A stretch of DNA of 48,901 bases, the filler included, from Catajapyx aquilonaris (lineage: Eukaryota), in the NCBI GenBank assembly GCA_000934665.2. It is 2 parts of 2 records of this genome, joined end to end, with 100 filler letters (N's around TTAATTAATTAA, not from the genome) between each part and the next. Parts side by side here need not be neighbours in the genome. Positions count along the whole stretch, not along the records: positions 24,496 to 48,901 come from JYFJ02005516.1; 1 more part is not named here. One strand, 5' to 3'. How positions within the stretch are numbered: position 1 is the first letter of the stretch; every line of letters starts with the position of its first letter. Shown piece after piece: positions 1-48,901 of the stretch. The notes beneath the pieces were generated by a model, which was not told the DNA's origin, did no database searches, and saw only the letters and a list, made by a program, of their open reading frames with translations. The position numbers and the translations under genes were made by a program.

Positions 1-406
1 GGGCTTTTCGAGCCTTTCTTTCGGACTGACCAGGGTTGGAGAGAGTAGTTTCTGCCATTTGGCTTTCTAAGCCCCTGTGGAATTTCCTTAGCCTGCTATG
101 CTCGCTATACTGGTAATATGTTGGGGATCATTTTTGTATTGCTCTCTGGAGGAGCCTATAACCTTCTGAATGCTGCTTAGTTAAGAGCATAAAGGCCATC
201 TTCTACATAATAAAGGACATCAAAATAACACTGCACCATTAAATAATTACGATTTTATTGGAATTTCATAAATATGGGCAAGGACGGTTTTTTGTTCCAC
301 TGATTATTTTTAGGATTTTTTGTTGCCTTTTATTAAAATATGTTGTTTAACATTAGGCCTACAGGTTTAGGTAACTGTGACAGCACAGAGCGAGGATAGC
401 TGGAAG

Positions 407-3400
407 ATGGGCCGTAAGCGCAAAGCGCAGAAGGAAGACGAGATAAGCTACAATGGTTGTGATGCCCCTCCTGCTGCTCTGTCTGAGTCCGAGTCCATCA
501 TTGAGAGTGATGTGGTAGTGGAAAGGGATGAGGACGGGGGAATCCGTATTGGTGAGATATATGTCGCACCCCCTCCAAAACCGGCGCTCACATTTGATTC
601 AGACACTCCCCGGCTTGTCATAACCCAAATTCAGCTACAGGATTTCAAGAGTTATGCTGGGGTCAAGATACTTGGCCCATTTTGTAAGGTATGTAATTCT
701 TTGCATTGCATTGTAACCATTATTAGTATACTGTCCTTATCCTTAATTTGTATGCTCATAGGGTTTCACTGCAATTGTGGGCCCAAATGGAAGTGGGAAG
801 AGCAACGTGATAGATGCCATGCTGTTTGTGTTTGGTTACCGTGCTCAAAAGATCCGCTGTAAGAAGGTGTCTGTCCTGATCCACAGTTCAGAAAATTTCA
901 ACTACCTGAACAGTTGCAGCGTATCTGCATTCTTTCAGCAGATTCGTGACTTGGTTTGTACCTTATTTTGCATTGAATAATTAGTGTCACACATGGTTGA
1001 CGGTTATTTTATTTACAGCCTGGTGACAAGTTTGAGCTGATTCCAGGGTCAGAACTTAGAATTTCAAGGACTGCTTGCCGTGACAACTCGTCATATTATG
1101 AGATCAACGGTAAGCGAAGCATGTTCAAGGATGTGGCTGCTTTGCTTAGGCAGCATGGAATTGACCTGGATCACAATCGATTCCTCATTTTGCAGGTGTG
1201 TACTTGTAGCTTGTATCACACACATATTTGAAGATAATGACTTAATTATGCTTTCTTGTCTAGGGAGAGGTTGAGCAAATTGCTCTTATGAAACCAAAAT
1301 CTGTCAATGAGCATGACACAGGCATGTTGGAGTACCTAGAGGACATAGTTGGGTCAAATCGCTTGCAAGAACCCATTGTACGCATGTCACGAATAGTGGA
1401 AACACTAAGTAACATTCGTAATGAACAGATGCAGAAGCTAAAGATCCTGAGCCAAGAGAAGGATGTCCTCCAGGCAGAGAGAGCTAAGGCGTTTGCCTAC
1501 CTTGAACTGGAGAACAAGCTGGCCAGATTTCGTCGGATGGAATTACAAAAGTTTATGTATGGTTACTCTTAATTTATTTGGATTTATTGGGACTACATAT
1601 TTTCAAACATGAGATTTCACTCAATAAGTTTTGCAAAGCCAGCATGTAGCTAAACTGAAGTAAATTATTAACCTCCTTGTGCGCCGAATGTAATTGTCAG
1701 TGATGAGCACCTCTTACAAAGATCCATAAGGTGTAAATGATGTGCAGATAATAAATTATGAAGTGCAATTTAATAATACGTTGTTGCAAGTGACAGTTGT
1801 TATTTAGGAGTACTAATTACTTGATGTTCTTTAACAGTAACAAAAGTACTCCCAAACTTGTGAAAATTGAGAAAGATGCAGAAGAAGTGGGGCAAAAACT
1901 GGCTGAGGTGCAAGAGAAGTTGAAAAACATGACTGCCAAGAGAGAGATTAAGGAGAAGGCCATTGTGGCCGAAGCAAAGTAAGTAATTGCTTGTGGGCGT
2001 GGTTGATGTCCAAAAAATGAATTTTCTAAATGGCTTTAATTTGTAGGGAGTGTGGAAGCCGCACTCGGCAGAAGGACCAACTGCTCGCTACCTTCAACAA
2101 ACTGGACAAGGAATGTTTTAAGATTACAGAGGATCTGAAACATCGTAATGAGCAGCACAAAAAAAATCTACACAGTTTGGAGGCAGAGAAGAAAAAGGTA
2201 TGTGTGATGCACTTTGCGGATGACCCATTATGGCCAATGAGGCTTCTGCAAACCTCTTACTATCAAGCTGTTTGGAATTCTTCATATAAAATTTAGCTAA
2301 ATTGGAAAGAGGCTAATAAAACAGCTTCAGGGCTTGAAATAAAGAAGGGAATTTGCATACTTGTAACATGTAATCCATGGTCCGAACACAAAAAAGGTTG
2401 GATAATCGGAGGAGCAAGGAAAACTTTAATGAAACACAACAAAAAACATATATAGAAGCATGAAATAATGTACAATATTACTGTTTTCTAAAAAACGGAA
2501 GTATTTATCATTTACATGCACAGATTGCACATTCTACTGTATTGTATTTATACCATTTAACTAAGGAAATAAGAAACAAATGCGTAGTAGCCTACATGAC
2601 AGTGTTTGATGAGAAAAATGTATTTATTTCTGGAGCGGGAGGGGCGGATAAACTGAGGAGTCGAATAATCGGGGTTCTACTGTAATACTTGTAAGTGAAA
2701 GGATATTAATTCCAGTTGGTACTTTTGCATGGATAGCTGGACGAGCTGCTGCAGGTTCCTAAACGCAATGCAGATGACATTGAAATCTTGACTGGTAGGA
2801 AGGAAACTCTAATAATTGACCAGCAGAAGGCGCAAAAGGTTCACCAGGTTGCTCTGCAAGGTCTGAGAGGACAGACCCAGGAACTGCAAGACCAGAAGGA
2901 GGTGCAGGAAAACAAGCTGCTGGGATTTCAAAAAGGGATCAGTGACACTAAATCTGCGGTATGATGCATTAGCTTGTACATTATTTTGTATTTTTGTATG
3001 CATTAACATTTCAGTTTGACATGTTCAGAATTTAATCCGTGTGAACAGGTACAGCTATAAGCAGAAAGATCAAACTGCTGATATCTCTGCTCCAAGACAA
3101 ATGTGTCATAATGTTGACGTTCTGTATTGTGTTATTTCCCTAGTTTGACCTGGCCCAGTCAGAGTTGGATTTGTATCTGAGCCAGGAGAAGTCTGCAAAG
3201 GACAAGCTGGAGGAGCTGAAGTGCAGCCTGACTGAGGCAGGAAACAAATTTGCCAGCCTCAATGCTAAAGTGGTGGAGATGGAAGCCAGGATTCCGGAGC
3301 TGGAAGTCAATATGAAGAAGGGTGGGGCTGACTTGAAAAAGGTAGCAGAGGATGTTGCCGCAGCTGAGACAGAACTCCAGAGAAAGCAAGCGGCCATTGG

Positions 3401-4800
3401 GGAGGTGAGGTCTGCACAGCAGAGTATGCAGAGCAGGGGCAGGATGCTCTCTGCATTGCTGGAGCAGAAGCAAGAAGGGAATCTTCCAGGAATCTACGGA
3501 CGATTGGTGAGTGAATGAAGCTTCCCGCATGAGGCCCTCTTACATAATACATTTTGGATGTATGCAGCCTCTGTGCCCTTTTTTAAAATGGGCTGCCTTT
3601 CTCTGGAATGCATGACTAGGATGTGGGCCAATAGAGGGGACAAAACATTGTTATAAGGTCATAAACCTGACTTTGTTATGGTCAAGTAGAGCAGATCTGT
3701 GACGACCCTCAGGCTACTACATTTATAAACATATTGGAGAATTTGACCGGATAGCTAACATGTACTGTATAAATATTTGCATGTAATGCCAGTGTATTCA
3801 TTCCTTAGGGTGACTTGGGTGCTATAGAGCCAAAGTATGATGTGGCTGTCTCTACTGCTTGTCCTTCCCTGGACGACATTGTTGTGGACACAGTGAATAC
3901 GGCTCAGAAATGCATTGAGTTTCTGAAGAAGAACAATCTGGGAAAAGCATCATTCGTCCCTCTGGAAAAACAGGAGCACTTGCGGTCACTGTACAAAGCA
4001 CCATTCAGGGCGTGAGTTGAATTATACTTTGTCAATGTGGCACCATCACATACAATTTGTGCCTCCTTTGAATGTGGCATGTGGCATTTAATAAGTGTTG
4101 GATTTTTATTATACTTTCAGCCCTGAGAATGTACCTCGCTTGTTTGACCTGGTGCGAGTGGAAAATGAGACTATCCGACCTGCCTTTTACTTTCGTCTAC
4201 GTGACACATTGGTTGCCGATGACCTGACCCAGGCCATGCGAATAGCATTTGGTCAAGTACGTTACAGGGTGGTCACTCTCAAGGGGGAGTTAATTGAGAC
4301 ATCCGGAACTATGAGTGGTGGTGGAGGCCGGCCACGCAGGGGACTGATGGGCCATTCTGTGGTGTCAAGCCAGGGTGCAGCATCTCCAGGTGAGATTCAC
4401 CGCATGCAGAAGCAAGTAGATGAGCTTATGGGGAAGGTAAGGGCTTTGAGGGATCACGAGGCCATGCTGGAAGAGGAGGTGCCTCAGATGGAGAGGGAGT
4501 CACAGACTCTAAGACACCAAGTACAAATGTTCAGAGTGGAGGCACAGGCAACTGGAGACCAAGAAAAAAGTCTGCGGGAGCAAGTGAAGCAGCAGGAGAA
4601 GAAGGTTAAGGAAACCAAGCCTGACGAAAGGAAGGTCGCCCAGATGGAGGCTGAAGTTAAGAAGACAAAATCTGGTGAGTGTTGAGTTTGAATTTTTAAT
4701 ATGGACATAAATGCAGTAAAACCCCACTGCCATGAATCTCAGGGGTCAGAAATAAGAGGATTTTAGCGCAATGGGTTTGTGGCTCTTTCTTCTCTCTCTC

Positions 4801-4850
<50 letters not shown>

Positions 4851-6908
4851 CTTCATTAAAATGTGTTGATTACCATTTAGGAGATTGTGCAGCTTTTGAA
4901 TAAATATGTAACAGGTGTGTGGAGCGCCTTAAGAGAAAAGAATTGCTTTTTGGAAGTTGCTTCACTAATCATGGACTGTTCCATCAATCACTGTGCCTTT
5001 TTTTTACACAAGACCTTTGGTGCTTCCAGCATATGAGAAGGCATCAGGGAAGACTGAAAAGATCCAGGAAGAAGTCACCCGTTTGACCAACAAGATCCAA
5101 GATATCACTAAGAACCACATGAAGCCAGTGGAGAATACGCTTAAGACTGTCACAAGTAAAGTGGAGAAGGTGACCTAGGACATCACCAGCCTAACAGTAG
5201 CGATCAAGACTTCCAAGAGGAATGCGGCTAAAAGCCAGGAGAAGATCAACAGCCTGGAGGTGGATGTGTCCGAGGCAGCCCTCCAACTCCAGCACATGAG
5301 TGAGAAGAGAAAGGAATTGGATTCTGAAGGACAAGAGTTGTTAGCCAAAATGGAGGTTTATCGCAGTGAAATAGAGGAGTACCAAGCTCGTCTTGCAGAG
5401 CTGAATCAGGGTAAGGAGGAGATTGCTGGCATGGAGAATGAAGCAAAGAAAGAATCCATTGACCTGGAGGCAAAGAAGTCGGAACTGACAAAGAAAGTGA
5501 ATGAGATTAAAACTGGGATCGTTTCCTGGACCAAGAAGTTGAAACTGCTGAAGGTGCACAATTTGGAAACAGGACAGGAGACACCATTGGAAGAGGTGAG
5601 CTCATTTTTTTTGTCTTCTGTGAGAGGGGTCAACTCGCAAGAAAAGGTTGGACGTGCTTCTTGTTTGTTTGCTGTGGCCGTCACAATGAAACCTTACTGG
5701 CAGTGACCTGAAGATTCAGCACCAATGATTATATCTCTCAGTCTTCCCTCCAGTTCAATTGGTCAGCTACATTTCGGGTGGGGTACCAACCACATCAAGT
5801 TGTGCAACTGCATACAGTTTTTTTATGTTGCATTATAACCATTAATACAAGTTCAATGTAGAAGTGCTTACTGTCCATTGCTTCCTGATAGTTGGACCCT
5901 GAAAGGCTAGATGAAGTGGATGAAAACCATATCAACTACCGGCTTACAAACATTGAGGAGGAGCTGAAGAGCATGCATCCAAACCTGGGCGTGATTGCTG
6001 AGTATAGAAAGAAGGAAGAAGATTACCTGAAGTGTGTGTCCGCACTCGAGGAGGTCACAAGGCGAAGGGACAACCAGAGGAAGCAATATGATGATCTGCG
6101 CAAACAGAGGCTCAGCGAGTTCATGTCTGCCTTTGGCATTGTTACTGTAAAGCTAAAAGAGGTGTACCATATGATCACGTTAGGTATGGATTCCAAGGAG
6201 TTACTTTATGGGGTCACTTACACAGTACCAAGGAAGTCAACCAAGTCCACTATTAGGTTGCTTGATGCAGTGCTAAACATAACCACAAACAACGTAACCT
6301 GACAGTACATACATATGACATGTTATATTCTTGTTGGCATGGTAGTAGCTTTGTAGTGGACCAGGTCCAATTTCCTCAGTTCTGTATAAATGACTCCCTG
6401 TTGCATATTTGCTAGGAATCCACAGGAATTTGAATAATATTTCATTGTCTTGCATTAATAAGTTGCTTGTTAATTACTGTTATTAGGAGGTGACGCTGAG
6501 CTGGAGCTGGTCGATTCCATGGATCCCTTCTCCGAAGGGATTGTCTTCAGTGTACGCCCACCAAAGAAGTCATGGAAACACATTGGCCACCTGTCTGGCG
6601 GAGAGAAGACCCTAGCCTCGTTGGCACTTGTGTTTGCACTCCATTACTACAAGCCGAGTCCTCTCTACGTAATGGACGAGATAGACGCCGCCTTAGATTT
6701 CAGGAACGTGCATGTTGTAGCCAACTACGTGAAGGAGCAGACCAAGAACGCTCAGTTCTTAATAATATCTCACCAGTGCAACATGTACGAAAAGGCGGAC
6801 CGATTGGTGGGGATCTACAAGACATACAACTGCAGCAAATCCGTGACCATCAACCCAAAGGAAGTAGAAGCAAACTGTGTGCATCTCCCTGCAAATAAAG
6901 AAAGATAA
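407..6908 (+). CDS. SMC4: Structural maintenance of chromosomes protein 4 (condensin subunit), 13 coding exons
   Basis: Exons read with GT-AG boundaries and consistent phase: 407-688, 762-953, 1019-1195, 1264-1556, 1838-1978, 2047-2197, 2737-2958, 3144-3506, 3809-4011, 4121-4674, 5030-5595, 5892-6183, 6487-6908 (3858 nt, 1285 aa). Motifs: FKSYAG, Walker A GPNGSGKSNVIDAMLFVFG, IDLDHNRFLILQGEVEQI, hinge GIYGRLGDLGAI and SGTMSGGG, RPPKKSWK, signature LSGGEKT, Walker B MDEIDAALD. Confidence 0.97.
4790..4848. repeat. (CT)n microsatellite in SMC4 intron 10
   Basis: Directly visible CT dinucleotide run. Confidence 0.95.
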
Positions 6909-6909
6909 T

Positions 6910-7232
6910 AATATATATATATATATATATTTAAAAAAAATAATAACTGGGGTAGTGCTTTCACCCCCAACTGGGGGTATATCACACGGACCTTTATTTT
7001 TGTTATTATTATTGTACAGTAGCTGGTGCAGGGACAGGGTAGGGATAGGAGGGGGACACTGGTGCATGTGCAATGTCTCATGTTGGGGGTCGTGTGCAGT
7101 CCCTCAGGGGGGTCCGTTCGCCATAGATGGCCCCCTAGATGCGGGTCAGAAACCCCCGACTGACCCGCATTCTGGTTTTCCACAACAATGAGCCCCAGCC
7201 GCAGATCTAAGCCGGTCTGTAAGTCTCCATGG
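6910..7232 (-). mobile_element. Diverged SINE-like copy related to the body of SINE family A, abutting the SMC4 stop codon
   Basis: Shares motifs (GGTGCA..GGGTAGGGATA..GGTGCA..GTCGTGTGC..GGGTCAGA) with the antisense copy at 15290-15653; simple AT tail faces SMC4. Confidence 0.5.
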
Positions 7233-8437
7233 CCCTGCAAGAAGAAACACAAAAGCTTTGCTTAAATATAAGTTATTACTAAATGAACTTTTCCATATGT
7301 GCCCACAATACTTAGAGTTCTGTGACACACTTTCGACACAGGACTATGTCACATTATGACACACAAAAACGTGTCAAATGTCATATAACTGTCTGCCACG
7401 TGATATAGCACACTGCATATCCTAATATCCTGATATGTGCAAAGACTAGGTTATAAGGGTGTCACCCGTCACACGTATGGAAGAATGGAAGGATGACACA
7501 TATGCAGAGAATGTAACCTTCAATTCCTCTTTTCCTGCAGCATTATTTATACATATTACCATCGTGCCATGCAGCAGTAGCTTGCGACCTAAAATGATTC
7601 ATTTGTACTGTACATGCACTGCCGGCTCAACTCATGTCAGTTGGTGATCTATTCGTCTCGTCTTAAAAGATTCTGCCAACTGGATCCATCAGCAGGGGCA
7701 CAGTGGCCCGCCCACCGCGCCGGGAAGCCGGGAAAATTCCCTGTGCACTGGTCAGATTGGACCTTTTGGCGCCCACCGCTGCATATAGTCTAATCTTTTG
7801 AAATAATCCTTTAAAAATTGTAAAATTATACAGAAATGAGATTTTAACCCCCAACTAGTGAATGCTTAGCTCCAAATGCGGTAAAACATTATAATAAATT
7901 AGTGTCACGTAGGACAAAACAGTACGGTATGTATGCAACAATCAGTAAACTTCCATGAAGGCTGCTTGCATCATTAGCGCCGCACGAGCGCCAAACTAAA
8001 ATCATTCACTTTCTTTTTCCTTTTTTTCTTTTTTTTTTTTTTTGCCAAAAATACAGGGCACATGCAGGGCGGCAGATAGGCCCAACTTATGGATAGAATC
8101 CTCCTGGAGCCGAATGCACTGGCGCCCGCCACAAGTGTGGCAGCATCTCCAGGACCTTCAGGAACCACTTTTTGGTCACTCCAAACAAAGTGTGCTAGGT
8201 AACATGTTTCATGTGTATTTGATGGGACTTTGTGGTATCTTCAAAAGACTTGCATGTAACAGCACTACCTACTATTTTAGTAGAATTTTCACGAAAGTGC
8301 GTTTTTCTCGAAACGAATCATTTTCATTGCCAAGAACCCTTCAATTGGGGGCTAAAACACAATCTCCCTAGTAAGGTTATCCCAAGGCTATGACAAGAAT
8401 TTAATTGCCAGTTTTTGCACATGCACACATTCCTTAA

Positions 8438-8884
8438 CCCTTAACTACGTAGGTGGGTGAAACCTGAGAGGCTCCAACGGTATATTTAAATTTCTGCTTA
8501 TCAACTAAATTGTTATATTGGACTTTTCACATACAGAAAGTGCAGTTCAGATCATTAGGCTTCCGAAAACGTAAAAATCACACGCTGAGTCAGCATATTC
8601 CGACTGGGAAAGATTTTTAATTAAAAGGTTACATCATGTGTTTGAGCCGCTCAGGCTTCACCTGAGATATGGAGCCAGAGCGGTTCCAGGAGGGACCTGT
8701 TCCTCGTTACGAATTTTTTTAAACCAAAGAATAGGGACTAAAAAAAATTTCTTTCCTTTTCATGCTTAGGAAGGCTTTTCTGACAAAGTCACGGAAGGAC
8801 AGGGGAAAATAAAATTCAATGAAAAAGTTACATGCGTTTAAATAGTGCTTGGAGCCTCTCAGGCTCCACCTACGTAGTTAAGGG
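8438..8884. mobile_element. piggyBac-type non-autonomous element (MITE)
   Basis: TTAA on both sides; TIR CCCTTAACTACGTAGGTGG / CCACCTACGTAGTTAAGGG plus subterminal CCTGAGAGGCTCCAA inverted match. Confidence 0.85.
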
Positions 8885-10153
8885 TTAAGAGAGAGCCAGG
8901 AGGTTAACAGCCATCCTCACTGAAAAATCAACACTTATTACTAAACCTACATGCTACAGGTTAATCAAGAGTTTCCAACAAAAATTAAGATGAAAAAAGT
9001 CCCATACAGTCACAAAAGGTAGAGCAGAACTGAAATCAACAGCTTGACATAGTTTTTTGCTACATTGCTAGTTTGCTACAATGGCTACTAACAGTTCACT
9101 AATGGGTCATCAAGCAACTAAGATATAAGTTGCAAAGCACATCAGAGAAAAAAACTGTTGTTCAAATATGGTGAAGAGGAATATCATCACTGCATAGGAA
9201 TACAGTTAATTAACCCAATTTAAAAACTTATCTGACACTACAGTATGAGTCCTGGGAAAAACCTAAAGCACGTCAAGTAACGGGTTGCATTATACAAGAC
9301 ATGCAAGTTAAAAGAAACATTTATTTCACTGTATTAATTCAATGAAAGATACACTTATTTGGAAGCATGACATATCAGCTGTACACTAATATCAGTCAAA
9401 ATTTTTGTGTAACATAGCTTCTCATAACTGTAGTTCCATAACATGTGATACACTTCCCTGCGTATGCAATATATCAACTTTATCCCTCGTTGCATCTCAC
9501 TTTGAAACCTGCAATGTTCTTCATCTGCCACATCACCTGACTATTATTACTTCCATTCCAACAAAACCTCTCCAAGAAACACCTTCTACCTCGTAGTGCA
9601 TTTAGCTGACATTCCATGCAGCTCTATCTGCAAAGATTTTAGCAGGAGGAATGCTTCATACAGAAGTGTATAAAATTAGAACAATGGACCTCGTCACTGG
9701 AAAATACTGTGCTACAATACATTACCAAAAAATAACAGCTGCTCACTTTCAACTCACACCACTCATTTGTACAACCAATCAATCTGCATAAAAAGAATAA
9801 CGGAAACCTGAAAATTGCTCATAACCCACACATGCTACTTGCAAAATCTCCAAATGGACATCACATTGCAGCTTATGTGTTCCCTTGAGACACTGCTTGA
9901 ACAAAAAGAGTTCAATGCGAGGAAATTTTTTAATTTGCACCTTCATGTCATCAGTCACTGTAGCATTATACATCAGAATTTACACAGTATAAAATGATGC
10001 AGTAAACACAACTGTGATACATTCCATCCAACAAAAGGACCCCCATATGAACATTCCTTTTCCAAATAAAACTTTGCCCACCAGGTATTATACTTGAAAA
10101 TTTATCGTAGTTACAACAATTTGCAAATGGCCATCTTTGGCAGGCTTGGCTCC

Positions 10154-13100
10154 TCACCGAAATCCTTCCCATTCAGGAAAATACAATCCAATGATAGAGA
10201 CCATAAAAAAACCAGACAGTCCAACCAAAGCTATGGTCGAGGTTCCAGTGAAATACTGCGAGTACTGGAAATGGCAATACCACGCAAATCCCAATATGAC
10301 ACCTAGTAAGATGAACAGCAGATTCCCAAAGTCCATGTCATTAGAACCTTCACCTGGTGGAGGTAATGCAGGGCGTTCCATTTGTCGAGGCTGATGCACC
10401 ACACAGTGAAGGACGCAGTTGTGGAACAAGCCATAATGCTCCAGGGTTTCTGTGTCACTCTGCAAGACTTGGCCATTGAAGATGAGCCGAACTAACTTGT
10501 TTGTTGCCAGCTCCAAGGAGAAGTGGCGCCTGCAAAATAAAATAGTCATCAAGGTGTAGTGAAGTCAAGGGAAAAACTACGAATGTATCAGCTCAACTTG
10601 CAAGCTAACAGTTTCTATTAGAACTTTGATGTACAAGAATTAACCAGCAGTGGGGGGAGGTGTGGTGGCCGTGATGGTAACGTCTCGGCTTGCTGAGTGA
10701 AAGGCCCCAGGTTCGATGCCCGCCTGGGGAACTTTCCTTCCACCTGCGTCAGGAGGGTCTCTGACCTGCACCAAGGAGGTGTCTGGCAACCTAACCTCCT
10801 GGGGGACAGCACATGACCCCTTTACCGACCTTGCACTTGCACCAATGTTCCCTCCCCAAAAATCCCTACCCCTACCCTACATCCTAGACTCCTTGCACCG
10901 GTGTATGAAGTTAAACGGAGAGAAAATGGTGGTATCCCACCCCCCTAAAAAGGCGAAGCCTTATCACGGGGTAACGTAAAAAAACAACAAAAAAACAATA
11001 ATTAACCATCAGTTATTAAGTAAGATCATCACTATGAAACAGCGATCTTGGTGGTTAGGTATTTCATCACAGGTTATTCCTCTTTCAAGTAGTAACATGG
11101 AATATTTACGCTACTTGATATACAGCGTGTTCTAATAAAAATTGCTTGTATTTGCTTGCAATTTTTAAAAACTAATTAGCTTATTATTAAGCTATTATTA
11201 TGTGCTATAACTACTGAGTGCCTCATTATTTCACTTAGCTTCATTGTGAAGTTACACAACATCCACCGGTGACGTCACGAATGAGGCATCAAATCTGGTT
11301 TAGGCTGCATCAGGTTACATATCGGGTATGCCCAAGGTATGTCCATGGTATGTCCATGGATTGATTGGACCTTGGGTAGAAATGCCGGTACATATCGTCT
11401 CATTATCAACTTTACTATTAATTAGTTCATCACCATCCTTCACGGCTCTTTCCCAAAATCCTGGGGTTGCCAGCGGATAAGGAGGAGGATTACTTGTAAA
11501 TTTGGTAATTATGTGTGCGAGCGGGTCATATGACGTCACTCCTCAGCTGCTGGTTAATAAAAGGGACAGTCGGTGACGTCACGTCCAAAGTCCCCCGTTT
11601 GGTGTGCAATAACCTCTGAACAGTTACTGGTGTGATTGGACATTAGCTGTCAATATTAGCTGCCTGATAATTTCCCCGCGTTTTTCGGAGCAATTTTGAG
11701 TTAATAAATGTTATTGCCACTAATTGGAAGGGAAACGAGTTTCATATTTTATGATGACGCACTAAAATTAATAAAACCAGCACAGATGACCTTTACGGCC
11801 TCTACCCTATTTATACCTCGTTGCAGGATCCAGACACTTTGCAGTCCTCTTGCGTCCTATTGGTCCAGTCACACCAGACCAACCATTACGACCAAACATT
11901 ACGACCAACCAGGCGCAGTGTAAAACCTAGGATTGGAATTAACACGATCCAGTACCTGCAAGCTGATTGATCAGATTTGTTGAATGGCTGGCACTGGCAG
12001 TCATTGGCGGACTGTGCGCATGTGCAGTGATGGGGGAAACGGTAATGTAGGCGGAAAAGTTAGGCGGGAAGGTGTGAGGCTCCTGATTGGCGGAGCCGTA
12101 CATACCGGTGGGAGCAGGAAGCAACGTGACGCAATAATTGTGATTGCTTACGCAATCCTCAACGGAAATTGCCGCATACGAGGGGGGAGGTGAGTAGCGA
12201 GCAAGTAGCGAGAGAGGTGCAGGGGGAGGGGTGGTGAGTGGGTTGGCGGGGCTGTGAGGGGGGAGAGGTGAAGGGAGGTGTGAGCCTCCTGATTGGGCGA
12301 GGGTGTGAGGGGGGATATGACGTAGTGGCAGATTAGAGGACGTGGAGTGGAAGTGTTGGGGGCAGTGGGGGAGGCAAGAGGGTGGGGGAGGCTACCGTTG
12401 GGGAGTTGGCGGATACATAAATTTCGCGATCTCGAAAACGGCTGGGAATTTTGCGATTATGAGGATTTTTGGTATCGGTATATCGGAGGCTAGAAATCCA
12501 ACGGCGTAAGTCCGACGTCTCTGCGACGCCGGGAAGTGCGAAATCTTTTTCATCCTCCTCCTCGTCGGAATCGGGCTTTATATACAGGGTGTATCTGAAC
12601 TCAGTGCCCCGACGTATATGACTGCCTTCCTAGCCACCAGAGGATCGATTTAAGTATAGGAATCATTATGTTTGGCCGCCGCATTACGGAGATAATTGGC
12701 CGCAAGCATGTAGTACAAAATATCCTGTCGGTTAGGCCACCCACCGAACCCTCCCCCAGTCAGAAGGCTCTGGAAGGTCTGGGGGCGGGACTTCGTTGGT
12801 TTGTTGCCCACAGGTGGGAAGGCCTCTTTGGCTAGTTGCACCAGAAAATTCTATTTAAAAGTCAGAAGGAGCGATTAGGCAAAAATCGCTAAAGAGTGTA
12901 TCTCCGTAATGCGGCGGCCAAACATAATGATTCCTATACTTAAATCGATCCTCTGGTGGCTAGGAAGGCAGTCATATACGTCGGGGCACTGAGTTCAAAT
13001 ACACCCTGTATATTAGATAGACGAGAATACATGGTAATTGGTTAACATGGCAACAATGCTTGATTTTTGTTGATTGTGACTAAATTACCACCCCTTCTTT

Positions 13101-16100
13101 CCATGCCCTGTTTCCGTACAAGCAACAACAATCAATCATTGGTGATATTATGAAACTATGGATATTGCTGAATGTCACTGTTGCAATGGTAATGTAATCA
13201 AAAACTATTATAGCCATACAGGTTACATTTTCCCAGCCTTCCATAACGATAGGGAACGGCCATTTTCTCGCAAACAAGCATTCAGAAAAATGTTTTTTCT
13301 TTTTTTTTACGTTACCCCGTGATAAGGCGAAAAATGTTATATCTCAATTTTTGTGTTTTGGAAACTACTATTACTGGTAGCCTACTACTACTACCACTAC
13401 TACTACTACTACTACTACTGTGAAGTTTGGATCCAAAATGGACTCCCAAGTCATGAGTTGTAACATCCAAACCTCTGCAAGTCGTTGTCGAGTTGTAACG
13501 TAGGCAAGGTTACCTGCCGTGTCTCCACTTGAAAGCGGCGGGTTAGGTAACTGTCTAGTCGACCAATGAGTTGAGACCATAGACCTTTCTCCCATACACA
13601 ATCATGGTTTTTAATTGACCCTATTGTAACCCATTACAATGACTTATTAACTAATAGCATGTCCCAAAAACGGACGGACAACACTTAAAACATGACCCTT
13701 CAACAATGCCAACTGGCTGGGCTCTGCAGGACTACACCCATGACCACTCTGCCCATCCGTCAGTAACTCACGGCCATAATTCAAAGGGCTGAACTTCAGG
13801 AGATGGTCACTCTGGCTTCGTGACTTCTTCCAGACGTCCTGGCTGAATGGCTGGTTGACTTCCTGGCTACTTCTGGTATGCAGGTGGCCTAGTTGTACGT
13901 CCAGTCACTCCCACTCTGCGTCGGGATACTTTGGCTGTCCAAAATATAGTTCTCTTCTCCTTTTTGGGGCTTTGTCGGCTTCCCCTTTTATATCCATCCA
14001 GGCTGGCCAGTTATCAGCGGTCAGCCTTGGTCATTGTGTCCAAAAATTCCATAATTTCCCAAGTTTAGCGGTAGTTTAGATTCCATTGTTAATCCGCCCC
14101 TCGCCGCACAATGGTCCTTGATAGTCTTGTATCATCTTCTTCTGTTTTTCGGGGGTTAATTGTCTTCTTTAATGGGCCTGTTGTTCCATCCTCGGACGTC
14201 ACATGGTCAGTCCCCTTCCGTAGTTTTGAAATTCCTCCTCATATCTGCGTGTCGGTGACAAGTTTTGCATTCCTAGAGTATTTCTTCACTCCTTGCTGGA
14301 TTGCGTCTTCTTGACCTTTAATCCCACCTTCACACTACTACTACTACTAATAATAATAATAGGTTTTTGGAATTTAACAGTTGCTGATTCCTCTTCCAGG
14401 GGGGTTGGGGACACTTGATTTCTCAAAGTACCGCGTTGCATAGTGTAATATTTAAATTTAATATTGAGTGTTTGTCGTCTGAGATGGGCAGGGGTGGGGG
14501 GTGGGACGGGTTGTTTATAGGTTTATTTTTACAAGTTTTAATTTATTTCATATTTTGGGTTAGCTTGTGGCTCCCGTCATCGCTGACTACCCCTTATAGG
14601 GAAATGTCGTGATGGTGATGGTGATGATCATTATGATGGAAACTAATATGAACTTAGAAACAAAAAAAGTTCGACAATTCAACAAAAACTTTTCCCAGCA
14701 TATCTGGGTTAAGTACTTCAGAGCACAAGTGCCAGACCCCAATATTTCCACATACAGTATGTTCCATTTATCCTCAGCTCCCTGTTCCAAGCTTTTTGTT
14801 ATGAATCAGGATCATGGTACAGTGGTGGAAATTAATGGACAACCACAAGTGTCACCTCCTGGCGGAGTTTTGCCTCTACACGAAGCTGCTTCATGTAGAG
14901 GAAAAACTCAGCCAGGAGGTGACACTAGCGCTTCTCCATTAATTTCCACCACTGTACCCACAAACGTCGAGATCGGAAGCCACTGCAGGATATCTTTCGA
15001 GCCGCCCCAAAATTGTGTTCACATACCCCCAGGGGTACGCATACCACAATATGAAAACCACTGGTCTCAGACAATCGCAGGAAACCTAAATTGATACCAT
15101 AAACATGGCACTTAAATGGTGCATAAAAGTGCTTGATGTTTTTCAAGTGATACAGGGTCTACATGTAAGCCTACAATTACGAGGGTTGGATTTTAAATAG
15201 TGGCAACCCTGTACCCCTTGAACACAGAAACGGGGTTGTGGCTTGAGTGATATGCAAACGTGACGTTTACAAAGAAAATATTATTTATTTATTTATTTAT
15301 TTTTGCTACCCTGTGATAGAGCCTGTGGCTCTCTTGGGGGGCGGGGGTGGGGGGGGGGGACACCACCATATTTTCTTAGTTATTTTTCTATTTTTCTTCA
15401 TACTCTGGTGCAGGGAAATCAAGGACAATGGGTAAGGATATGGATTTTTTTGTGAGGGAACGTAGGTGCACATGCAATGTCGTTAAACAGGTCGTGTGCT
15501 GTTCCCCAGGAGGTTAGGTTGTGAGACACCTCCAAGGCACGGGTCAGAGACCCTCCTGACGCAGGCAAAAGGGAGTTCCCAGGCAGGGATCAAACCTGGG
15601 ATCTTTCACCCAGCAAGCCAAGACGTTACCATCTCAGCCACAGCACCTCCCCCATATAAATTATATGTAGATTAATGGAAACTGATCAGTAGAGGAAAAG
15701 TCACAGAAAGAAACCTATTTCAGATCAGAAGCTTACTGGTTCTCCTTAATCTTTTTCTTTCAAATTGTAGTGTATTACCTCACTTGAAGTGGCATGCCAG
15801 TGTATAGTCGAGGTCGACCAGTTTTTAGAAATGCAGGATCTGGTGGCTATACCGGCATGCCGGTCTAAGCAAGGTATGCCGGTATAAGGTGAGGTTTTCA
15901 AAGGCACAGCATTATCACGATCTCTGAAAATTATTATTACTCAAATGAATGCATTACACCATGTTCTACGGTGCGGATACAGCCCAGGACACTTCTATCG
16001 CCTGACACATCCCATAAGACCGTTCGTTAAGTTCAAATCTCACGGCAACATTATTTTTCAATTAAAAGTACAAGGCTGCAAGAAGGGAAGCATACCTACC

Positions 16101-18451
16101 AGGATATTTCATATTATGCTGGGTTTGGATTTTATTATCTGAGACAAATTCTCAGACAAATTGATACCACTACACAAAGTGATCCTCTGATTTCCAACGA
16201 GATCTGTGACCATCGACCTATTGAGCAAAGCAGAGGACTGAAGGAATATGCCTTGGTCCTTTGTAATACTATTTAGGGTTTTTTTTTCTCTCAGAGCAGG
16301 CTGACCTGCTAGCTGATCCTCTAGCTTACTGGATTGGTCACACTCTATGCATATTCTCACAGCCCTATACACGGGCTATACTCGCACATTTTTCACCATA
16401 ACATTATTTTAGTACAGTATCAGACGCATTCAAAAGAATTTGGCAAGGATCAAAATTATGGAAATCCACCTTGGTTATTGCGGAATGCTGGCCACCCACG
16501 GGTTATACCAGCATGCTGGTCGACCTCGCTTTATACTGCCATGCCGCTTTAAGTGAGGTCATACGGTAATAAAATGGCAACATTTTAAACTTAACTAAAA
16601 AGGTCTGCAAAATGTCACCCATGAATAATATAGTTTTAATTGTGAATTGTTATTTTCATTTGCACTCATGAACACATTGAAAAAAGATTGGTAGAATGTT
16701 TCCATCATGTCACATTCAAGATATTAAAAAGAAATATAATTAACATTTAACAAGGGGGGGGGGTTCAAGGTCACACGAGCTTAGGTGAATGTAACTGACT
16801 GGGAGATTTGAATGGGTGCGTATTTGATGAAATTGGTAGCACTTTTTTCATGGAAGTGAAATTACACAGTAACATTGGACTTGACAAAATTATGATATTT
16901 TTTGTGCACCATTATGGTACAGTACATGGTACAGGAATTATAGAGTTTTGTGTACATACTGTAAATGTGGATATAACTATTCTAGTTTTTGTGGCAACTC
17001 ACACCTCTGTCTACCCACAGTTTAAGAACCCCTGCCTTAGCGGCTGTCCAAAGAAAATATGAAACAGTGAGAACAGTATCATGTAGTTGACATAGGGCGA
17101 AAGGGCATCACTTTGGCCTGTTTCGTGAGAATTACCCACTTATGTCATGTGACGGGGGTGCGCGAAATATTACTTCCCTTATGTATTGGGTGACCACCAT
17201 ATGCACCCATCGTGACCCTTGTGTATGAACCGATCAAACCATTGGCACATGCGCATCATTTCTTACATTTAAACACATGTTTTTATGCGGATGTTATCAC
17301 TGACCCATACGTTTCATACGAGTTACTCCGCAAAACCTCGCGAACTGGGGGGTGCATGTAAACCAAGGGATTTGGGTAAGATATAAAAGTGAGACCCTGC
17401 TAGCCCAAGTTTCGGAATACCACCTATTGAGATTTTTCGGACATTTTCTGCATTTGACAGGTACAGAGTCTGAAAATGTGAAAATAGATCATCCACTTTT
17501 TTTCAATTCTTGGCCATACACAGTTGAGGGGGCCAAAATCCAGGATACTATTAACTAAAAGTTCTCCAATATGATTTGCTTACTGGATAATCGATAAATA
17601 ATCAAACAGGGTTCATTTCTTCATGGACCACCCTGTATATCAAAATAAATGCAGGAAAAATAAGTAAAATGCACAAGGAGCAATGGTGATTGAGTATACT
17701 AGTGGACCTAACCATTTCCATAAATTATTCGTGAAGGTGGATATGCTCTGTAGCAGATTCACCTACAACAAGATGTGACAATGTACCTGTAAAATAGTGA
17801 CCCCCCCACCCACCCACCCCCCACAGTGCAATACATTCTCTAGCTGTAATACCTTTTGAATTCGCCCAGGCGTTCCTGTAGTCTGCCTTCGACTAGCTTC
17901 CGAGTGTCATTCAGGAAGATGAGGCGTATCAGAATGCAACCTTCTTCCATCTGCAGTTCTTCTCCAGATACACCCCCTAGGTCACCCTCCACCTGTGGCT
18001 CTGTTTCTCTAGGAACCCTCCTCCTACAGCCACCCCTTTCCACGCAGTCCTCCAATGCTACATCCTCATCTTGAGGGTTCTCACTGTCCCCTTCACCTTC
18101 CACACCATCCTCGACTTGCTCCATGTCCTCACTTGTTGTATTATTGCCATTTTTCTCCATAATATTCTCTATTGGCTGCTCAGTCTCTGGTGGATCATCC
18201 GGTCGTTCTGCACCACCTTCGCTCCCACCCCCTCCAGCTTGTTGCGAGAGCATTTGCGGATGAAGTCCTGTGCTGAAGTCAGTGGACAGGCCATGGGCTT
18301 CAACCGAACTCTCGAGCACCACCACAGCACGAATCAGGGGCCGCTCTTGAACGTTAGTTGATTGCCACGCAACAGCCACCAGCACTAATAGCAGGATTAC
18401 CCCAAGAGATATGAACAACCCATCGCCCAGGCCCTCAACAATACTGCTCAT
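10154..18451 (-). CDS. TMUB1: Transmembrane and ubiquitin-like domain-containing protein (TMUB1/2-like), 2 coding exons
   Basis: Exons 18451-17853 and 10529-10154, phase-consistent GT-AG join, 324 aa. N-terminal IVEGLGD plus TM helix ending AWQSTNV, acidic linker, UBL domain IRLIFLNDT..FKRRHF..VRLIFNGQVL..LEHYGLFHNCVLHC, two C-terminal TM helices with WYCHFQYSQYFT. An acceptor near 18471 implies an upstream UTR exon. Confidence 0.9.
10652..10998 (+). mobile_element. tRNA-derived SINE, family A
   Basis: A box TGGCCGTGATGG, B box GGTTCGATGCC, tail GCCTTATCACGGGGT plus A-rich end, TSD AATTAACCA(G/T)CAGT; close copy at 23479. Confidence 0.88.
12585..13008. mobile_element. Tc1/mariner-type MITE
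   Basis: About 110-bp near-perfect TIRs starting CAGGGTGTAT, TA on both sides. Confidence 0.9.
13295..13328 (-). mobile_element. Extremely 5'-truncated retroposed tail (SINE/LINE 3' end)
   Basis: GCCTTATCACGGGGTAACGT plus poly(A) on the minus strand, flanked by 10-bp TSD GAAAAATGTT. Confidence 0.8.
13382..13419. repeat. (CTA)n microsatellite
   Basis: Directly visible. Confidence 0.9.
15290..15653 (-). mobile_element. tRNA-derived SINE, family A (diverged)
   Basis: Reverse complement begins GGGGGAGGTGCTGTGGCTGAGATGGTAACGTC with B-box-like GGTTTGATCCC; body matches the 10652 copy. Confidence 0.82.
15770..16566. mobile_element. Non-autonomous DNA transposon with about 50-bp imperfect TIRs
   Basis: ACCTCACTTGAAGTGGCATG..CGAGGTCGACCAG is inverted at 16516-16566; TA at both ends. 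Confidence 0.7.
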
Positions 18452-18583
18452 GCCGTAATATCATGTGTTCCTGAAAATAAAAACGTGGGATAGATATAAA
18501 TCTTGCAAGAGAGCAACTGTGCATAGAACTCAGAACAATATATCACGAAGTACACTTATTTACAATGAACGTTCAACAAAGTT

Positions 18584-18862
18584 GGCGACACGGTGGCCGA
18601 GTGGTTAGCGCCGCAGCCTTCCACCTCTAAGGTCCCGAGTTCGATCCCCGGACCGGACAGAGGATACTTATGTGGATAGAGTTTCGATGGGTTCTCTCCA
18701 TGTTCGCGTGGGTTTTCTCGGGGTTCTCCCGTTTCCTCCTATCATCAAAATCCATCACATTACAGGCAAATGATTAAAGTCGGTCTATTAAAAGATGATC
18801 CCCTAAAAAGCCCACGGAGGCTTATCACGGGGTATCCATTATTTTATTATTATTATGAATTT
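18584..18862 (+). mobile_element. tRNA-derived SINE, family B
   Basis: A box TGGCCGAGTGG, B box GAGTTCGATCCC, central CGTGGGTTTTCTCGGG motif, tail GGCTTATCACGGGGT, perfect 19-bp TSD ATGAACGTTCAACAAAGTT. Confidence 0.9.
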
Positions 18863-19257
18863 ATGAACGTTCAACAAAGTTATTGCTTGTGTGCAAAGAA
18901 ATTGACCAACAACAATCATATTGAATAGCCAAATTGTAGCCTACTTCCAGCAATGCATGACACATATGCAACATACATTTGCTTATAACATTGTAGTAGA
19001 AATAGTGTTCTGAAGTAATTACACTACAATAGGGCATCAACTTGGCATAGTGGTTTATGCCACAGCAATACCACCTCTTTGGTCCTAAGTACACTGCCCA
19101 TGTCAAGCAGAGGATTTTCTCATGTGAGAATGCATTCTTTCCATTTTTGTGTGAGCTTTCTCAGGGTTCTGCCATTTTCTCCCATTTTCAATAGCCATCA
19201 TCTCTGTGGCATAGTGAATGAAACTGAGCAAACTCAAGATGATACCTTAATCCTTAA

Positions 19258-19821
19258 CCTGTTGAGGGCGACGACCATCATATGATGGTCTGCGGATGTT
19301 TGAATATGGCGCACTAAAATATGCACAGACAATTCGAACTTTGCGGTTCCAAATTCGGTTCAATTATACTCCTGGCATCTCTTGGATGGTGACTAAACTA
19401 CCATGACATCCCCCACAATGCACTGGGTGGGAGCCAAGCCGAGTGGAACATGCCAAGGACACGCGGCTGCCACGTCATCTTTCATGTAAACAAATGCCCT
19501 GAGTACAGCGTGTCGTGTAAAGTTGGACCCTTAGGAGTTTCTCATATAGTACAATGTTGTAGTAATATTATGCAACCATAATAACAGTGTATAGTGACTA
19601 TGTAAACTCAGTAGGCCTATCGACGTTCTGATAGCCAGACGATCCTTAAAACATTTCTGGGACGCCCTGTAGATGAATTTTTTCCATCATTTTACATTCA
19701 AAAGGACCACCATGAATTAAAATTATTAATTTTGGCACGAAGTTGTTACTCATTAATATCACTTCTACATCGAATAAATAAATAAATAAAATAACAACAA
19801 AAAAACCTAGCCCTCAACAGG
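19258..19821. mobile_element. piggyBac-type MITE, possibly with a nested Tc1-like element (about 19505-19669)
   Basis: TTAA-CCTGTTGAGGGC ... GCCCTCAACAGG-TTAA. Confidence 0.75.
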
Positions 19822-19916
19822 TTAAAATACCACCAAAAGAATACCAGCTTGCCTGAAATTGGACTTTTTTTTAAAGTTACAACTCAGTCACTTGCGACAG
19901 GTGCCATGACCTTTTA

Positions 19917-20044
19917 CAGTTGAATCCGGATATAACAGCCTCGAAAGGCCGGTCCCGGCATACTTTCATATATGGCTTGTGTATTCGGTTATAACATACT
20001 GATTTCCACGGTCCCTTGAAGTCTGTTATATCCATATTCAACTG
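19917..20044. mobile_element. Short pogo/Tigger-like MITE
   Basis: TIR CAGTTGAATCCGGATATAACAG matches its inverted partner at 20 of 22 positions. Confidence 0.65.
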
Positions 20045-20388
20045 TTATATATTCCTTGACCTTGAAGTTGACTGCAACATGAAATTTTCAACATTTTCTT
20101 TCCAGCCTTGCAAAAAGGGAACCAAACTGAAAGTGAAAATATCACGGAAACTACTTCATTAGTATCCGAGATGTACCAACTACTTGCCTGCATTATTTCA
20201 TAAATTTAGCCTAAGGGACAAATCTTGCATTATGTCATTGTCATTAAAATTTGACTTTGTCCTAATCAGGACCAAACTGAAACATTGGTAACAAAGGTCA
20301 AATGCTTGCCTGCAAGAGTCTCATCCTCCTCTCTCCCCTACTTCAGTACATTGAATACAAATAACAAGGTTTGTGCAATATACCCCTG

Positions 20389-20420
<32 letters not shown>

Positions 20421-21266
20421 CACATCATTGCTGATTGTCCGTTCACTTTCTATAGTAATTATGTTCTTCAGGGTACAGATGGAATGTTTGCCAATACATA
20501 TTGTCCCAAGGCCAATCAGCAGTATGGGAAGGGCAACTCTACAGAGATGTAGCAAAAAAAATCATTCACATGATTAGGAAACATGGGATTTTGAAGACTA
20601 TCTTGCATTCTGCAGTCTAGTTTTATGCAAAACAATTATTGAGCCCAACAGCACCAGTTCAGAGTGAATGTTAATTCATGCTGATCATTGGATAATTTGA
20701 GGACAGCATACGGAAAAAAGACGTCTCAAGTTGTGTTTTTTTTTTACATTGTGTAAAGTAAATACAATTTTGCCCTTTGGCATGAGAGCTCTTTTCCCCA
20801 GTGACCTCTGCATACCAGCTATGTAGATAATATTTAATATTATAACCTGACACCTCATTCACATGGGAGGTTTTTTTCCACTCCGACTTAATGTCTGAAT
20901 ATCCCAGATGGTCAAAAGTTTTGCTGACGGGAATATCCCAGCATGTTATTTTCAGCCTATGTGAGCCATGTTAGTTATATTGCGATGGCAATATAGCTGG
21001 TACTCTGCGGTCGATTTCTCTTTGCCTAGGCATGTAGGTGCCTGGGGCCAAACGTGTTAAGCTACACAATGCAACATATTTCAATGAAATTGTGATGCAC
21101 CCAGCTAATGATTTTGCATATGCACAACACAATTCTCCTTTCCAACTTGTCCCATGTCAATCATAAGATCATTTTCAACAAGCTGTTTCTATCCATGAAA
21201 AGAGGCACCCATTGAAGAAATAGCGGAATTTCCTGGGGTATTCCTGTAACACCTAGGGGTGAACTA

Positions 21267-21527
21267 CATATCGTCGGCCGGCGATCAAAACCTCGTAACT
21301 CCATTTTGCGCGAAAATGGACTTACGTACCTCGTAAGTCCCTTTGCACAACTTTGCAACGGTGTACATGAATTCAACATCATCCTCATGAAAGGTTTATG
21401 TTATGCTATACTGTAGGAATAATTGTCAGCATGAACAGAAAACATGATTTTACAAAATGTTTTTTGTCCCTCCTGCAAAATTTGGTCTTGAGGAGTTACG
21501 AGGTTTTGATCGCCGGCCGACGATATG
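21267..21527. mobile_element. Tc1/mariner-type MITE
   Basis: Perfect 36-bp TIR CATATCGTCGGCCGGCGATCAAAACCTCGTAACTCC, TA on both sides. Confidence 0.85.
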
Positions 21528-22282
21528 TAAAAATCCTCCACTGCAAAACTTCCACCATTCAGGCTTCAGGAGGAATACAGCAGAAAAAAATGGTTTCTCG
21601 TCCTTTTAACTAATTGAAACAAAATAAAGTGGCCAATATCTTAGCATTCCATTCAAAAATCCTCAACATACATCTCATACATGAAACAAAAAAGAGTTGA
21701 ATGCTTGGTAATACAGCATGCCAAATAAAAATGATAACGAGACAAGGTGTTTGGAAGAAAGACTTAAATATGAAGTTGGTTGGGGAGATAAAATGACTTG
21801 GGAAGCACAAAGAAAGTGGTGGAATGAGACCCGGCCCGGCAGGGTGGTTTGGAGCCGAGCTGCCATGTCATGTGGATAAAACCACCACAACAGCGACAAT
21901 GCCTTCAAATATCTGATTTTCCTCATCCAAAACTAAATAATTTCATCCAATTATATTAACCCGGCCTAACCTAACCTTCCAAAATAGATACTAGGAAACA
22001 GATAAGTTAATCTGTAACATCCCAGCCAAAACATTCCAGAAGAAATAATGTAAATAGAAGCGACGTACCTATTCCTATTTATTTAGAGACTAAGCATAAT
22101 AATGAGGACAAAATTACTGCATGAGTTCCAAACAACAAACACTATGACTCCTTCAAAAACATGAAATAACTAAATCGAGACCTTTCCCCTTCACTTTCCT
22201 CCCTCATACACAGGCAACCCCCACCTTACGTAAGTGGTTCATTCTACAATATTATACCAAATGTAAAGTTTTACATAACTCA

Positions 22283-22955
22283 CAAGGGAACGGTCAGGGT
22301 CGAGAACCTCCGATTTGGTTGAAACTGGCTTGAGGGGTCATTCATGTGCGATAGACACAGTGGTGAAAGTGTTAGCTCGCACTGTCCAGCCGTTTCCGAG
22401 ATATGAGCGACAGTAACATCCGAATTTTGGCCGCGCGCATTTGCTGGGAGCCGCTCTGCCAGCTCCAAATCCCTTCTACCTTGATTCCCCCCACTTTTTT
22501 CGATCCCACACCACCATCCCCCACTCCCCCACCAACATTTTCGTTTTCCATAGTTTCTTTGCTCCGGTATTTATTATGAGACCATCAAGCTGCTTTCTTT
22601 CGCTTCTGTCAACTGCGAATAAAGAGCTTCTATACCTAAAATTGGGTAATGGGAAGACTCGTAATAAATACCGGAGCAAAGAAACTATGGAAAACGAAAA
22701 TGTTGGTGGGGGAGTGGGGGATGGTGGTGTGGGATCGAAAAAAGTGGGGGGAATCAAGGTACAAGGGATTTGGAGCTGGCAGAGCGGCTCCCAGCAAATG
22801 CGCGCGGCCAAAATTCGGATGTTACTGTCGCTCATATCTCGGAAACAGCTGGACAGTGCGAGCTAACACTTTCACCACTGTGTCTATCGCACATGAATGA
22901 CCCCTCAAGCCAGTTTCAACCAAATCGGAGGTTCTCGCCCCTGACCGTTCCCTTG
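22283..22955. mobile_element. Foldback element with about 298-bp near-perfect TIRs
   Basis: 22283-22580 is the reverse complement of 22658-22955 with few mismatches (also seen as mirrored ORFs); TCA on both sides. Confidence 0.88.
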
Positions 22956-23478
22956 TCAGTCCCTTTTCTTTAGTATGCAGTTTACTGTACCTCATACATC
23001 AATACTGGAATCACTGTCATGTTCAAATTGATGCCAATACGAGCAAAAAGGGGTTCCTTACAAGGCCCAGAAGAGGTGAAAATGTCTATCATGTGTAGAG
23101 TGAGTGAGGGATTGAGTTCACATGCTGAAATTTAACAGGTTTTCTCGAAATTGGTGGTATTTTACATTAACAGTTCATTCCATAGTTTTTTTTGCATGTC
23201 CAAAATTTGTACACAAGTCCAGATCTACTTAAATTGAGGCTCCATAAGTCTGCCTGTAAATGCAAATAAAAACACTCCTCCCAAACAAGCCATTCACACA
23301 TTGATGTCTTTAGAAGCTGCCACTGAATCCAATTGCCTGGGTTTCTGTCCGTGTGTTCAGTCAACAAAATTCAGAGAATTGCTGACAGTTAAGTGATTAT
23401 TATAACCTTCCTTGTACAGGGCAATGTATCTGCCTCACATGTAATAACAGTTATGCCAAGCTCAATCTTTTTCTTTAT

Positions 23479-23835
23479 GGGGAGGTGTAGATGGCCGAGA
23501 TGGTAACGTCTCGGCTTGCTGAGTGAAAGGCCCCAGGTTCGATCCGCGCCTGGGGAACTTTCCTTTCACCTGCGTCAGGAGGGTCTCTGACCTGCACCAA
23601 GGAGGTGTCTGGCAACCTAACCTCCTGGGGAACAGCACATGACTCCTTTACCGACCTTGCACTTGCACCAATGTTCCCTCCCCAAAAATCCCTATCCCTA
23701 CCCTATATCCTTGACTCCTTGCACCGGTGATGAAGTTAAAGGAAAAATGGAGTGTAATGGTGGTATTCCACCCCCCTAAAAAAAGGCTAAGCCTTATCAC
23801 GGGGTTAATAATAATAATAATAATAAAAATAATAA
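23479..23835 (+). mobile_element. tRNA-derived SINE, family A
   Basis: High similarity to 10652-10998; B box GGTTCGATCC; tail GCCTTATCACGGGGT plus (TAA)n. Confidence 0.88.
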
Positions 23836-24395
23836 AATCTTTATGACCTCCATGAGTATTTTGCTGTCTTGTTTGCTTTTTATATCTAGAGAAACATCTT
23901 GAAGAGATCTCCATCTTCCCAGCTGCCCCTGTGTCTTCCTTAATTTATGTACAGTAATTCCTACAAGCCAATTACTATCCACAATCCTCCCTCTCTGATA
24001 CGCTCTTTTTCTTTAAATGGTGGTCATTCTGGTTTAAAATGAATTTAAAATCACTTTTCAATTTTAATGTGTAAAGGCCTGTTTCCACTGGCATAATTTT
24101 TGTTCTGGACAAAATTTATGCCAGAATAATTTTGTTTCCTTGACTATTTTTGCGTAGCACAAATAAAAACCTGTTCCAACCAAGACAATTTTTTTTATTT
24201 TCACAAAAAGAAACAAAAATGAGCACTCAGAAGGGAGCACCCAAAGTTCAGAATGTATTTTATTTAAACTGAACCCCTGTCCAAAATCCGTTTAGCTTAA
24301 GGGACACTCCACTCAAAATACAAGTTGTGTTCTAAAAATCGGGCATGAAATCCTGATTCCGAGGGTATAAGCAGTTATCCTGAGAGACGAACGGT

Positions 24396-24495
24396 NNNNN
24401 NNNNNNNNNNNNNNNNNNNNNNNNNNNNNNNNNNNNNNNTTAATTAATTAANNNNNNNNNNNNNNNNNNNNNNNNNNNNNNNNNNNNNNNNNNNN
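24396..24495. other. Artificial assembly spacer (N44-TTAATTAATTAA-N44)
   Basis: Exactly 100 bp, symmetric N runs around a palindrome with stops in all six frames. Confidence 0.95.
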
Positions 24496-24525
24496 CTTCA
24501 TAATATTGTTGTATTATATCTGCAG

Positions 24526-24990
24526 GTGACCCGGCTGGTGTCTGAAAAGCAACAGTGTACCGGACATTCAATAAGGTCACTTTTGTCATAGTTCGGCTGA
24601 GGCAACGGTACATTACATTTACTAAGCATGAGCTGGGCCAAGGCATTGAGATTTATTACTACGTAAGACTTCCTGGCTGCTTAGGAGAGGTGGACTGTAT
24701 TCACATTCCGATACAGTCAGTCGGTGAAGAGACAATGCTGAATTGTTTCGTAATAGAAAAGGGTATTTTTCTATAAATGTGCAAACAATTTTGGATGTGA
24801 GCCTGGCCTGTCAATCATGCACATTGTAGCATCGGTGCCATTCATGACAGTACCATATTTGACTCGTCATCCATTCGAGCCAAGTTCGAGGCACAAGAAC
24901 TAGGGACTGCGTATCTGCTGAGAGATGGAAGATATCCGTTATGTTATGACTCCATTAACGGATCCACGTGGGAAGTATGAAAAAAGGTTA
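24526..24990 (+). pseudogene. Degenerate PIF/Harbinger (HARBI1-like) DDE transposase
   Basis: Frameshifted translation GDPAGV*KATVYRT..LPGCLGEVDCIHIPIQS..SINVQTI..HDSTIFDSSSIRAKFE..RYVMTPLTDPR fits the Harbinger transposase core. Confidence 0.85.
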
Positions 24991-26384
24991 CTTGTTCATG
25001 TTATGCAATGTAACAAAAAAATCATTTCCTCAGCTATAATAGTCTGCACCAAAAGGGTCGCACAACTGTGGAGCGACAGTATGGTGTGTGGGAACCATAT
25101 TTTCATGGGCAGCTTCTGTACCAGTATGGTGTGTGGAAGCCCTTTTTCTCCGGTCGTGTCCTCTGGGCACAAATTTATGATACTGCCCCCAACTATGTAC
25201 GCACCACGTCCGGAGCATCATTTGTACAGCTCCGGGTGGACAACAGACTGAACATGGACAAGGGCTTAGGGTGATTCCAACGTGTTGGTGGGAACCGGGG
25301 TCATGGTGCGCCAAGAAGAGGCCTTACCAGAAAAAGAGTGCTGGAGGACCACCTGCACAGATGAATGACTGAGACTTGAAATTCTGAATGAGGAGCTAGC
25401 CAAGGCATTTAAAAAAAATAAATGTGCCGTATTTCTATGAGTGATGATAATATTAGCTAAATGAATAATTATTCAAAATATTTGCAGGAAAATTATCAGG
25501 TAGTTCATTCAGTGCAGACTCAACAGTAGCAAAGATTCTTCAGTGTATCATAACAATTGGAATTTTAATTTTGAATTTACCAATCACCACATTTCAACTG
25601 GTGTATTCTTGATTAGGGGGATAGCTCATAAAATTTAGCATGCATTTCTCTCAATTATTCATTCTGAGTGAGTGGGTAAAGGAAAATATTCTCAACCAGT
25701 TATTATACTCAGGATTGATCAGGATCCTGAACAAAGAGTTTTTCATTTTATAGCTGTCACACCAGATAATAATGCCTCCATAAGCCTCACATATTGAATG
25801 ATGTAATATAAAATTTATATCTCTTCATCAACTCGATAGCCATCCAAGAACTGGGAAAAAATTCAGAAGTTGATGGAACTAAAAATTCAGAAGTTGATGG
25901 AACTGACACTTCCTGAAAGGAAGCTTCTGGCAGAATCGAAGGAGTTGTCCCGAGCTGAAGTTTTCAAAACACTGACAACTGAATATGAACATTTCATGAA
26001 ATCACCGGCTGCGGTAAGACAATAGTAAATTTTATAAATGCATGTGCGAACTGCCTGTTTGACCCAATCGGACTTCTAAACCCTCCAGGGTCATTTCCCA
26101 TCATCCTTTGGGGGTGCTCTCGCTGTCTCAGGTTTCCCATCGGCCTTTGGGCCTTCCTGACTATATAAGGCGGGACTGAGACTGATTCGGGGTCTTTCGG
26201 TGTGTCCTTGCAGGACACACCGGGGTCCACTCTTTTTCCGTTCACCACTTCTTCCTCCGTCATAACCTTACGACTGTTCATTGTTGACGTTACAATAAAG
26301 CATGATGTGAGTACAAGTCACCCACGTGTTGTTTGTCGCCGCTTAAGTGCGGTCACACATGTGTATGTCGTTATTTTTCATTAA

Positions 26385-26623
26385 AGGCCGCTTCACAAAC
26401 TCGGCGTTGCGAAAGCGGGGCGAAATGCCCGTTTTACAAACCCGGATTTGCGCGAGTGGGGCGTGCGGAGAGCGGAAAATTTGCGAAGGGTTATTCACAA
26501 ATGCTGCGTGCGATGACCGAGCGCGGGCGTTGCGCCGGCGTCCAATCGGGTGGACTTTCTGCGTGCGATGAGCGGAAGGCCCACACGCCACGCTTTCGCA
26601 ACGCCGAGTTTGTGAAGCGGCCT
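26385..26623. mobile_element. PIF/Harbinger (Tourist-like) MITE
   Basis: Perfect 33-bp TIR AGGCCGCTTCACAAACTCGGCGTTGCGAAAGCG, TAA TSD. Confidence 0.88.
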
Positions 26624-27599
26624 TAAGTGGTGGAAACTGGCAGTAATATCTGGTAAGGTTTTATATGTACCAATATTAGAATCTACTTAAAAAAACTAAT
26701 TACCTATTGCAAAGTTTCTAGCATTTTTGGGGAAAAAAACATGACTGACACATGTTCAGAAATGAAACTTCAATCTCACTTCCATTTTGAATATCTAACA
26801 TCATTAGAGTTAGGCAGAATTTTTATTCTGAATATTTCCTTTTACAGCTCTTGTTGGAGATGAAGCTGACGCAAAATGGCGATGTGGATACTATTCTGAT
26901 AAATTTCTTTAGGGAAAAAGCCTTCCACATTAAACAATTGGCAGAGAAATCAAAGTCTGTCGAGAAGATCGTGGCAGACTACGAGAAATTCACAGCCCCA
27001 GTGGAATACAAAAACATCGCTTTTGTCATTCTCGCTCAGCAGGCCCTTTTGGGGCAAATTGCAGAGGATGTCCTCCTACCTTCAAGTGTGCAGGTACAGT
27101 GTACTTCTTCCTTCATGTTAAATGTGATTATGAAATTATGTGCCTGTAGAGATTCAGAGCACTAGGGTCCCGCTTTGTGTGAAGCGAAAGTCTTGTGTAA
27201 CGCAGAAAAAGGTCGAGGAGCCGCCATGCCACCATCACGCACTCGAACCACTCGAACTGCATGCACGGATGAGCAGCTTGTTGGCTTGAACCAACTCGCC
27301 TCATTTCAGCGTGACGAATACAATCCAGCCACCTGTAGACGCTCAGTTATCTGGCGCGAGATGCCCAGTCACTGAATACTGGATGCCTAGTGTGGCTTAG
27401 TTATAAGTATCAACTAGGCCCACATTCAGACTCTACCATCCATTATAACGAGAAATAACGAAGCCTCTCCCAAGCAAAGTTTTTCCTTAAAAAATCCTGC
27501 ACACTCCCGACCTGTGAATATCATCCCTACCGGGTTCCAGGGGGGCTACAAGTACCTTACCCCACAATTCCCATCTGGGCCTCCTGCCCCATCACTGCC

Positions 27600-27642
27600 C
27601 TCCCGTTGAGGCCCCCGCAGTTCGTGGCCGAAACATGTAGAG
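27600..27642 (+). ncRNA. Degenerate minimal hammerhead ribozyme motif (Penelope-like element type)
   Basis: CTC-CCGTTGA-GGCC-loop-GGCC-GAAAC-AT-GTA-GAG; the core CTGATGA has two substitutions. Confidence 0.4.
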
Positions 27643-27936
27643 AAATCGCTGCTGTAATATTTTTGGCTCAATATATGGACTGATTGTTGAAACATACCAC
27701 CGACTATCTTCTATTTATCCTACGCACCGGACCACCACTTCACCAGTGGAACCATAGCAGGCCCAGGAAGGACGCTTCAGGCAGCAGGACAGCACTAACC
27801 CGCCATTTCACGCCTTCAACGCACTAGGGCGGACGGCCCTCACCTGATGACCATGGCCGCCTAGACACCATCTTCCTCATTGGGGTTCATCAGCTTGCAG
27901 TAGCCAAACCTAACCTAACCTAAACCAACCCAACCT

Positions 27937-28170
27937 ACCATAAATTAGACGATGTATAACATGTCACGCTAGTCCGTCAGGAAATACAGTGGCAGTAGTG
28001 ACTTGCCCAACACATCAATATATTTTCCGAGTTAACTTGACCTCTTCTCAACTTTATTATAGGCTCCTAAACCCAGAATTTTTATGTTACAGAATGTAGT
28101 GCAATCTTGTACGAGTAAAAAAGAGTTTGGTGGACAATTTGAGGACAAAGCTCGCTGAACAAAAATGACA
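27937..28170 (+). repeat. Direct duplicate of about 30158-30390 (intron and exon start of the MADF pseudogene)
   Basis: Shared ACCATAAATTAGA..GTCACGCTAGTCCGTCAGG..GGACAAAGCTCGCTGAACAAAAA. Confidence 0.85.
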
Positions 28171-28629
28171 GTCTAATTTCAACAGACCTAGACACAAAGC
28201 GGCAACCAACACCACTTCCCTGCCTGAAAGGAGCCCTGCAAACCATAATGTTCCTGCATCTCCTGACCTGCGCCCTGCCCTGCGCACACCAGAAGTGCCC
28301 AGACCTTGAGAGCAGTCATCCGAAAGCCTACATAAGTGGCCAGAGATATCCCAACAGCACCCAAAAATATGACCAACGCAGTCGGCCGTGCCAAGGAAGA
28401 GTGGCTCCACCGTATTGTACTAAAGAACATCATGGGCTCTGCACCGCACACTTCAATCGTCATCACGCAAGCCCTATCCCCCGTCTGGGAGTGCATCGAG
28501 GAGCTTCTCCCAGCCGAGGAAAGGACGGAAGCAAGGCGCAATTTTCGTTTGATTTCGATTTGAATCTTTACGTGGATGAACTGCGCCGGTTAGCACAACA
28601 ATTTGGCCCACGGGCAAAAACGAAACTAA

Positions 28630-28870
28630 GGGTTCCGATGAGCTTATTGTTTATTTGTCAAATGCAGTAACTCAACTGTAACGTCCAACCCATTTGAATC
28701 ATGGGATGAAATGAAATAAAGTCTTCCATTCCACAACCTTTACAAACTTGCTAGAGCAAACATGGCGACATCAGTACCTTGTGAACGCCTAATTTCCAAG
28801 GCTGGGGCCAGTTTTTTCAAAAGAGAAACAGATTATCACGGAACCATTGAGAACAACTGGTAAGTGGAAT
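28630..28870 (+). pseudogene. hAT transposase C-terminal dimerization domain fragment
   Basis: LYKLARANMATSVPCERLISKAG at about 28738-28806 fits the hAT TSVPCERLFSKAG motif; stops nearby. Confidence 0.8.
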
Positions 28871-29425
28871 GACTTGAAGTTCCGGGTAAATAATGTTTCA
28901 AATTAACGTCCGCAATCATGAACCGCCCATGATCCAAATAAACGTCTCGAGATCTCTGGCAAATTTCTCTTGTTCTCAGATGGCAGTGATTGTTTGTGGG
29001 ACATTTTAACTGCTCATTTGGAGGAGACACACGAAGGAGCTCTTCGCCAGCAATGACACCGAGGAGTATTTATGACGGGTTAGAACCCAGATTGTCCGAT
29101 TCAGGAAGACCCAGAAGAAGAGATAGCTTACTCTTGGGAGAATCATTCCCAAATGATCACTCAAATCGTAACTCCTTGGACTGGTTTCCATCTACTCAAA
29201 AGGAGTAACAGGACCTCTATCAAGGAACAAGCAATCTTGAGAAAGCTAACGCAGAGGCTCGAAAGATTCTTAACATATTGGATCCAAGGACCATGCTCAA
29301 ACTTGTTCTCCTTACAGAAATAGAAAGCTCAGAATCGTCTGGATTGTTCACCAGGGTCGACAAACCTCTCTAATCTCCCCTCCCCAGACACACTCAAGCC
29401 CCTTATATCGGCACGATTATTACGG

Positions 29426-29791
29426 ATGAAAAAAAGGACAACGAGGAACGTAAAGCATGGGAGAAAAACACTTACGATCCAGCATGCCATAATCTCTGCA
29501 GCTAGTCCACGATCATTTGTCTCTCCAATACATGTGGGGCTCAGCAGGCACTTGCATAGAAAGTATGGGCCGAAAACGCAACGGAAGGAAGCTTTGAGCT
29601 ATGAAGCGTTCGTGACCCAAAATGCTCTAGCAACTGTCGATGAGGGTGCGTACACGCAGTTTGTGTTTGACAACACTGAACATAATGTGCGCACCCTTGA
29701 TGGTCACAACACATTCCATGCCATGGGGGGAATTCAGTGGGTAGAAATCAAGAGGATTTTATTAAGTGGTTTTCAAGGTTCTTCAGTTTAA
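29426..29791 (+). pseudogene. Fragment of a large invertebrate DNA-transposon ORF (Academ-like)
   Basis: IQHAIISAASPRSFVSPIHVGLSRHLHRKYG and TQFVFDNTEHNVRTLDGHNTFHAMGGI resemble a recurrent DN..TLDG..TFH motif; family name assigned from memory. Confidence 0.55.
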
Positions 29792-30049
29792 CAATCACGA
29801 CTGGATATTACAGAACAGATACTGAAATAGATAGGGACGTGAAGCTGATCTCTTGACGACCAGTAGGTGCATGAATACGGCGTATTATGTTGCGAAGAAT
29901 GATCGACCTTTTTCGGAATAGCCATGTTGAGCTTCAACACAAGAATGGCTTCGACAAATGGACTGATACCAAGGTCTGTCTAATCATCTCCATCTCTCCC
30001 ATCACAGTGAGTTTGGATCACTGGGACATGAGCTGGAAAAAGTCTAATA

Positions 30050-30740
30050 CAATATCAGGGCACTGTATATACAATCCGACATTCTGTTACGCAGCAGATC
30101 ACGCAGTTATAATTTGGAACAACATATCTGATCCCACATGGAATAAAGATAAGTGCAACCATAAATTAGATGATGTATTAAAATGTCACGCTAGTCCGTC
30201 AGGAGATACAGTGGCAGTAGTGACTTGCCCAACACATCAATATATTTTCCGAGTTAACTTGACCTCTTCTCAACTTTATAACAGGCTCCTAAACCCAGAA
30301 TTTTTAAGTTGTAGAATGTCGTGCAATCTTGTAAAAAGCAATGGAAGAATTTGATGGACAATTTTAGGACAAAGCTCGCTGAACAAAAAACATACAGTGG
30401 CCAAGCAAATGTGCCCCAAGGACAGTGGCCATATTTCGAAAGCATGCTCTTTCTGAAGGAAGTTGTGAGATTCAAAGCGTAAGTTGAGACTAATGTTGCA
30501 ATGTGGCTTTCCTATTCCGTACGTGTGCACCAGGACCAAACAAGGCCTCTGCAAAGGGAACGGTATGGTCTTGCCAGCAATGCAACTCGACAGACGGCAG
30601 CTGTGCAAGAGAGATACGACATATAGAGGAGGAGCATGCACTTCGGATGGAAAACATTCGTAAGGAACACAATATGCGTGGCATAAAACATGAACTTCGT
30701 GTGAAATTACTTAAGGCACAAATCAAGTTTTCTGAATCTC
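30050..30740 (+). pseudogene. MADF/Myb-SANT domain gene remnant (probable Harbinger accessory ORF) with PHD-like tail
   Basis: CIYNP..IIWNNI, then after an intron VQSCKKQWKNLMDNFRTKL..SGQ..QWPYFESMLFLKEV (MADF pattern), then WSCQQC and a coiled coil. Confidence 0.7.
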
Positions 30741-31340
30741 ATGGAAATAATGCACGTTACGGGGATATGCTATTTCAAATAGTGCTATTATTACATAATT
30801 ATGCATCGGCACGCTGGTCAGTTTCCTGCTTTCTGAACTACATCGGCTCAATTATGAGTGGGGAGTCTCCAGACAGGATTAATAACTGGGAAAGAAATGT
30901 TTCAATACTGGTGCAGTGTTACACAGATACCGAATTGCCAGATTCCATAGCCTTTAATCTGGAATAGATTGAAAATCAAGCACTCATGTTAATCAATTTC
31001 TTGCCACAACTTCCCAGCAAGCCAACCCCGCACACCAGGAAACTGTTTAACCTTTGTCAGAACTTAAAGGTAGTGCGTGGAAAGCCCTATTGTGTGCTTC
31101 ATTCATGTAATTTTTGACATTAATGACAACCACAGGCGACGATACATTTAGATGCCACTTCTAACACATGAGCGGATATATTGCTTGTGAGAACCGAAGT
31201 GAAATCATCATATTGTATCAGTATTGTAGTTATTTGAAATTATGTGGACACAACAGGATCAGCTCTGATTTTACAGCCTTCAATGTGAGATAGTGTAATA
31301 GCTTGGAAGAAAATAATCTCGCGCAAAAGCATCTCCAAAT

Positions 31341-31443
31341 TAAAGGCCTAAGCCTTGATGAATGTATTACCAAACTCATATCAATAAGACTAACTCAGAA
31401 ATCAGCCAACTGAAAATGCTGCTGTATTGTGTCACCACAAACT
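31341..31443 (+). repeat. Direct duplicate of about 33004-33130
   Basis: Shared TTAAAGGCCTAAGCCTTGAT..CTGAAAATGCTGCTGTATTGTGTCACCACAAACT. Confidence 0.85.
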
Positions 31444-31959
31444 TCACAGACCATCACAGGAAGACCAGCTTCAAGGGGCAGAATATCCTTCAATTCATAT
31501 GTCCCGATGTCACATCAAAGTTTGATGTGATAGGTCCATACTTTCCTTTTCTCAAAAGGTGCCAACATCCGGGATAGTAATTGCGTGTTTACATGAGGCC
31601 AGCTATACGCATTCCAGGTGAGGACGAGGTTTCTCTGTTAATTTCGAGTTAGAAGCGAAAATGCCCGAGATGAGGTTACAGCTGTTGCAAATATCATTTT
31701 CGCAACTATCCTAATGCGTTTTACTCGTAATGCAACACCTCTTTCAGGTCTCCGTGTTTTACATATTGGGATTATCTGCGACGGGGCCAGTACCTTGTGG
31801 TCTACAAACGTTGTGGCTATTATTTGTTTCTGTTGCGAAACAGCTCTAAACAGAAGTAATGAGTTCTGGGTATTGTGGAATAGTATTCCACATTACCCTC
31901 ATTGTTGTAGTAAACTTACGTGGCTGAATGCATATTTTGCAACGAAACTTTCTACACGG

Positions 31960-32501
31960 ATGGGACATGCTTGTACAAATACATCTTAGAAATGGAAGGG
32001 AAGGAGAAGTTTATTTTTATTTCTGATGCCTGTGGAGGACAGTGCAGAAACAGACACATATCCAACATGTGTTTGTATGCTGTCCGAAACATTGATCATT
32101 GTTAATAGATGACACATTATTACCTGGAGACTGGGCACTCACAGCAAGGAGGAGACTATGCATTCCAATATTGAGAGGCAAGCAAGATATGTGGCAGTCA
32201 ACAGGCCTAAGGAGTGGGAGCCAGTTTGTGCCATGTAAAATCCTACACATTCCAGGACTTTTTTGACTGGAAAAGTGTTGCACAGTCCCTAATCCACAAC
32301 ACAACCGACGAAGCCGGAGAAAAAGTTAAATGCTTGAAGATTCACGTGCATCACTACACAAATGAACGGACGAAAATATTCCTTAAGTACGAGTATGCTG
32401 AGGAGTACCGTACCATTTCTGTGCCCAGGAAGAGAGCTCGTCAATATGACACTGTCTTGCCTGCTGCATACTCTGCACCACTGCCGATAAGCAAAGCATA
32501 A
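31960..32501 (+). pseudogene. Degenerate Sola-like transposase fragment
   Basis: FISDACGGQCRN, YLETGHSQQGGD and FFDWKS motifs in shifted frames. Confidence 0.7.
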
Positions 32502-33233
32502 GACTACTAGACATGTTCTTTGCCGCAAACTACTTTTGGTTTGGGAAAGACCTGTACAAGCAAAGTCAGGGTATGGCAATGGGATCAAGCTGCTCACCGC
32601 TTCTGGCGGACATTTTTTTAAACGAATTGGAGATACAATTTCTGACCCAAAATCCGGCACAAGTACACACAGTATTTAGATGACATACTGCTTATCACCA
32701 ATGAAGAGACAATGAGAATACTACAGGAAAAAATTTCCACCAACACCTGACAACGTCCATACATGACAGAGGTACACATGCCCCTTTCCCAGATACGCAC
32801 GTATTTTTGGACACACACAGATGCATACAAACAGTACACTACACCAAACCCACAGCTATGAGAGCCTATGTAACACCAGAGAGTTTACATGCAGAACATG
32901 CGTTTCAAGTTATCGTTACAGGTGCTCTCATCATAATCAGACGCAGGTCCACGACGGTTGTAGGGGCCCTGATAGCAGGACTGGAGACATTGATACAGCT
33001 GACTTAAAGGCCTAAGCCTTGATAAATGTATTACCAAACTCATAGCAATAAGGCCGTAACTCAGAAATCGGCCAAGTGAAACTGTGGAGACGGCAACTGA
33101 AAATGCTGCTGTATTGTGTCACCACAAACTGGTATTTTCATCCCACAGCTATTTTTTCGGTCGTTTAAAATACTTCAGTTTCCATCGGTGTGAAGACGAA
33201 TAACTTAAAGCAAGAGCTGAAAGAGGCGTAACA

Positions 33234-33515
33234 ATGTTCATCAAGATTTCCCCCCCATCTTATGTATTCTTCAAGTCAGCTCTCTTAGACAAAACCAAGA
33301 ATTTGAGGCAAGAACCTGGCGTGAATGAAGATTACTTATGGGAGGAGAAGTGTCGCTATGAGCAGCATTTGGCAGAGGAAGTGGCGAAGTCGGATCCCAA
33401 ACCCTTAGGGAAAGGAATCCTAATATTTGATGAAGTGAAGGTTCTTTGCAAGGTTCTGTGGAACAGCAGAAGCCAAAAGTTCATGGGCGTTGCCCTCAAC
33501 AGAGAAGAGACTTAG
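33234..33515 (+). pseudogene. P-element/THAP9-like transposase fragment
   Basis: SPPSYVF..GILIFDEVKV..LWNSRSQKFMG resembles the first catalytic strand region of P-like transposases; truncated. Confidence 0.65.
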
Positions 33516-34546
33516 TCACTGGTGGACCCATACAGAACAGAATCGCCTGCAGGTGTAGTGTGCTGTCAGCAGGGAGCTGTACACAGACTGTGGAGTGTAC
33601 CTTGCTGTCAACGTGATGTGAACACTAGCATCTATACCAGTCATTTTGACTGGGGTATTGGAAGTTGGCCTACCCTCTTCCGGTGTGAGCCAGTAGAAGT
33701 GGTGTGGTCCGGTTGGACGGGAAAGCTCATGGACCCTGTCCTAGCTATCCCCCCGCTTTTGACTACACGTGCTCGCACCTTCCTTCCAGGGTCCTCCCCT
33801 GGTGCACCACCACTCTACCCCGTTATGCGATCCGGGTAACAGCTGTTGACCTCGTGGTACTGGGAGGTTCCTCCTTTTGCAGTGAGTGATCCACCCTGGA
33901 GTAAGTCCTTTTGGACCGACTGGGGTGGCCCTCCTCATATCTAATGTAATATCATAATGCTTCTTGGCCGACTGGTGTGACACACTTAATATCAGTTATA
34001 TATCATGAATCGGAAGTTATGGATTACGCGAGGATCTGGAGTGGGGGATAAATTTTTTTATTTTTTCAGGCCAAAGGTCATTCAGAAAGGCTCTTTTTCC
34101 CCGCTCTTTTTCCCCGCTCTTTTTTCCCCGTGCGAAGAACGGGTACCGCTGCTAGTGTACAAATATAAAATATTAGTTTATTACAGCGGTTCCCAACCCT
34201 AGAGCAGCGACCTAATAAAATTGGGTGGCCAACATGTTTTCAAGGGTCGCAGTGTAAGGTCAGGAGAATTGAATAAAAATCTGGGGGGAAAAATACGGGA
34301 AAATAAAGGACAGTGGGGAAATTCATCTCAAATCTACATAAGTCTTAACATTTTGGTAAATAAAGATATTTGGAAAAAAAATTGAGACTGGGTGGGGGGA
34401 GGGAGGAGGTAATGGAATTTGTCCTTTAATGAAAAGATTGTAAAAGGGAGTGAATATTATGGAGTATTCCTTTGTTATGTGTGTGGTGCGGTGTGCTATT
34501 CATGTATGAATGCAATTGTCACTTAATTTCAATTTCTTGTTGCAGT

Positions 34547-34845
34547 TTTCTGGAAATATGAAACTTCAAGCTGGACATTGCACCTGCAAAGCAGGTGTGA
34601 ATGGACAATGCAAGCATGCCGCAGCCATTGTTGTAGCGGCAAACGACTATACCAGCACAAGTAAAACATCAAATCCGCAAACCTGGGGTTTGCCAACCAA
34701 GCGACAAATGTACAAGAAGGCAGCGACATTGAAGTCCCTTTTTGGTGGGCCGACGATGGAAGTCGCAGTGCCAAAGAAGCTACGCCATGATGAGATTCTG
34801 CACTCATTTCCTGACATGTCTTGCGGCTTCATGAATCTGGCTTGA
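34547..34845 (+). pseudogene. SWIM zinc-finger exon fragment (transposon-associated, Kolobok-like)
   Basis: CTCKAGVNGQCKH (CxC-x7-CxH) followed by SKTSNPQTWGLP; acceptor TTGCAG at 34546. Confidence 0.7.
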
Positions 34846-36779
34846 TTAGGCTTGGGTGATCCAGTCGCCCCCGGAAAAATCATTGCAAATCATCGGAAGA
34901 ACTAAATCATGGAAATGAGGTCATTTGGCAGAGTAGCCACGTTTGTCGATAAATTGTGGAATAACCCTCTCCTTTAAGTGCATAGCAACTTTGTGACACA
35001 CCCTGATAATAAGTAGGCCTACAATTTGCTCCACTTATTTTTAACCGGTCATATATTTGAGTGCAGATTGAGTGTGTATTCAACTAACTGGCCACAAATG
35101 TAGTAGTAATAAATGGGCTCCTTTCAAAACCTTTAAACCTGAAATCACTTGTGTATTGTTAGCCAGTTGGCACACCTTAGAGATCAACTGGCATTGTTGT
35201 TGGTAACTAGTCAATAAATAATTCTCATCGAGTCAGGACGTGCCTTACTCAAGGGGGCCTGTCCGAGGGCCGCCTAAGGGCTCCTAGGGCTCTATCAGTA
35301 CAACTTGTGTGTGCACTGTTGCTTTGCATGGAAGTCGATCCCTTACATTAGTGCCACAACAAACCTGTATTGGAAACTACAGGACATGGACAATTAAACC
35401 TACCTATGCATTCTGAACAACACAGCACTGGCAGTTACACTATTTGCCTGATTACCTTAACTAATCTCAACTAACCTCATGAACTTGGCTGTTTTGAAGA
35501 TGCCACGCATGCACAATGCAATAAGAAGCCAAGTCGTCAATGGACAAATGAAAAAATTTGCTGCATTGTTTCAATGGAGCACTGAATCTTCGTAGCCTTC
35601 TCCTTCGCCAAATGACACATTTCGTGACTTCTGAGATATTCTGACACAGATCAACACTTAAAAATTACTCCACAAGTACAAATGAGCTCAGCTGGATGAT
35701 AATACATTCAGAAAATTAGCATAAATTCTGGGCTTAATGTAATCAAAATCATTTCAAGCCCTGGTCATTGCAGCAGCTGTGACCAATACCAGGTTCGCCA
35801 ACAAAGCAGTGCCACATCATGCCTGGACAAACACCCTGTTTCGTGCCAGGATGCACCAGTGGATACAAGTCAAATTAGAATAAGGTGAGCATGTTTGCCG
35901 CTCCTAAAGTCCCTTCATGACTGGAAGCACGCGGATCGAGGCAGGATGCGGTCACGCAGCTCCCCTACCATTATGAGCAGCACGCCATCCTTTACGTGGT
36001 TAGGGACCCCAATTACTATATTGCGAAAAGAAGGACAAGGCGATGAAGGTGGCGGTGGAAGGGATGCAGCAGGTGAGGCCTGGAACTACCAAAGGGGACA
36101 TGTGGTCCGAGATAAAAACCATGAGATGCCAGTTGTCAAAGTTGCTGCAGGGCCTGGAGGGCAAGAGTGGCTCTGGCGGTTCATTGGAAGCTATCTTCTT
36201 GTGCATCCAATGCGTCTTTCAAGTCCAGTCTGTAGGTAGCATGCGTGATTGGATCCTCCCCCTCCGACCCACAAGCTGTTTCACGCCCATGTGTGGAAAG
36301 CTTTAGCAGTTGCATTCCTTCACTTGACCCAACCTTCACTGAACTTGAGACTGTACAACAGGGCCCAACCCTAACTGACATTCCATCTAAGACTGTCCCT
36401 TCTCCTTGCAAGTACAAGTTCTTCTCAAATGAAGGTCATCCAGGAGGTCTTCTTCCCCCCCGCAACCCCATCCATTGTCCCCACCAGCATCCCGCAAGGG
36501 ATCTCTTGATGGTAAGGGGATTGAAGCCCATCCCAACCCTTCGCCCCTCAAGACCTCCAGGATGACCCCACGATGTCCTTTCTGCTCCAACTCCTCTCCA
36601 AACATTTTTTAAAATGTCGATGCAATCTCTGAGCAGGTTGGTTGGCGGCTTCAGCAAAATGTGAGCACTTGGACACTTGCCACTACGTCTTCATTCTTAG
36701 ACAGGTACCACTGCTTGCAGGTGTTGCCCAAGTCCAGTAAGCTGAGGGTACCAAATAAAACAAGCAGGTGGCAACCCTG

Positions 36780-37760
36780 TGCTGAGGTCTTGCAAGTCCC
36801 CATTCCCACCAGAAATCTTGCTGACAAATCACCATCGCCTAGCTTCAAGGTATGATGCATAAGCCTTGGCATCCGAGAGGTTATAAACTAGTCCAGGGTG
36901 GTTGCTGTTCCACAAAGCCAGTGAATGGGTTCCAGAAGATGCCGCACCAACCCCAGCAGCTTTCATGATAGTGGCAACGAAGCAGGCTTCCTTCACACCA
37001 CCAGGGCCTCTCATCTTCTAGAAGCGCACAGGTTGGTCGCAATGGATCGGCAGGTTTCTCAGGTACAGAATGGCTTTCCTATAGGCTTGAAAACACCTGC
37101 AAAAGAAATCCAGCAGTTAATACACAGTGACAACAGGCATCATCTAACCAAAATTTGTGGAAGACCTTATAATGTGCAGTTAATTAACATGCATGGCATA
37201 CTGAACTTCTATGCATCTAATGGCAATAACTTCTACGGCAAATAATGCGGTTTTTCATTGCCAATGACACAAGCAGCTTATTTCTGCCCTTGCCATATGA
37301 CAAATGTCCACACAACTGATCAACCGAATAAAAATGCCGGATTGGCATTGGTACCGCATGTGGTTCCTGCCGATTCATTACATGTATGCTGCTATAGGCA
37401 GCTAATATTTTCTATGGTAATAGTTCAGACGTAGCTGCTACATGAATGGTGCTAAATCACTGCTATTTATAACAGTTAAATTGTCATTTGAACTTGGGAC
37501 TGTAGCCTACCCAATAAAATCACTATCTTTGCTTGACTGATGTCAGTTTAGTAGTGGCCCTGAAATGGCCCGCTTGTCTACAGAGGAAGAAAGAGGTCGG
37601 CTGCGATCATTTTGAGCAGGTTCAACATGCAGTCTTTCCGCAGGCGGTACCGTTGCAAGAAGGTCATGTCGCGTCGTCGTACACCTCCATCGGGTTCTCC
37701 CGGTCCCTCAGACACACGTGTTGGAAGTCGTACCATGTCTGATCACAATAATAAGCCCCC
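36780..37760 (-). pseudogene. Highly degenerate PIF/Harbinger transposase (N-terminal part)
   Basis: Minus-strand LRDRENPMEVYDD..FLQRYRLRKDCMLNLL at about 37715-37610 fits the HARBI1-like N-terminus; a putative next exon from about 37096 reads GCFQ..GVGAASSGTH (weak). Confidence 0.55.
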
Positions 37761-39783
37761 AACCTCCTCCAGCCGCTTCAGAACGTCATGCACTTCGACC
37801 CCTTCCGCCACTTGCAATTGACCTCAACTCTGAGTTCAGAACTTAACCTTGGTCCAGGAGCGGGGTCAACTCCCCGCCCAACTCAACCCCGGATTGCGTG
37901 GTTTCAAGGCCATTATGCATACAAACCCATTATCAATACGTGCTTCAGGGTTTCCCTACTGATCCTTTAAACTGAGAAAATGAAAGTGTGAAATTCAGAG
38001 TCCAACTCTTTCAGGATATGTTGCAACATCAATTGTGTCACAAGCAGCATCAATTTTTAATGGCAATCATAGAACAGAAGCAAAGTTGAAACTCTGGTTT
38101 TCCTATCGTTTTTTAAATATTATTATTTATTTATTTATTTTTATTTGGGAAAATCCGGGTTTGAAATCAGAAAAATCGCAAATTTTCCCAGTTAATTACA
38201 ATGTAGAAATTTTTATGGTAATGTCCGCAGCAATGATACACAATGACTAATGAGTAATTGAACGGTTCCATTGCAAAACAATGATATTCCAAAAATGTGG
38301 GAAATTAAACTGAACTTGAGATAGCCATTCAGTAGGATTTTGTACAAGCTGTACACTGGGTGTCAAATTGAGACCATCCCAGTGTTTCTCCATTATGGGC
38401 ATACTATGCAGTACCCCCACTGCCAGGATACATTGTGAAGTATTTGCACTTAATTTTTTATCCACCATTAAATATTTTTGGCCCTCAAGTGTCGTTATTT
38501 TCAAGTTTTTCAGATCTGCCAGACATTCCGTTGCAAAACATTGAGATTCTAGCACTTTAGATTGACATACCGGTACTTTTCACTGAAACTTCTGATCCAG
38601 GTATGAGAGGATACCACTGTGCATTTATTATTCAAGGGGAAGAACCCCTTTTTAGCCAGTAACCCCTGCTACTCCTCCCAGTCTACGAGAACTGCCCCTG
38701 CTGGCCACGGCTAGCTTGCCACCACACTATAAGGACCAGGCATCTGCCAACTCTGCAGGCTTGCCCCTCATCTGCTAACGGATCTAGCTTGCTACAGCAA
38801 CTGGGGACTCATGCCCGTTTGCTAAAGCACCTGCAAAGCCATGTTCGCTTGCCTCCGCATCTGCTAGTCCCGCTAGCTTGCTAAAGCATCTGCTAAAAAC
38901 CCATGTTAGCTTGCTGAAGGCCTAGCCAGTTTACAATTGTTCCCACCTTCCCCGACTTGACCTCAGATGGGAACCCGAACATGGGCAACCTTAGTAGCGC
39001 CACAGTAACTCACGGTTCAACACACATACCCGTCGCATTACATAAGTGTATAAATATGCTACTTGAAATATTGGACATGATCTACCATTACTGTAAAATT
39101 TAAATAAACACTGTTGCCCCTTCTAATTCCCTCCTGGGGCCTTTCAAAATTGAGATTATTGCAAATTTGACACTGACTTTCACACCTCAGAAAAGCAGAA
39201 AAATCAAAAGTGACTCGTACTTTTGCGTCTGATTTTATTTGCTCCAATTTGTATTAAAACTTTTTTTGCTTGCAGCCACAAAATTGATCCTGAAACACAT
39301 CACTTACCATCACCACAATCAGAGCTATCAAAATGCAAAAATTTCCACAATCATTTTTATAACGGTAATCATTTCGTCCAATTTTCCCATTTACTGAANA
39401 ACGCACATTAAAAATATTTACTCGGAGTCAATGATGGGACACCATTGATGCAGTGATATTAACCTTTAAAATGAAGTGTCACAATGCACCACCAAGAGTG
39501 CACACACACATCAAATTACATACTAATTTTACTAAAAACACAACCTTAAACATTGGTTGCCACATACAAAGTCTCTTGCAATTACAAAGTATTGTAGGCC
39601 ATTAGTACATGCGAGGATTTTTAGATTCAAAAAGAGAGAGTTGCAACCGCATGACTTTTCATTCTCAAGTTTTCCATCCCAGACCCAACAAAAAGCTTCC
39701 GCATCTATTGTTATTAGTTACACCTCCCATTAAAAATTGTTGCGCACAGTGAGGCCGATGACACTCCTCTAATACGGTAGGGT

Positions 39784-41212
39784 AATTGACCAATTTCCAG
39801 ATGCGCACCTCTAGCGGCCAATTTCGGCCTGCCATCGTTATGAGAGCAGAGGCAGGACTTTCCTATCCCTGCCCACGTTAAATGGCCTCTGCTTGTTCAC
39901 GTCTGGGGGTCTGGCCCCGGGGCAGATCTTGTTGACATTTTTTTGTGGAGTGGGGAGGTTCCTGGCCTGCCCTCACCAGGTTCCAAAAGTTAATTGGCCC
40001 CCAGGCGGACTGCCCCCGGAGTGATTTCGTGAACATGCGAGTTTCTCAATACTATCCGGCCTTTCATTGTCTGCGTCTTATGTTTGGCCCCGGGGCAGAT
40101 CTTGCTGGTAAATTTTTTTGGATGGACCAGACACTGAACCTTCCCTTACCCGGTGGCTGAAACTGCCCCTGGAGTTATTTTGTGAGCGCTGACCGCGCTG
40201 TTCTCATTATTATCCGCCCTTTGTCCGCGTTTGGTAGTTTAGCCCCGCGTAGATCTTGCTGAGAATTTTTTAAATGGTTCCACTAATTTCATAAATTACA
40301 GTGTCACATTTTAGACTCCCAGCATAACAGAACTGCTGCAAGAATATGCACACATGCCGTATAGATACGTATCGCAAACATTTAGATTTTAGAAGGAATG
40401 ACAAGACTTTTAAAAAAATTAATGAGCAAGCTACAAACTTACACACACATGGTCAAAAGTAAGGTCCATAATCAAATGGGTTCGTGCTCAACAGATCTGC
40501 CCCGGGGCCAAACCACCAAACGCAGACAATAAGAGGGCAGATTTTTTATTATTTTTTTTTTATTATTATTATTTTACGTTACCCCGTGCTAGGGCCATGG
40601 GCCCTTTTAGGGGGGTGGGATACCACCATTTGCTTTAATTTTCGATTTTTTTCTTCTTCACTCTGGTGCAAGGATGAAAGAACATGGGGAAGGGATAGGG
40701 AATTTTTGGGGAGGGAACATGGGTGCAAGAGGGCAGATATAATAACGAGAAAAGCGCGGCCACCACTCACAAAAATAACTCCGAGGGCAGTTCACCTCAG
40801 TGCCGAGTCACTTCTGGCTCCTGGTAAGGGAAGGTTCGGTCCCTGGTCACTCAAAAAATATATATATACCAGCAAGATCTGCCCCGGGGCCAAACTATAA
40901 GACGCGGACAATGAGTGGCAGAATAGTAATGAGAAAAGAGCAATCACAATTCACAAAATAACTCCGGGGGCAGTCCACCCGGGGGCCAATTAACTTTTGG
41001 AACCTGGTGAGGGCAGGCCAGGAACCTCCTCACTCCAGAAAAAAACATGTCAACAAGATCTGCCCCGGGGCCAGACCACCAGACGCGAGCAAGCAGAGGC
41101 CATTTAACATGGGCAGGGATAGGAAAGTCCCGCCTCTGCTATCATAACGCCGCCATTTTGATGGCAGGCCAAAATTGGCCGCGAGAGGTGCGCATCTGGA
41201 AATTGGTCAATT
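39784..41212. mobile_element. About 1.4-kb foldback element with long, internally repetitive TIRs
   Basis: Arms are reverse complements over several hundred bp; each arm has three copies of GGCCCCGGGGCAGATCT(T)G. Confidence 0.85.
40543..40726 (-). mobile_element. 5'-truncated SINE family A copy inserted into the right arm of the foldback element
   Basis: Tail TTACGTTACCCCGTG and body similar to the family A 3' half; 12-bp TSD AAGAGGGCAGAT. Confidence 0.8.
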
Positions 41213-41217
41213 GGTCA

Positions 41218-41382
41218 ATTTGGCGGTGCTACATCGTTCGCTATACGGCCATCTTGTCAAGGTGCAATCAACTGGTAGGTAGCGAGCGAGTCTGCCGATT
41301 GGCTACCACAGACTTACCACTTGAGTGCACCTTGACAAGATGGCGGTATATCAACCAATGTAGCGCCGCCAGCGCCAAATTT
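41218..41382. repeat. Imperfect inverted repeat or small MITE
   Basis: GCCATCTTGTCAAGGTGCA is inverted as TGCACCTTGACAAGATGGC, with longer imperfect arms. Confidence 0.7.
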
Positions 41383-42740
41383 CAGCCTGGCCCAGACACA
41401 GGAATAACCCACCGTAGCCATATGGCTACGGGGGGGAAGTGACAGGGGACTGAGCCAATCCGTCAAGACAACCTTTCAATACACTCCTTCCCTCCTGAAA
41501 TTACTAATTTCGTATTATGGTGTACCTGGATATGTGCAGCTGTCCTTCCTCAACAGTCGCTACCATGTTGACCCGCTGAAGTCAAGTGTCCTCGTTCCAA
41601 GACGATCTCCGGCGAACGGGAAGCATTTGGGCAAAGTAGACTAAAATGTGGCGATCCAACTTGCATGTACTGCACACAGCCAGACGATTTTTCCCACGTC
41701 CTCCACGGCAAACCTGCATAACAGGCAGCCAGCCCTGGCCTGGTGCTGGTTGGTACATAAGCAAGGCAGGTTCTGGACCGGGCGACCACCATATGACTCA
41801 TTTCGCGTCCAAGCTAAAAGAAAGAATTCACAATGCTGTAAATACACTTCATGTCCCGCAACTTTTCCCAGCAACTCCATGCGACTCATGCGTGTAGCAA
41901 GAGATTAATTTTCCCAACAGTGGTCTACAACAAATGCTTTCATGCCAAAGCCATGCCTGTATGGTGAAAGTGAGCCTGGAACCTGCCCCTGGGCAAGCCC
42001 TGGGCCCTCACCCTATCCTACACGAACCCAATCCTTGAGCCTGCCGACTAGGCTAGCTTCCCCCCCAAGTATTTCCCCGCCCAACCACCCTGTCGACCCT
42101 TCCCCCGTGTGCATCACACTTCTGCCTTACCGTCCCGTAGCCTGCGGGGCCGACTCAGGGGCCAATGTGGGGGGCAGCTGAACACCAGGGGCGGCACACG
42201 AAGGAGAAGCCGTCTAGAATCGAACAACGGAAGAGATGGAGAGCAGCGCCACGGAGACAAAGCGAGACGCCGGGGAACCCAAGTGGAGAAGAGTGGAAAT
42301 GCATAGTTCCCATTCCTCTCACTAGGTGCCAGGGAGAGTCTCCTTTTTTTGATCAAAGCCCGGTACTGTATTTCACAATTGGGAACTACTGTCCTCAAAC
42401 ACTTTCCTATGAAATTTTCCTAAGAAATTTTCCATGCCTTGCAATCCATACAATCTTGAATCAACGTTCAAGAATCAACGTGTTACAGTGAACATGTGCC
42501 TGTAAGTCCAGGTAGCAATCAAAATTTAATTACTGTACTGACATCTTCATAAAATTAACCTACAAGCACGGCTAGGCAGGGTTGTGAATCCGATAACATC
42601 GGAGCCACTCCGGAGCAGTAGAGCTGAGCCCGGAGCGAGCGTTGGAGCTTGCTTTGGGTTCGAGCCGGTTCGGGGGGAGAGTGGAGCTAAGGTCGGAGCG
42701 GTTCAGAGCTTTGTTAGGTCCAACATACCAACGCAATGGA

Positions 42741-43028
42741 TGGGGGGAAAGGCAGAAAAACCGCTGGAATTCCTCCAGCGTATGCGTCATGTTTTCATGG
42801 TTGGAGAATGACATTTCTAAGCACCCGCGATACAAGGTGTGCCGCATTGTGACATACAAAAAATGGGTATGACATATTGTAACATGAAAATGCGTATGAC
42901 GTAAAAATGTGACATTTGCGGTAGGCTACACCCTGTATCGCGGGTGCTTGGAAATGTCATTCTCCCACCATGAAAACATGACGCATACGCTGGAGTAAAT
43001 CCAGTGGTTTTTCTGCCTTCCCCCCCAC
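42741..43028. mobile_element. MITE-like inverted repeat (about 110-bp arms)
   Basis: CTCCAGCGTATGCGTCATGTTTTCATGGT..AGCACCCGCGATACA is inverted at about 42930-43028. Confidence 0.75.
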
Positions 43029-43199
43029 CCCTTTGGAGATAAAAAAGTGTTCTCTCAAAATAAGGTTGAAGACCACTGCATAAAGTCAAAAATCTCTCAC
43101 TTGTTTTGTTGCACGAATCCATATGTGCAATTTCCTCATGGTGGTACCCAGAATACAACACAATAAGAGCATTCCAGAGAGCAGAGATATAAATCAAAA

Positions 43200-43346
43200 A
43201 ATTGTTCCTCTGTTTACGGCACACTCTCCTCCTTGCTGATAACGGAATTGAGTGCTTCCTAACAGAGGTACTTAATCTTCCCCTCGGTTTATTGATATGG
43301 CACTAACAACCTTACGGAATGAGGCTGAAAGCGTGGCTGAGGGGTG
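43200..43346 (-). ncRNA. Box H/ACA snoRNA, SNORA65(U65)/snR34-like, copy 1
   Basis: Hairpin CCCCTC..GAGGGG, H box AGATTA, hairpin CCTCTG..CAGAGG with pocket TTAGGAA/GCCG, ACA 15 nt below the upper stem; lies just downstream of a GTGAGA donor. Confidence 0.8.
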
Positions 43347-44121
43347 AATTTGTGCAACTAATTCCTTATTTTTCCCCAAAATTGTGCAACACAGTGACCA
43401 AAAATGCAGCAAAACAATAAACAAACCACATCTCACCTGACAAACCATTCTTGAGTGAAGCATCCAAATGGCAGAACCTCAAGGACTTTCATAGGGCCCG
43501 TAGGATACAGCTGCATGAACTGGATGAAGTTGAACTATCTGCAACACAAGACATTCATTACAACTTGCTCCAAAATACCAATTTCAAGACACTCTAATTG
43601 CATCATCCATCATACAAGAAAATATGGACTGAGGTCGTGTAATTAGCGTGTATACTGAGACACGTAGAAATTCTAGGGCAAAAATATTCATGGCCGATTT
43701 GACGGGAAATTGATGAAGATCACAGACACACTCTTCAAGGAGCATTCCCATCTTGCAGAACCCCAGCGTTACTATTTACTAGGGACGGCCGTGACATGGC
43801 ACTAACGGATTTGGACAAAAATCACTCCGTGAGTAAATCACAAGTGTAGAATTCAGTGGTGAGCATAAACAGATGCATTATGCAGCCATTTTCGAGACAG
43901 ATCCCGCGTGCTAAAACTTCTTTGCGTCTTTTTGACACTTCGTGAGAAGTAAATCAATTAGGGAGTTTTCCGAAGTGTCAAAAAGGCACAAATAGGAATC
44001 ATTTTATTTCTCGCAAAGTAGCCCTACAACGATTTCAGAAAATTCGTCCGGCACGCTTCTCAAAAATGTTGTTCTGTCTATTTTAGCATAGTTCATAATT
44101 AAATCAGCCTACAGCCTTCTT

Positions 44122-44349
44122 CACATATTCGGCGGAAGGCTGCGCGGGCGGCAAGAGTGCGTGTGGGGGGTGTGGTTTGGGGCGCGGAACCTGAGCGGTG
44201 GCAATCGCAAAGTCCATCCAGTTGGACTTTGCGGATTCCCACCGCCGCACCACCGCCAAATTTGTGAATTGCCACCGCTCAAGTTCTGCTCACCAAGCCA
44301 CGCCCCAAACGCATTCTTGCTGCCCGCTCAGCCTTCCGCCGAATTTGTG
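44122..44349. repeat. GC-rich imperfect inverted repeat (MITE-like)
   Basis: TTCGGCGGAAGGCTG..GAGCGGTGGCAAT is inverted as ATTGCCACCGCTC..CAGCCTTCCGCCGAA. Confidence 0.7.
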
Positions 44350-44637
44350 TAGCACGCTTAACAGTTGGCTGGTAGTACTCGAATTTCAAGTTTTTAAGGC
44401 TGTCATTTTGGAAATTAATTTAGCCATTTGTAGAGTAGTAAAATTGTTCACAACCCATTAATAGTGATTTCCATTAATGGGTAAATATAGCTGTTATTAT
44501 TTGAACAATATCTGGTCTTCATATTCAAAGTAGGCATAAGTGGGAAACTAGATGTTTTTGGTCTAGCTGGTAGCGAAGGGGTTAAGAGTGATGGCACAAA
44601 TGAGCGAAGCATGTTCAAAATTATGTAACGAAGCTAT

Positions 44638-44785
44638 GTTCGTTCCACTGTTTACGGCACACTCGCATCCTTAGTTGTATTGAAATAGAGTGCTTCCTAA
44701 CAGAGGAATTTTATATCCCCCTTCAGTGTAATTATGAGACACTGAAAACCTTAAGGAAAGAGGTCATCAGCATGGTAAAGGGGTC
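44638..44785 (-). ncRNA. Box H/ACA snoRNA, SNORA65-like, copy 2 (subtype B; canonical ACA position reads ACG)
   Basis: H box ATATAA, 3' hairpin pocket TTAGGAA/GCCGTAAA intact, 5' pocket diverged. Confidence 0.65.
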
Positions 44786-45081
44786 ATTTCAAACTTTTGC
44801 ATGTAGATTTTTCTTAAAATTCGTCAAGTTATTTCAAATAATCTCACCAGACAAACCAGTCGTAAGTGACACATCCAGCTAGTTGCAACCGAATGCCCAT
44901 GTGCAGGAACCAACCAAATCTGAGGAGTTGAAAAAGTTGTGTTTCTTGTGTTGCCTGAAACAAAACAAAACGTTACTTCAAATCATCCATAACAAAAAAA
45001 TGTGTTAAATAGAGCAAGTGGCTGCTACTCATTCTGGTATGAAATGCAAACCAGAATGCATATCAATTGTGGCAAAGCAAT

Positions 45082-45228
45082 ATTTGTTCCACTGTTTACG
45101 GCACACCCGCATCCTTGGATATATCGGAATCGAGTGCTTCCTAACAGAGGTGTTTAATATTCCCCTCGGTTGTATCATGTGGCACTGACAACCTCATGGA
45201 ATGAGGCCGAAAGCGTGGCTGAGGGGTG
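45082..45228 (-). ncRNA. Box H/ACA snoRNA, SNORA65-like, copy 3
   Basis: Both hairpins, H box ATATTA, ACA box; inside intron 45311-44955 (GTGAGA..TTTCAG). Confidence 0.8.
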
Positions 45229-45590
45229 GCTTCAAGCAGTGACACATGCAGGGCTTTTCCCTGAAAACTTGTCTGTGCCTGTTACTTTGGTAGACAGAAA
45301 AAATATCTCACCCAACAATCTACTGCTAAGTCACACATTCAACCAGCGGCAATTTCCCATTATCCATCTGGGAGCATCCGCATAAATCTGAAGGGTTGGG
45401 AAAGATACATCTCTTGCACCACCTGTAACAGAAAAATCATTTATTAAAATTATTGCAAGGCAACAAAAATTCCTTCCCATCTGGGAGAAACATCTGGTGA
45501 TAACATCTTCGCAATTGAAGCACCGATAAGGCACAAATTTTATTCCACTGGCCATATCATTACTAAACATTCCATGCTTTCTCACCTAAT

Positions 45591-45953
45591 CGAAGTGTCA
45601 AAAAGCGGCAAATAAGTATTAATTTATTTCTCGCAAAGTATGACTATTTCAGCAAATTCGTCTCGCACGCTTCTCAAGGTTGTTGCTCCGTATATTTTAC
45701 CTATTTCACATTAAATGAGCCTTCCAGTTGGCCGGTAGTACTTCAATTTCTAGTTGTTAAGGCAGTCTTTTTGGAAATGAATTTTGGGACTTCAAGAGGA
45801 GTAAAATTGTTAGCTGTCATTATTTCACACAATATCTTGACTTTATCTTCAGAGTAGGCGTAAGTGGAAACCTAGGCGTTTTTGGCCTAGTTAGTAGCGA
45901 AGGGGTTAAAATGAGCACAAGTGAGTAAAGGTTGTTCAAAATTATGTAACGAA
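45591..45953 (+). repeat. Duplicate of 43971-44633, including a piggyBac-like end GTAGCGAAGGGG-TTAA
   Basis: Shared GAAGTGTCAAAAAG..TTTATTTCTCGCAAAGTA..GTAGCGAAGGGGTTAA..GTTCAAAATTATGTAACGAA. Confidence 0.8.
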
Positions 45954-46066
45954 TGTAGTTTCAAGCTCTTTTGACTTTAACGGCATTTGAAAATGGCAAA
46001 ATTTATCATTTCGGCCGCTACATGCAAGACCATTCAAGTCCCAGTTACCAAAGTTTTATCCTACAT

Positions 46067-46342
46067 AATTCATACCCCGTTATCAGCCTTTTTCGGCTCT
46101 TTAGGGGGGACGTTTGTTTTGCCTGGAACTCTGCTTTCATTTTACTGTGCTCTTTGGAATAGGATAGGGGCGAAAGGAAGCGGCTGTGGCCTATTAATTA
46201 TGGAAGCAACTCCAGAATTTTCCTGGAAGGACCGTGGGAAACCACAGAAAATCACGGTCAGAGTTTCCGGCCCCGGGATTTGATCCCTGGACCTCCCGAT
46301 TAGCAGTCGGACACCATATCCCCTCCTCCAAACTGCTTCGGT
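46067..46342 (-). mobile_element. tRNA-derived SINE, family C
   Basis: B-box-like GGATCAAATCCC on the minus strand, tail GGCTGATAACGGGGTA, perfect 15-bp TSD AGTTTTATCCTACAT. Confidence 0.8.
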
Positions 46343-47191
46343 AGTTTTATCCTACATGTATCATGTACATATTCTGATAGGCCATGATCTCTACTTTCAG
46401 GAAGTGAAAATCAGAACATCCTATCTTGAACAGACACCAAACAGTAGCCTTTTTTCAGAACCCTTCCAAATGCTCCTTTTCACTCACCGTGGTGAAGAAA
46501 AATGAGTATAAATCCAAGATGGTGGCAGATAAAAAATTAACAAAAATAGTTTCGAGCAAATCAATATCAAGGCTACCTACGGTGAAAATGTAAAAAATTA
46601 ACTAGATGGGCGAGCAACCACCCTGGCCCATTCACATGGAATGACTCAACGGCAATGAAACTGCAATTTTTTTTAGATGTGACGTACTGTATACCAGGCA
46701 AAACAGACTATTCCGCAAAATTGCTATTGTATGGACTGATTTTGCACCATAGTGAGATAAAGTAATTATATTTGCTTCCCCATTTGTCTCTCTTTCTCAT
46801 CAGCAAAATCTATCAGTAACATCCTTGACCTGAATATAGTGGAAACCTACCTATTATGGAAAAATTTTGGGGTCCCATGCAATTCCACAATACACAGGTT
46901 TCACTGTATTTTCCTTAAATTTGGAGAAGTTATCTAAAATTTAAATTGTAAAAAAAAAATCAGCGGGCAAGCCAGTGTCAAGTGACACATCCAACTAGCT
47001 GCTTTTGAATGCCCATGACATGTACAGAAAACAACTGTGAAAATGGCACGTCTCTTGTATTGCCTGAAACACAGCAAACATTACTTTAAATCATTCCATG
47101 ACAACAAAATTAGTTAAATTGAGAGTGATTGCTACTCATTCTGGCATAAAATGTTAGCCAGAATACTATTTCAATTACATGGCATAGCAAT

Positions 47192-47307
47192 GTTTGTTCC
47201 CCTGTTTACGGCACACCCGTATCCTTGATCAGAGGAATTTTATATCCCCCTCAGTTTAATTATGAGGCACTGACAACCATCAGGCTATCAGCTTGACAAA
47301 AGGGGTC
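47192..47307 (-). pseudogene. SNORA65-like snoRNA copy 4 (subtype B), internally deleted
   Basis: H box ATATAA and ACA are kept, but the TTAGGAAGCACTC arm of the 3' hairpin is missing. Confidence 0.65.
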
Positions 47308-47780
47308 AAGTCATGCAGTAACTTTTACATGTATATTTTCCTTAAAATTTAAGAAGTTATTTCAAATGATAAAGAAACATATCTCACCAGAGAAACCAGT
47401 CGTAGGTGACGCATCCAACCAGCTGCGATTGAATGCCCATGACTTGTGCAGGAAGCAACGGAATCTCAAGAGTTGAAAAGGAGGGAGTGATAGATAGGTA
47501 AAGTGAGACTTAATTTTTTACAGAGCGGATCAGCAAAATTGCACACACACACACACTCTCTGCAATTTCTGGAGTCCTTTTGTAGTGTGTAATGTGTTTG
47601 GGTTGAATTATCTTCAGTGGATTAACCAAGCCCAACGCACTGCTGGTGTTGCCTGAAACAAAACAAAATGTTACTTCAAATCGTCCATGTCAAAAAAAAT
47701 TGTTAAACCTAGCAAGTGACTGCTACTCATTCTGGCATGAAATGCAAACCAGAATCCCATATCAATTATGGCAAAGCAAT

Positions 47781-47927
47781 ATTTGTTCCCCTGTTTACGG
47801 CACACCCGCATCCTTGGATATATTGGAATCGAGTGCTTCCTAACAGAGGCGTTTAATCTTCCCCTCGGTTGTATGATCTGGCACTGACAACCTCATGGAA
47901 TGAGGCCAAAAGCGTGGCTGAGGGGTG
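47781..47927 (-). ncRNA. Box H/ACA snoRNA, SNORA65-like, copy 5
   Basis: Guides GCCAC/GCCAG (5' pocket) and TTAGGAA/GCCG (3' pocket), H box AGATTA, ACA; inside intron 48007-47653. Confidence 0.82.
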
Positions 47928-48349
47928 GCTTCAAGCAGTGACATTATTTTACGCAGGGCTTTTCCCTTAAAATTTGTTACTTAAGATAAACAGAAAAAAT
48001 ATCTCACCCAACAATTGACTGCTCAGTCACACATCCAACAAGCGACAATTGCCCATTATCCATCAGGCAGCATCCACATAAATCTGAAGGGTTGGGAAGG
48101 ATACATCTCTTGCACCACCTGTAACACAAAAATCATTTATTAAAATTAATCCAAGACGACAAAAATTCCTTCCCATCTGGGAGAAACATCTGGTCATAAC
48201 ATCTTCGCAATTGAAGCACCAATAAGGCAACAATTTTATTCCATTGGCCTAAACTAAATTTCATGTGTTCCCACCTAACCATAACAAGCTGAAATGTGAT
48301 GCTTGGTTCACCTTTGAAATTACAAGCATCTCCTTATCAGGAATGTGAA

Positions 48350-48540
48350 TGGCAGACAAGATGCTGTGTCCCGGAACTGCTTCACCCGCCTTATGATTGT
48401 CAGGTGGTCTGGGACTTTGTTCTCACGTCTAAGCCCAACATTGCGCCAAAAGATCCCTTGCACAGCTATGGTGGACTCATTACTTTAAAAATAAATCCCA
48501 ATGGCGAATGCACCGTGCTCTGCCGACCCCGACACCATTT
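48350..48540 (-). pseudogene. Tc1/mariner transposase N-terminal HTH (DUF4817-like) remnant
   Basis: AEHGAFAIGIYF*SNESTIAVQGIFWRNVGLRRENKVPDHLTIIRRVKQFRDTASC fits the EHRAFAVE.YF..ES....Q..F......VP...TI.RWV..FR.TGS pattern. Confidence 0.75.
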
Positions 48541-48663
48541 TTGGAAATGGCAAACCTTCCCCACTCCAGCACATGCCCATATACCCTGCATGCTCATACA
48601 GCACCACCGTACCACGTGATTCCAATCCTACCATACATTTTCTCCAACCCTGTACAAGGACCA

Positions 48664-48763
48664 ACAACATCGCAATTATACATATTATCCACAAAAAGGT
48701 AAGTACCTTTTCCCTTTTCCCTTTTTACCTTTTTGTGGATAATATGTATAATTGCGATGTTGT
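48664..48763. mobile_element. 100-bp hairpin mini-element
   Basis: Perfect 39-bp inverted arms, flanked by GACCA on both sides. Confidence 0.75.
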
Positions 48764-48901
48764 GACCAGCTGCCCGTCTGAACAGTCGCAAGTTCTGGGT
48801 GTTCCTGCTCCATCATGGCCAATACACCGTCGCCTGCGTTCAGCTGCTTACTAGTTCTTTACATTGTATGATTGTACGTTTTGTGTATATGTGTTCATAT
48901 C

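Follow-up and report, generated by a model that had tools for sequence, protein, structure and literature searches.

Probable intronic H/ACA guide RNAs of the SNORA65/snR34 type in a tandem array of Catajapyx aquilonaris

The closest described systems to the locus considered here are vertebrate SNORA65 (U65) and yeast snR34. The latter is given as the U65 homologue, with both of its hairpins active in vitro (available parts of PMC5778458). In yeast, snR34 directs the formation of Psi2826, and Psi2880 is lost in an snR34/52/67 deletion strain; both positions lie in the peptidyl-transferase-centre (PTC) region, and Psi2826 (Psi2457 in E. coli) is described as universally conserved (accessible sections of PMC11121408). 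The chicken U65 orthologue is assigned 28S-3858 through its 5′ pocket and 28S-3912 through its 3′ pocket, 54 nt apart (accessible text of PMC2653536), and a SNORA65 site is given as 28S-4417 in the numbering of PMC7862062 itself. In general, according to the available parts of PMC6049503 and PMC7991803, H/ACA guides form at least 8 bp with their target, no fewer than 3 of them on either side, and the pocket lies about 15 nt from the box. The same portions of these two sources describe this distance as a ruler, given as about 15 nt and, for eukaryotes, as 15–16 nt.

Here, we describe a module of about 146 nt that occurs five times on the minus strand of a 48.9-kb window, the whole stretch of DNA analysed, from the arthropod-like genome of Catajapyx aquilonaris. 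From the sequence, we consider it probable, at roughly 80%, that the array consists of intronic H/ACA guides of the SNORA65/snR34 type for two uridines in the PTC region of the large-subunit (LSU) rRNA, carried by a tandemly duplicated and probably non-coding host. The gene type is an ordinary one, of a known kind, which is missed here by standard RNA-family annotation.

Five copies of one module

The copies are found where a sequence-only reading of this DNA had placed them, all on the minus strand: c1 at 43200..43345, c2 at 44638..44784, c3 at 45082..45227, c4 at 47192..47305 and c5 at 47781..47926. Exact matching also bore out the two blocks that had been called invariant in five and in four of the copies, respectively. 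The first, CTGTTTACGGCACAC, has five exact matches (43210, 44648, 45092, 47202 and 47791) against about 0.11 expected, and none of 100 shuffles gave five. The second, GAGTGCTTCCTAACAGAGG, has four (43250, 44688, 45132 and 47831) against 0.01 expected; it is missing from the copy at 47192 because of a 25-nt deletion seen in the alignments. Trained on these copies, a covariance model recovers its own five in the window at 95–179 bits, and no sixth copy was found with it in the 48.9 kb, the next-best match scoring 15.9 bits (E 0.052). Identity between pairs of copies ranges from 73 to 95% over the module, c3 and c5 being 95% identical to each other and c1 84% identical to both. Stops in all six frames, which had been attributed to every copy, are present in four, whereas c2 has one frame that is open over 151 nt.

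Each copy had been proposed to fold as hairpin, ANANNA box H, hairpin and ACA. This architecture is present, with exceptions in the two B-type copies, c2 and c4. Box H occurs on the minus strand in all five (AGAUUA, AUAUUA or AUAUAA), and ACA stands 15 nt past the 3′ pocket in four, the same place being occupied by ACG in c2. The MFE folds of c1, c2 and c3 show hairpin, hinge, hairpin and tail. That of c5 has the expected 3′ hairpin; the 5′ half is instead branched, in an alternative fold within the same lower stem. Fold z-scores lie between −2.5 and −4.6 (c1 −4.6, c3 −2.9, c5 −3.2). No two-hairpin form appears in the MFE fold of c4. In the alignments, the deletion in this copy covers half of the upper stem as well as the 5′ strand of the 3′ pocket. 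With the H/ACA structure imposed, 94.2% of cells are paired across the copies.

Compensatory changes in the stems, which the sequence-only reading had named as a test, did not appear: among five close paralogues, a comparison of low power, none of the 34 stem pairs is altered on both sides, and there is no excess over a shuffle control. Nine pairs vary on one side only and are still paired, 22 are invariant, and three are off-pairing only through unpaired cells. Since the five copies are paralogues, their agreement counts as non-independent evidence. Among c1, c3 and c5 (84–95% identical), variation differs from element to element, with invariant letters at 20/20 guide, 8/9 box and 24/25 lower-stem positions, against 1/4 in the hinge, 6/11 in the 3′ loop and 7/12 in the spacer.

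Only the three A-type copies, c1, c3 and c5, look functional from their sequence, with no visible damage; in c5, for instance, box H lies at 47854-47859 and ACA at 47784-47786. The B-type copies look like decaying ones, c4 through its internal deletion and c2, probably impaired, through its ACG box and a drifted 5′ guide (ACCAU / GUCUC). The proposal of five H/ACA snoRNAs therefore stands for three copies and is weakened for these two. That the c2 box had been cut by a transposon junction was considered and rejected: past the box, c2 and c4 carry homologous letters (AACGAACAU vs AACAAACAU), and the repeat at 43971-44632 recurs at 45591-45962 in a duplicated unit; ACG is thus a point change. 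An origin of the module from a tRNA-derived element was likewise rejected, since a tRNA scan of 40000-48901 found none.

Guide pockets and predicted rRNA targets

Pairing was examined against rRNA of metagenome eukaryotes, which stand in for this species, over the 3′ ~2 kb of the LSU. The two target motifs co-occur in at least 105 metagenome stretches, and all three of the loci tested are eukaryotic LSU rRNA. The motifs are separated by 38 nt in 80 of the 80 matches listed, which places the two target uridines 54 nt apart. The family had previously been credited with targets at yeast 2826 and 2880 and at human 4373 and 4427. The yeast pair is confirmed in the accessible text of PMC11121408 and its 54-nt spacing matches, whereas the human positions appear in no relevant paper found. 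When two LSU 3′ halves of ~2 kb each were scanned for matches having 3 bp or more on both sides, the predicted sites came out best for both pockets.

In c1, c3, c5 and c2, the 3′ pocket (UAGGAA / GCCG) can form 6+4 bp on the two sides of the U of CGGC-UC-UUCCUA, as found with two eukaryotic LSU sequences. In the same four copies, the upper stem is separated from the box by 15 nt (alignment columns 129-143), the box being ACG in c2. The pocket thus agrees with all three of the rules on total pairing, pairing per side and distance to the box, and the pairing and 15-nt spacing first proposed for it are upheld. From this complementarity, the 3′ pocket would make the equivalent of yeast Psi2880.

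The 5′ pocket is less straightforward. It had been read as pairing around AACUGGC-UU-GUGGC, and in c1, c3 and c5 its strands (GCCAC / GCCA or GCCAG) do pair 4–5+5 bp around the U of CUGGC-UU-GUGGC, with 5+5 bp in c5 and 4+5 bp in c1 and c3. That reading does not extend to c2 and c4, which are without the complementarity, c2 forming just 3+4 bp at the family site. In addition, the pocket lies 22–23 nt from box H (alignment columns 47-70), against a reported norm of about 15–16 nt. This distance makes a role of the 5′ pocket in forming the Psi2826 equivalent doubtful.

One explanation for these observations is that the RNAs are real and that the 3′ pocket alone is active, at the Psi2880 equivalent, with the 5′ hairpin serving RNP assembly and stability and its complementarity to the Psi2826 site being an ancestral remnant that has ceased to position the uridine. 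This is a serious possibility, though we lean against it. The spacing beyond the ruler of about 15 or 15–16 nt (PMC6049503 and PMC7991803, in their available parts) speaks for it, as do the pairing in c1 and c3, which comes close to the 8-bp minimum, and the B-type copies, which lost the 5′ complementarity and kept the 3′ guide letter for letter. On the other hand, c1, c3 and c5 all carry GCCAC and GCCA unchanged and vary in the letters right after them, the matched site is exactly the second snR34/U65 site, 54 nt from the first, and this upstream site is the top match in both rRNA scans. It seems rather unlikely that the 5′ pocket works at 22–23 nt, its 3′ strand looping out the ~8 letters in excess. 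If it did, the ~15-nt H/ACA ruler would be a minimum span and not a fixed distance in this lineage, and the locus would give natural test variants, since the guide is present in its A-type copies and absent from the B-type ones. The odd spacing is a small testable question on the H/ACA distance rule.

An Rfam search of the window at the gathering cut-off gave no hits; the cut-off for SNORA65 (RF00302) is 70 bits, and all copy scores are less than half of it. Below that level, cmscan gives SNORA65 scores of 33.7 bits for c5 (E 0.0023), 28.1 bits for c3 (E 0.043) and 23.2 bits for c2 (E 0.57), and c1, searched alone, scores 25.8 bits (E 0.0067); these E-values are valid only for the small stretches searched. 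The alignments of these four copies span the full model (1-127), with the 5′ hairpin aligning poorly, and c4 has no Rfam match. SNORA65 is the top-scoring snoRNA family for four of the five copies and the sole snoRNA family matched on the copies in the scan of part of the window. The likeness to SNORA65 in cmscan that the sequence-only reading had anticipated is therefore seen as a best family match, full-length in four copies, at 23–34 bits against 70 and with no standard hit.

Intronic setting and host gene

The idea that the copies are intronic is borne out by conserved splice signals. A splice donor, GGTGAGAT, is conserved 60–90 nt before each of the five copies, and a TTTCAG acceptor lies 128–129 nt after c5, c4 and c3; the introns carrying these three measure 324–357 nt. 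Along the minus strand, the proposed exon A1 (48008..48118; acceptor ttacag|, donor |gtgagat) lies upstream of the c5 intron, and exon B1 (47388..47652), with stops in all three frames, between the c5 and c4 introns. Exon A2 (45312..45422), a paralogue of A1 also with stops in all three frames, precedes the c3 intron, B2 (44848..44954) separates the c3 and c2 introns, and exon C (43437..43538) lies upstream of the c1 intron. An extra B-type exon, Bx (46966..47063), has kept its acceptor and lost its donor, and no snoRNA is detected after it. The exon-intron-snoRNA units have been duplicated whole, including a recent two-unit duplication of 2.7 kb.

In the introns of c3, c4 and c5, a conserved hairpin lies past the snoRNA and ahead of the 3′ splice site. 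It was considered as a second small RNA downstream of these snoRNAs and rejected as such, no C/D or H/ACA boxes being seen in it and no Rfam match being found.

The host gene is probably non-coding and tandemly duplicated on the minus strand, judging from its exons. Over the last 16 kb of the window (from 32.7 kb on), 120 open frames reach 55 aa or more, and none of them has a Pfam match. A protein-coding host was rejected, as the 20 ORFs of at least 120 aa in the window yielded nothing beyond an SMC gene and an ORF of the ubiquitin family, each over 30 kb away. RPL12, the vertebrate host, was not seen among the window ORFs.

It is improbable, in our view, that the whole array is a dead relic, that is, an untranscribed duplicated snoRNA host locus, and that the working SNORA65-type gene lies in another part of the genome. 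Two of the five copies are visibly damaged, Bx stands without donor and snoRNA, and repeats and palindromic insertions crowd the locus throughout, as such a relic would have it. Against this, boxes, guides and stems are all kept in three copies, five donors and three acceptors are kept, and the module is conserved better than its intron flanks: c1 and c5 have 126 of 148 letters in common inside the module, and only 50/80 and 52/100 in the flanks. We regard it as very improbable that the module belongs to a transposon or to a satellite-like repeat and resembles an H/ACA RNA by chance. It is locally repeated in TE-rich DNA, without a gathering-level Rfam match or compensatory change, but both pockets fit the two known targets of its best-scoring snoRNA family, its units are duplicated with exons and splice sites and not as free-standing inserts, and the other 43 kb of the window hold no additional copy.

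Under the preferred reading, of intronic guides in a duplicated host, the host gene on the minus strand would be spliced with the copies carried in its introns, and each intron would be trimmed after splicing to an RNA of about 146 nt. This RNA would be bound by dyskerin/Nop10/Nhp2/Gar1 and, once bound, would guide pseudouridylation of LSU rRNA in the PTC region. We infer that RNAs are made from the copies. The target uridines sit in the PTC region, and finding a likely guide for them in this arthropod-like genome closes a gap in the annotation left by the standard Rfam search, which had no hits at the cut-off. The locus also illustrates how snoRNA genes multiply and decay, with copies being duplicated and some of them then losing a box, a guide or half a hairpin.

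Comparison with known systems

Like the module described here, vertebrate SNORA65/U65 (RF00302) is a two-hairpin H/ACA guide, and its model consensus shares with the copies the 3′ pocket letters UUAGGAA...UGUGCCG..AA and the GGAACA tail. Chicken U65 has the same arrangement, with the 5′ pocket directed to the upstream site and the 3′ pocket to the site 54 nt downstream, and its host is RPL12 intron 4 (available parts of PMC2653536), in contrast to the repeated non-coding exon-intron units of this locus. The module also differs from SNORA65 in its longer, poorly aligned 5′ hairpin (~66 nt), in a 5′ pocket 22–23 nt from box H and in its scores of 23–34 bits against a cut-off of 70. In yeast, Psi2826 and Psi2880 of the 25S rRNA are 54 nt apart, as are the target uridines of the two motifs matched here, so that snR34 is likened to the module by its targets and not by its sequence; to our knowledge, snR34 itself is not intronic.

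For the genomic setting, the nearest parallel is in Drosophila, which is said to have intronic clusters of H/ACA snoRNAs and non-coding Uhg hosts, to go by the titles alone of Huang et al. 2004/2005 and Tycowski & Steitz 2001. The layout at the present locus is the same, with one snoRNA per short intron and repeated exons that contain stops. Taken by its sequence, the array is likely a distant counterpart of SNORA65/snR34, arranged as an intronic cluster in the Drosophila style.

Architecture of the five module copies

The five copies of a module of ~146 nt on the minus strand of the window, c1 (43200-43345), c2 (44638-44784), c3 (45082-45227), c4 (47192-47305) and c5 (47781-47926), are, judging from sequence, most likely H/ACA guide genes that cluster in introns and serve the snR34/U65 sites. 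The sequence-only reading had described them as five intronic SNORA65/snR34-like snoRNAs; its observation is real and its interpretation largely right, except that the cluster is not SNORA65 by that family's cut-off and that, of the five copies, three look to be working and two decayed. The blocks on which it relied are found where it placed them: CTGTTTACGGCACAC has 5 exact occurrences in the window (0.11 expected), a count reached in none of 100 shuffles, and GAGTGCTTCCTAACAGAGG has 4 (0.01 expected). Stops in all six frames, also claimed, are present in four of the five copies, but one frame is open in c2. In the minus-strand alignment, the modules are 73-95% identical and sort into two types, A (c1, c3, c5) and B (c2, c4). 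When the window was searched with a covariance model made from the five, they scored 95-179 bits and no sixth copy emerged, the runner-up reaching only 15.9 bits.

On the minus strand, the minimum-energy fold of c1, c2 and c3 consists of two hairpins with a hinge between them; c5 has the same 3′ hairpin, and its 5′ half adopts an alternative branched fold within the same lower stem. Fold z-scores range from -2.5 to -4.6. The hinge reads AGAUUA, AUAUUA or AUAUAA, every variant of which fits the ANANNA of box H. The proposed order of hairpin, H box, hairpin and ACA in each copy is thus borne out for the hinge motif (5/5) and mostly for the tail (ACA in 4/5), but c2 ends in ACG and c4, from which 25 nt are missing (the 3′ pocket's 5′ strand, plus half the upper stem), has no two-hairpin fold.

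When one 34-pair structure was imposed on the five-copy alignment, 94.2% of cells were paired versus 36-56% with the partners slid, a contrast that is expected because the structure was derived from the same sequences. Pairing is kept despite a one-sided change in 9 of the 34 pairs. Compensatory changes between copies, whose lack had been listed among the grounds for refutation, are absent: no pair of the 34 is altered on both sides, nor is there any excess over the shuffle control, and consequently covariation lends no support. Nevertheless, this says little, as five close paralogues could hardly supply any. Conservation is selective by element: among c1, c3 and c5, the invariant letters amount to 20/20 in the guide, 8/9 in the boxes and 24/25 in the lower stem, and those of the hinge, apical loop and spacer vary. 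Between c1 and c5, 126 of 148 letters are shared in the module, and 50/80 and 52/100 in the flanks.

Predicted guide pockets and likely family

Metagenome contigs were searched, with a variable gap, for the two rRNA motifs suggested earlier, and at least 105 stretches contained both. Among the matches listed, the gap was 38 nt in 80 of 80 stretches, and therefore the two candidate uridines are 54 nt apart; all three loci tested were eukaryotic LSU rRNA (1516-2031 bits). Every U of two ~2-kb LSU 3′ halves, taken from metagenome eukaryotes rather than from C. aquilonaris, was then scanned against each pocket. Of the matches that have 3 bp or more on each side, the predicted sites are the best for both pockets; alternatives with higher scores have only 1 bp on one arm. 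Excerpts of PMC6049503 and PMC7991803 give the guide rules as a minimum of 8 bp in total and of 3 bp on each side, with a target-to-box distance of about 15 nt, or 15-16 nt in eukaryotes. The 3′ pocket agrees with all of these, pairing by 4+6 bp at CGGC-UC-UUCCUA, 15 nt from ACA, as had been proposed. The 5′ pocket was likewise expected to pair at CUGGC-UU-GUGGC, which is the case in c1 and c3 (4+5 bp) and c5 (5+5 bp), but not in the B-type copies (just 3+4 bp in c2, nothing in c4). Its predicted pairing satisfies the rules; however, it sits 22-23 nt from box H (alignment columns 47-70), which leaves its activity at the candidate site doubtful. No alternative ANANNA was found at the proper distance from this pocket.

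In a standard search, no Rfam family matched anywhere in the window. In a second search, restricted to 42800-48300 with E-value reporting (E-values valid only for such small searches), SNORA65 (RF00302) matched c5 (33.7 bits, E 0.0023), c3 (28.1 bits, E 0.043) and c2 (23.2 bits, E 0.57) over the whole model, and c1, searched alone, gave 25.8 bits (E 0.0067). SNORA65 is the sole snoRNA family matched on the modules in 42800-48300. Otherwise that search matched miRNA-type models to palindromic repeats and, weakly, a C/D model to one repeat. The score stems mainly from the 3′ hairpin, in which UUAGGAA, UGUGCCG and GGAACA are identical to the consensus; alignment of the 5′ hairpin is poor. The likeness to SNORA65 thus extends to four copies, but every score lies far under the cut-off of 70 bits. 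By that cut-off the cluster falls outside the family, and it is likely a distant counterpart.

Predicted introns, probable host gene and surroundings

The copies are intronic by their splice signals, as claimed: a GGTGAGAT donor is conserved 60-90 nt upstream of all five (~1 such site is expected by chance in the window), and c5, c4 and c3 are followed 128-129 nt downstream by a (T)GTTTCAG/GCAA acceptor, giving predicted introns of 324-357 nt with one snoRNA apiece. The putative intervening exons (98-265 nt) are paralogous to one another. In two of the proposed exons, B1 and A2, stops close each of the three frames, including, in A2, the one that is open in its twin A1. Over the final 16 kb, 120 open frames reach 55 aa or more, and none matched Pfam; the only recognisable genes in the window, both >30 kb from the array, are an SMC gene (SMC_hinge and SMC_N ORFs at 4095-6908, plus strand, and 10154-10552, minus strand; E 1.8e-32) and, on a separate ORF, a ubiquitin-family match. 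For these reasons, the host gene, as spliced in the prediction, looks non-coding.

A 2.7-kb segment that includes one A and one B unit is present twice through duplication (c5+c4 and c3+c2; spacing 2696-2699, identity 89-96%). A further putative B-type exon, at 46966-47063, has kept its acceptor and lost its donor and snoRNA. Repeats and palindromes are inserted between units. A repeat of ~400-660 nt (43971-44632 and 45591-45962) occurs once in the intron following c2 and once upstream of exon A2; homology between its first ~30 nt and the intron tail behind c4 suggests that it belongs to an older duplicated unit and is not a fresh insertion. One of its copies contains a long GC-rich palindrome (44119-44351), most likely a MITE-like foldback and not a miRNA, which the plant model MIR1858 matches below threshold (79.3 bits, cut-off 137). 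Another palindromic MITE-like element, with weak MIR807 and MIR4416 matches, lies directly downstream of c1 (42800-42970). An insert of ~290 bp at 46052-46364, with direct repeats of 22 nt on either side (46052-46073 and 46343-46364, 86% identical), may be a SINE with its target-site duplication; ARAGORN called no tRNA in it despite tRNA-like letters. On the upstream side of the array, as read on the minus strand, 48664-48763 holds a perfect inverted repeat of 39 nt whose arms are 22 nt apart.

An 8-bp hairpin is conserved on the minus strand in the introns of c5 (47729-47755), c4 (47138-47164) and c3 (45031-45057), ~25 nt past the ACA tail. One pair of its stem is U-G, C-G and U-A across the three copies, and RNAalifold proposes a long-range stem that would enclose everything as far as the polypyrimidine tract. 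No such hairpin follows c1 or c2, and Rfam gave no match for it.

Comparison with known guide RNAs

The layout of the array is that which a passage of PMC5932544 describes for fly snoRNAs, clustered in different introns of one host gene that is sometimes untranslated. Yeast snR34 is called a homologue of human U65 in part of PMC5778458, where both hairpins modify substrates in vitro. According to sections of PMC11121408, snR34 guides the formation of Psi2826, which corresponds to E. coli Psi2457; a strain without snR34, snR52 and snR67 loses both this pseudouridine and Psi2880, each of which lies in the peptidyl-transferase-centre region. A literature search found no confirmation of the human site numbers proposed earlier (4373/4427). 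In the chicken U65 orthologue, hosted by RPL12 intron 4, an excerpt of PMC2653536 assigns 28S-3858 to the 5′ pocket and 28S-3912 to the 3′ pocket. On the numbering in these excerpts, a distance of 54 nt separates the paired sites in yeast and in chicken alike, just as it separates the candidate uridines of the rRNA motifs that the C. aquilonaris copies match, and these copies have their predicted pockets in the same order as chicken U65.
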